From the NCBI GenBank assembly GCA_030694465.1, contig JAUXYJ010000103.1:27057-91056 (forward strand): 64,000 nt of DNA, read 5' to 3'. Source of the stretch: Deltaproteobacteria bacterium. GTDB lineage: Bacteria; Myxococcota_A; Polyangia; Polyangiales; Ga0077539. The translations under genes were made by a program, and so were the position numbers. The notes under the pieces are model-generated. The model did not search any database. It was not told where the DNA came from and worked only from the letters and a program-made list of their open reading frames with translations. Positions 1-64,000 of this stretch are shown here, piece after piece; the first letter of the stretch is position 1; every line of letters begins with the position of its first letter.

Positions 1-1
1 C

Positions 2-172
2 ATCTCAGCGCTCTATCAGTGGCTCACCACGGGCGCCTCGCCGAGCGGCGATGTGCAGTGGAACTTTGAGAAATTTGTCGTCAATCGCGAAGGTCAAATC
101 GTGGGTCGATTTCGCTCCAACGTGACGCCCGAATCGCGCGAACTTCGCGACTGCATTGTCAACGTTTTGTGA
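2..172 (+). CDS. Glutathione peroxidase, C-terminal fragment (gene starts upstream of window)
   Basis: Frame 2 translates to ...DVQWNFEKFVVNREGQIVGRFRSNVTPE..., the conserved C-terminal WNFEKFLV motif of GPx-family peroxidases. Stop TGA at 170-172. Confidence 0.6.
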   Translation: MSALYQWLTTGASPSGDVQWNFEKFVVNREGQIVGRFRSNVTPESRELRDCIVNVL

Positions 173-194
173 TCAGAAATTCTCGTAGTTTTTT

Positions 195-207
195 GACTTA
201 AAGTCAC
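195..207. promoter_or_regulatory. Inverted repeat TGACTTAAAGTCA in an AT-rich 200-bp intergenic region (possible operator)
   Basis: Perfect 6-1-6 palindrome read directly. It lies in the only AT-rich stretch (172-372) between the GPx fragment and the next ORF. Confidence 0.2.
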
Positions 208-372
208 GCAAAAGACTACCCATACACTTCAATAATTGCGTGCGATTTTAGCTGCGAAAGCGCTCACCGTGCACCGAGCAATTCGTGATTTTGACACCTG
301 CTTCACGAGGGCTTCGCGACGTGGTTCACACTGCACGAACGATCCACTTGCGGGACTGTGTACGGATAGGGG

Positions 373-1089
373 ATGGTGTTCGGCCCTCGCATGAGCAACA
401 CCCCCATCGCTAGCCCTACAGTGTCGTCGCTTTCACAAGCGCGACGCATGCTCAAAACAGGCGAGAAGACCCTCGCAAAGATCGCCAACAAGAAGCACGG
501 CGCTGAGCTGTCCGTGGGGGTTCGCTCGCTTCGCAAGGCTCAGACCTCGCTCACCGACGCGCTCGAATCGATGGAGAGCTCACAGCGCGAGCGCTCGATT
601 GCGCGCGCACGTGCCGCACGGGACATCGCGGACCTCATGGCGCTGTTTCAGCTCTTGCGTCCGGTGCTCCGCCGCCGTGGCTCTTCGCTCCCCAGCGTCC
701 CGATGAACGACAGCGCGAGCCTGCTCTTTCGCGGGAGCGCGATGAGGCTCTCTGCGCTCATGACGCTCGCCGCGAAGGCGATGCACAACAGCGACGGCGC
801 CAGCGTGGACGACACCGTGCTCAAGGCGTGCCGACGCATGGCGCGCAAAGTGACACGATCACTCGAGGCCCTCGCGCTGATCGAGACCGCAGCGCGCAAG
901 CAACAGCGGTCACTCGATCGACGCTTGTTCGCTTGGGAAATCGCACACGCTCGTGCAAAGCATCCCATCGCTGCGGACCCGCTCCCCAGAGTGCGCAGCG
1001 CCAAAGCCAACGAGACCGTCGCACGTCCTGGTGTGCGCAAAGTGGTCGTCCTCGAAGAGGCCCGCGAGCGCGTCGCGCGGAGCCTCTAG
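373..1089 (+). CDS. Hypothetical protein (Ala/Arg-rich, helical)
   Basis: 238-aa ORF with coding-like, GC3-rich codon usage. No recognisable motif. Antisense ORFs overlap it. Confidence 0.4.
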   Translation: MVFGPRMSNTPIASPTVSSLSQARRMLKTGEKTLAKIANKKHGAELSVGVRSLRKAQTSLTDALESMESSQRERSIARARAARDIADLMALFQLLRPVLRRRGSSLPSVPMNDSASLLFRGSAMRLSALMTLAAKAMHNSDGASVDDTVLKACRRMARKVTRSLEALALIETAARKQQRSLDRRLFAWEIAHARAKHPIAADPLPRVRSAKANETVARPGVRKVVVLEEARERVARSL

Positions 1090-1568
1090 CGCGCTGCGCT
1101 GCACGGCAAGAGATAGTCGCAGCGATCGACCTCCCAGCGCGCCTCGAGCACACCACAGCGCTCACGCACCAAGGTGGCTTGGACCGAGAGCTTCTCAAAC
1201 TCCCACCATGCGCGATCGCGCAGCGTGGGATCGAGTAGCTTCTGCGAGAGAGAGAGCCCATCGACGAAGACCGAGGCGCTCGCAGGACGTGTTCCGCGAG
1301 CGAATCCCCTCGCCAATGCGGCGCCGCACCAGCGCTCAAGAAACCGCAAGACCGTGAGCCCATCCGGCGCTTCGTCGCACGCGCGGAGGGCAGGCACGAG
1401 ATACCCCTCCTCGACGAGCCTGCGGGCACGCGTCGCATCGAGCGCCTCGAAGGTCTTTACCCCGGCGACGTAGATCCCCCCGTGAATCGCGAGAAGCTCG
1501 TCGCGGCGGAGCATGGTCGCGGCGCGTACGATGTGGTGTGTGACCTGATCCCTGTGTTGAATGTCCAT
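1086..1568 (-). CDS. Hypothetical protein
   Basis: 160-aa ORF, convergent with the previous gene. No motif recognised. Confidence 0.35.
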   Translation of the reverse strand: MDIQHRDQVTHHIVRAATMLRRDELLAIHGGIYVAGVKTFEALDATRARRLVEEGYLVPALRACDEAPDGLTVLRFLERWCGAALARGFARGTRPASASVFVDGLSLSQKLLDPTLRDRAWWEFEKLSVQATLVRERCGVLEARWEVDRCDYLLPCSAAR

Positions 1569-1788
1569 GGCGTGGGTCCAATCGCACAGACTGGGCCAGG
1601 GATAAGACCGTGTATTTTCAAGGAGTTATCGACGATCAGCGTGGCGGTCCGCCATGGCGGTTCCATGGCGGTATCGAAGGGAGTGCCATCTGTCGTTCGA
1701 GTGCGCGATGATCGTGGAGGACTGTGCACTTCACCGCGGAGCACAAACGCGGGGATGCATCGATCACGTCCAAAGGTTGAGAGATTTC

Positions 1789-3372
1789 ATGACGGACATC
1801 CAGGCACTTGAGCGCGCAGCGTCGGCACGCATCGGCTCGATCTTATCTGAGAAATACCAGCTCGAAGCGCTCTTGGGCTTTGGCGGTACCGCCGCCGTCT
1901 ATGTGGCCACCAACGTGTACGTAGGGCGCCCATGCGCGATTAAGGTCTTGCACGGTGAGCATCGCCGAGAGCCTGAGCTGGTCGAGAGGTTTAAGCGCGA
2001 GGCCTTTGCGGCCAATCGGGTCCGCATCGAAGGGCAAGCGCACCCCAACGTCGTGGACATCGTGGACGCCGGCGAGAGCGACGGACAGCTCTACCTCGTG
2101 CAAGAGCTCTTGCATGGAGAAACACTGGCGGATTACCTCGATGAGCAGCCCGAGCGGCGGCTCTCAGCCGAGGTCACCGTGGCGCTCATGCGACCCGTAC
2201 TGCATGCGATCGCGGTGGGGCACAGCGTGGGTGTTGTGCATCGCGATCTCAAACCCGAGAACGTGTTCTTGGTGGACCGCTCGGCGCTCGGAAAACCGCC
2301 GCTGCCCAAGGTGCTGGACTTTGGCATCGCCCAGCTCCAAGACGCGCGGATCACTGTCAAAGACCGCATGCACGGGACCCCGGCGTACATGGCTCCCGAG
2401 GCGTTTACCGACCCGCTCTCGGTCGACGCGCGGGCAGACGTGTGGGGCCTGGGTCTGATGCTCTACGAGCTCTTAAGCGGGCAGAACCCGTTTGCGCGCG
2501 ACAACGAGTCCTGGATGGCCGAGATCCACGCCGTGCAGACGCAGCCCGTGCCCGTGCTGAGCGTCGAGGGCGTGCCGATCGCGCTCGAAGCGCTGGTGCG
2601 ACGCGCGCTGAGCAAAGACCGCACGATGCGCTTTGAGAACGCCGCTTCGATGCTCCACGCGCTCGATCGCGCGCTTGACCCTGACAACGTGCTCGAGGTG
2701 GCCTCGGGCAGCGTCGCCGAGCACGTCCGCGAGTCGGTGGCGGGTGGCGAGCTGCGGTGCAATGGCCTGCGATTTTGCGCTCCGTGGAGCTCTGTGGGCG
2801 AGATGCTCGCGGTCCTTGAGCTCGAAGATTTCTCTCCGCTGCGAACGCTCGTGTTGGCCGAGGCCACCGAAGAGAGCCTCGCGAACAAGCAGCGCAACAT
2901 GGGCGCCAACGAGCTGGTCGTCGCGATCGCGCAGAGCCCCGCGTGTCGCTCGCTGACCGAGCTCACGATCGGTGGCAGCAATCTCACGGTGGCGGGGGTG
3001 ATCGCGCTCACCGCGACGGCCGCGTTTGCGACCCTCCGCACGCTCTCACTTCCGCGCAATCGGCTGGGAGATCTCGGCGCAGTCGCGATCGCGGATGCGC
3101 CCCACTGGAGCGGCCTCACCGCGCTCGATCTCTCGTCCAATGCCATCGGAGACGAGGGCGCACGCGCGATCGCCCAGGGCATGCTGGCGTCACTGACCTC
3201 GCTGGACCTGTCCCACAATCGGATCACCGACGTCGGCGCGCGCTGGCTCGTCGAGAGCGCCTCGCTTACGCAGCTCGCGTGCATGAATCTCGACGGAAAT
3301 CCCCTGAGCGCCGAGCTGATCGCAGAGCTCTCCGCGCGCACCGATCGGCTCTATTTACTGTCACCAAGCTGA
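1789..3372 (+). CDS. Serine/threonine protein kinase with C-terminal leucine-rich repeat (ribonuclease-inhibitor-like) domain
   Basis: Hanks kinase motifs are present: GxGxxAxV, AIK, HRDLKPENV, DFG, APE. The C-terminus carries LRR_RI-type repeats (LDLSSNAIGDEGARAIA..LDLSHNRITDVGARWL). The ATG at 1789 (MTDIQALERA) follows aGGttGAGAG; the ORF is open back to 1654. Confidence 0.85.
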   Translation: MTDIQALERAASARIGSILSEKYQLEALLGFGGTAAVYVATNVYVGRPCAIKVLHGEHRREPELVERFKREAFAANRVRIEGQAHPNVVDIVDAGESDGQLYLVQELLHGETLADYLDEQPERRLSAEVTVALMRPVLHAIAVGHSVGVVHRDLKPENVFLVDRSALGKPPLPKVLDFGIAQLQDARITVKDRMHGTPAYMAPEAFTDPLSVDARADVWGLGLMLYELLSGQNPFARDNESWMAEIHAVQTQPVPVLSVEGVPIALEALVRRALSKDRTMRFENAASMLHALDRALDPDNVLEVASGSVAEHVRESVAGGELRCNGLRFCAPWSSVGEMLAVLELEDFSPLRTLVLAEATEESLANKQRNMGANELVVAIAQSPACRSLTELTIGGSNLTVAGVIALTATAAFATLRTLSLPRNRLGDLGAVAIADAPHWSGLTALDLSSNAIGDEGARAIAQGMLASLTSLDLSHNRITDVGARWLVESASLTQLACMNLDGNPLSAELIAELSARTDRLYLLSPS

Positions 3373-3493
3373 GTGATTCGACACGCCGAATGGACCGGCT
3401 CGCGGGGTTGGGCCACACTGTGCGCCTAAACTTTGGCTGTGTGCGCGCGACGCTCGTGCCGCGCTCAGCCCACACAGTGAGGCTCTTCACGCT

Positions 3494-4045
3494 ATGGGAC
3501 CTGCAAATCGAGTCGTGCTTCTCTCTGTGTTCGCGATGATCGCAACGCTCAGCGCGTCCTGCGCGGCGCGCGTCGACCCCGAACGCGACGACGGAGGGCG
3601 CGGTGACGCACTCGATGGGAGCGTCACGACCGGCGAGGACGCTGGGCGCGACGTGCGATTTCGCGATGTGCCCATCCCTCCCGAGGACGTTTTTCGCGAA
3701 CCTCCGTGCCCTGATGGGTCCACCGATGGCGTGCGAATGTACTCGTGCGATCCGTTGACCCAGCGAGGGTGCTCGGCGGGCGAGGCCTGCTACCCGTACA
3801 TCGAGTACCCCATGGGTCGCTGCGCGCGAGAGATCTACCGCGCCGAGTGCGTGCAAGCGGGCACCTCGCAGCCAGGGTCTGCCTGCGAGGGCAGCCAGTC
3901 CTGCGTGGCAGGGAGCACCTGCTTTGCGACCGGCGCGGGCACCCGCTGCCTGCGATTGTGTCGCCTCGACGGAACCGAGCCACGCTGCCCTCGTGGCGCA
4001 GTCTGCGAGCCCACAGACATCCCTGACTTCGGTGCATGCGATTGA
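3494..4045 (+). CDS. Cys-rich secreted lipoprotein
   Basis: Signal peptide with lipobox (MIATLSASC), then many paired Cys in the mature part. The antisense ORF 3266-4156 is rejected. Confidence 0.5.
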   Translation: MGPANRVVLLSVFAMIATLSASCAARVDPERDDGGRGDALDGSVTTGEDAGRDVRFRDVPIPPEDVFREPPCPDGSTDGVRMYSCDPLTQRGCSAGEACYPYIEYPMGRCAREIYRAECVQAGTSQPGSACEGSQSCVAGSTCFATGAGTRCLRLCRLDGTEPRCPRGAVCEPTDIPDFGACD

Positions 4046-5661
4046 TGAACCACCATTCAGTCTCACCCCTACGAGTCCTCGCGGGTCTGAGCGTGCTTTT
4101 GGGGACCGCCCAGTGTGGCGCGCGCACGGGGCTTGAGGTCGAGCCGCCGCCCCCACGTCCCCCGGACTGCGTCACCGACAGCGACTGTGATGACCGGCTT
4201 TTTTGCAGCGGAATCGAGCGTTGCATCGAAGAGCGCTGTGTCCCTGGCGCGCCCGTCGTGTGCGACGACAACGACCGCTGCACCACGGACCGCTGCGACG
4301 AGACCACACGTGCATGTACGACCACACCGCGGACGCGCGACGAGGACGGCGATGGGCACAACGCGATCGCAGCCGGAGCGCAACCAGGCAGCCCAGACGC
4401 GTGCGGTGACGACTGCGACGACCAGGATCGCGCGGTGTTTCCGGGTGCGACCGAGGTGTGCAACGGCCGCGATGACAATTGTAACGGCGTGATCGATGAC
4501 AACGCGACGTTTAGCCCCGCGGGGCCCGACGTCGCGGTGAGCGAGCCCACCCTTGCGCCCTCGAGCGTTGGAGGCGTCGCGTGGTCTGGGACGAGCTACC
4601 TCGCGTCGTTCTGGGGCTACGAGCGCAGCGCTGCTCACGTGTATTTTACCGAGCGAAATCGCGATGGGTCCGCGACACAGACGCCTCCGACACGGAGACT
4701 CACGCTGTCCGAACCCGACGCCTATGGCGCGGGAGTTGCGTGGACTGGGCGCGCCCTGGGGATCGTGTGGCAAGACCGCCGCGACGGGGACTACGAGATC
4801 TATTTTAATCGCCTCAACGCGCAGGGCGAGAAGCTTGGACCAGACCAGCGCGTGACTTTTAGCAGGGGATTTTCGATCAATCCCAGCATCACGTGGACCG
4901 GCGTAGACTTTGTTCTTGCGTGGCAAGACGAGCGCGACACGGTGCCCGTCCCCGGTGGAGCAAACCGCAATTTCGAGATTTATCTCCAGCGAATCGATGA
5001 GCAAGGGCGACAGATCGAGGACAACGTTCGGCTCACGCGGGACAGCGCAAACAGCGAGTCTCCGGTGGTCGCGTATGGGGGCGGGACCGTCGGGGTCACC
5101 TGGCTCGATGGCCGCGGCGCGATGCCCAACGCTGAGGGAAATCGCGGGATTTTCTTCGCTCCGCTCACCCCGGACTTACGGCGACTGGGACCCGATCTAC
5201 GCGTCACTCCCCAGGGCTTCGACGCGGTCTCGCCCGTGCTCGCGTTTAACCGCGATCGCTGGGTCCTCGCGTGGCACGACGCGCTCGCGAGCAGCACCGA
5301 TCACGAAATCTGGGGCGCCATCCGCAGCCCGTCGGGGGCCGAGCTCGTCGCTCCCCGTAGGCTCACGATGGACGCTGGATTCTCTCGGTATCCATCGCTC
5401 GTCACGCTCGGAGACCGCGTGCTCATGCTCTGGGCCGACGACCGCGCGGGCAGCGGCTACGACGTGTGGGCGCGCATGTACTCTGCCGCGCTTGAGCCTC
5501 TGAGCACCGAGCAGCGCGTCACGATGGGCTCGCGTGACTCGGTCTATCCCCTCGCGACGCTCGGCCCTGACGGCGACGTGGGCGTCTTGTTTCGAGATCA
5601 ACGCGAGGGGCGCTGGCAGGTGCGATTTACCCGCCTGCAGTGCGCTCTCCCGCGCCCCTAA
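4036..5661 (+). CDS. Secreted protein with Myxococcus-type Cys-rich disulfide repeat (DCDD..PGAxExCNGxDDNCNG) and beta-propeller-like W-x-D repeats
   Basis: Signal/lipobox LLGTAQC. It carries the CxxDxDCDD...CNGRDDNCNGVIDD motif typical of the myxobacterial 'putative metal-binding' disulfide repeat. There are six or more repeats of the form LAWQD/VTWLD/LAWHD/LMLWAD. Confidence 0.6.
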   Translation: MRLMNHHSVSPLRVLAGLSVLLGTAQCGARTGLEVEPPPPRPPDCVTDSDCDDRLFCSGIERCIEERCVPGAPVVCDDNDRCTTDRCDETTRACTTTPRTRDEDGDGHNAIAAGAQPGSPDACGDDCDDQDRAVFPGATEVCNGRDDNCNGVIDDNATFSPAGPDVAVSEPTLAPSSVGGVAWSGTSYLASFWGYERSAAHVYFTERNRDGSATQTPPTRRLTLSEPDAYGAGVAWTGRALGIVWQDRRDGDYEIYFNRLNAQGEKLGPDQRVTFSRGFSINPSITWTGVDFVLAWQDERDTVPVPGGANRNFEIYLQRIDEQGRQIEDNVRLTRDSANSESPVVAYGGGTVGVTWLDGRGAMPNAEGNRGIFFAPLTPDLRRLGPDLRVTPQGFDAVSPVLAFNRDRWVLAWHDALASSTDHEIWGAIRSPSGAELVAPRRLTMDAGFSRYPSLVTLGDRVLMLWADDRAGSGYDVWARMYSAALEPLSTEQRVTMGSRDSVYPLATLGPDGDVGVLFRDQREGRWQVRFTRLQCALPRP

Positions 5662-5747
5662 GCGCGCGCACGGCGGGACACCCTATGCGCACGGCGTGCG
5701 GGCGCTGCGAGCGCCCAGAGGGTGTCTGGCGAGGGCAATGTTTCAGG

Positions 5748-8456
5748 TCATTGAGCGATCGCGTTTCCAAACGCGTCACCTCGGGCGACCCCGGTGAGCT
5801 CGGCCTGCGCGGTCGGGACCAGCCCCGACGCGTCTCCGCGAAAGACCGAGACGCTGCCAGCGCTGATGCGACCACCTGGCGACGCAGCAAGCGCGCTCAC
5901 CAGAACATCCCCAAAACCATCGCCGTTGAGATCGCATGCGCCGCCGACCGCGTGGCCAAACGCGATGTTTGCCGTCGCCCCGTCGAGCACGCGGTCTGCC
6001 ACGGCGCCCAGCCCCATGGCGCTGCCGTAGAACACCCTCGCGCTGCCCGCGCGCGACCGACCCAACGGAGACGCGCCAACCACACCCACCACGAGGTCTG
6101 CAAAACCATCGCCGTTGATGTCTCCTGCGGACGAGACATCACTGCCAAACAGGTCGTTTGCTAGCAGGCCCTCGAGCACACGAGCCGCCGGAGCTGAAAC
6201 ACCCGTTGCGCTGCCGTGAAACACGGTCACCATCCCCGCGGACGAGCGCCCACCGGGCGAAGCTCCGATGGAGCTGATGGCGATGTCCGAGTAGCCGTCG
6301 CCGTTGAGATCGCCGGCGAAGGCGACGGTGTCACCGAAGGACTCGTCCTCCACGGTGCCCGCGAAGTACCGCGCATGAGTGCGCACAATCCCTGCAGAAC
6401 TACCGAGAAAGAGCCTCGCGTGCCCTGCCAAAGAGACCCCACCTGGGGATGCTGCATAGCCGCCTACGAGCAGATCGGTGAAGCCGTCTCCGTTTACGTC
6501 TCCGCCCCCATGGACGGACTCGCCAAAGACATCGATCGACTCAAGTCCAGCAAGCACGGCGTTCGCGGCGGATGAAACGCTTGTTGCGCTCCCGTGAAAC
6601 ACGCTCACGGTGCCCGCAGTGTCTAAACCGACCGCCGGGGTCGCCGCGTAGGCACCGACCGCGAGGTCCGCGTAACCGTCGGCGTTGATGTCACCGCTTC
6701 CGGTGACCGAGAAGCCAAATTCGTCACCCGCCGCGGCCCCTACGAGCGTGCGCACCACCGCCGTCTGCAGGCCCGCTGCGCTGCCGTGAAAGACCGACGC
6801 GCTGCCCGCTTCACCGCGCCCACCAGGGTCTGCGCCTGGCGCGCCCACGACGAGATCTGCGTACCCGTCGCCGTTAAGATCCCCGGCCGAAGCGACAGCG
6901 CTCCCGAAGAAGTCATCGACAGCTAGGCCCTGCAAAAGTGCAGACGGAGTCGTCGAGAGACCCATCGCGCTCCCGAGAAAAATCGACACGGTCCCAGCGT
7001 TGCTTCGGCCGCTTGGGTCCGCGTTGGGTGCCCCGACGGCGACGTCGTCAAAGCCATCGCCGTTGACGTCCAGGTGCGGGCTCACGCTGACATCGACGCC
7101 CGCGCTCGATTCGGTCGCAGGGGTATGAAACAACCACACGGGGCTGTTTGCCATCCCCTCGATGACGCCGTTGCGGCCACGCATGCGCCAAAAGATCACT
7201 GAGCGCGCAGGGAGCGCCATCGTTGGGCGCGCGCTCGTCCCGGTCACGCGGAGGGTCTCGATCACCAGAGTGCACGCGCGATCGCGACAGAGCTCTACCG
7301 TCGCGCCATCGCTCCCGGCCGCGAGAGCCCAGCGAATCGTTGGGCGAAGTGAGGTGGTGTCTCCGAGCGAAATGGGCATGACTGCGCGAGGCGGGTTCAC
7401 TGGCGTCACGCACACGCCGCCCAAGAGCGCGAAGCCCGCGTTGCAAGCGAATCCACACGCGCTCGCTGCGCAGGTCGCGGTCGCGTTGGCCGGAACCGGA
7501 CACGCCATCGCGCACGCGCCGCAATTGTTCACATCAGTCGTGAGGTTCGCACAGCGAGCCGTTGCGCCCATTCCACACTGTGTTTCTCCAGCCGAACACG
7601 CCGGCACACACGCCGAGGCGTTGCACGTCGTTGTGCCTCCTGCGGGCGCGATACATCGGCTCGCGCACGCGCCGCAGTGATCTCGACTGACCCGAGTGTC
7701 GACCTCGCAGCCGTTGCTTGCGTCTCCATCGCAGTCCGCAAAACCGACGGCACACGCCCCACGTCCGCAGCGATTGAGCCGGCACTCCGCGACCGCATTC
7801 GCTGGCGTGGGACACACAGTGCCGCACGCGCCACAGTTTTGCGAATCCCCGGTCACGTCCACACACACCCGCATGCCGGCAGGGCCGCAGACCAAATTGG
7901 GCAGAGGACAGCCCGTATCGCACGTCCCCATCACGCAGAGCTGCCCCATCGGACACGCAGTCCCACACGCACCACAGTTTGCGTTGTCGGTCTGCAAATC
8001 CACACACGAGTTCACTCCGCTCGCAGTGCAGATCGAGCGGCTGCTGGGGCACGCATTCACACACGCGCCCGAGGCACATGTCGCCGTGCCTCCCGCGGGA
8101 TTCGTGCAGGTAGTTCCACACATGCCGCAGTTCGCCGAGCTCGTCTGCAAACTGACACACACGCCCGCACAGCGGGTCTCACCCGCGGGACAGCTCAGAT
8201 CGGGCCCCGCATCGGACGCGTCGCTGTCGTTGTCGACAACGTCCATGCCCGCCTCCTCGCCTGCCTCTACGCTCGCTTCAACGCCTGTCTCAGAGCGAGC
8301 ATCCAGGCGAGCATCCAGGCGGGCGTCCAGGCGGGCGTCCAGGCCGGCGTCTGCGCCGGCGTCACCGCCATCGTCTCCAACGACCGGTACACCACAGGCG
8401 GCCGTCGTAAGCGAAACAATGAATGATTTTGCAAGCCAAGCAGTCTTTGTATTCAT
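5748..8456 (-). CDS. FG-GAP repeat (integrin-alpha-like) protein with N-terminal tandem Cys-rich CGxCG repeats; lipoprotein
   Basis: Lipoprotein signal MNTKTAWLAKSFIVSLTTAAC. An N-terminal acidic (DARL)n repeat is followed by about 10 repeats of NCGACGTxCxxxxxCxxGxC. The C-terminal half has more than 10 DxNGDGxxDLxVGAP FG-GAP modules. Confidence 0.8.
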   Translation of the reverse strand: MNTKTAWLAKSFIVSLTTAACGVPVVGDDGGDAGADAGLDARLDARLDARLDARSETGVEASVEAGEEAGMDVVDNDSDASDAGPDLSCPAGETRCAGVCVSLQTSSANCGMCGTTCTNPAGGTATCASGACVNACPSSRSICTASGVNSCVDLQTDNANCGACGTACPMGQLCVMGTCDTGCPLPNLVCGPAGMRVCVDVTGDSQNCGACGTVCPTPANAVAECRLNRCGRGACAVGFADCDGDASNGCEVDTRVSRDHCGACASRCIAPAGGTTTCNASACVPACSAGETQCGMGATARCANLTTDVNNCGACAMACPVPANATATCAASACGFACNAGFALLGGVCVTPVNPPRAVMPISLGDTTSLRPTIRWALAAGSDGATVELCRDRACTLVIETLRVTGTSARPTMALPARSVIFWRMRGRNGVIEGMANSPVWLFHTPATESSAGVDVSVSPHLDVNGDGFDDVAVGAPNADPSGRSNAGTVSIFLGSAMGLSTTPSALLQGLAVDDFFGSAVASAGDLNGDGYADLVVGAPGADPGGRGEAGSASVFHGSAAGLQTAVVRTLVGAAAGDEFGFSVTGSGDINADGYADLAVGAYAATPAVGLDTAGTVSVFHGSATSVSSAANAVLAGLESIDVFGESVHGGGDVNGDGFTDLLVGGYAASPGGVSLAGHARLFLGSSAGIVRTHARYFAGTVEDESFGDTVAFAGDLNGDGYSDIAISSIGASPGGRSSAGMVTVFHGSATGVSAPAARVLEGLLANDLFGSDVSSAGDINGDGFADLVVGVVGASPLGRSRAGSARVFYGSAMGLGAVADRVLDGATANIAFGHAVGGACDLNGDGFGDVLVSALAASPGGRISAGSVSVFRGDASGLVPTAQAELTGVARGDAFGNAIAQ
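8283..8345. repeat. 12-bp tandem repeat (GCATCCAGGCGR)x5 encoding (DARL)n inside the FG-GAP gene
   Basis: Directly visible: gcgagcatccaggcgagcatccaggcgggcgtccaggcgggcgtccaggccggcgtc. Confidence 0.7.
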
Positions 8457-8541
8457 AGCAGCTAGTCCTCTGTCGCGACGCGCGCCGCACACGAGTGTGT
8501 TGGTGTCTTGAAGGCTCTCGGCGCTTCATCATGTCGACCAT

Positions 8542-9429
8542 TTAGATGAACGAAGCGCTCTCCGGTGACTCACAGAGCGCGAGCACCAGCGACTCAATCT
8601 CATCGATCGAGAGGTCGATGCGTTGGTCTCTCGTGAGCTCATGGACGACGTGGATTTCGAGGGAGCCGAAGGTCCAGCGAGGCTGAGTCTTGAGGTGCTC
8701 TCTCCAGGCAAGGTCTCGCTCTTTTCGGGTAGTCTTAGAGATGGCTTTCAGTGTGCGCTTTTGCCCAAGCGCGAGGTCTACGCGCTGGTACCGAGCCTCG
8801 TTACGCACACAGGACATCGCATCGTTGGACAGCGCCTCGAGAACCTTGTCCCATCGCTGCAAGTCCTCGTCTCTGGGCCTACCAAGGGTCTCCATTGCAC
8901 CAAGCGCAGACCAGCGAATCACAGGGTGACTGTGCGCCGCAACGCGCTCAATCTTGCCCATCACGTCGTCGTCTCCAAGCCACGAGAGTTCGCTCAAAAC
9001 GCGCGCCACACAGAACGCGTCGCGGTCGAGGTACCACTCAAACGCAGCGATTAACGAAGCGATCTCTGAGCTAAACGAGAGCTTTCCCAAGGTGTAGATC
9101 GCGTTCATGCGAGACGAGATGCAGGCGTCGCGAAGATTTTGAGCGAGGGCGGGGAGCACCGTCAGCGGCACGCGATCGCGCACTTGCGTGACCAGCTCAC
9201 GGTCAAATATCCCGTAAATTCCCAGATCGCGAAGCAACGTCATGACATTGAGCTTGGCGTCGCAGTCGCCCGTCCCGAGCACGTCCACACACGACGCAAG
9301 CACAGCGTCGAGCCCATGGTCCACCATCAGCGCGTTGACCCACGCGCGATCCTCGAGGTGATCGATGTAGCGCGCGACGTTGTCGTGAAGCCCTCGGTCC
9401 ATCGTGTGCCCCATCGTGACCGTTGTCAT
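8542..9429 (-). CDS. Hypothetical protein (HEAT/armadillo-like helical)
   Basis: ATG at 9429 (MTTVTMGHTM) lies just downstream of the upstream gene's stop; the longer ORF-track start would overlap that gene. Helical repeat composition, no catalytic motif. Confidence 0.45.
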   Translation of the reverse strand: MTTVTMGHTMDRGLHDNVARYIDHLEDRAWVNALMVDHGLDAVLASCVDVLGTGDCDAKLNVMTLLRDLGIYGIFDRELVTQVRDRVPLTVLPALAQNLRDACISSRMNAIYTLGKLSFSSEIASLIAAFEWYLDRDAFCVARVLSELSWLGDDDVMGKIERVAAHSHPVIRWSALGAMETLGRPRDEDLQRWDKVLEALSNDAMSCVRNEARYQRVDLALGQKRTLKAISKTTRKERDLAWREHLKTQPRWTFGSLEIHVVHELTRDQRIDLSIDEIESLVLALCESPESASFI

Positions 9430-9461
9430 GGCATGCCCCAACCCTCGACGCATTCTGCGGG

Positions 9462-11621
9462 CTAAAACAGTGCGCGATAGCCCATCGCGATGAGCAAGCC
9501 ACCGATCGGGAGCTCGCCCAATCCTCGGGTCGGCGCGACCGCTCCGCGATAGCCAACATTGGCAAACAAGCCACCGGGACCGATACGCAGCTGCGCGCCC
9601 ACCATGGCCGCTGCGGTGACCGTCGAGAGACCTTCGATCGCCTCGGTCCCATCCGCGCGCGTCACCGCGGTTCGCACAAAGACCCACTGCGGAACGAAGG
9701 CAAAATAGCCCGTCACAGGCCCGTTGTGCCTCGCGAAATAGCCGCCCACCACCGGGCCAAAGTCAAACGCGTCGATGCCCAGCGTGAGCGACGGCGCGCT
9801 CGGTCCTCCTGCGCTCGCTGGAGCACAAATCACGGACGGATCCGCGAGCTGAGGGCCCACACAGCCAAAGCGCAGATAGCCCGCACGCACCCCCAACAAC
9901 AGACCAGGGCCGGCCGGAATCCTCGCGCGCGCCTCAAGCGCGAGCCCTAATCCCGAGCGATATCGCCCGTCAAACGTGATCATCGCGTTGGCCTCCATCG
10001 AGGCCTCAAGGCCCACGTGCGGCGCGGGGGGCGCCGCAGGAGCCTCTGCCGCAGGCGGCGGCGCGCTGGACGTCACCTCCACGGTGGCGCGAGCCTCTTG
10101 GTCTCCGTCGACAAAGAAGCTCACCTGCGTCTGCGGGACGGTTCCGGTCCAGCGCAAGACGGTCTCGTAGGTCCCAGGCTGATCGCCCGGGATCACCGGT
10201 TCTGCAGTAAAACCAGCCTGCACGACCGCGCGCACCGACGCGCCCACGATGGGCGAGCCGACCGCGTCGAGCAGACGCACGAGCACGCGACGTTGTCCCA
10301 CGTTGCCCTCGTAGCGAGGCACCATAGGGCGCGACTGGACCACCACGAAGCCGCTGTCGGCGCGGTCAAACGTCCGGTCCACGACCCGCGTTGCCTCGGC
10401 GTCGCTCGCGCAGCGCAGCACATGAGTCTGCAGCGGAGACAGCACCCAAGGCGTCGCAGTCACCGCGCGCAATGGCTGATTGTCCATCGCGCAGAACACA
10501 CCCTCGCTCACGCGTACCGACGCGAGCATGCCCGGGCCTCCGCGGTTGTAGGTCACCGAGGCGACCGCAAAGCGCTGCACGCTGCTCGGTCGTCCCTCAA
10601 AGCCGTCCGCATCGACCGCGCTAACGCGTGCAAAATACCGGCCCGTTGTCACATCGGCGTCGAGATTGGTCACCGCCGCGGGCACCCGCGCGTCGACAAT
10701 CAAATCGTTGAAGCGCTCGTCTCGTGCGAGCTGAACGTGCCAGACCACCGGCGCAGGGCCGCCCACTCCACGAGCAAATTGCCCCTGCAAACGAATGCGG
10801 GCGTCGCCATCCGCTAAGAACAACGGGGCAAACCCAGCGATCCATTGCGGCGCCTCAGGCAGCGGCTGGGGTGGCGTGGGCGCGCGGCCACGATCTGCGC
10901 GTGAGCCAAATCCCTCGTTAACGCTGACCGTCCGACCTCGGGCGCGGATGCTCGAGTTGCCCGCGTGCACAGCCAAGCGCGTGGTAGCTCGCTGATCCAC
11001 ATCGACGAGGGAGGTCCCGCGTCCCACCGAGGCGCTCCCCGAAGGCGTCTCAATGGTCACAGTCTGCGGCGCCGCAGAGCCCCCTGAGAGCGCCGCGAGG
11101 CTCGCGCGTAGGGTCCCGCGCTCAAGCCTCGTGCTGGCGCTGTCTCCGGCGTCTACACGGCGCGCGCTGCGCCCCAGAATCACGACGAGCGTGTTGCTAC
11201 CGAGCTGCAGCTGCGCTTCGTCGATGAAGGTCAGCTCGGCGCTTGAGGCATCGAGCGTCCCGACACGGTGTCCACGCTCAAGGGACTCTTCTCGGCTCGC
11301 GTGGTGCTGCTCGGGCGTAAACGCGTTGACCTGATTGCGCACAAACGTGATCGTCGCGTCGGCGCCGCGGCGCGAGCCCGTCGCGGTCGGCGGCAAGCGC
11401 AGGATCTGGCCCGGTCGCAACCGATGAGGCAAGCGCCCCAACCGGTTGTTTTGATGGATGAGGTCAATGCGGCCAACATCGCCATACATGCGCTGCGCGA
11501 TCGAGGGGCATGTGTCCCCGGACTGGACTCGGTAGTCCGTCAGCTCTTGCGCGAAAGCGCTCGGCGCACACAACACAAGAGAGCCTGCAAAAAACCAGGG
11601 ATTCATAGCGAATCGAGGCAT
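9462..11621 (-). CDS. LysM domain-containing outer-membrane protein
   Basis: Signal peptide (MPRFAMNPWFFAGSLVLCAPSAFA) and a LysM domain (YRVQSGDTCPSIAQRMYGD...LRPGQILRLP). A Pro/Ala linker follows, then a C-terminal beta-barrel-like region ending ...GYRALF with a terminal Phe. Confidence 0.6.
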   Translation of the reverse strand: MPRFAMNPWFFAGSLVLCAPSAFAQELTDYRVQSGDTCPSIAQRMYGDVGRIDLIHQNNRLGRLPHRLRPGQILRLPPTATGSRRGADATITFVRNQVNAFTPEQHHASREESLERGHRVGTLDASSAELTFIDEAQLQLGSNTLVVILGRSARRVDAGDSASTRLERGTLRASLAALSGGSAAPQTVTIETPSGSASVGRGTSLVDVDQRATTRLAVHAGNSSIRARGRTVSVNEGFGSRADRGRAPTPPQPLPEAPQWIAGFAPLFLADGDARIRLQGQFARGVGGPAPVVWHVQLARDERFNDLIVDARVPAAVTNLDADVTTGRYFARVSAVDADGFEGRPSSVQRFAVASVTYNRGGPGMLASVRVSEGVFCAMDNQPLRAVTATPWVLSPLQTHVLRCASDAEATRVVDRTFDRADSGFVVVQSRPMVPRYEGNVGQRRVLVRLLDAVGSPIVGASVRAVVQAGFTAEPVIPGDQPGTYETVLRWTGTVPQTQVSFFVDGDQEARATVEVTSSAPPPAAEAPAAPPAPHVGLEASMEANAMITFDGRYRSGLGLALEARARIPAGPGLLLGVRAGYLRFGCVGPQLADPSVICAPASAGGPSAPSLTLGIDAFDFGPVVGGYFARHNGPVTGYFAFVPQWVFVRTAVTRADGTEAIEGLSTVTAAAMVGAQLRIGPGGLFANVGYRGAVAPTRGLGELPIGGLLIAMGYRALF

Positions 11622-11681
11622 GTTCCATCCTTGAAAAAGCGAATAAGAATGACTGTCACAGCTGTGCAAAGTTTTCATCCG

Positions 11682-13424
11682 TCACCGACCACGCCGCACA
11701 AGGCGAGTGATTTGCTTGCACATGGACTCGTCGGTGGCGCCTGCTGCGGCGACGTCGTTGGCTCCTGCGCGAATGAGCGCGGGGGTCGCCGTTGCGTCCA
11801 CATCGACGACCATCACGGGAGTCTTCGCGGTGTGCTCATGCGAGCGAACTTGCTGCAAACGCGCAAGCGGATCATCATGTCCCGCGACAACAAAGACCTT
11901 CGCCGGGCGGCGCGCTAAGACCTCCGCGTCGGGGAGCTCTACGCGAGGCCAGACCAGCGCGCTGACCCCCTGGAGCGCGAGCGCGCTGCGCAGTCGATCC
12001 GCGAGGTCCGTGTTGAGACCCCACAGCACCGCGCGCGCCATGGCGCCGTCCTCGGCGGGCTGCAGCGGTTGGTGAGAATCGGTGTGCGGAACCGACGCCG
12101 CGACGAGCGCGCGCTGCTCGCGAGAGAGCGCAGCGTAGGCCACACGCTGTTGTGCTTGTAGGTGCTTCTGGCTGACCACGTCGTCGCCGCGGAGAGCTTG
12201 CGCCAAGAGGTCTCGCATCACGCTCGCGGTGGGACGCTCTGCGGGATCTTTGGCGAGGGCCTGACGAACGACCGCTTCGATCCCTGGCGGAATCTCGCGC
12301 TTGTCACCGCTGTCAGCCATCGGAGGCGGCTCGACAAACAAGTGCTTGGCCATGATGTCAGGCACCGAGCTGCCCACAAACGGAGGATCACCCGTGAGCA
12401 ACTCGTAGAGCATCGCGCCCGTCGCATAGATGTCCGTGGGCGCTCCGACATCGCGTCCACGGCACTGCTCAGGCGACATGTAAAACGGCGTGCCTTGCAC
12501 GGTGCTCGTCCCAGTCAGCCGCTGAGATTCAGGGCGGTCATCCATCAACGCCAAGCCAAAATCCAGCACTTTGACGCGTTCACTGCGATCTCCCATCTCG
12601 AGGAGCATCACGTTTTCGGGCTTGAGATCTCGGTGCACGATGCCCATCGCGTGGGCCACTTCGAGGACACTCAACACCTCTTGCACTTGCGAAATCACAC
12701 GGTCAATCGACGAGAGGACCCCTTGCTCGTCGCGCATACAATCAAAGAGCTGTCGCCCGCGGACGAGCTCCATGACCATGTAGAGCTCTTCGAAGTGCTC
12801 ACCAAAGTCATGGACTGCGACGATGCTGGGATGCCGCAATTTTGCGAGCGCCACGGCCTCGCGACGAAACCGTGCGCGCGCCTCGGGGCGAGCCGAGAAC
12901 TCTTTGAGCAAGAACTTAATCGCGACGGGTTCGCCGAGGGTCAGGTGCGTTCCGCGATAGACACGGCCAAACCCTCCGGCGCCGATGAGCTCATTGACCT
13001 GATAACGGCCACTGATAATCTGCCCAACCCGAGGGTCCTCAAACGCATAGTCGCACTCAGAACATCGCGGTTGGTGCATCACAAGCGCGCCGCACACCGG
13101 GCAATGCGAAGCGCCAATGCCAGGCGCCGTCATCACGGGCACTTCGGCCTCACGCGTCTCTCGAAACGCGAACCCGAGCACGGGCCCCTCGTCCACGGGC
13201 AGGGCGCGCGCGGCGCTCTCCGGCGCATCGTAGATCTCGACGGAGGGCTGCGATTTGTCCAGCCGATAGTCCATCGTGGCGCGGTCATGCGACGCAACCG
13301 CTGGCACCACGAGCGCTGCGGGCACTGCGGGCACTGCGGGCTTAAAGACCGGCACCGCGAGCTCGGTGGGCTCTTCGCCAAAGGCTTGGGTCTCGCGAGG
13401 ACCACGCTTGTCGTTCTCACTCAT
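11682..13424 (-). CDS. Serine/threonine protein kinase with N-terminal zinc-ribbon and C-terminal receiver-like domain
   Basis: CPVCG..CSEC zinc ribbon, then Hanks motifs (GAGGFGRVY, AIK, HRDLKPENV, DFG, SPE). The C-terminal ~120 aa resemble a CheY-like fold (KVFVVAGHDD...VMVVDVD). The start overlaps the upstream cyclase stop by 4 bp (ATGA). Confidence 0.85.
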   Translation of the reverse strand: MSENDKRGPRETQAFGEEPTELAVPVFKPAVPAVPAALVVPAVASHDRATMDYRLDKSQPSVEIYDAPESAARALPVDEGPVLGFAFRETREAEVPVMTAPGIGASHCPVCGALVMHQPRCSECDYAFEDPRVGQIISGRYQVNELIGAGGFGRVYRGTHLTLGEPVAIKFLLKEFSARPEARARFRREAVALAKLRHPSIVAVHDFGEHFEELYMVMELVRGRQLFDCMRDEQGVLSSIDRVISQVQEVLSVLEVAHAMGIVHRDLKPENVMLLEMGDRSERVKVLDFGLALMDDRPESQRLTGTSTVQGTPFYMSPEQCRGRDVGAPTDIYATGAMLYELLTGDPPFVGSSVPDIMAKHLFVEPPPMADSGDKREIPPGIEAVVRQALAKDPAERPTASVMRDLLAQALRGDDVVSQKHLQAQQRVAYAALSREQRALVAASVPHTDSHQPLQPAEDGAMARAVLWGLNTDLADRLRSALALQGVSALVWPRVELPDAEVLARRPAKVFVVAGHDDPLARLQQVRSHEHTAKTPVMVVDVDATATPALIRAGANDVAAAGATDESMCKQITRLVRRGR

Positions 13425-15229
13425 CGGAGCATCTCCAAGATCGGAACCGGCTGCTCTTTGCCTCGCAACGGGTGCTCACCGATCGACTTAAACTCAAACG
13501 CATCGCCGGCTTTGTCCGCCACCACTTGTGTCACGAGCGTCTGCCCAGCGCGCGCAACACCCTCGAGCCGCGCGGCGACGTTCACGGCGTCACCGATCAC
13601 GGTGTACTCCATGCGTCGCTCGCTCCCGAGGTTGCCCACGATCACTTCGCCAGAGTTCACTCCTATGGCGATCCGCACGTCGATGCCGTACTTCGTGAGC
13701 CACGAGGGCGCGGTCGCCTCGACAAACCGGTGCATGTCTTCGGCGCACAAGAGCGCGCGCTCGGCGTGGTCGCTCATCGCGTTGGGGGCACCAAAAAATG
13801 CCATCACGCTGTCGCCCATAAACTTGTCCACCGTGCCCTGATGCCGAAAGACAACCTCGGTGAGCACAGTGAACAATTCGTTAAGAAATTCAACGACTTG
13901 CTCGGCTCCGGCGCGCTCGACAAAGGGCGTAAACGAGACGACGTCCGCGAAGAGCACGCTGACCTCACGGCGCTCACCGCCCAGCGCGAGAGTGCGCTTG
14001 CCCTCTGCGATCTCTTGCGCGACCGAGGCGGGCAAAAACCTTGAGAGGTTCTCTTCGACCGCGGCCCTCCGCGCGATCTCGTCTTCGCTCGCAGAGAGAT
14101 CATCGGCCATCTGCTCCATCGTGGCGCCTAGCACCTCGAGCTCATCGCCCGAGCGCACATCGCTCCGCGTCTCAAAGCGCCGCGCTGCGTACGATCGCGC
14201 CAACGCGATCAGCGACCCAACCGGCCGGGTTGTCCTGGCCGCGACGGTCGTGCCCACAATCAGTGACAACAGAATCAGCAACAGGACCGCGCCCAAGACC
14301 GCGCGACGCGTCGCAGCGATCCCTGAAAAAACAGAGGCCGAAGGGCGCCGCGCCAGCACGCCCACGCGCAACCCAGGCACCGTCCGAAGCGAACCCACCC
14401 AGTCTTGACCGCCCGCGTCTTGATACTCGCCAGAGCTCAAGAAGTTCACCGCGAAGCGCTCTTCGGGCACGTTGATCTTGCTGAGAAGCTCACGCCCTCG
14501 CAGCGACGCGCCCACCGCGTACATCGGCCCCGCGCTCCCAGACGCCACCAGCACCGTGAGCGAGGGGTCCAAGAGAACCAGCCCATCATTGCGGCCCTCA
14601 AAGTGATCTCGCGAGAGCTCTTCGAACTGGTCGTTGACCACGTTTTCGCGCAGTTGTCCGAGCACAAACCCCGTGCGCCTGCCTCCGTTGGACAAGGGCT
14701 GCACGTAGCGCAGTCTCAGAGCGCGCCCCTGCAGCGCCGGAGGCATCCAGCGCCCTCGCGCGTCAGCCCGGAGGCTCTCGTCAAGCCGCGGTGGCGCAGG
14801 GGTCGTCGCCTGGCCTTCTCCACGAATCATCGTGTCAATCAGCTCGCCGCTGTCGCTGTAGATCGCCACCGAGTCGAGCGCGTTCATCGTGGCCAGCACG
14901 CTCTGGGCGAGCGCGATCTTGGCCTCTCCGTCGGTCAAGCGTGGATCCGAGAGGATGCGACCGATGTGCGAGACCGCGCGCGCTGCGCTCTCAAGCGTGT
15001 TCTCTAGACGTGTCCCCGCGTGGTCCATCACCGCGGCCTGGTGAGCTTCTTCGGAGTGAAGCAGACCCTGCCGCTGTTTTTGCAGGACAAATGGAGCAAG
15101 CACCGCGAGCGGGATCGTCCCCAAGAGCAGCAACGCGATGGTCCAACGCGTGCGCAACGACAGCCCGCGCGTCGAACGCGTCGAGGTCTGCGTCTTGGCG
15201 CTCACAGCGCTGTCCGTTTGCTCGCTCAA
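13421..15229 (-). CDS. Membrane-anchored class III adenylate/guanylate cyclase with periplasmic sensor and HAMP domains
   Basis: Cyclase homology domain motifs are present (FADVVSFT, KFMGDSVMAFFGAP, VIGDAVNVAARLE). An upstream HAMP-like segment and TM helices flank a ~280-aa extracytoplasmic domain. Confidence 0.85.
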   Translation of the reverse strand: MSEQTDSAVSAKTQTSTRSTRGLSLRTRWTIALLLLGTIPLAVLAPFVLQKQRQGLLHSEEAHQAAVMDHAGTRLENTLESAARAVSHIGRILSDPRLTDGEAKIALAQSVLATMNALDSVAIYSDSGELIDTMIRGEGQATTPAPPRLDESLRADARGRWMPPALQGRALRLRYVQPLSNGGRRTGFVLGQLRENVVNDQFEELSRDHFEGRNDGLVLLDPSLTVLVASGSAGPMYAVGASLRGRELLSKINVPEERFAVNFLSSGEYQDAGGQDWVGSLRTVPGLRVGVLARRPSASVFSGIAATRRAVLGAVLLLILLSLIVGTTVAARTTRPVGSLIALARSYAARRFETRSDVRSGDELEVLGATMEQMADDLSASEDEIARRAAVEENLSRFLPASVAQEIAEGKRTLALGGERREVSVLFADVVSFTPFVERAGAEQVVEFLNELFTVLTEVVFRHQGTVDKFMGDSVMAFFGAPNAMSDHAERALLCAEDMHRFVEATAPSWLTKYGIDVRIAIGVNSGEVIVGNLGSERRMEYTVIGDAVNVAARLEGVARAGQTLVTQVVADKAGDAFEFKSIGEHPLRGKEQPVPILEMLR

Positions 15230-17112
15230 CGGGGCCTCCGAACCGCACCCCGCGCGCGAGCCGGCGACGTCGCCGGAACAACCGCGGCTGGAGCAACAAC
15301 CGGAGGCGTCGCCGCAGCCGGCTCAGTCGGAGCAGGGATCAGCACACGAAACGCAACGCGACGGTTGCGCTCGCGCCCATCGGCCGTGGCGTTGTCCGCG
15401 ATCGGCTGGGTCGGACCAAAACCATGAGCCTCAAGACGCTGTGGCTCGACGCCGTGCTCGGCTAGCCAGAGCATCACAGCGGTCGCGCGGCGAACCGAGA
15501 GGTCTACGTTGAGCTCGAGATTTCCGCGGCTGTCGGTGTGTCCGTTGACGCTCAGCCGTCGGACGTCTGTGCGCGCAGCGAGCGCGTCCGCGACCGCTTG
15601 AAGCACCTCAAACGAGCGTCGCTGGATCGTCGCCCGGCCCGTGTCAAAGAAGACCGGCTGCAAAATTCGCAGCTCTCCGCTGCTCATTTGCACGAGCGAG
15701 GGGCAACCATTGCGCGCGGGATCTCGGCTGGGAGCGCCCGCGACGTCGGGGCAATGGTCGTCCCGATCCGCAACATTGTCTCCATCGCGATCTTGCAACG
15801 GGCAGCCCAAATGCAGGGGATCTGCAGTGCTCCCTTGCGGCTCCGTGCGGCACTCGTCGCGATGATCGGTCACGCCGTCGTGGTCTTGATCTCCGTCGGG
15901 ACATCCTGGACGCTCGGGATCGGGCGAGCTGCCCGCGGGCTCGTTGGGGCACTGATCGACCGGCAGCAAGATGCCATCGTGGTCCGCGTCGAGCGTGGCC
16001 GGATCGCAGGGCGCGCCAAGCGAACAGGGCGCGAGTGCAACACGTGATTCCTGAATATTTACGGGATCTTGCGAAGGTGTATTTCGCTCTGCACGCGCGC
16101 TGCGCGCCGAAGATTCTGCGCGCGCAAATGCGTCGTCGTCGGCTGGCGTCCGCTGCGGCACACGGCTGCCGTCAAACGGCGTAAGCGTGACGCCCACCAG
16201 ACCTCGGAGCGAAGGGACCCCCACCGCGCGCGTGATCCCGGGACCTACGCCCGCAGAGAGCTCGAGCCACGAGCACGGCGCGTACTTCGCGATCGCGATC
16301 ACTTCGGCTGCGATATTTCCAGACGCAAATGCGGTCTCTGCGAGGGTCTGGACCCACGCCTCTGCGCCCACCGAGAGCCGATCTTGCATCAACGCGACAC
16401 TCACACCTGCGTTGAGGTAGAGCTCGCTCGCGATGACTGCGCCTTGGACCACGTGCCTTGGACGCGCGTGATAGCCCGTGCTGAGCGACCAGCGCACCGG
16501 GCCTCCGCGACCGGCGAGGGTGAGATACGCGCGACCCCGGAGGGCCTCGTCGGTCACGAGCTGGGATCGCTGAGAAGACAGCAAAAATCCAAAGAAAGCT
16601 TGCGCTCCAAGATAGACGCTCAGCGGCGTTCGGTCGGCCTCGCCGGCGAGCCGCAGGCGCGCTCCAAAACGCGGGTCACCCACCGAGAATCCTTCGATGA
16701 CGCCGCCCTGCAGTGCACGCGAGAGAGAGCCCGCGACGGGTACCGCAAAGGGCATGTCAAAGTTGAGCCCGAGCCTCCGCTGGATGTCGACCGAGGCCTG
16801 CAATCGCAGAGAGATCAAGTGGTCGACCACTCCCGCGGACATGGGGTTTGTGCCGCTCGCTTCGCGCGGGGTAAACACCAGGGGTCGCAGCGCGTAGTCT
16901 CCGAGAATCCCCACGCGGACTACGCCTGCTCCGGTCGCCGGCGTGCGCGGATGTTCGCTCGCAAAGAACGAATCCCCTGCGGGCGCGGGCTCAAATCGGT
17001 TCAGCGCCCAGCCCTGATCTTGGGCACTCTGCGCCAGCGCCATGGTCGGTGCGGCGAGCACCAAGCAAGACACGATTTGCGAGAGCAAGATGCGGTGCTC
17101 ATAAGCCTTCAT
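15226..17112 (-). CDS. OmpA-family outer-membrane protein with thrombospondin type-3 (TSP3) Ca-binding repeats
   Basis: Signal peptide (MKAYEHRILLSQIVSCLVLAAPTMALA), an N-terminal beta-barrel-like region, and repeated DxDxDGxxDxxDxCP TSP3 motifs. The C-terminal OmpA_C domain shows NGHTDSRG...NxxLSxRRA. A 4-bp overlap with the cyclase gene suggests an operon. Confidence 0.8.
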   Translation of the reverse strand: MKAYEHRILLSQIVSCLVLAAPTMALAQSAQDQGWALNRFEPAPAGDSFFASEHPRTPATGAGVVRVGILGDYALRPLVFTPREASGTNPMSAGVVDHLISLRLQASVDIQRRLGLNFDMPFAVPVAGSLSRALQGGVIEGFSVGDPRFGARLRLAGEADRTPLSVYLGAQAFFGFLLSSQRSQLVTDEALRGRAYLTLAGRGGPVRWSLSTGYHARPRHVVQGAVIASELYLNAGVSVALMQDRLSVGAEAWVQTLAETAFASGNIAAEVIAIAKYAPCSWLELSAGVGPGITRAVGVPSLRGLVGVTLTPFDGSRVPQRTPADDDAFARAESSARSARAERNTPSQDPVNIQESRVALAPCSLGAPCDPATLDADHDGILLPVDQCPNEPAGSSPDPERPGCPDGDQDHDGVTDHRDECRTEPQGSTADPLHLGCPLQDRDGDNVADRDDHCPDVAGAPSRDPARNGCPSLVQMSSGELRILQPVFFDTGRATIQRRSFEVLQAVADALAARTDVRRLSVNGHTDSRGNLELNVDLSVRRATAVMLWLAEHGVEPQRLEAHGFGPTQPIADNATADGRERNRRVAFRVLIPAPTEPAAATPPVVAPAAVVPATSPARARGAVRRPR

Positions 17113-17279
17113 GATGGCGTGTATTACACCAACGAGGGGGCTGAGCGTCACTGTTTGGACGATGTCCTTCGGTAGCGTTCTGCGACGAAGTAAGCCCCCT
17201 AGCGCGCGACCAAACGGGGTAAGACGGCATCTGGTCACTCAGTATTCATCTCGCCCCTTCGTTCTCTGTCTCACCGTCC

Positions 17280-18014
17280 ATGTGGAAATCCCTCTACGAC
17301 AGCGCCTGGCACAACCCCGGCATCTTCGCTCTGGCTGCGTTTTTTCTGCTGATTTGGCTCATCGTTTGGCCCAAACACGCGCCATCACTGAGGCACCTTC
17401 GCGTGCTGGTGGCAGGGCTTGCCGTGGTGGTCTTGGCGGACATTGCGCTCACAGGTGGCCTCAGCCCGCTCGCGCCCGCGCATCGCCACTGGATCGGCTA
17501 CGTCGCCATCCCTTTTGTGATTTTAGGCGACGCGCGAGTCTTTCTTTTGTTCGAGCAAGAGCTCGCACGAAGCACGGTGCAAGACCCAGCACGCTCGCTG
17601 AAGACCTACGGACGCGCGCTCGCCATGGCGCTCATCGTGCCGGTGCTGCAAGCGATCTTGCTGCAGCTTTTTCCCTCGATGTTTGCCCAACGCCGCAGAC
17701 TCTTTCTCGCGTACGAGCTCATGTTTTTGCCCGTCTTGCTGGGCTACATCCGCGTGCGTGTGCAGCCGGCGCTTGTGGCTCGCGCGCAACGATTGACCCA
17801 ACACACTTGGCTTCAGGGCGGCAAGTGGCTCTCGCTCCTTGGGGTCTTTGTCTTCGCGCAATACGCACTGTGGGCCCTCGCCGACGTGATGATCCTCGCG
17901 GGTCTCGACGCGGGATACCTCGTCCGGTTCGTCCCCAACGCGATGTACTACGCGCTGTTTTTGCCCTTCGCGTATGGCTCGGCTCCGAGCGATAGGGCGA
18001 CCGATGAGACCTAG
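17280..18014 (+). CDS. Hypothetical integral membrane protein (6-7 TM helices)
   Basis: Hydrophobic helices run throughout. It is divergent from the OmpA operon. Confidence 0.5.
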   Translation: MWKSLYDSAWHNPGIFALAAFFLLIWLIVWPKHAPSLRHLRVLVAGLAVVVLADIALTGGLSPLAPAHRHWIGYVAIPFVILGDARVFLLFEQELARSTVQDPARSLKTYGRALAMALIVPVLQAILLQLFPSMFAQRRRLFLAYELMFLPVLLGYIRVRVQPALVARAQRLTQHTWLQGGKWLSLLGVFVFAQYALWALADVMILAGLDAGYLVRFVPNAMYYALFLPFAYGSAPSDRATDET

Positions 18015-18933
18015 AATCGCTGCGATTTCGCTGGCATTTTTCGTACTCGCTCCGGCCTGTGAGCGCTCTGCACGCGTACACACCGCGGCCGACGGAGCTC
18101 ATGCCTCCGAGCGCGCACCCCCCGCCCTCCACGCGACGCTCGCGTTTCGCATGGAGGGACAGCCGCTCCGAACGCTTACGCTGGAAGAGCTCACCGACCA
18201 CATCGTCCCGAGGTCTATCGAAGGATTTGACCCGTACTACCAGCGCAGCAAACGCTTTCGCGCGCTGCCGATCGAAGCGGTGTTGCGCGAGGGATTTCGC
18301 GGAGAATCCGTGGGTGTGTTTGGCTCGCTTCACTTTGTCTTGCGCGCCCAAGATGGCTATACGGTGCCCATCGATGGCTCGCGCTTGCTTGAGGGTGGCG
18401 CACACCTCGCGTTCGAAGACCTCGAAGTCCCCGGCTGGGAACCCATCGGTCCGCGCAGATCCAACCCAGGGCCGTTTTATCTCGTGTGGTCCGAGGCAAC
18501 GCAGCGAGACCTCGAGACCCACCCACGACCGTGGCAGCTCGCGAGCATCGAAATCGCGAGCTTTGCATCAGTGTTTCCGCACACGGTCCCCGGCGACGTC
18601 GCCGCGTCGTCACCCACCATGAACGGGTTTCACATTTTTGCCCGTGAGTGTGTCCGCTGCCATGCGATCAACCGCGAGGGCGGCCGCATCGGGCCCGAGC
18701 TCAACGTCCCACAGAACATCACCGAGTACCGTCCCATCGCGCAAATCCGCGCGTACATCCGCAACCCGCTGCAGTTTCGCTATGGGGCCATGCCGGCACA
18801 TCCACACCTGAGCGAGGCTAACCTCGACGAGCTCATCGCGTATTTTACCGCCATGCGCCCACTCAAATACGACCCCGACGCGAGCCCCGATGCCGGTCAG
18901 CCAGCCCCTCGCGATGCATCCGCCCCTCACTGA
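18004..18933 (+). CDS. Cytochrome c domain lipoprotein
   Basis: Lipoprotein signal MRPRIAAISLAFFVLAPAC. The C-terminal c-type heme motif CVRCH with downstream Met (GAMP) resembles class I cytochrome c. Confidence 0.6.
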   Translation: MRPRIAAISLAFFVLAPACERSARVHTAADGAHASERAPPALHATLAFRMEGQPLRTLTLEELTDHIVPRSIEGFDPYYQRSKRFRALPIEAVLREGFRGESVGVFGSLHFVLRAQDGYTVPIDGSRLLEGGAHLAFEDLEVPGWEPIGPRRSNPGPFYLVWSEATQRDLETHPRPWQLASIEIASFASVFPHTVPGDVAASSPTMNGFHIFARECVRCHAINREGGRIGPELNVPQNITEYRPIAQIRAYIRNPLQFRYGAMPAHPHLSEANLDELIAYFTAMRPLKYDPDASPDAGQPAPRDASAPH

Positions 18934-19999
18934 AGCTCACACAAAACGCCCCGAGCAAGGCATCATCGGCGCGGTGTCTTCAGCCCCCATCTGTCCCCCC
19001 CACGACTCGCTGATGGATCGCATCGCCCACACGCCAGCGCTTGTGCGCGAGTCCATCGCGATCGGATCCCTCGTGGGCGCTGACCACCGCGAAGAGCTCA
19101 TCTCGGTACGCCGCTGGATCACCACCGGCATCGGCGCGTCCGAAGGCGTCGCGCGCGCGCTCGCCCTCACGCTCCGCAACGAACACGATCGGTCTGCAGA
19201 ATTTCTGCCTATTTCGCATTGGCTCTCGCCTCGCAGGCTCAGCCACGCCGACGGGCTGATCGTGTGCTCGCAGGGGCTGTGCCCCAACGCGCGCATGGCG
19301 CTGCAAGCGCGAGGGCACACAACGCGGGTACTGCTCACCGCCGCGGACCCGCAGACGCTCGACACTTACCTGCAAAACGAGCGGTGGATCGTCTGCCCTC
19401 ACGGCCCCTCTCACGAAAGCGCGCTCTTGCTCAGGGTCAGCGGTCCGATCTGCGCGATGGCCTCGGCGTGCGCGATGATGGGCGCGCTCGGCACAGCGCC
19501 CCAAGACGACTGGGCGCAGGCACTGGCGCGCGGGCTCGCGCTGGGATTCGAAGCTGCAAAAACGCTCACAAGCTCACAGCTCGCGCAGATCCGTGGCCTC
19601 ATCGCGCTTGGGGACCGCTGCGAGGCGCTCGCCGGTCTTGCGTGGGCGTGGACCGAAGGGACGCTCAGCACCGACCACTCCGTCTGGGACGCGCTGGGCT
19701 TTGTGCACGGGCCCTTTCAGGCGCTCTACGGCCACGACGCCACCCTCATCGCGCTTGAGCGCGCCAGCGCCATGGAGCGCGCGGTGTTTGACCGGCTCGC
19801 GTCCATTCTGCCTCCGCGACACACGCTGCTACGGATCGCGTTTCACGGGAGCCCCACCGAGGCACTCTTTGCGCACTGGGGGGCGTCGTACGCGCTCTTG
19901 ACCACGCATGCGATGCACGAAGAGATTGACCTCTGCAATTGGCCTGGCAAAGGGCACGACAGCGCGATCTACGACGTCACCGTGGGCACGGATCTCTAG
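18890..19999 (+). CDS. Hypothetical protein (alternative start at ATG 19013)
   Basis: 369-aa ORF with no motif recognised. The first 44 bp overlap the cytochrome c gene, so the true start may be at 19013 (MDRIAHTPA). Confidence 0.4.
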   Translation: MPVSQPLAMHPPLTEAHTKRPEQGIIGAVSSAPICPPHDSLMDRIAHTPALVRESIAIGSLVGADHREELISVRRWITTGIGASEGVARALALTLRNEHDRSAEFLPISHWLSPRRLSHADGLIVCSQGLCPNARMALQARGHTTRVLLTAADPQTLDTYLQNERWIVCPHGPSHESALLLRVSGPICAMASACAMMGALGTAPQDDWAQALARGLALGFEAAKTLTSSQLAQIRGLIALGDRCEALAGLAWAWTEGTLSTDHSVWDALGFVHGPFQALYGHDATLIALERASAMERAVFDRLASILPPRHTLLRIAFHGSPTEALFAHWGASYALLTTHAMHEEIDLCNWPGKGHDSAIYDVTVGTDL

Positions 20000-20003
20000 C
20001 CCA

Positions 20004-20019
20004 CCCGGCGACGTCGCCG
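20004..20019. terminator. Perfect 16-bp palindrome CCGGCGACGTCGCCGG between convergent genes (bidirectional terminator/REP-like element)
   Basis: Read directly. The same 16-mer followed by GTTG recurs at 24783-24798 and 28553-28568. Confidence 0.45.
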
Positions 20020-20028
20020 GGTTGAGCG

Positions 20029-21072
20029 CTAGAGCCATCCCTGTGCGCGATACCATTGGGCCATGTCCGCGATGGACTCTCGCGCAGGCCGGGTCTTGTA
20101 GCCCAGCACACGCTTGGCTTTCTCAGACGAAATCTCGACGCGGAGCACAGACTGCATGGCCATCTCTTCAGAGATCATCGGGACAGTGCCACGCATCGAC
20201 GCGACGCGATCGAGTACGCGACCGAGGCTGATCATCACAGAGGCAGGGAGCGCCACGCGAGGAGCACGACCGCCCGTAACCGCTGCGATTTCGCTCATTA
20301 AGTCACGCACCGTGAAGAGCTCTCCAGAGAGCGCATAGCGATGTCCTCGCTCGCCCAAGAGCGCCGCGCGGAGGTGACCGTCCGCGACGTCGCGCACATC
20401 GCACACAGTGCGCGTCCCACGAGTCGTGAAATTGCCTGCAAATTGCTTGGTCGCCAAGAACAACGGCAGCAGGTTCTTCTTCCAGTCGCCGGGCCCAAAG
20501 ATCGCTGTGGGGTGAGTGATCACGGCGTCAAAGCCGCGCTCGACCGCTGCGAGCACTTCGCATTCGGCTAGGTATTTCGTTGGCGGATACACCCACCCGA
20601 GCCCATCAAAGTTGTAGGCGCTCTCTTCGTTGACCGGCCTCACAGGCCCCGAGGTCGCGTCCAAGGGCTTGCCCAGCGTTGATCCGCTTGAGGTAAACAC
20701 CATGCGCTTGACCTTTGCGTGCACGCTCCGCTCGACCAAAAACCGCGTCGCCGCGACGTTGTTTTTGTACGCTTCGTCGTACGCAGCCCTGTACATCCGC
20801 ACGTCTGCGGCCACGTGAAACACATAGTCCACGCCCTCGAGCGCGCCATCAATGGCCTCTTGATCCAAGAGATCTCCGTGCACCGCCACAGCGCCGCGTG
20901 CCTCTAAATCTCCCGGAAATCCCCGGCTCCGCGTAAGCGCACGCACTTCGGCGCCACACGCCAAGAGCGCATCGGCGATGGCCCAGCCGAGAAATCCCGT
21001 CGCACCGGTCACAAAAGTACGCGCGCCTCGGAGCGCCGCGAGATCACCGCTTGTCGCTTGTTTTTCGGTCAT
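20029..21072 (-). CDS. NAD-dependent epimerase/dehydratase family protein (extended SDR)
   Basis: N-terminal Rossmann motif VTGATGFLG, a YxxxK-type active-site region (YPPTKY) and typical length (347 aa). Confidence 0.8.
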   Translation of the reverse strand: MTEKQATSGDLAALRGARTFVTGATGFLGWAIADALLACGAEVRALTRSRGFPGDLEARGAVAVHGDLLDQEAIDGALEGVDYVFHVAADVRMYRAAYDEAYKNNVAATRFLVERSVHAKVKRMVFTSSGSTLGKPLDATSGPVRPVNEESAYNFDGLGWVYPPTKYLAECEVLAAVERGFDAVITHPTAIFGPGDWKKNLLPLFLATKQFAGNFTTRGTRTVCDVRDVADGHLRAALLGERGHRYALSGELFTVRDLMSEIAAVTGGRAPRVALPASVMISLGRVLDRVASMRGTVPMISEEMAMQSVLRVEISSEKAKRVLGYKTRPARESIADMAQWYRAQGWL

Positions 21073-21235
21073 TGCTGCGCTTGGACACTACACCGTCTGC
21101 GCGGCTCACTGCAGAGCAGTTCATGAAGTGCGGTGCCATGCGCTAGACTGCATCCGCGTTGTCTCGTTGATCGCCGCGCTTCGCCGTGGCCGGAGAGTCA
21201 ACCTCGCGATCCCTCTGTTGCTTGGTGTGCACCTC

Positions 21236-22123
21236 ATGAACCGATCCACGCTTGCTTGTGCGCTCTTCTTCTCTGCTCCGCTCTCGGGCTGCCTGCTGCC
21301 GTGGGACACCCTGCGGCCTGACGCAAGCACGACGCAGCCCGATGTGATCGTGGGCGAAGACGCCATGGCGCCAGACATCACGACGGGCCCCGAAGCCTCG
21401 GTCGAAGCCTCGGTCGATGTCTTCGCGAGCGACGCTCAGGACACAACACCCATTCTTGATGCCGGCGACGTCGCCGACGCAGGCTCACCCATGGATGCTG
21501 CGGATGTGCGCGAAGCGGGCGTCGATGTGCAAGAGGCTGGCGTCGATGCGCAAGACAGCGGACCCGACGTGCGCGACGCGGCGGTCGAAGCCGAAGCCGG
21601 CCCCGTGTGCACCCCCGTGCTCGTGGTCAACGAAGTACAATCCCGCGGAACCACCGCGAGCGATGAGTTTATCGAGATCTTCAACGCTGGCACCTGCGCG
21701 GTCAACCTCGACGGCTGGTCGCTCGTGTATTTGTCCTCGAGCGGCAGCGGATCTCCGTCGAGCAAATGGATGGGCACCGCCGCACAGACCCTCGCGCCAG
21801 GGCAGTACGGCGTGGTCGTCTCGGGCAGCGTAGGGACCATCCCCGCGGGCGCGATCACCCTCGCGACGCTGGCCACTGTGGGCATCGCGGACAGCGGCGG
21901 CGTCGCGCTCATGCGCGCTGGGACGCGCGTTGACTCGGTGAGCTTTGGCACCGCGAGCGCAATGGTCTCTGCCACGCATCCCTTCACCGAGAACACTCCG
22001 GCCACGTCGGCCACCGCGGGCACCATTGTGGTCGCGCGCAGCCCCAACGGGCGCGACACGGACAACAACAGCGCAGACTTTATGCTGCGCACCATGGGCA
22101 CACCTGGCGACGCGAACCCCTAG
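21236..22123 (+). CDS. Lipoprotein with acidic repeat linker and C-terminal lamin-tail (LTD) domain
   Basis: Lipobox LSGC. A repetitive DAxDVxEAGVD acidic linker precedes an LTD-like core (VLVVNEVQSRGTTASDEFIEIFNAGTCAVNLDGWSL). The ATG at 21236 avoids a 95-bp overlap with the upstream gene. Confidence 0.55.
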   Translation: MNRSTLACALFFSAPLSGCLLPWDTLRPDASTTQPDVIVGEDAMAPDITTGPEASVEASVDVFASDAQDTTPILDAGDVADAGSPMDAADVREAGVDVQEAGVDAQDSGPDVRDAAVEAEAGPVCTPVLVVNEVQSRGTTASDEFIEIFNAGTCAVNLDGWSLVYLSSSGSGSPSSKWMGTAAQTLAPGQYGVVVSGSVGTIPAGAITLATLATVGIADSGGVALMRAGTRVDSVSFGTASAMVSATHPFTENTPATSATAGTIVVARSPNGRDTDNNSADFMLRTMGTPGDANP

Positions 22124-22142
22124 AGATTCTACCTGTAAAATC

Positions 22143-22817
22143 TCAGTCTTCTTTGCGACACACGATCAAGCCCACGTCGTCCTGGAGGGCTCCACTCGCG
22201 GTGCGCACAAGGTCCACGAGCTTGGCAGCTGCGACGCTCACGTTGCCGTCGGTCGCGAGGTGCTGGATCTTGGTCTCGGGCGCGTACTTGAGCAGCCCAT
22301 CGGTAGCGAGCAACAGCACGCCCTGCATGGGCAGCGGCCCAAAAGGCAGCACCGTCGCGCGTCCCTGCCCCACCAGAGGCTTGCGTCGTTGCTCGCCATT
22401 GAGCTCTTGATAGCGCCCCGAGCGCACCAGCCACGCGCCACAGTCGCCCACGCTCGCGCCGCTCACTTTGCTGTGCGTCACGCTCACCACGACGAGCGCG
22501 CTCTCACCGCGACGCCCCGTGGCAAACCACTGCATGTCCAGCGCCTCGATCCACCGCGAGAGGGCGTCGGCACCGGGGAGATTCTTGGCTTCGAGCGCGC
22601 GCTCTTTGATTGTTGAGACGAGCCACTCAGCCAGGGGGCCGCCGTCGTCTGAGTTGCCCGCGCCGTCGGCGAGCGCGAGCACCAGTCCATCTTCGCGTCG
22701 GGCGACTGAGACGTGGTCGTCACACCGGAGGCCCGCGGCGCTGGTCGCCGTGGCCACACGAAACCCCGCCTCTTTCGATGCATTGCGCGCCATAAGAAAA
22801 CTCGTAGCACGGTGCAT
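22143..22817 (-). CDS. PP2C-family (SpoIIE-like) serine/threonine phosphatase
   Basis: Metal-binding motifs LADGAGN, SGASVGDCGAWL and LLLATDGL. Small single-domain PPM phosphatase. Confidence 0.6.
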   Translation of the reverse strand: MHRATSFLMARNASKEAGFRVATATSAAGLRCDDHVSVARREDGLVLALADGAGNSDDGGPLAEWLVSTIKERALEAKNLPGADALSRWIEALDMQWFATGRRGESALVVVSVTHSKVSGASVGDCGAWLVRSGRYQELNGEQRRKPLVGQGRATVLPFGPLPMQGVLLLATDGLLKYAPETKIQHLATDGNVSVAAAKLVDLVRTASGALQDDVGLIVCRKED

Positions 22818-22937
22818 ACCCCAGCGAGAGTCCGAAGGTCTAGCCAGAGCCTCGGACGAACTGAATCGCCATTCAGCGCGTTTGCATTGGCGTGGATTCG
22901 GCTATGGTTTGCGGCTCCTACAGACACTCACTCCGAG

Positions 22938-24782
22938 ATGAATGGTGATTCAGCGATGACTAGCGAACTGCACTACAAGTCCAACCTTCGAGACGTCGAG
23001 TTTAACCTCTTCGAGGTGCAAGAGATTCAGCGCGACGTGCTGGGTCGTGGGCCGTTTGCCGAGATGGACGAGGCGACCGCGCGAGAGACCCTGCGCGCGT
23101 ACGAGCTGTTTTGCCGCACAGAGCTCGCCAAGAGCTATGCACAGGCCGACCGCGAGCCGCTGAAGCTCGACGTCGAGACGGGGTCGGTGACTCTCCCCAG
23201 CTGCCTGTCTGAGACCTACCAGCACTGGTACGACCAAGGGTGGAATCTCTTGGGTTTGCCCACGCACATGGGCGGCACGGGCGCGCCGCCATCGATCAAT
23301 TGGGCGGCGTTTGAGTTTGGCGCTGGGGCCAACGCGAACCTGATGTTCTATCTGTTTGGAGCGTTTTTATCGCGCGCGATTGATGAGCTCGCGACGCCGT
23401 CGCAGAAGGCTCGCTACGTGCAAAACATGATCGACCGTCGCTGGGGCGGGACCATGGTCTTGACCGAAGCAGACGCAGGCAGCGATGTAGGTTCTGCCAG
23501 GGCAAAAGCACGGCATTTGCACGATGATGTCTGGGAAATCGAGGGGGTTAAGCGGTTTATTACCAACGGCGATTTCGACACGGTCGAGAACGTCGTGCAC
23601 CTGGTCTTGGCCCGCCCCGAGGGCGCAGGCCCAGGCACCAAGGGGCTGTCGTTATTTATCGTCCCCAAGTTCTGGGTCCACGAAGACGGCTCGCTCGGTG
23701 AGCGCAACGGCGCGTACTGCACCAACATCGAGAAGAAGATGGGGATCAAGGGATCTGCCACGTGCGAGATGACGTTTGGCGAGCGAATTCCCGCGCGGGG
23801 GCTGCTTGTGGGCGAAGTGCACGACGGCATCCGGCAGATGTTTCGCGTGATCGAGCACGCGCGCATGAGCGTCGGGATCAAGTCCATGGCGACGCTCTCA
23901 ACGGGCTACCTCAACGCGCTTGCGTACACCCGCGATCGCGTCCAAGGCGGAGATCTCGCGCAGGCCATGGAGAAGAACTCGCCGCGCGTACGAATCATCG
24001 CGCACCCCGACGTGCGACGGATGCTCATGCAGCAAAAGTCCACGGCCGAAGGACTGCGTGCGCTCGCTCACTTCGCAGCGTCCATTCAAGATCGCATTGA
24101 GCTCGAGGGCGGCGCCAAGGCCCCCAGCGCCAAGCACCTCGATCGGCTCAATGACCTGCTCTTGCCCATGGTGAAGGGCTACAGCTCAGAGAAAGCGTTT
24201 GAGCTCTTGAGCGTGTCTCTGCAGTGTTTTGGCGGCTCGGGCTACACGCAGGACTACCCCATGGAGCAGTACATGCGTGACCAGCGCATTGACTCGCTCT
24301 ACGAGGGCACGACGCACATCCAAGCGTTGGATCTCTTGTTTCGCAAGATCGCCAAGGACAACGGCGCCACGTTGCAGGGTCTGCTCGGCCAAATCCAGGC
24401 CACGCTCGATGGCAACGAGGGCGGCGACGCGCTGGCCAACGAGCGCGCCGCGGTGGCCAAAGCGGTCGCGAACACCCAGGCCATGCTGGGCGCGCTCTTG
24501 GGCAAAATGGGCGAGTCGCTCTACCACGTGGGCCTGCACGGCAACCGCGTGCTCTTTGCGCTGAGCGAGACGGTGATCGGGTGGTTGCTCGTGCGTCACG
24601 CGGCGATCGCGCTCAGCAAGCGTGACGGGGCGCACGAAGACGACAAGCACTTTTACGATGGCAAGGTCGCGAGCGCGCGGTTTTTCTGCGCCGAAGTGCT
24701 GCCCATGCTGCAGTCCTCGCGCAAGATCGTCGAGCAGAGCGTGCTCGATGTGATGACCCTCGATGAGCGCGCGTTTGGCTGA
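22938..24782 (+). CDS. Acyl-CoA dehydrogenase (long, FadE-like with C-terminal extension)
   Basis: ACAD middle-domain motifs (GTMVLTEADAGSDVGS, IEGVKRFITNG) and the C-terminal helical domain (QCFGGSGYTQDYPMEQYMRDQRIDSLYEGT). ATG at 22938 or 22956. Confidence 0.85.
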   Translation: MNGDSAMTSELHYKSNLRDVEFNLFEVQEIQRDVLGRGPFAEMDEATARETLRAYELFCRTELAKSYAQADREPLKLDVETGSVTLPSCLSETYQHWYDQGWNLLGLPTHMGGTGAPPSINWAAFEFGAGANANLMFYLFGAFLSRAIDELATPSQKARYVQNMIDRRWGGTMVLTEADAGSDVGSARAKARHLHDDVWEIEGVKRFITNGDFDTVENVVHLVLARPEGAGPGTKGLSLFIVPKFWVHEDGSLGERNGAYCTNIEKKMGIKGSATCEMTFGERIPARGLLVGEVHDGIRQMFRVIEHARMSVGIKSMATLSTGYLNALAYTRDRVQGGDLAQAMEKNSPRVRIIAHPDVRRMLMQQKSTAEGLRALAHFAASIQDRIELEGGAKAPSAKHLDRLNDLLLPMVKGYSSEKAFELLSVSLQCFGGSGYTQDYPMEQYMRDQRIDSLYEGTTHIQALDLLFRKIAKDNGATLQGLLGQIQATLDGNEGGDALANERAAVAKAVANTQAMLGALLGKMGESLYHVGLHGNRVLFALSETVIGWLLVRHAAIALSKRDGAHEDDKHFYDGKVASARFFCAEVLPMLQSSRKIVEQSVLDVMTLDERAFG

Positions 24783-24829
24783 TCCGGCGACGTCGCCGGG
24801 TTGCTAGGGGGCTAAGAGAGCCAGCCGAC
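24734..24829. repeat. Direct repeat copy 1 (96 bp) flanking the island
   Basis: Identical to 28504-28599. Confidence 0.8.
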
Positions 24830-27092
24830 GAATCGCTGCGTCGATCTCGCCCCGCGCTCGGACAACATCCCAATGAAGGGGCGACAGAATCTGACTCAAT
24901 TCGCTGAGCGCATTCTCTGCCTGCCCGATGGCGACGATCGTGACTGTCTGCTCGACCAACACGAGCGTCGCCGACTCAACCTCGGCACACCGCCAATCAG
25001 GCGCAGTGCGAGGCAGAGAGGTTTTGTACCCTCGAAGGATTTTGGTGAGCTTGCTACGTGCGCTCGAATAGAGCCCGCGTTTGCGATCTACTCTTGCAAG
25101 CTCCAGCAGCGCACGGAGCTTATGGGGATGATAGGGGTTGCGCCGTACATTGTCTTGATCGAGCACACGCTGAAGAGTCTCGACGGCTTCGCCGGTACCA
25201 CCTTGTTCAAGTTGGCAATAGGCAAGGAGAAGGAGAGCTCTCCGAAAGACATGCGGCGACGCGCCATCTTCGGCCATGTACACAGCTGAACTCGAAAGTT
25301 CTTCTGCTTGAGCCAGATCGCGCTGAAGCAGGGCATACATCGCCGCAGTGATCGAAGGCCGAATTTGAATCCGTGTATCTTGGCCGATCGATGCTCCGAA
25401 CTGTTGTCGAAGTTCGGTCAAACGCTCTAGTTCTTGCGACGTCAAGAAGCCTGAACGCAAGATAGCATATTCAAGTTCAATAGAAGTGAAGTCGCGATCA
25501 GGCTCTGCATGTGCTACTATAAAATATGGATAGTCCGGAGAATGACAGGGCGGACGCTGTGTGAGTTTATTCCTAGTCACTTCTATTAGACTCTCTACTT
25601 CACTAAACTCTCCACGAATCGAATGGATTTCGATCAACAACATATCCAAGTCGTGAGTCTCAATCATCCCGCGAAGCTGAGCGCTAACTTCAGTCTCAAC
25701 CTTTAGCGCTGCATTGATCTTGCCAGCCTCGATAAGAGAGCCAATCCGCCTAAAAAATTTGAGAAATTCTTTAGGCTCTGACCCCGACATGTCCGACTCC
25801 AAATACTGACCGAAGTGATCGCTTCCATGCAGAGTGGTCGCAGTCTCCAAATCACCGCTCAACATGGCGTAGTAGGCGTGAAAATATTTGCTCCATTCGC
25901 CAGCACTAAATTCTGTAGCCAACCTCAGTTCAACAGTCGCGGCGAAGTCATCTGTAAGAACAATATCGTTGGGAAATCTGTAGTCAACTCTAACGTCTCC
26001 TAGTCTCTCGACCACCACACGGCGAGCCAACAGAGAACTGACAGAAGGTCCTCCGACGGTCCAACTCCTCAGTTCCTTAAGCCGCGCATTCTGAATCTTT
26101 GCCCACTCGGGCTCGCGAGAGCGAGAACGTGTCCATGCATTCCAGCCCTCTTGCGGCAAGGAATCCCAAGTTACCTGGTGACTCCGATCCAGACTGCACC
26201 AGGACGCAAGAGGATCTTCGCTGTTAGCGATTCTTAGCCAGTTCATTTCAGACGGCAGTTCTGGCATAGGATCAACCAACTCAAACTCACACAAGCAACT
26301 CGCGAGAAATTCTTTGGTCCGCTGGAGCCTCTGGCGGCCATCTCGGCTTAGTTCGTCTTCAAATGTTAACGGATCAATTTGCGCCGTCCGCACTCTCCAC
26401 CAGCCCACGGTATCGCCGTGAGACTCAGAAACCAGAATCGTGCGCTGATGTTGGTCAGTCGCGGCAAGCGCCCAACGCACGCGCTTCGTGGCGCGATCCG
26501 AATCATCACCAATGCCCCGAAAGATCAACCACCGATCCTCTCGTGTGTTGATCACATCCAAAATTTCTTGATAGCTCGACCGTGAAACATCGACTTCTAG
26601 GAAGGCAACTGAACCGACCGTTTCTGTCAGAAGATCGATAACTGATTCCCTTCGATCCCAACGTACACCTGCCGCTCCACTTGTGATGGCAGCCTTCAAA
26701 TTCAGCTGCCAGAAGGCAGGGGTGATTCTTGAGGGAGCATCCACGGTCGTGACTACCCAGTCCAAAGCGTCTCGCATCACTGTTCTGACTTGCGTATAGG
26801 TGTCATCCTCGATCCAGAAGATGACCCGAAGAGCTCGATCGGCAAAGATGGGTCGCTCTATGTTGACAGCTTCGGCTTCGTCCACACGAGGCAAGTAGAT
26901 CACAACGTTCTTTGGATCCGCTTCACGAAGGGTTTGAACCCTTGAAGTCAATGTGACCGAATGACCTGCCTTGATGAGGGATCGGACTAGAATGGTCAAG
27001 GCGCTGTGGTGCGCACCACGGACGCGCAACAAACCCATCCCGCTGTTCGAGGCGAGCCTTCGAAGGATGATCGCGAGCCAATCATCAGACAT
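24804..27092 (-). CDS. Large island protein of unknown function (762 aa) with helical/TPR-like C-terminal region; partner of the KAP-like NTPase
   Basis: Long ORF in AT-richer DNA. Its ATG overlaps the upstream gene's TAA by one base (TAATG on the coding strand). No nuclease or NTPase motif was recognised by eye. The last 9 codons (..RRLALLAP*) are read from repeat copy 1 in a frame different from the OPT gene. Confidence 0.6.
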   Translation of the reverse strand: MSDDWLAIILRRLASNSGMGLLRVRGAHHSALTILVRSLIKAGHSVTLTSRVQTLREADPKNVVIYLPRVDEAEAVNIERPIFADRALRVIFWIEDDTYTQVRTVMRDALDWVVTTVDAPSRITPAFWQLNLKAAITSGAAGVRWDRRESVIDLLTETVGSVAFLEVDVSRSSYQEILDVINTREDRWLIFRGIGDDSDRATKRVRWALAATDQHQRTILVSESHGDTVGWWRVRTAQIDPLTFEDELSRDGRQRLQRTKEFLASCLCEFELVDPMPELPSEMNWLRIANSEDPLASWCSLDRSHQVTWDSLPQEGWNAWTRSRSREPEWAKIQNARLKELRSWTVGGPSVSSLLARRVVVERLGDVRVDYRFPNDIVLTDDFAATVELRLATEFSAGEWSKYFHAYYAMLSGDLETATTLHGSDHFGQYLESDMSGSEPKEFLKFFRRIGSLIEAGKINAALKVETEVSAQLRGMIETHDLDMLLIEIHSIRGEFSEVESLIEVTRNKLTQRPPCHSPDYPYFIVAHAEPDRDFTSIELEYAILRSGFLTSQELERLTELRQQFGASIGQDTRIQIRPSITAAMYALLQRDLAQAEELSSSAVYMAEDGASPHVFRRALLLLAYCQLEQGGTGEAVETLQRVLDQDNVRRNPYHPHKLRALLELARVDRKRGLYSSARSKLTKILRGYKTSLPRTAPDWRCAEVESATLVLVEQTVTIVAIGQAENALSELSQILSPLHWDVVRARGEIDAAIRRLALLAP

Positions 27093-28459
27093 TAAAGTTG
27101 CCGCTGTGATAGCTTACGACTCAACATAGGATGCGGAAAAAACCACTCTGATTCGTTTGGATAGACCATCAGTTTCTGGTCCCGAAGCAAACCTGCCGCC
27201 CGATCACGGTCCAGCAACTCATGCAGAGGGTCGAGCATAATTTTTCCAAGAAGTTCGTAGTCTTCCTTGAAGAGACTCTCCTCGACGTTCTTGCGGTGTG
27301 CTGTCAACACTCGATCGACCAAGTCCTCATCAACAACTTTAACATTGGCGTGATAGGCCTCAGACGCAATCTCGTTGAGTAGCTTCACAAAATCACGTAG
27401 CCTTCCACCAGAGTTGAGTGCCAATCGGTCAAGCAATGAGTCAGGAATCCCACCATTCAAACCTACGGACTTTGCTCTCGTAAGATAGACGTTTCTGAGG
27501 ACATTGATCCCAGTCGAGTTCGCAATAATAGTTGGAGAGATCGTCTTGGGATCAACAACGGGCTCACACAACAATCGATGCACTCTGAAGCCTCGAATGG
27601 CAGCCACTCCCCCGTGACCGTGGGGAGCAAACGGTGCGCAGAGGACAACCGCCGCATCAAGCTTTGCCATCAGGTCTGACTCAACAAAGAGCGTCTTGAT
27701 TCGTTCATCGTTTTGAACTCGGTCTAGACCATCCAGAATGACAACAACCTGCTTGTGCTTGGTGGCAATTACATTGAAGACGCGATTGACCGCTCGGAGC
27801 ATTGTCGTGACCTCTTCGCTCTGCGCCCCTAGTCTTTCCCCATGTTTAAGACCGACCTTCACACCGAGCGTAGCAATCGCTTCAGCAACCTGCGTCCCTA
27901 CGGTCATAACGGTCGCCGCTACAGGAGCCGCGGAGACTGCCATGAGTACAGAGGCTCCATTCGCCAGAGCCTTGGCGAGCGGTAGTAGTCTTAGTGGGGC
28001 AGGATCTTCAGTTCTGGTAGCCTTCTTCCACGCTTGTTCAAGGTCTTCCAGAAGATCATCAGCAACGACTTCGGTACCGAGACTTGACTGAGCATTTGCA
28101 AAAGTTTGAATACCGAGCAGGAATGCAATTTCCCAACTTTCGATCCGATTGATCGCCTCGGCATCCCCAAATACTTTCGTCAACACTCTGTCGATATCCA
28201 TGTAGACAACGAACTTATCTGATAGATCGCGCGCCAGTTTGAGCAGTTCAGTACTCTTGCCCGATCCCATCAGACCACTCAAGAGAATCTTCGGAGGCTG
28301 AACCATTTGGGGAATTCTGAGTTCTCGACGAATTACGTCGTAGGGCGAGTAACTACGCGCAACCACCAACTCAGGCGCAACGGCTCCGGCCTCAACCGCA
28401 CAGACAGCCTGAAAGTTGAGCCAACGCTGCTGTACCGTAATGTCTTCTGCGCCGTTCAT
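27092..28459 (-). CDS. KAP-like P-loop NTPase (Walker A GSGKST, hydrophobic insert, Walker B hhhhDGLD)
   Basis: Walker A ILLSGLMGSGKSTELLKL near residue 60. A hydrophobic stretch of about 40 aa (ASVLMAVSAAPVAATVMTVGTQVAEAIATLGVKVGL) is inserted in the NTPase domain. Walker B QVVVILDGLDRVQNDE sits near residue 250. This layout is characteristic of KAP-family NTPases. Confidence 0.6.
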   Translation of the reverse strand: MNGAEDITVQQRWLNFQAVCAVEAGAVAPELVVARSYSPYDVIRRELRIPQMVQPPKILLSGLMGSGKSTELLKLARDLSDKFVVYMDIDRVLTKVFGDAEAINRIESWEIAFLLGIQTFANAQSSLGTEVVADDLLEDLEQAWKKATRTEDPAPLRLLPLAKALANGASVLMAVSAAPVAATVMTVGTQVAEAIATLGVKVGLKHGERLGAQSEEVTTMLRAVNRVFNVIATKHKQVVVILDGLDRVQNDERIKTLFVESDLMAKLDAAVVLCAPFAPHGHGGVAAIRGFRVHRLLCEPVVDPKTISPTIIANSTGINVLRNVYLTRAKSVGLNGGIPDSLLDRLALNSGGRLRDFVKLLNEIASEAYHANVKVVDEDLVDRVLTAHRKNVEESLFKEDYELLGKIMLDPLHELLDRDRAAGLLRDQKLMVYPNESEWFFPHPMLSRKLSQRQL

Positions 28460-28503
28460 GACGGAGATTAGAAAACACGACGCGCTGAGAGTCCAGCGAA
28501 CAG

Positions 28504-28599
28504 GCAGAGCGTGCTCGATGTGATGACCCTCGATGAGCGCGCGTTTGGCTGATCCGGCGACGTCGCCGGGTTGCTAGGGGGCTAAGAGAGCCAGCCGAC
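28504..28599. repeat. Direct repeat copy 2 (96 bp) flanking the island
   Basis: Identical to 24734-24829. Confidence 0.8.
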
Positions 28600-38924: not shown

Positions 38925-39617
38925 CTATCGCGGCAGCGCGGGGTCACTGGGCAGCGGCAGCCACGCGTACGGTCGCGCGCTCTGGCAACGCGGCGAGTCC
39001 ACGATCACCGAGTGAATATACGGACGAATCCAGCCCTGTCGGTTCAACCGCTGGTAGTCCCCTTCGCTCGGAACGAACATGTCAATGTGGTGCCCCACGA
39101 TCGCTCCGCCACCATCGACGGCGACAAAGCAGCCATCGTGGCGCGAGCCATCGGGCAGCGGAAATCCAGCGATGTCCGCGAGCTCTACCGTGTGTCCGAT
39201 CGAGATAAACCTTCGATCCACTGCGAGCGATCGGTAGGGCACCAGCGCGTAGCCCATCACGCCGATGCCGTAGGGATAAGTCCCGCGATCGACCTCGACG
39301 AAGCATGCCTGGCCGTTGACTCGGCCGTCCCAATTGAGCAGGCGGTTGTCCCAGGTGAGCCCCGTGCCTTCCATCGTGAGGTTGGTCACAAACCGTGGAC
39401 AAGCCCAGGCAAGCGCGTGCCCCGTGCGCCCTCGAATGATCGCCGCGTGGAGATCATGGAGCGCCGCGGACTCTTGCGCGATCCAGTACTGAGTGAGCTG
39501 CCAGCGACCGGGATAGCGCACCGTGGTCTGCGCATGCGTAGTGGCACCCGTCGCAAAGATCACCAGGGCCGTACCGAGCGCGCACATCGCGGCGGAGTGA
39601 GTGCATTTCTGACGCAT
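38925..39617 (-). CDS. 3D-domain (MltA/RlpA-like) protein
   Basis: Signal peptide (MRQKCTHSAAMCALGTALVIFATGATTHA). The C-terminal region has the three conserved Asp of the 3D domain (...GHTVELADIAGFPLPDGSRHDGCFVAVDGGGAIVGHHIDMF). ATG at 39617. Confidence 0.5.
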   Translation of the reverse strand: MRQKCTHSAAMCALGTALVIFATGATTHAQTTVRYPGRWQLTQYWIAQESAALHDLHAAIIRGRTGHALAWACPRFVTNLTMEGTGLTWDNRLLNWDGRVNGQACFVEVDRGTYPYGIGVMGYALVPYRSLAVDRRFISIGHTVELADIAGFPLPDGSRHDGCFVAVDGGGAIVGHHIDMFVPSEGDYQRLNRQGWIRPYIHSVIVDSPRCQSARPYAWLPLPSDPALPR

Positions 39618-39630
39618 CGCACCGTGGATC

Positions 39631-40236
39631 TTGACACGAATTTCGTTCACAACTGGGATTATGGAAACGGGGAAGTTGCTCCTCTCGCCCGCGCCGTCGT
39701 ATGCACAAGAACCGTCGATCATTGTGACCGATCGACTTGAGCTGTGGCCCTTTTCTCTCGCCTTGGTCGAAGCGGTGATGCTCGATCGTCGCGATGACGC
39801 ACGCGCGCTCATTGACGCCGAGATGCCCTCCCGATGGCCAGGGCGCGCGCTGGTCGAGCGAGCGTTTAGCGCATCGCTTGAGCGCATTCGTGCGATGCCC
39901 GAGAAGCGCTTGTGGGGCGATCGCTTGATGATCACTCGGGTGGGCGAGCGGCGCGTGGTGGGCAGCGTGGTCTTTCATGGGTTTCCGGACAACGGGATCG
40001 CCGAGGTGGGCTACGGCGTCGACGAAGACGTGCAGCGGGCCGGCTACGCGACCGAAGCCACACGCGCCGCGGTAGACTGGGCGCTCAGCTGCGAGGGCAT
40101 TGTCTCGGTGCAAGCGCGGACGTTTCCGTGGCACCGCGCGTCGGTGCGCGTGCTCGAAAAAATCGGCATGCACAAGATCGCCTCCGATGAGCATGACCTG
40201 CTCGGCGAGCAGTGGATCTTCGAGCGAGCGAGATAA
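39631..40236 (+). CDS. GNAT-family N-acetyltransferase (RimJ/RimL-like)
   Basis: Acetyl-CoA binding region VVFHGFPDNGIAEVGYGVDEDVQRAGYATEA. Confidence 0.55.
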   Translation: MTRISFTTGIMETGKLLLSPAPSYAQEPSIIVTDRLELWPFSLALVEAVMLDRRDDARALIDAEMPSRWPGRALVERAFSASLERIRAMPEKRLWGDRLMITRVGERRVVGSVVFHGFPDNGIAEVGYGVDEDVQRAGYATEATRAAVDWALSCEGIVSVQARTFPWHRASVRVLEKIGMHKIASDEHDLLGEQWIFERAR

Positions 40237-40491
40237 TTCGCCAGTGATTTTACAGAGTTAACTTCGTTTCCGTGCGAACTTAGCGCGCACCCTTGGGCGG
40301 GCTCCGGCACAAGACCCACGCAGCGCAATCGCGCGAGGCCTTTGTGCATCCAAGCGTCGACCGCTCTTGCATTGCGCAAGAGATGCACGTCGCGTATTTC
40401 CTCTCGACGCGGCGTCCGTGCGCACACGGTTGCGCGTTGACTCACTCCACTCGTCGCCATCGCGTGCGACACGAAAGAGCAGCAAGACCTC

Positions 40492-40971
40492 ATGTCATTG
40501 ACCCTCGGAAGCGAAGCCCCAGATTTTGAACTGCCCTCCAGCGAGCTAGAGGATGGCCGCCCAGGCAAGAAGATCAAGCTCAGTGATTTTCGTGGCAAAA
40601 AGCACGTTGTTCTCGCTTTTTATCCCCTCGATTTTAGCCCAGTTTGCTCTGGCGAAATGTCCTGCTTTAAAGACGACTTCGCCGGCTTTGACAAGCTCGA
40701 CGCGCAGGTCCTTGGCATCTCGATCGACAGCGTCTGGACCCACCTCGCGTTTGCAAAAGCGCAGGGACTGAGCTTTCCGTTGCTCGCTGATTTTCACCCC
40801 AAAGGCGCGGTCGCCACGCAGTTTGGGCTCTACCACGCGGACAAGGGCATCACGGCACGCGCAACGGTGATCGTCGACAAGAGCGGCAAGATCGCGTTCG
40901 TCCAAGACCACGGCTTCGGCACCCCACGTGACGACAAGGCCCTGCTCGCGGCCCTCGAAGCGCTTGGCTGA
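40492..40971 (+). CDS. Peroxiredoxin (AhpC/TSA family, Bcp-like)
   Basis: FYPLDFSPVCSGE peroxidatic-Cys motif. 159 aa. Confidence 0.85.
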   Translation: MSLTLGSEAPDFELPSSELEDGRPGKKIKLSDFRGKKHVVLAFYPLDFSPVCSGEMSCFKDDFAGFDKLDAQVLGISIDSVWTHLAFAKAQGLSFPLLADFHPKGAVATQFGLYHADKGITARATVIVDKSGKIAFVQDHGFGTPRDDKALLAALEALG

Positions 40972-40975
40972 TCGC

Positions 40976-41695
40976 GTGTCAAACGCGCCCCGCACGTTTT
41001 CGGCACGCTGGCTTGGGCGCATCGCCTACGACAGAGCGTACGCGTTGCAGCAGTCGCTGGCTGAGTCACGCAAGCGCGGTGAGATCCCCGACACGCTCTT
41101 GCTCCTCGAGCACGACCCCGTGCTCACGCTTGGGCGCGCAGCACATCGCGAGAATATTCTCTGGACTGACGAAGCGCTCGCGGCGCGCGGGGTGAGCGTG
41201 CACGAGAGCTCGCGCGGCGGCGACGTGACCTATCACGGGCCGGGACAGCTCGTGGCGTATCCCATCTTTGATCTCCGCCCAGACCGCTGCGATGTGCGCC
41301 GTTATGTGCGCGATCTGGTGACCGTGATGTCTCGTTTGTGCAGTGATTTTTCAGTCGGAGTAGGTCCCCATGGGAGCATGGTGGGCGCCTGGACGGACCT
41401 GGATCACCCAAGCGCTGTGTGGCAGGGCGAGGCCCACGCGACGCGCCCCGCGAAGATCGGCGCCATCGGCGTCAAGATCTCACGCTGGGTGACGATGCAC
41501 GGATTCGCTCTGAATATTCACACGCAACTCGATGATTTCGCGATGATCGTTCCGTGCGGAATCTCGACGCATCCGGTGTGCTCGCTCGCGTCCATCGTCG
41601 GCGGCGACACGCTGCCCGGCATAGAGTGGTTTGCCAAGCGCGCCGTCGCTCACTTTGAAGAAGTGTTTGCCTCGGAGTGCGTCAACGGCGTGTGA
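40976..41695 (+). CDS. lipB: Lipoyl(octanoyl) transferase
   Basis: LipB signature: RWLGRIAYDRAYALQQ, LLLEHDPVLTLGR, YHGPGQLVAYPI, and active-site KIGAIGVKI...HGFALN. GTG start at 40976, just after the peroxiredoxin stop. Confidence 0.85.
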   Translation: MSNAPRTFSARWLGRIAYDRAYALQQSLAESRKRGEIPDTLLLLEHDPVLTLGRAAHRENILWTDEALAARGVSVHESSRGGDVTYHGPGQLVAYPIFDLRPDRCDVRRYVRDLVTVMSRLCSDFSVGVGPHGSMVGAWTDLDHPSAVWQGEAHATRPAKIGAIGVKISRWVTMHGFALNIHTQLDDFAMIVPCGISTHPVCSLASIVGGDTLPGIEWFAKRAVAHFEEVFASECVNGV

Positions 41696-42564
41696 ATTGG
41701 CTCAGGTTCGATGCGATGCAACATCGTCAAATCGAGCACACGCGGACGCCCCTCTGTAACGGTCAGCATGTCGACAAACCGGTGGCCAAAGCGAAGCTGC
41801 TCGTCATCGTAGAGTTGACGCGCGTGGACGACCGCGTTGAGCGTGTCATCAAGGCCCGTAAACGAGACCAGAATCGTCGCGTTGCGCTCACGCAGCTGCT
41901 CGCTCGTGAGCCCATACAGAGGGCTCGTCTCGTCGATGGGATGAAAGACCATCCAGCTCAGGCTAAACGCGGGCGTCGACGATCGGACCAGCGAAAGATC
42001 ACGCAGACGCCGGATGCTCTCTCCCTCTTGGGTGCGCTCATCGAGCAGTAAGACCACGCGAACCTGGGCCTCGATGATCTGGTTGCGACGCTCGTTGGCC
42101 ATGCGAAAGACCAACGTCGGGATGTCGTCTCGACGCTGGATCACACACACGTCCGAGAAGCCGACACGCGCAGTGGGCCGCGAGAATTTTGCGAACATCA
42201 GGCCAGTGGCCATCGCCGTCCCGACAAGCCCCAGCAGCGCCTCAAGGGTCACCAGCACATTGGCCAAGTCCGATCGAGGCGTGAGCTTTCCGTAGCCGAT
42301 CGTGGCCATGGTCTGGACCGAGAAAAAGAACGCGTCCGCGTACCGACGACCGACCGCGCCATCGAGCGCGTTAGGGTCGAGATAGTACAACGCAGCGAAG
42401 AGCGCATTGATCAGCAAATATCCAAGCAAAATAAGCAAAGCGACACGCCACCACGAGGCGGTCAACAGGTAGTGGTACACGTCCGTGCTGCGTGCGGTCG
42501 CGCCAATGCGTTGGATGGTCTCAGGGCGCACAAAGCGTGCGTTGCGGGCAGGTGGATCAGCCAT
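41650..42564 (-). CDS. Inward-rectifier-type (KirBac-like) potassium channel
   Basis: Slide helix, two TM helices flanking a pore helix with selectivity filter TIGYG, and a C-terminal Ig-like cytoplasmic domain. ATG at 42564 (MADPPARN). Confidence 0.75.
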   Translation of the reverse strand: MADPPARNARFVRPETIQRIGATARSTDVYHYLLTASWWRVALLILLGYLLINALFAALYYLDPNALDGAVGRRYADAFFFSVQTMATIGYGKLTPRSDLANVLVTLEALLGLVGTAMATGLMFAKFSRPTARVGFSDVCVIQRRDDIPTLVFRMANERRNQIIEAQVRVVLLLDERTQEGESIRRLRDLSLVRSSTPAFSLSWMVFHPIDETSPLYGLTSEQLRERNATILVSFTGLDDTLNAVVHARQLYDDEQLRFGHRFVDMLTVTEGRPRVLDLTMLHRIEPEPIHTPLTHSEANTSSK

Positions 42565-42636
42565 AAAGCGCGCGCAGTGTGGTGCCAAATGCGAACGTTG
42601 CACAGGGCATCGCGCGGGCCCCAAGGCTCATGGCGC

Positions 42637-44148
42637 TCAGGGGACCTGCACCCGGACCGACGGATCTTCTGCGGGAAACCTCGGCCGAATCCACACGTCA
42701 CCTCGTCCATCCCCGCGATCTTCAAACGCGATCGGGCTCACCCACACATCGCGCGCACAGCGGCCCGTCGTGCGACAACGATCGGCCTGCAATCGGTGGT
42801 GTACAAAGTACCAACTGCGCCCATCGGGACCCAGCACCGCGCTGCCGTGGCCAAACGACTGGCCGCGGTTTGGGATCAGAAATCTCCCGACAATTCGCCC
42901 ACGGTTGTCGCTCGCGAGGCCCTCGGGCGTAGACGCCGCGGCCCACCACACGTGGTAGTACGCGCTGTCCCAGACGCTCCCCGAGACCATCGCGTAGACC
43001 ATCGCCCCACGGCGAAAGAGCGAGACGCCCTCTTGGACCCCAAACGTGTAGCCCTCACGGCGGTACTCGGCGTTGTCGCGTCCGCGTGTAAAGCTCAGCA
43101 TTTCGCCACACCGAGTGCAGCTCGCCCTGAGCGCATTGGTCAGGTCTGCGTCGTGCGGATCGCCTACTGGGATCTGCGCGACGTCGCTCGCGCAGCGCAC
43201 AGCAAATGGGTCTGCACGGTCGAGCTCGACCAAGTTGACGTGCTCGCCGTAGTGCGTTTGCTCCCACACGACCTGCGGCGGCGTGTTGGTATACCAGCTG
43301 TATCCAAGCCACCATCGATTCGTTAAGGGATCACGAAACGCCGTAGAATCCAGGCGAATCACGTGGTGACAGAAGCCTCCCTGGCAGTCTTGTGCGCTGT
43401 AAGGGAGCGCGTGTGGGATCTGTTGTCGCGTGCTCGCCGCGCAGTCGGTGGCGTGGCCTCCGGCGACGAGCGGCTCCCATGGACGCGATGCGAGCGCAAA
43501 AGGGCCCGTCGGCGCAGAGGCAGACGCGAGGTACACGCCGCTGTCTTCTCGGTAGGGCGGACACGGCGTCTGGGGTGTGCGAAAGCGCACCGCGGTGAAG
43601 CTCAACATCCAGACTCCGGCGCGCACCTCGGCGACCTCGGGGGCCCAGAGATGACAGAAGTGAGATCCGTTAATCTCTAGTGAATTTCCACGCAAAGTAG
43701 TGCGCCGAAAGAGGCCCTCGGCCCGACGCGTCCAACGCAAGAGGTCGCGTGACTCGAACTGCGCAAAGTCCCCCGAGTCCACTGTGGCTTGGAGGTAATA
43801 CACAGCTCGCCCTGCGCCGTCGGTGGTCCTCACGACCTGTGGATCTGGATGATCTTCGCCGAGCACTGGGTTCGTGGCGCTCAACGTCGTCGACGCGTCC
43901 GGAGTTGCGCGATCCTGAGCGAGAACGTCTCGTGCGATCGAGTCAGTGATTTCGCTTAGATTCGCGTCTCTCAGGGTGTTGTCAGGCGCGTCAAACAGCG
44001 TTGGGGCCACGTCGCTGGTGTCTGGCGCCATGGTGGATTCATCGCGTAGCGTCGCGTCGAGCGATGGCACGTCACGCGGTGACTCCACGGGCCCGCAGCA
44101 AGCGAGCACAAGTCCAAGCGAGAGCAGCGTCGCGCGAGCAGAGCCCAT
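42637..44148 (-). CDS. Secreted lipoprotein, putative GH43-like glycoside hydrolase (5-bladed beta-propeller)
   Basis: Lipobox LVLACCG. N-terminal HPDPQVVRTTDGAGRAVYYL resembles the GH43 catalytic-Asp blade, and LWAPEV resembles the GH43 WAPD motif. Assigned by eye only. Confidence 0.45.
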   Translation of the reverse strand: MGSARATLLSLGLVLACCGPVESPRDVPSLDATLRDESTMAPDTSDVAPTLFDAPDNTLRDANLSEITDSIARDVLAQDRATPDASTTLSATNPVLGEDHPDPQVVRTTDGAGRAVYYLQATVDSGDFAQFESRDLLRWTRRAEGLFRRTTLRGNSLEINGSHFCHLWAPEVAEVRAGVWMLSFTAVRFRTPQTPCPPYREDSGVYLASASAPTGPFALASRPWEPLVAGGHATDCAASTRQQIPHALPYSAQDCQGGFCHHVIRLDSTAFRDPLTNRWWLGYSWYTNTPPQVVWEQTHYGEHVNLVELDRADPFAVRCASDVAQIPVGDPHDADLTNALRASCTRCGEMLSFTRGRDNAEYRREGYTFGVQEGVSLFRRGAMVYAMVSGSVWDSAYYHVWWAAASTPEGLASDNRGRIVGRFLIPNRGQSFGHGSAVLGPDGRSWYFVHHRLQADRCRTTGRCARDVWVSPIAFEDRGDGRGDVWIRPRFPAEDPSVRVQVP

Positions 44149-44394
44149 CGCGAGAGGGTACGTCGCGGCGAGCGGGCGAAGGGCGCCCCATGTGCTGTTT
44201 TTTTGCACACGTTGTGATCATTTTCTGTTCGGTATCGCGGTTGTGGGCTCGACGCGTCGATTGTAGCTGTTGACCCAAGGGGTGAGACGGGGCTACACCG
44301 CGCGTTCTCTTACGGTCGCGAAGGGTCACTGCGTGCACGAAATCACGCAGTCATTGCACGCCTCGAACGAATGGGAGAGCCAAAGGACAGCACC

Positions 44395-45072
44395 ATGGAA
44401 ACCAGCATCAAAGTCGAAGCAACGTCACGCATCGCCAACGGCAAAGGCCCAGCACGACGCCTCCGCGCCTCGGGCAAACTCCCCGCGATTGTCTACGGAC
44501 CCGGCCTGACCGGCACCGCCATCGCGATGGATCCCAAGAACATCAAGACGGTTCTTACGGCTCCCATGGGTCGCAACACAGTGTTTACCCTCGAGATCGA
44601 CGGCGTCGCGCAGCTCGCGATGGTGAAGAGCTTCGACATCCACCCGATGACCCGCGAAGTCGAGCATGCCGACCTGTACTCGGTGAGCCTGGACCGCGAG
44701 ATCGATGTCGAGGTGCCTTTTGTGCTCGTCGGCAAGAGCAAGGGCGTGGCCGCTGGCGGCATCCTGCAGCAGATCTACCGCAAGCTGCCCGTGCGCTGCA
44801 CGCCAGACAAAATCCCCGCCAAGATCGAAGCAGATGTGACCAGCGTCGAGACCGGACAGAGCGTCGCCACCAAGACGCTCGTGCTCCCGACAGGCGTCCG
44901 CGTCATGCTCGACGCCAACCAGACCGTCGCGTCGATCGTTGCCGCCGAAATCGACCGCACCGAGGCTGAGACCCCCGCAGCCGACGCCAAGGGCGCCAAG
45001 GGCAAGGCAGCAGCCAAGCCCGCAGCAGCCGCAGTAGCAGCCAAGCCCGCAGCAGCCGCGAAGAAGAAGTAG
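44395..45072 (+). CDS. rplY: 50S ribosomal protein L25/general stress protein Ctc
   Basis: bL25 N-domain (RASGKLPAIVYGPG) and beta-barrel C-domain, with a Lys/Ala-rich tail. AAGGA precedes the ATG at 44395. Confidence 0.85.
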   Translation: METSIKVEATSRIANGKGPARRLRASGKLPAIVYGPGLTGTAIAMDPKNIKTVLTAPMGRNTVFTLEIDGVAQLAMVKSFDIHPMTREVEHADLYSVSLDREIDVEVPFVLVGKSKGVAAGGILQQIYRKLPVRCTPDKIPAKIEADVTSVETGQSVATKTLVLPTGVRVMLDANQTVASIVAAEIDRTEAETPAADAKGAKGKAAAKPAAAAVAAKPAAAAKKK

Positions 45073-45192
45073 TTCTTTCATCGCGCGTGCGTGGATTCGT
45101 TTGGGGGGACTTGGGTGGAGATCCAGCGATGCGCGCCGACGCTGCCAGCTCAGGCTTGCAGTGGCGCAGACTTGCGTGCATCTACGCGCCTC

Positions 45193-45780
45193 ATGCTGAT
45201 TGTAGGGTTTGGCAATCCTGGGCCGTCGTATCGCCACCATCGTCACAACGTGGGCTTCATGGTCCTTGAGCGGCTTCGCATGGTCACCATGGCGTCCGAA
45301 TGGCGTGAAAAATGGAGCGGACTCACGTGCAAGGGCATCGTCACCGGCACCCCTGTGACGCTCTTGCAGCCGCAGACCTTTATGAACAAATCGGGCACGA
45401 GCGTGCAGCGCGCGATGCTGGATCTACGGCTGAAGCCAGCGGACGTGATCGTCGTGCACGATGAGCTCGAGCGCCCCTTTGGCTCGGTGCGCGCGAGGCT
45501 CGGCGGAGGCGCTGCGGGGCACAACGGGTTGCGAGACACGACGGCGAAAATCAGCGCAGATTTCGTGCGAATTCGCGTAGGAATCGGCCGACCCGCGCCC
45601 CCCATGGCCGTCGACGCCTACGTGCTCTCGAGCTTTGATCGCGACGAGCAGACCGCGCTCGGCGCGGTGCTCGATGAGTCGTGCGCGCTGATCGAGCGCG
45701 TGATCCGCGACGGCATCGCGAGCGTCGCGCAGGACGGGACCCCCTCGCCCAAAGGCCAAGGTCGCCCACGACGAGACTAA
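45193..45780 (+). CDS. pth: Peptidyl-tRNA hydrolase
   Basis: MLIVGFGNPGPSYRHHRHNVGF, QTFMNKSG, VVHDELERPFG. Canonical rplY-pth linkage. Confidence 0.85.
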   Translation: MLIVGFGNPGPSYRHHRHNVGFMVLERLRMVTMASEWREKWSGLTCKGIVTGTPVTLLQPQTFMNKSGTSVQRAMLDLRLKPADVIVVHDELERPFGSVRARLGGGAAGHNGLRDTTAKISADFVRIRVGIGRPAPPMAVDAYVLSSFDRDEQTALGAVLDESCALIERVIRDGIASVAQDGTPSPKGQGRPRRD

Positions 45781-45814
45781 GATCACTTTCCCCCGTCACA
45801 GCCGATGCGCTGAA

Positions 45815-46366
45815 TCAGTTGGCTTTTGCGCCGGCCATCGCCGGGACACAGGAGCCTTCGCCGTCACACATCAAGCCAGCGCCGCAGGGGTGTGTCGCGT
45901 CGCAGTCGCGGTAGCAGAACCCACCGGTCGTGTCACCAAAGCAACGAGAGCCCGAGGGGCATCCGCCGGTGGTCACGTAGGTCGAGCCACCTCTGCACGT
46001 CAGGGCACAAACACCTGGCATCATCGCGTCTGCGAGACACTCGGTCATGGGGGTTGTGCAGGTGCCAGCAGGCATGGGCTCGCCACCACCGGTGCAGGTG
46101 CCGCCGGGAGTGTTTGCAGCGGACATTCCCATGGCGAAGCCGTTGCAGCCCACGGTCGAGACGGCGTTCATGTCGCTCGCAGCGCAGCGATCGGAGTTCA
46201 CCATGGCGTCGCGGCCGCTGTCTGCTGAGCCGCTGTCTGCGCGAGTGCTGGTCTCAGCGGTCATCGCGTCGGTACCTGCGCCAGCGTCGCTGTTTGGGAC
46301 GGGACCGCCGCACGCGACGAGGACAAGTACAGAACCCAGGGCGAGGAGAAATGAGGGGGTCTTCAT
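45815..46366 (-). CDS. Cys/Gly/Thr-rich secreted lipoprotein
   Basis: Lipobox LVLVACGG at the ATG at 46366. Low-complexity Cys-rich mature region. Confidence 0.5.
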   Translation of the reverse strand: MKTPSFLLALGSVLVLVACGGPVPNSDAGAGTDAMTAETSTRADSGSADSGRDAMVNSDRCAASDMNAVSTVGCNGFAMGMSAANTPGGTCTGGGEPMPAGTCTTPMTECLADAMMPGVCALTCRGGSTYVTTGGCPSGSRCFGDTTGGFCYRDCDATHPCGAGLMCDGEGSCVPAMAGAKAN

Positions 46367-46584
46367 GAGATCGTTCACAGTCATTTTACAGAGTGATTGC
46401 ATTATTCATCGCAGCGCGATGCGCCAAGCTCCGGTCGATTTTTCGCATCGGTGGGACACGCAATCGACACCCTAAAACGCGCTTGGTTGGCTTATCTAGG
46501 GAGCGCGAAGCTACGCGATCAGCACATTTTGGCAAGCGCAAATCCCTGTACAAACACAGCGCGAATGAGATTTCAGCGCGTTGA

Positions 46585-48657
46585 CTACCTGGGTGTTGCA
46601 ACCTGCATCGGCACGAGACTGCTTCGGCCTGTGTCGTGCGCAGGCAGGACGACCACAAACGTGGTCCCGCGCCCCGATTGAGTGCGCAGCTCAATGCGCC
46701 CCCCCGCGCTCGCGACAAATCGCTGAGAGAGCGCGAGACCAAGCCCCGTCCCGCTGGCCTTGGTCGTGACAAAGGGAGTGAAGAGCTTGGGGACCAAGCG
46801 GGCGTCAATTCCTGGGCCCGAGTCACGCACGACGATCTCGATCATGGGCGCAGAGGCTAGACGACGCTGCACCACGATGCTGACGCGTCCGCGGCTCTCC
46901 ATGGCCTCGATCGCGTTGCGCACAAGGTTGAGCAACACTTGGCGAACGTGCGACGGATCCATGCGCACGGGGGGCAAATCGGGCTCGGCTTCAAACACCA
47001 GCTCGACCTCGGCAGGGAGATCTTTCTCGATGATGGAGAGCGTGCGCTGGGTGGTCTCGGCGATGTCGATCACCTCGGCGGCGGCGCGCCCAGGCCGCGC
47101 GTAGTCCAAGAAGCCTCCGACGACGCGATTGAGTCGATCGACTTCTTCGCCGATAATTCCCAGGTATTCTGCCTCAACGCTGCCAGCCTTTGCGTCCGGT
47201 TGTAAGAGCTGCACGGCCGCCTTGATGCTCCCTAACGGGTTGCGAATCTCGTGCGCAAGCCCCGCGGCCATCTCGCCCATGGCGGCCAACCGATCGCGCT
47301 CTTTGATCCGCTCGTGGCCCTGGGTGTTCTCAAGGACGATCGCGATTTGCGCGCCCAAATCCCTCAAGATTTGCACTTCTTCAGAGCTAAACGGCTCTTG
47401 AATTCGGTCGTCCCCCACAAAGAGCGCGCCGCTCAAGCGCCCCTGCGCGTCCACGATCGGGATCGCGACGCTCGCGTTCGCACGCTGGAGCTGCTCTGCG
47501 GCTTCTTGAAGCTCGACTCCCTCGCGGATTTCGCCACGCTCTCGTGCATCAATCGCCTCGCGCACGAGCTGCTCGGCCACGACGCTTCCGTCGCGACTCA
47601 TGCGCTCAATGAGCAGACGTGCGCTCACGTTCTCGATGCGTTGAGGCTCTTGCGTTCCGAGATGCACAAAGCACTCGAGACCGCGCTGCACCGCGTCGGA
47701 CAAAAAGAGCGAAGCGTGGGTGACTCTTCGCGAGGCTGAGAGCCCATCGATGAGCTCGCGACCGAGCTCGTCGAGCTCGAGCACATTGGCCAAACGCCTG
47801 CGCAACGCGGTGATCTCGGTCTCGAGATCAAAGCGCTCACGAAAGAAAAACCGAGCGACCTGGGACTCCATTTTTTCGCGCAATGGATCAAACGGAATCA
47901 GAATCACCAGCGACGCCACGATCGCGTTGAGAATGTACGGCGCCTGCCCCCGTGCCCAGTCCACCAGCAGGTAATAAACCCCCGCGAGCACGAACGCGAG
48001 CGCCGTCAGCACCACCAACCGCGACGTGATCTCGTAGAGATCCACCAGCCGTGAGCGCTCCATCGCCTGCGAGAGCATAAACAAGACGACCAAGACGAGC
48101 GTGCTGCCCACGGGCCCCATGTCGATGCCCACAAACGGCAACAGATCCGTGAAGAACACGGCCGTCGTCGCGACGCTCACGCCCACCAGATAGACCGCGC
48201 GAGCGCGCTCGATGCGCGAGGGAGCGCGCTGCGACTCGCGATAACACTCGATGGCCACCGCGCTAAACAGACCGATTACGTAGGCGCTCAGCGTGACCCT
48301 CGCCGCTGTGACCGCGTGAAAGGGCGAGAGCGCCAGCGCCATCATGAGCACCCCGAGCGTGGTCACCCAAGGATACAGCCCGCTCGGTCTGCCTGCGGTT
48401 TCGCCCAAAAAAGCTCGCAGCGAGCGCACGCCTGCTTGGGGCAAGAGCACAATCGCGACCGAGGCTAGGTAGGACCACAGGGGCACCCCCACGAAGCGGT
48501 CTTTGAGAAAGAGCGCGAGAAACCACAAGCCCACAGACCCTGCAAAGGCGGCGAAAAGCCAATGAAGTCGACGTTTGCGCTCGCGCAGCAGCACGCCCGC
48601 GACGATCGAGAGCGCAAGAAATGCCGAGATCAGCTCGGTCTGTGCGCGAAAGTGCAT
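46585..48657 (-). CDS. Sensor histidine kinase (multi-TM sensor, GAF-like, HisKA, HATPase_c)
   Basis: About 7 N-terminal TM helices, H-box HEIRNPL, N-box LLNLVRNAIEA, G-boxes DSGPGI and GTGLGL. Confidence 0.85.
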   Translation of the reverse strand: MHFRAQTELISAFLALSIVAGVLLRERKRRLHWLFAAFAGSVGLWFLALFLKDRFVGVPLWSYLASVAIVLLPQAGVRSLRAFLGETAGRPSGLYPWVTTLGVLMMALALSPFHAVTAARVTLSAYVIGLFSAVAIECYRESQRAPSRIERARAVYLVGVSVATTAVFFTDLLPFVGIDMGPVGSTLVLVVLFMLSQAMERSRLVDLYEITSRLVVLTALAFVLAGVYYLLVDWARGQAPYILNAIVASLVILIPFDPLREKMESQVARFFFRERFDLETEITALRRRLANVLELDELGRELIDGLSASRRVTHASLFLSDAVQRGLECFVHLGTQEPQRIENVSARLLIERMSRDGSVVAEQLVREAIDARERGEIREGVELQEAAEQLQRANASVAIPIVDAQGRLSGALFVGDDRIQEPFSSEEVQILRDLGAQIAIVLENTQGHERIKERDRLAAMGEMAAGLAHEIRNPLGSIKAAVQLLQPDAKAGSVEAEYLGIIGEEVDRLNRVVGGFLDYARPGRAAAEVIDIAETTQRTLSIIEKDLPAEVELVFEAEPDLPPVRMDPSHVRQVLLNLVRNAIEAMESRGRVSIVVQRRLASAPMIEIVVRDSGPGIDARLVPKLFTPFVTTKASGTGLGLALSQRFVASAGGRIELRTQSGRGTTFVVVLPAHDTGRSSLVPMQVATPR

Positions 48658-48920
48658 GATGGGTCAGGGCTCTCTAAAGAGGCGATCTCGCTGGGATTCG
48701 CCTAGTCAATCGTGAGTGGGATCTTGTGATTGGGCGGTCTGAGAGCGCGCTCATTGGGCGCACACCAACGCACCAAGCATGCACGATGCAACATTCTCGC
48801 GCGTTGCAGAGGTGCCAACGAGCGCACACGACGCTAGGATGGATGGTATGCGCTCTTGATGGCGAGGCGCAGCGTCCACTGGGTGACTCATCCGCTCTCG
48901 AACCACAAGGTAGACTCCGC

Positions 48921-49862
48921 ATGACGTATTGGGGACCTGGCGCGATCCCGCCCGGGTACATGCTCGCTCCTGACGGAACCCTCGTCGCCATTCCTCCCGG
49001 AATGGCCCCCCATGCGGGCTATCCCATGGGGCCGATGGCGCACGCACCTGTGCATCCGCCCTACGCAGCGCCCACGTATCCTCAGCAAGCGATGGTCTCG
49101 GTCACCATCACGACCGGCGCTCCGCAGCACGCGATGCATCCGATGCAGCCTGGGTACCCCATGCAGCCTGCGTACCCCATGCAGCCTGGGTATCCCATGC
49201 AGCCGAGCCCGCAGGCGCTGCTCCCGCCCCTGCCCGTGGCAGTGCACACGATGGGACATTCACCTGCAAATATGCACGCACTCTCTGCGGGAACCCCAGC
49301 CGCCTATGCGCCCTCTTGGTCGGGTCACCCGAGCCCCGGAGACTCTGCGTTGGCTCCGGTGAGCGGCGACATCCTCGCGCTTAGAGAGCACACCTTGCAG
49401 ACCGCAGGCGCGCCCGGGAGCTCTCTTCCGTTGGCCACGAGCGCGTTGATTATGGCGTCGGCGTTGCTCACGGTGACCCTGTTTGCGGTGCCTGTCGGGG
49501 CAGTGCTCGCGTCGGCTGCGGTCGCGAGCGGAGTGACCGGCGGCGTGGGGCTATGGCTCATGCGCAAGCGAAAGAAATCGACGCGAGGGCGTGTCGAGCT
49601 AGCGCCCGAGCTACAGGTAAAGATCCTGGATTTTGCCGCACGAAACCGTGGTCGCGTCACGGTCACTTCGTTGGCACAGGGCCTCGGTTTGACCCTGGAC
49701 GAGGCGGACCTTGCGCTCCATGCCATGGCGGGGTCGAACTATGTCGACGTAGAGCTGGACCCCTCGAGCACTGTGATTGTCTACGTGTTTCGCGAGCTCG
49801 TATCGAAGCCAGCGCAGCTTCCTGCGCGGACAACGCCCGAAGGAGCACCCTCAACCCCATGA
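48921..49862 (+). CDS. Pro-rich repeat (PGYPMQP) membrane protein
   Basis: Tandem PGYPMQP repeats, a TM segment (LIMASALLTVTLFAVPVGAVLASAAV), and a C-terminal domain with helix-turn-helix-like LAQGLGLTLDEADLAL. ATG at 48921. Its stop overlaps the next gene's start (ATGA). Confidence 0.5.
   Translation: MTYWGPGAIPPGYMLAPDGTLVAIPPGMAPHAGYPMGPMAHAPVHPPYAAPTYPQQAMVSVTITTGAPQHAMHPMQPGYPMQPAYPMQPGYPMQPSPQALLPPLPVAVHTMGHSPANMHALSAGTPAAYAPSWSGHPSPGDSALAPVSGDILALREHTLQTAGAPGSSLPLATSALIMASALLTVTLFAVPVGAVLASAAVASGVTGGVGLWLMRKRKKSTRGRVELAPELQVKILDFAARNRGRVTVTSLAQGLGLTLDEADLALHAMAGSNYVDVELDPSSTVIVYVFRELVSKPAQLPARTTPEGAPSTP
49129..49206. repeat. 21-bp tandem repeats encoding (PGYPMQP)n
   Basis: cctgggtaccccatgcagcct / gcgtaccccatgcagcct / gggtatcccatgcagccg seen directly. 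Confidence 0.6.
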
Positions 49863-50746
49863 GCGAAGCCGACCCACGCAGCGGCACCGAAGCGACCACT
49901 GACCCGCTGGCACAGGCCCTCGGTGCTCCCACTTCGTCTGCAAATTCACCGACAAACACCACAGAGCCGCTTGGCACCCCTTCGCCAGCGCCTCTGTCTG
50001 CACCCGCTGCACCTCCCCCGAGCGAGCCCAAGGGCGCGATTGTCCCCGTCGCCGCTTGGCCTCCGCCCGCGACCGTCGCGCAAGAGTCTCCGTGGTACGC
50101 GGGACAAGCATCCGGCTACGTCGCCGGCCCCCAGCCACAGCCCGCACAGCACGTCCCCGCGACGCCCGTCTACGCAGCGCCACCACAGCCGCACTACGCA
50201 CCACAGCAGCCGCAATACGCTCCTCCACAGCAGTACGCACAGCCGCAGCCGCAATACGCGCCACCACAGCCGCAGTATCCGCTGGCGCATGTGCCGTACG
50301 CGCCACCACAGCCGCAGTACGCTCCTCCACAGCAGTACGCACAGCCGCAGTACGCTCAACCGCAGTACGCACAGCCGCAGTACGCGCCGCAGCACGTCCA
50401 CCCAGCGTACATGCAGCCGCAGCCGATGCCCTATGCACCTCCGCCGCAGACGGTCGTGCATGTCGTGGTTCAACAGCAACCCATGATGGCGATGATGCCG
50501 TACGCGCGCGCCGGCACCGTCGTACGCACCGGAAACGCCAACCGCGTAGTGTACGCAATCCTAGCGTTTTTGCTGGGTTGGATCGGTCTGCACAAGTTCT
50601 ATCAGGGCAAACCGTTCTGGGGGCTCTTGTACATGCTGACCGCGTGGACAGGCGTGCCCGCGATCGTGTCTTGGATCGAAGGGCTGGTCGCGCTCTTTCA
50701 GACGGACATGGCTTTCGACATCGAGAACAACGTCCAAGTCCTCTAG
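49859..50746 (+). CDS. TM2-domain protein with N-terminal Pro/Gln/Tyr-rich (QPQYA) repeats
   Basis: C-terminal TM2 domain (YAILAFLLGWIGLHKFYQGKPFWGLLYMLTAWTGVPAIVSWIEGL). 15-bp repeats cagccgcagtacgc(n) encode QPQYA. Coupled to the upstream gene. Confidence 0.65.
   Translation: MSEADPRSGTEATTDPLAQALGAPTSSANSPTNTTEPLGTPSPAPLSAPAAPPPSEPKGAIVPVAAWPPPATVAQESPWYAGQASGYVAGPQPQPAQHVPATPVYAAPPQPHYAPQQPQYAPPQQYAQPQPQYAPPQPQYPLAHVPYAPPQPQYAPPQQYAQPQYAQPQYAQPQYAPQHVHPAYMQPQPMPYAPPPQTVVHVVVQQQPMMAMMPYARAGTVVRTGNANRVVYAILAFLLGWIGLHKFYQGKPFWGLLYMLTAWTGVPAIVSWIEGLVALFQTDMAFDIENNVQVL
50170..50420. repeat. Imperfect 15-bp tandem repeats encoding (Y/QPQYAPP)n
   Basis: Repeated cagccgcagtacgc(g/a/t) units are visible. 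Confidence 0.6.
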
Positions 50747-50802
50747 CCACGGTGTGTTTGCTGGCGCTTTGCAAGGGTTGGAATTATTGCCGTGGCTCAT
50801 CG

Positions 50803-51783
50803 ATGACCACCCGCAACGTCGCGCTCCTCGTGCTCGCTCTTTTGGCTGCATGTTCTCCTGTGAATTTGCAGACTGATGCGTCTTTTGAGGCGAGCCTAAG
50901 TGATCAAACCAGCCCGCCCGACAACGCGCAGTCGCCCTCGTCGGACGCTTCGGTCGACGTCTCACAAGACACCTCGATCGAGGACGCGCAAGACAGCGGC
51001 GGGGACGCCTCGGTAGGCTCGGGGGGCGCTGGGGGGATCACCTGCCAGAGCGTGCAAATGGCCACGCAAAATGGCGTAACCTATCGCATTTGTGTCGCTA
51101 CGATCGAGGGCATCGAGCTCAAGCTCATCGCGCCCAACGCGGACGCAGACCCCGCGCCATGGTGGCTCGCGCTCTATCTTCACGGAGACGGAGCCCGCGC
51201 ACATGACAACAACACCGCGCCGCGCTTGCAGGCTCCATGGACGAGCACGCACAGGGCGCTCTACGTCTCAGCGCGAGCGCCCAACCGCTGCGCCTGGTGG
51301 CTACGCCCTGGCTACACCGCGTGCGATGGCACCGTGGCCCCTGGAGACATTGACACGACGGGCGAAAACGCACGCGCTTTTGCGACGGTGATCAGCACGC
51401 TGCGCGCGCGCTACAACGTGCGAACCGACGCGACGCTCTTTGCGGGCTCGTCGGGTGGCTCGTTCTTTTTGACCGCGAGCTTCTTGCCGATGTTTGGTGC
51501 GACGCTCCGTGGCGCGTTTGCGCTTGGTTGCGGAGCGCACGCGCCTTGGTCCAACAGCCTCGCGTGGAATGGCCGCGATGCCGCGCTGCGTGGCCCCACT
51601 TCTCTGTATTTTACCTACGGCGACCAAGATGAGTTTCTCGCGGACATCCGCGGAGGCATTGGATTTTATCGCACCGAGGGCTTCTTGATCGACGAGCGCG
51701 TGCTCGCTGGCTTGGGGCATTGCGCGTTTGATCACATCGGCCGCGCGGTCGAGGTCTGGCAGCAATACAGCAGCACGCGCTGA
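50803..51783 (+). CDS. Lipoprotein, alpha/beta-hydrolase-fold esterase (PHB-depolymerase-like)
   Basis: Lipobox LLAACS. GxSxG nucleophile elbow (FAGSSGGSF) and a LHGDGA motif. Confidence 0.5.
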   Translation: MTTRNVALLVLALLAACSPVNLQTDASFEASLSDQTSPPDNAQSPSSDASVDVSQDTSIEDAQDSGGDASVGSGGAGGITCQSVQMATQNGVTYRICVATIEGIELKLIAPNADADPAPWWLALYLHGDGARAHDNNTAPRLQAPWTSTHRALYVSARAPNRCAWWLRPGYTACDGTVAPGDIDTTGENARAFATVISTLRARYNVRTDATLFAGSSGGSFFLTASFLPMFGATLRGAFALGCGAHAPWSNSLAWNGRDAALRGPTSLYFTYGDQDEFLADIRGGIGFYRTEGFLIDERVLAGLGHCAFDHIGRAVEVWQQYSSTR

Positions 51784-51912
51784 AGCCCTCGGACGACAGT
51801 TCAACTACAGAAATTCCTGAAGCTTCTCTGCACAAAGCCAGCTCGCTGCGCGCACGAAATTCATCGACGAGAACGCGCGTTTGTCCAAGCTCTCATGCTA
51901 TGACCGTAGGCT

Positions 51913-52761
51913 ATGAAGCGAGTGGGATGGGCACAAAGGGTAGGGGCGTTCGCGGTATTCACTGGTTTTTGTCTGGCATCTGTGTGCTGCGCTCCTGCCC
52001 CGGTCGTCCCTCCTCCGTGCAGCGGAGACAACTGCTCGCTCGGCAACCAGCCTCCTGCGGTGGGCGGCGGCGGGGGTACGCGGCGCGACGCGGGCACGAG
52101 TGACACAGGCACCGCAGACCCCGATGCGAGCGCTGCCAACACCCGCATCGAGGGAACGGTAGCCGAAATCACAACCCTACCCCGCACTCTCCCCGCGCAC
52201 ACGGTACCCCTCATGGGGTGGTCCGTACAGCCATTGCTGGACCTCACGGTGCCCGCCGTTGTCACCGATCGCGTGGGTCACTTTGCGATCACCGCGACGC
52301 CGGACATGCAGGGGATCGCCGCCGTGCGTGCCCAGTCCAACGACGGCCGCCAGTGCGCCATTGGACAGAGTCAGGACAGCCGCGACCGCGCCAACACAGG
52401 CGTCGTCGCGCTCAGCACTGCGCGGCTTGAGACCGCCGCCGCGATCGCTAACATCACGGTGGATCCCGTCCGAGCACACCTCGCGCTTGAGCTCGAAGAT
52501 GGCACCGGCGCGCGTGCTCCCGAAGTAAACGTCACGGTGACCTCGCCGCTCGCTGCGAACACGCTCTACGACACCGCGGGAGGGAGCTTCGCGGTGGTCG
52601 CGGCGAGCGGCCCGCAGGGGATGGCCCTCGTGCTCAATCTTGACCCAGGGCTCACACCGACAACGATCTCGCTGACCCTCTCGCGCGCAGGTCGACTGCG
52701 GATGGCGCGCGCGTATGTCTCGCGCGGATGCGTGACGTTTCTGCGGCTTGTTGCGCCGTAA
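51913..52761 (+). CDS. Hypothetical secreted lipoprotein
   Basis: Signal with Cys (FCLASVCC), a Gly-rich linker and a beta-rich C-terminal region. Confidence 0.45.
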   Translation: MKRVGWAQRVGAFAVFTGFCLASVCCAPAPVVPPPCSGDNCSLGNQPPAVGGGGGTRRDAGTSDTGTADPDASAANTRIEGTVAEITTLPRTLPAHTVPLMGWSVQPLLDLTVPAVVTDRVGHFAITATPDMQGIAAVRAQSNDGRQCAIGQSQDSRDRANTGVVALSTARLETAAAIANITVDPVRAHLALELEDGTGARAPEVNVTVTSPLAANTLYDTAGGSFAVVAASGPQGMALVLNLDPGLTPTTISLTLSRAGRLRMARAYVSRGCVTFLRLVAP

Positions 52762-52883
52762 ACGCACGCAATCTCGAGCGCACAGCGGGGGGCCATTGTG
52801 TGTTAGGACGCGAGCTCATGGGGCGCTCGGCCTCGACGGCGAGCTGCCCTCGATTCACTGCCCCTTCACGCGTGGTGTAGCTC

Positions 52884-53387
52884 ATGAACGACAGGCCCTT
52901 TCGCATCCTTGGTGTGCAGCAAATCGCGCTCGGAGCGCTCGACAAGGCCCCGTTGCGCGCGCTCTGGGTGGACCTCTTAGGGCTCACGCCACACAGCACC
53001 TATCGCAGCGAGCGCGAGAACGTCGACGAGGACATTGTCATCGCGGGACTCGGTGATTTTGCAGTCGAAATCGATTTGATGCAGCCCATTGATCCCGGCG
53101 CAAAGCCTGCCGTTCATCTGCCCGCGCTCAACCACGTCGGGCTCTGGGTAGACTCGCTGCACGACGCGGTCACGTGGCTCACCGCCCAGGGACTGCGCTT
53201 CGCGCCGGGCGGAATCCGCAAGGGCGCCGCGGGCTTCGACGTGTGCTTTGTGCACCCCAAAGGCTCAAGCGAACAGCCGCGCTCGGGCGAGGGCGTGCTG
53301 ATCGAACTCGTGCAGGCACCGCCCAACGTGATCGCCGCATTCGACGCGCTCGCACACGCGACCAAGCACGCAGGAGAGACCCGATGA
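52884..53387 (+). CDS. VOC-family (glyoxalase/methylmalonyl-CoA-epimerase-like) protein
   Basis: Two beta-alpha-beta-beta-beta modules with His/Glu ligands ([18 protein letters not shown]). Confidence 0.55.
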
Positions 53388-54991
53388 CACAGCTTCGATG
53401 CGCAGGATTTTGGACCCCTTCGGACACCGCGATCGCGACCGACGCCGCGTCCATTGCCGCGATCGCACAGCGCGTCCGCGAGCCCGTGCACGTTGTTCAA
53501 TCGCACGATGGACACGTGGGTCTCGCCACCGGGGGGCAGATTCATGCGGGGCAAATCGCAGGGAGTTTGCCGTTGCTCGGCACGCTCCCGCCGCTCTATC
53601 CCGAGTGGCTGGGCGACCGAACATTTAACGAGGTGCACGGCGTGCGCTTCTCGTACGTTGCGGGCGAGATGGCCAACGGGATCGCGACGACGGCGATGGT
53701 CATCGCGATGGCGCGCGCAGAAATGTTGGGCTTCTTCGGCGCCGCGGGGCTGTCATTTCAGCGCGTTGAGAGTGCGGTGACCGAGTGTCTCACAGCGCTC
53801 GGCCCCAAGGCTCCGTGGGGAGTCAATCTCATCCACTCGCCCAACGAGAGCGCACTCGAAGAGCGCGTCGCGCGGATGCTGGTCGAGCGCGAAGTGCCCC
53901 TGGTGAGCTGCTCTGCCTTCATGGGCCTTACGCCCGCGGTGGTCTACGCCAGCGCCGCCGGTTTGCGTGTCAATTCGCAGGGAAACATCGAACGCCCGCG
54001 CGGGATCTTCGCCAAGATTTCTCGTCCCGAGGTGGCCTCGAGGTTCATCGCGCCCGCGCCCGACGACATGCTCCAAGCGCTGGTCTCGCGCGGATGGCTC
54101 ACGCAAGAAGAAGCGCAGCTCGCGTCGAGAGTCTCGGTCGCAGAGGACATCACCGTCGAGAGCGACTCGGGCGGGCACACGGACAATCGCCCGCTCAACG
54201 CGCTGTTTCCGGCGATCTTGAGCGTGCGTGACGCGCTGGTCGCAAAGCATGGTCTCACGCGCCCTGTGCGTGTGGGTGCGGCAGGCGGACTCGGGACACC
54301 GAGCGCGATTGCAGCTGCGTTTTCGCTGGGCGCTGCGTACGTGGTCACCGGCAGCGTGAACCAATGTGCCGTCGAAGCAGGGCTCTCTCCGCTGGCCAAA
54401 TCGCTGCTCGCCAAGGCCGACGTGGCCGACGTCATCATGGCCCCGGCGGCGGACATGTTTGAGCTGGGCGTCGACGTGCAAGTGCTGCGACGTGGGACCA
54501 TGTTTGGTGTCCGCGCGCAGAAACTCTACGAGATTTACAGCACGCACGAGAGCATGGAGAGCATCGCGCCAGACGTCCGCGCCAAGCTCGAGCGCGACCT
54601 ATTTCGCCAACCGCTCGACGCCGTGTGGGAAGAGACCCGCGCGTTCTGGGGGCGCCGCGACCAAGAAGAGCTCAACAAGGCGCTACGCGAGCCCAAGCAC
54701 AAGATGGCCCTGACATTTCGCTGGTATCTCGGCATGGCCTCGCGATGGGCGATCGACGGCGAGCCCTCACGCGCCGCGGACTACCAGGTCTGGTGTGGCC
54801 CCGCGATGGGCGCATTTAACCGCTGGGTCGAGGGCTCGTACCTCGCGCCCCAAGAGAACCGAACGGTCGTGCAAATCGCGCTCAACTTGCTCGAAGGAGC
54901 CGCCGTTGTCACCCGCGCACAACAGCTCCGAGTGTACGGCGCACCCGTGGGCTCAGAGGCCTTTGGCTACGTCCCGCGCGCGCTCGATTGA
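53384..54991 (+). CDS. PfaD-family enoyl reductase (nitronate-monooxygenase-like TIM barrel)
   Basis: The FMN/NMO-like motif [12 protein letters not shown] and Gly-rich stretches (GAAGGLGTP) match the PfaD/trans-acting ER family. Length about 535 aa. AGGAGAG RBS. Its start overlaps the VOC stop (ATGA). Confidence 0.7.
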
Positions 54992-55044
54992 GCTGCAATG
55001 GCCGCGATCTCGTGCAAGACTCTGACGCACGGGAGGTAGAGCCA

Positions 55045-55998
55045 ATGAGTAGATTCTGGGGACACACGTGGGTGCTTGCGCTGGGCTTGAGTGCGGGGTG
55101 CATGCCGCCGGGGCCGTCGCCAACAGATGCTGCGCATGGCGATGCGGCAGGAGATAGGACAGCGCGTGCAGATTCGTCAGGCGATGTGCTGCATCGCGGC
55201 GACGGCGACGTTGGGGTGGACGCGGATGACTGCAACGGCTGTGGTGGCAGCATTCGATGCCCCTCGGGCGCTCACGTTGACTGCGTTGCTCCGATGTCTT
55301 GCTCAAGCAGAGATCAGCCGTATGTCACAACCGGAGCGCCGGTAAACGCATGCACTCAAGAAGAAGCGGTGCGACTGCTCAGGATGGATATTTGCTCGGT
55401 GCCCTACGTGATTGGGCGATCGAGTTGTCCGGGTCCGCTACCAAGATGCAGTGCGACTCGGCGCGATCCTCGCTATGCGCGCTGTCAGCGCATCACACCA
55501 ACAACCCCCTACGTCGATCATCTGCTCGGGCAGTTGTGTGAGCAACAGCCCTCCGAAGGTTCGCCATGCACCGAGGCGTGGAACTGCCACCCAGCACCCG
55601 ATCTGCCTGACTTCAACCTGATCTGTGTCGCCGGGGCATGCCAACGAGTCCCGCGCCCCACGCCGCCACCCGAGTTCGCAACGAGCTGCGAAATCCCAGA
55701 CGCAATGCTCGTTCGTGGGGTCCGGCAGCTCAGCGGTGAGCAGTCCTGTCTCATCTCGGGGGCGCCCGGATGCTGGCGGCAACAACGCACCCTGACATGC
55801 CTCGTCGACGAGCAGTGCCCCGCTGGCTTTGACTGCTCGGTGACGGACCGATGCGAAGGCGCCTGTGTCCCGCGCGCGTGGGGACGACAGCTCGGGTCGA
55901 TCCCAACAAGCTGCTCCGGCGACGACGCCGGATCCCCACCCAGCGACGTCGCCGGGTCTCTCTCCGATGCCACTGCCGACGCAGTCTCTCGCGATTGA
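55045..55998 (+). CDS. Cys-rich secreted lipoprotein
   Basis: GGGAGG RBS 10 nt upstream of the ATG at 55045. Lipobox LGLSAGC. About 28 Cys in the mature region. Confidence 0.5.
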   Translation: MSRFWGHTWVLALGLSAGCMPPGPSPTDAAHGDAAGDRTARADSSGDVLHRGDGDVGVDADDCNGCGGSIRCPSGAHVDCVAPMSCSSRDQPYVTTGAPVNACTQEEAVRLLRMDICSVPYVIGRSSCPGPLPRCSATRRDPRYARCQRITPTTPYVDHLLGQLCEQQPSEGSPCTEAWNCHPAPDLPDFNLICVAGACQRVPRPTPPPEFATSCEIPDAMLVRGVRQLSGEQSCLISGAPGCWRQQRTLTCLVDEQCPAGFDCSVTDRCEGACVPRAWGRQLGSIPTSCSGDDAGSPPSDVAGSLSDATADAVSRD

Positions 55999-56017
55999 GC
56001 TGAAATAATCCAGCGCA

Positions 56018-56914
56018 CTATCGCTTCGAGATCCCCTCACGCACGCGCTTGATCGCCTCATCCAGTCGCGTGCGGGGGACGCTGACCCGCGTGGGCATCC
56101 CGCCCTGGATCCCAAGCAGCGCGAGGAGATCAACCCCCGAGTCAAACGCCGCCGCAAAGGTCACCGTCTGGTCGTCAAAGACCATCGAGACCTTCGCGCG
56201 CTTCTGCCCCAGCAAGAGCACCAGGGTCTTGTCATAGTGCCCCTCGCGCTCGACAAAACCGGTCGCGTCCACGATCGCCAGAGAGCCTTGCAGCACATAG
56301 CGCTCGGCCAAGCGCTCGGCGCGCTCTTCGTGCAACGCAAACGCATCGGCCGCGTCATCAATGCGCCCGCGTGCGTCTGGGTCTCTCAGACCACCGACCA
56401 AGTACCCGAGCACATCGCGCCGCAAGCGCTCGTCTCGGTGCTGCCCTCGCAGCGCACGATCCATCCATTGCCCAACACGCGAGCAAGTGCCCGTGCGGGT
56501 GTCCACGGCGCGCGCGTCTGCGTCTGCGCCCTCGTAGGGCTCGCGGCCTTCGAGCAGCCACTTGGCCGCCGAATAGATCCCGTCGAGGTCGTCGTGACAC
56601 ACGACCGTGTCGACGGGCCCAGTGTCTTGGACCAGCGCCGGAGTCACCAGCTCGGGGCACGCGCCGTGCTGCTGTTTGGTAAAGAGCACAAAGCGTGGAT
56701 CGCTGGCATATCGCTGGTGGAGTTCGTGGTCGTGGTGGTCGACCCAGCGCGCCAAGCGGTCACCGAGTCCCGCGATAAAGTGTCCGGTGATCTTGTCAAA
56801 GCTCGCGCCGGTCCCGTCGGCGGCGAAGGCAATGTCGAGCACCACGACGCGACCTGCGAGCGCGGTGACCTTGGGGAGCTTGCGCGGAGTCGCGAAGAAA
56901 ACAGCGGGTTTCAC
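56018..56914 (-). CDS. Hypothetical protein (His/Asp-rich putative metal-dependent hydrolase-like)
   Basis: GTG start. Motifs VDHHDHELH and CHDDLDG suggest metal binding; no confident family assignment. Confidence 0.4.
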   Translation of the reverse strand: MKPAVFFATPRKLPKVTALAGRVVVLDIAFAADGTGASFDKITGHFIAGLGDRLARWVDHHDHELHQRYASDPRFVLFTKQQHGACPELVTPALVQDTGPVDTVVCHDDLDGIYSAAKWLLEGREPYEGADADARAVDTRTGTCSRVGQWMDRALRGQHRDERLRRDVLGYLVGGLRDPDARGRIDDAADAFALHEERAERLAERYVLQGSLAIVDATGFVEREGHYDKTLVLLLGQKRAKVSMVFDDQTVTFAAAFDSGVDLLALLGIQGGMPTRVSVPRTRLDEAIKRVREGISKR

Positions 56915-56957
56915 TCAACGAATATGCGCGCAAATGGGGCACTGAGCACCGCGTAAA

Positions 56958-57455
56958 TTACTCGCCCGCGGGGTCCATGCACACGACACGGTCGCGCGCG
57001 ATGGCGCCGCTGGTGGGCTCGCCGTTGGCGCCTCGCGCGGCGGGCTCGAATCCTTGCGGAAGCGTCGCGCCAGCGAAATCAGCGAGCCACACGTGCGTGT
57101 CGTCCATGCGCACCACGGTGCCCTCTGCGATGACGCGATCCAGCGTCTCGACCCGAACACGGCGATCGACAAAGCGCGTCCACGGGTCTTGTGTCGCACC
57201 GAGGCCCACAAACGCCCGCAAATGCTCAGTCCAAACAAACTGTCCGCGCGGGTCTAGCAGGTCCAAACGGAGCTCATTGACGAGCTTCACAGAGCTCTCA
57301 AGCCACGCCTGCCAGCACGCAGCGCACACCTTCTCGTGGATCTCTTGGCCTAGCGCTGCCAGCACTGTGCCCGTACGAAACGGAGGGCGCGCCATCCGTG
57401 GGCCAGTGTTTTTGCAGCGAACACAGAGAACTTCGTTTGCAGCTGGGTCTGTCAT
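56958..57455 (-). CDS. YggX-like Fe(II)-trafficking/oxidative-damage-protection domain protein with C-terminal extension
   Basis: N-terminal ~85 aa carry a YggX-like pattern (CVRCK...GxxxHEKVCAACWQAWLESSVKLVNELRLDLLDP). An extra ~80 aa follow. Confidence 0.5.
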   Translation of the reverse strand: MTDPAANEVLCVRCKNTGPRMARPPFRTGTVLAALGQEIHEKVCAACWQAWLESSVKLVNELRLDLLDPRGQFVWTEHLRAFVGLGATQDPWTRFVDRRVRVETLDRVIAEGTVVRMDDTHVWLADFAGATLPQGFEPAARGANGEPTSGAIARDRVVCMDPAGE

Positions 57456-57514
57456 GGCGTCGTAGCGCAAGAGATACACCCTGCGCTGTCACCCCACGCA
57501 ACGCAAAGCTCGGC

Positions 57515-64000: not shown

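Follow-up and report, generated by a model that had tools for sequence, protein, structure and literature searches.

Two adjacent genes in the window (the whole stretch of 64,000 nucleotides that was analysed), referred to here as gene 1 and gene 2 (Table 1), are best explained as an ATP-dependent STAND (NLR-like) sensor and switch that is split over two polypeptides, was probably acquired horizontally and probably serves in defence or conflict. The chances of this explanation being right are judged to be about even. Gene 1 would be the nucleotide-binding oligomerisation unit, with an AAA+ domain of the Orc/Cdc6-STAND clade, a lid bearing a sensor-2 arginine and a winged helix, and gene 2 would supply the recognition part, a TPR array, together with a conserved N-terminal domain for docking onto the ATPase. 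A ligand bound by the TPRs may be signalled to the ATPase via the partner N-terminal domain; the ATPase would then bind or hydrolyse ATP and oligomerise, and the output would exit via a variable slot in its helical insert, occupied here by an Ala/Gly-rich hydrophobic hairpin. The analysis documents fold and motifs, the pairing of the genes, the fusion protein, the variable slot and the footprint of the insertion, whereas ligand sensing, docking, oligomerisation, a role in defence and the kind of output are inferred. If the pairing is functional, the genes constitute an undescribed two-gene NLR-like module, in which a dedicated docking domain links the switch ATPase to a repeat sensor on a separate protein. 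The module matched no specific model in Pfam, NCBIfam or PADLOC, and no description of it was found in the literature searched.

Table 1. Features of the gene pair and its flanking repeats (positions in the window; residue numbers refer to the encoded protein)
Feature	Positions	Strand	Description
Left 96-nt direct repeat	24734..24829	+	acyl-CoA dehydrogenase 3' end, palindrome CCGGCGACGTCGCCGG, copy of OPT 3' end
Gene 2 (partner)	24804..27092	-	762 aa; start overlaps gene 1 stop (TAATG)
Partner C-terminal TPR region	24843..25406	-	residues about 563-750
Partner N-terminal domain	26718..27080	-	residues about 5-125; motif LNxxR...W...(A)PDxxxW
Gene 1	27092..28459	-	AAA+/STAND-like P-loop NTPase: alpha/beta domain with ~150-aa helical insert, lid, winged helix
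C-terminal winged-helix domain	27095..27268	-	residues 398-455; motif YPNxSxW(Y/F)xPHP
Sensor-2-like motif	27389..27412	-	residues 350-357, SGGRLRDF; lid helix start
Walker B	27719..27748	-	residues 238-247, VVVILDGLDR
Hydrophobic hairpin (variable slot)	27848..27967	-	residues 165-204, Ala/Gly/Val-rich; in helical insert, strand 2 to Walker B
Walker A	28250..28276	-	residues 62-70, GLMGSGKST
Right 96-nt direct repeat	28504..28599	+	real OPT gene 3' end and palindrome; upstream of gene 1

The ATPase and its family

Gene 1 encodes an ATPase of 455 residues and is a genuine gene: relatives match at up to E=4e-105, and an exhaustive profile search returned 254 cluster representatives at E<=1e-30. 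The family comprises at least 254 clusters (clustering at 50% identity), and it is concentrated in Myxococcota and filamentous cyanobacteria. An earlier note on this DNA had read the same frame as a P-loop NTPase with Walker A near residue 60 and Walker B near residue 250, and the frame, both Walker motifs and the P-loop NTPase identity agree with that reading, which otherwise holds only in part. In alignment A1, G62, G65, S66, G67, K68, S69 and T70 of Walker A are invariant; across 108 sequences, G67 is invariant and K68 at least 90% conserved, as are D243 and D246 (invariant) and G244 and L245 (at least 90%) of Walker B. The lid motif SGGRLRDF, which we take to be akin to the GDxR sensor 2 of RFC/Cdc6, has S350, G351, G352, R353, R355 and F357 invariant in alignment A1, and G352 and R355 invariant across the 108 sequences. 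Within the winged helix, AF2 places helices at residues 398-409, 418-426 and 444-454 and strands at 430-433 and 439-442. W439 is invariant and P442 at least 90% conserved among the 108 sequences, and H443, within the PHP motif, is invariant among the nine closest sequences; STAND proteins have a conserved histidine of the MHD type in this domain, where it contacts ADP.

The AlphaFold model of gene 1 (pLDDT 82) consists of an AAA+ domain, a lid and a winged helix, and its best structural matches are Cdc6/Orc1, TnsC, CED-4 and plant NLRs, with MuB also among the top. It has the tripartite layout of STAND proteins (nucleotide-binding domain, helical domain, winged helix). Its nearest structural neighbours are Orc1/Cdc6 and its lid carries a sensor-2 arginine, as expected of the initiator clade. 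Gene 1 is a member of a large family, so far without a name, of switch ATPases that resemble Orc/Cdc6 and NLRs; the family genes usually have a repeat-rich partner gene beside them, and the pairing resembles an uncharacterised surveillance module of two genes. An ABC/SMC fold was ruled out, being absent from the top structural matches; a buried core helix of such a fold, the alternative that the earlier note had set against its own proposal, was likewise not found.

Gene 1 lies below the STAND cut-offs in Pfam for AAA_16 (28.3 bits versus 32.6), NACHT (20.6 versus 26.7) and nSTAND5 (15 versus 34). Among the 108 relatives, AAA_16 was matched by 72 (at E<=1e-3), NACHT by 23 and nSTAND5 by 19. 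The top NCBIfam match is NF047389, 'P-loop ATPase, Sll1717 family' (34.5 bits, E 1.2e-8), which 30 of the 108 family members also match, and no solved structure is related to gene 1 by sequence below E=0.07. The resemblance of Walker B to STAND/NACHT clades that had been remarked on earlier holds for NACHT, and D-G-L-D-R resembles KAP (DDLDR in PifA) as well. The gene 1 polypeptide stops after the winged helix, and the TPRs sit on the coupled partner; in P0151, a family ATPase and sensor repeats are fused in the same polypeptide.

The partner gene and the insertion site

Genes 1 and 2 are translationally coupled via their stop/start overlap. A partner with the conserved N-terminal domain lies directly downstream of the ATPase gene at 49 of 73 loci, and at 18 of 20 loci in the close subclade. 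In P0131, moreover, a single polypeptide combines the ATPase with the partner N-terminal domain, which makes it a Rosetta-stone fusion. The partner evolves fast, since a word-indexed search with gene 2 returned itself as the sole match. Its C-terminal region matches TPR_12 (E=3e-7, 31.0 bits versus a cut-off of 30.1) and, weakly, FxSxx_TPR (residues 563-749). Partner C-termini are variable, as is typical of sensors or effectors: among 40 examined, TPR was found in 24, AAA_16 in 8, nSTAND1 in 6 and WD40 in 2, and the partner at locus L024 carries a CHAT protease.

Several further observations are consistent with a role in conflict. The slot of P0131 contains an inserted EAD1 adaptor, a hallmark of conflict systems, and P0029, P0064, P0100 and P0118 are fusions with ABC-type AAA_21/AAA_15 ATPases, P0064 also having a kinase. 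Kaur et al. 2020 (PMC7159879) describe the same taxonomic concentration for NTP-dependent conflict systems in multicellular bacteria. Against the preferred reading, neither gene carries a recognisable effector (nuclease, protease, TIR or pore domain), and a comparison with known anti-phage components in PADLOC-DB v2 gave 0 families at E<=1 for both genes. In the Microcoleus/Lyngbya branch, the family gene stands alone among housekeeping genes, beside a DnaJ-domain gene; therefore, the wider family need not serve defence.

The gene pair forms a low-GC insert of 3674 nt (3.7 kb), with a GC content of 0.45-0.55 versus about 0.63, between perfect 96-nt direct repeats (100% identity, spacing 3770). 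Two convergent housekeeping genes have their 3' ends duplicated in the repeats, and gene 2 terminates inside the left copy. The pair was probably acquired horizontally. Also against the preferred reading, no integrase, transposase or tRNA was found at the insert, and tblastn returned no plasmid or phage homologues. A search of metagenome contigs for an island-free 'empty site' gave no exact match to the 96-nt repeat. Across loci there is no conserved third gene, and the only recurring neighbours reflect synteny within Microcoleus.

The make-up of the partners bears on a different, unlikely reading, which is nevertheless the strongest of the alternatives. By analogy with clamp-loader, ORC and MoxR-type co-factors, gene 1 could be a regulatory or chaperone-like AAA+ protein that loads or remodels its partner or sets the partner's activation threshold, with the output lying elsewhere or coming from the partner. 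For instance, cyanobacterial partners already have their own STAND NTPase (nSTAND1) with WD40 or TPR repeats, to which the small ATPase would be an extra component, and the partners at L004, L023 and L033 carry a degenerate paralogue of the family ATPase. The CHAT protease on one partner and the DnaJ-domain neighbour in the Microcoleus group point the same way. The model of the partner N-terminal domain resembles AAA+ alpha/beta domains (pLDDT 63, Z <=7.6), and this low-confidence resemblance, if correct, would permit an RFC/ORC-like hetero-oligomeric ring. However, the fold of this domain is uncertain, no pore-loop motif for substrate threading was recognised, and most Myxococcota partners, gene 2 included, have neither an NTPase nor an effector of their own; hmmsearch --max found no ATPase module in gene 2.

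The possibility that the partner N-terminal domain is a diverged copy of the ATPase was also considered and rejected, as hhalign found nothing; the low-confidence fold resemblance remains. The AAA+-like fold of this domain gained no support from profile comparison, which counts against the preferred reading.

The hydrophobic stretch and the KAP assignment

The helical insert had drawn attention for a '~40-aa uninterrupted hydrophobic segment' between the Walker motifs. As quoted, the segment is 36 aa long and holds Q190, E193 and K201; by script, 29 consecutive residues (about 165-192) are uncharged, with Pro179 mid-run. Only one 19-residue Kyte-Doolittle window reaches the threshold of 1.6 (1.83 at residue 169). 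In the neighbouring OPT transporter, used as a same-genome control, the weaker of the true TM helices score 1.65-2.5, and because 1.83 falls within this range, hydrophobicity alone neither proves nor excludes membrane contact. Crude hydrophobicity was accordingly no longer used as the deciding test for TM helices. The gene 1 stretch has no second span to return the chain to the cytoplasmic side, and in the AlphaFold model the stretch has a pLDDT of ~34, with residues 170-194 below 50.

The stretch is not a hallmark of the family. It is confined to a Myxococcota subclade: cyanobacterial, Chloroflexi, Acidobacteria and Sorangium members do not have it, and the segment is polar in distant members, missing in P0118 and replaced by the EAD1 adaptor domain in P0131. 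The whole insert region ranges from 54 to 90 aa across the family. The uncharged run has a median of 24 aa and reaches 38 aa, enough for two spans, in only 6 of 115 members; therefore, a two-span hairpin is not possible in most of them.

It is doubtful, if still conceivable, that the hairpin is itself the effector. The ATPase would then be soluble at rest, and activation by the partner would lead to oligomerisation that clusters hairpins into the inner membrane, where they might dip into or perforate it, by analogy with the plant resistosome funnel or glycine-zipper toxins, and cause growth arrest. Because EAD1 occupies the same slot in P0131, the slot may be the output position, and no other effector domain is present in the pair. 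In Enhygromyxa and Plesiocystis, close orthologues have Gly/Ala-rich stretches of 33-41 uncharged residues with GGP or GP at the centre. Ala makes up 28% of the runs, Gly 20% and Leu plus Val 26%, and the hydrophobicity is on a par with that of weak true TM helices of the same genome. Nevertheless, sequence and length are poorly conserved, no confident helix was predicted by AlphaFold, the run of gene 1 has no GxxxG motif, and the stretch alone had no match in Pfam, including glycine-zipper and TM families. Furthermore, high-GC genomes commonly encode Ala/Gly-rich low-complexity linkers, and it is to the high-GC subclade that the feature is limited. A broader and more speculative form, to which we give somewhat less credence, is that the helical insert is a modular output slot, such that oligomerisation triggered by the TPR partner would bundle the Myxococcota hairpins into a membrane-perturbing structure, with a Death-like EAD1 used elsewhere. 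If true, bacteria would have an analogue of the resistosome funnel that is formed by an internal loop of the ATPase and not by an N-terminal domain.

The earlier note had regarded the hydrophobic insert between Walker A and Walker B as diagnostic of KAP NTPases. It is improbable that gene 1 is a KAP NTPase anchored in the membrane by TM helices between these motifs and regulating a membrane-associated complex, a role that has been proposed for KAP proteins. The suggested search did place KAP_NTPase above its gathering score (27.5 bits versus 20), but the match is level with AAA_16 and partial, spanning profile positions 23-175 of 293 (half the model). With residues 165-204 deleted, KAP_NTPase still scored 23.7 bits, the match then being centred on Walker B, which rules out the hydrophobic insert as its source. 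Only 8 of the 108 relatives match KAP_NTPase, and the Enhygromyxa and Plesiocystis orthologues do not. The founding member PifA, in comparison, scores 148.5 bits over profile positions 2-290, and hhalign of the family profile against PifA gave 2% probability, with the P-loop region alone aligned; at the level of sequence profiles, the family shows no relation to PifA. The AlphaFold prediction that had been proposed as a check gave an AAA+ domain, and among its structural matches KAP-annotated RdrA ranked far below Cdc6, TnsC and NLRs.

Some evidence does favour KAP. Gene 1 and PifA share the PGAP label 'P-loop NTPase fold protein', a Walker B ending in LDR and a long insertion between the Walker motifs (~150 aa and helical in gene 1, ~146 aa in PifA), and the single window of 1.83 lies in the range of true OPT TM helices. 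KAP NTPases frequently, though not always, have two or four TM helices in or with the NTPase domain, and PifA is without them (PMC13001434); for one KAP defence protein, a TM helix within the NTPase domain has been reported (PMC13552941). Against this, the uncharged run is short with a central proline, the stretch is modelled at a pLDDT of ~34, is polar in distant members and is lost in P0118 and replaced in P0131, and a single span would place parts of one cytoplasmic domain on both sides of the membrane. Both the KAP label and a membrane-spanning insert are weakly supported for gene 1, and a marginal Pfam KAP match together with a hydrophobic stretch should not be taken as diagnostic of a KAP membrane ATPase.

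Least probable is a DNA-bound AAA+ protein of the initiator clade (Orc/Cdc6, TnsC, MuB) acting in replication, transposition target choice or transcription control via its winged helix: the top structural matches and an AAA+/lid/winged-helix layout like that of archaeal Orc1/Cdc6 favour it, but STAND proteins share this clade and fold (Leipe 2004, as cited in PMC8195603), gene 1 reaches 15.9 bits with TIGR02928, the Orc1/Cdc6 model, whose cut-off is 181.3, the winged helix is not basic (9 positive versus 10 negative residues at 398-455, counted by hand), transposase, replication and plasmid genes are absent nearby, and the partner is of the TPR/WD40/STAND type.

Comparison with known systems

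The preferred reading, a STAND-like switch split over two genes, is amenable to experiment: the split system, the swappable slot (hydrophobic hairpin, EAD1 or nothing) and the natural fusion protein together offer a way to ask how signals travel from sensor to output in STAND-type switches. Myxococcota and filamentous cyanobacteria, where most of the family is concentrated, are bacteria of multicellular habit in which immune-like NTPase systems are thought to have diversified.

With KAP NTPases (PF07693; PifA, Kidins220/ARMS, EF_KAP), for some of which a defence role has been demonstrated (PMC13552941), gene 1 shares the LDR end of Walker B, the long insertion between Walker A and Walker B, and a Pfam score above threshold. 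The Sll1717 family model NF047389, on which no literature was found, is similar in length (454) to the gene 1 protein, but the score is far below its cut-off of 75 and only the region from Walker A to Walker B aligned. Relative to Orc1/Cdc6 and TnsC/MuB, gene 1 has no sequence-level membership and no replication or transposition context, its winged helix is acidic to neutral, and it has a TPR partner.

The conflict systems of multicellular bacteria (Kaur, Burroughs, Iyer, Aravind 2020; 2021; PMC7159879; PMC8195603) share with the gene pair an NTPase switch, repeat sensors, variable and fast-evolving parts, the taxa, and EAD adaptor coupling between adjacent genes, whereas the pair is without a MoxR, vWA, GTPase or caspase core. 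The passages retrieved by term from these two papers do not mention the gene 1 ATPase family or the partner N-terminal domain. Finally, in comparison to STAND NTPases (NACHT, NB-ARC/AP-ATPase, MalT and the anti-phage sensors Avs/bNACHT), gene 1 is without an N-terminal effector domain and no STAND Pfam model exceeds its cut-off; it instead has a ~150-aa helical insertion from strand 2 to Walker B and an AAA+-type sensor-2 motif SGGRxRDF, and the repeats are carried by a separate, translationally coupled protein.

The ATPase family and its partner

Gene 1 is a real gene, and the earlier note's observation was largely correct: the 455-aa reading frame on the minus strand was recovered as described, with Walker A at G62-LMGSGKST-70 and Walker B at V238-VVILDGLDR-247. 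The closest relatives are matched at E = 4e-105 at best, with 43% identity. When 1.84 billion cluster representatives were searched exhaustively with a profile, 254 matched at E ≤ 1e-30; relaxing the threshold to E ≤ 1e-10 raised the number to 1518. Among the best 150 matches listed, nearly all are 430-480 aa and aligned over their full length. An AlphaFold2 model from a 9-sequence alignment (mean pLDDT 82, pTM 0.83) predicts little beyond a nucleotide-binding domain, a lid and a winged helix; a helical insertion of ~150 aa is modelled after strand 2, ahead of Walker B. The lid motif SGGRxRDF resembles the sensor 2 found in RFC and Cdc6.

Features of the window and of the gene 1 protein (nucleotide positions in the window; residues numbered on gene 1)
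Feature	Position	Strand	Remark
Lamin-tail-domain protein	20978-22123	+	
Acyl-CoA dehydrogenase gene	ends 24782	+	flank of the pair
Perfect 96-nt direct repeat	24734-24829 and 28504-28599		brackets the low-GC two-gene insert
Palindrome CCGGCGACGTCGCCGG, 16 nt	24784-24799 and 28554-28569		within the repeat copies
Partner gene	24804..27092	-	762 aa
Gene 1	27092..28459	-	455 aa
Terminator-like hairpin, then T-run	28483-28498	-	~20 nt upstream of the gene 1 ATG
OPT transporter gene	28582..30717	-	other flank of the pair
MVP-like protein	30678-33251	+	857 aa
Ser/Thr protein kinase-FGE-sulfatase fusion	35048-37006	-	
N-terminal helical region			AlphaFold2
Strand, P-loop, helix	strand residues 57-62, helix 68-78		AlphaFold2
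Second strand	residues 83-88		AlphaFold2
Seven helices	residues 89-234		AlphaFold2
Walker B strand	residues 238-243		AlphaFold2
Later strands	residues 270-276 and 292-296		AlphaFold2
Four-helix lid	residues 315-393		AlphaFold2
Winged helix	residues 398-455		AlphaFold2
SGGRxRDF motif	residues 350-357		start of lid helix; invariant
YPNxSxW(Y/F)xPHP motif	C-terminus		wing of the winged helix

The stop codon of gene 1 and the start codon of the partner gene overlap in the sequence TAATG. The first ~120 residues of the partner match the products of genes that directly follow distant family members (E = 1e-10 and 7e-12), and an iterated HMM places this N-terminal domain immediately downstream of the ATPase at 49 of 73 usable genomic loci, and at 18 of 20 loci in the close subclade. 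The domain carries the motif LNxxR...W...(A)PDxxxW, with N77, R80 and D108 invariant, and is joined to a family ATPase in a natural one-chain fusion, the 793-aa metagenomic protein P0131. A word-indexed search detected no close homologue of the window partner, whose C-terminal TPRs score 31.0 bits against TPR_12 (cut-off 30.1); the C-termini of 40 partners vary, with TPR arrays in 24, AAA_16 in 8, nSTAND1 in 6 and WD40 propellers in 2. In other members the ATPase itself is fused to ABC-type AAA_21/AAA_15 ATPases, a protein kinase or TPRs, and no third gene is conserved across the family loci. Gene 1 belongs to a sizeable Orc/Cdc6-STAND-like ATPase family that has no name and comes with a dedicated, fast-evolving partner.

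At a locus of a Pseudomonadota MAG (L024, 9329-11167), the N-terminal domain is combined with a C-terminal CHAT (caspase-like) protease, possibly an effector version of the partner. At three others (L004, 5064-6794; L023, 9230-11239; L033, 8741-10534), the rest of the partner is a degenerate paralogue of the ATPase encoded upstream, with a P-loop of its own and the same W-x-P-H-P motif at its end. In the Microcoleus/Lyngbya branch the gene occurs without an N-terminal-domain partner, near a DnaJ-domain gene, shikimate dehydrogenase and apcE. At these partnerless cyanobacterial loci (L058, L062, L063, L067, L071, L073, L080 and L081, from Microcoleus, Capilliphycus and relatives), synteny is conserved, with shikimate dehydrogenase downstream and apcE upstream. 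A related group that partly overlaps with this one (L034, L036, L040, L054, L062 and L065) has the DnaJ-domain gene directly upstream. These features suggest that the gene has another role in this branch, possibly a housekeeping one.

The best supported reading of gene 1 and its partner, to which we give about an even chance, is a split STAND-like sensor and switch. The TPR partner would bind a ligand, its N-terminal domain would dock on and couple to the ATPase, the ATPase would oligomerise in an ATP-dependent manner, and the signal may exit either via the slot, a variable region inside the helical insertion, or via the fused modules. Of this scheme, the analysis itself establishes the fold, the motifs, the pairing, the fusion and the variability of the slot, whereas ligand sensing, docking, oligomerisation and a role in defence are inferred. 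That the ATPase instead loads or chaperones the partner encoded beside it is unlikely.

The hydrophobic stretch and the KAP label

The peptide quoted in the earlier note lies at residues 169-204. It had been called an uninterrupted hydrophobic segment, but Q190, E193 and K201 fall inside it; by script, the uncharged run is 29 aa (~residues 165-192) with Pro179 mid-run, and AlphaFold gives residues 170-194 a pLDDT below 50. A single 19-residue window passes the Kyte-Doolittle (KD) threshold, at 1.83. As a control from the same genome, the TM helices of the OPT transporter gave KD values of 1.65-2.5 and crude Hessa sums of -0.6 to +4.9. Because the stretch (crude Hessa sum +3.3) overlaps weak true OPT helices on both scales, hydrophobicity alone argues neither for nor against a TM segment.

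Sequence comparison provides the stronger evidence. In 115 close relatives of full length, residues 150-216 correspond to a region of 54 to 90 aa with many indels. The uncharged runs of the relatives are 28% Ala and 20% Gly; the longest has a median of 24 aa and reaches at least 38 aa, taken as the minimum for a two-span hairpin, in six of the 115. A single TM span would divide the ATPase domain, with one half on each side of the membrane. The segment is polar (35-61 aa, KD19 -0.2 to 1.2) in cyanobacterial, Chloroflexi, Acidobacteria, Planctomycetes, proteobacterial and Sorangium members, and is lacking in the family protein P0118, where profile positions 139 and 217 are just 14 residues apart. 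P0131 carries an EAD1 adaptor domain at residues 464-548 (Pfam E = 3e-13), between profile positions 163 and 211, the exact slot of the window protein's hairpin. What fills this variable, surface-exposed slot differs between clades, and the stretch is one clade's version of it, not a family hallmark. The stretch is probably not a transmembrane pair, and may make peripheral or re-entrant membrane contact; that the hairpin is a membrane-active effector is unlikely.

Gene 1 matches Pfam KAP_NTPase with 27.5 bits (E = 2.4e-6; gathering score 20), limited to profile positions 23-175 of 293. AAA_16 (28.3 bits) and NACHT (20.6) are both under cut-off, the NCBIfam 'Sll1717 family' ATPase is sub-threshold (34.5 bits vs a cut-off of 75), and PADLOC gave no match. 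PifA of plasmid F, a founding KAP member, scores 148.5 bits over profile positions 2-290 and shares with gene 1 the PGAP name 'P-loop NTPase fold protein'. When the 108-member family alignment was compared with PifA by hhalign, the probability was 2% and the P-loop region alone was aligned. Pfam matches among the 108 members comprise AAA_16 (72), AAA_22 (28), NACHT (23), nSTAND5 (19) and KAP_NTPase (8), and the orthologues from cultured bacteria (Enhygromyxa salina and Plesiocystis pacifica) do not match KAP even at E ≤ 1.

The hydrophobic insert was ruled out as the source of the KAP score: after deletion of residues 165-204, 23.7 bits remain, now centred on Walker B, with AAA_16 rising to 30.6, and the peptide searched alone matched no family. 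On the basis of four controls, the score is therefore attributed to a generic resemblance around Walker A and Walker B, to which the D-G-L-D-R of Walker B contributes (DDLDR in PifA). KAP membership is formally borderline for the window protein and not supported for the family as a whole, and a true KAP membrane ATPase is very improbable. Overall, the earlier interpretation is right in part: gene 1 is a P-loop NTPase close to the KAP and STAND groups and is carried on an island. It went wrong in taking the hydrophobic insert as a diagnostic KAP hallmark.

Genomic setting and comparison with conflict systems

The pair lies within a low-GC segment. In the 96-nt repeat, the 3' ends of the convergent acyl-CoA dehydrogenase and OPT genes are duplicated together with the palindrome that separates them. 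The two copies enclose 3674 nt that hold the gene pair; the partner gene runs into the left copy, which contains its final codons and stop codon. This footprint suggests a recent insertion of the pair, the repeat being either a large target duplication or, since the source is a MAG (entered at NCBI as 'Deltaproteobacteria bacterium'), an assembly loop. No integrase, transposase or tRNA was found at the insert, tblastn returned no plasmid or phage homologues, and an exact-match scan of metagenome contigs found no empty site without the island. That gene 1 encodes a DNA-bound initiator or transposition-type AAA+ protein is very improbable.

No obvious Shine-Dalgarno sequence or sigma-70 promoter was found between the OPT stop and gene 1, where the terminator-like hairpin lies. 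Divergent from and adjoining the OPT gene is the gene for a protein that matches the Major Vault Protein shoulder (E = 3.8e-23), the Vault_3 repeat (8.4e-9) and, weakly, Band_7/SPFH, and is a bacterial MVP-like protein. The kinase fused to an FGE-sulfatase (C-type-lectin-like) domain and the lamin-tail protein are both typical of Myxococcota; the kinase-FGS architecture has been treated as a conflict-system sensor (PMC8195603).

A term search of PMC7159879 and PMC8195603, which describe NTP-dependent conflict systems of multicellular bacteria, found no mention of the gene 1 family or the partner N-terminal domain. The split sensor and switch may have a defence role: the family matches these systems in its phyletic pattern and in its EAD1, CHAT and ABC-ATPase associations.
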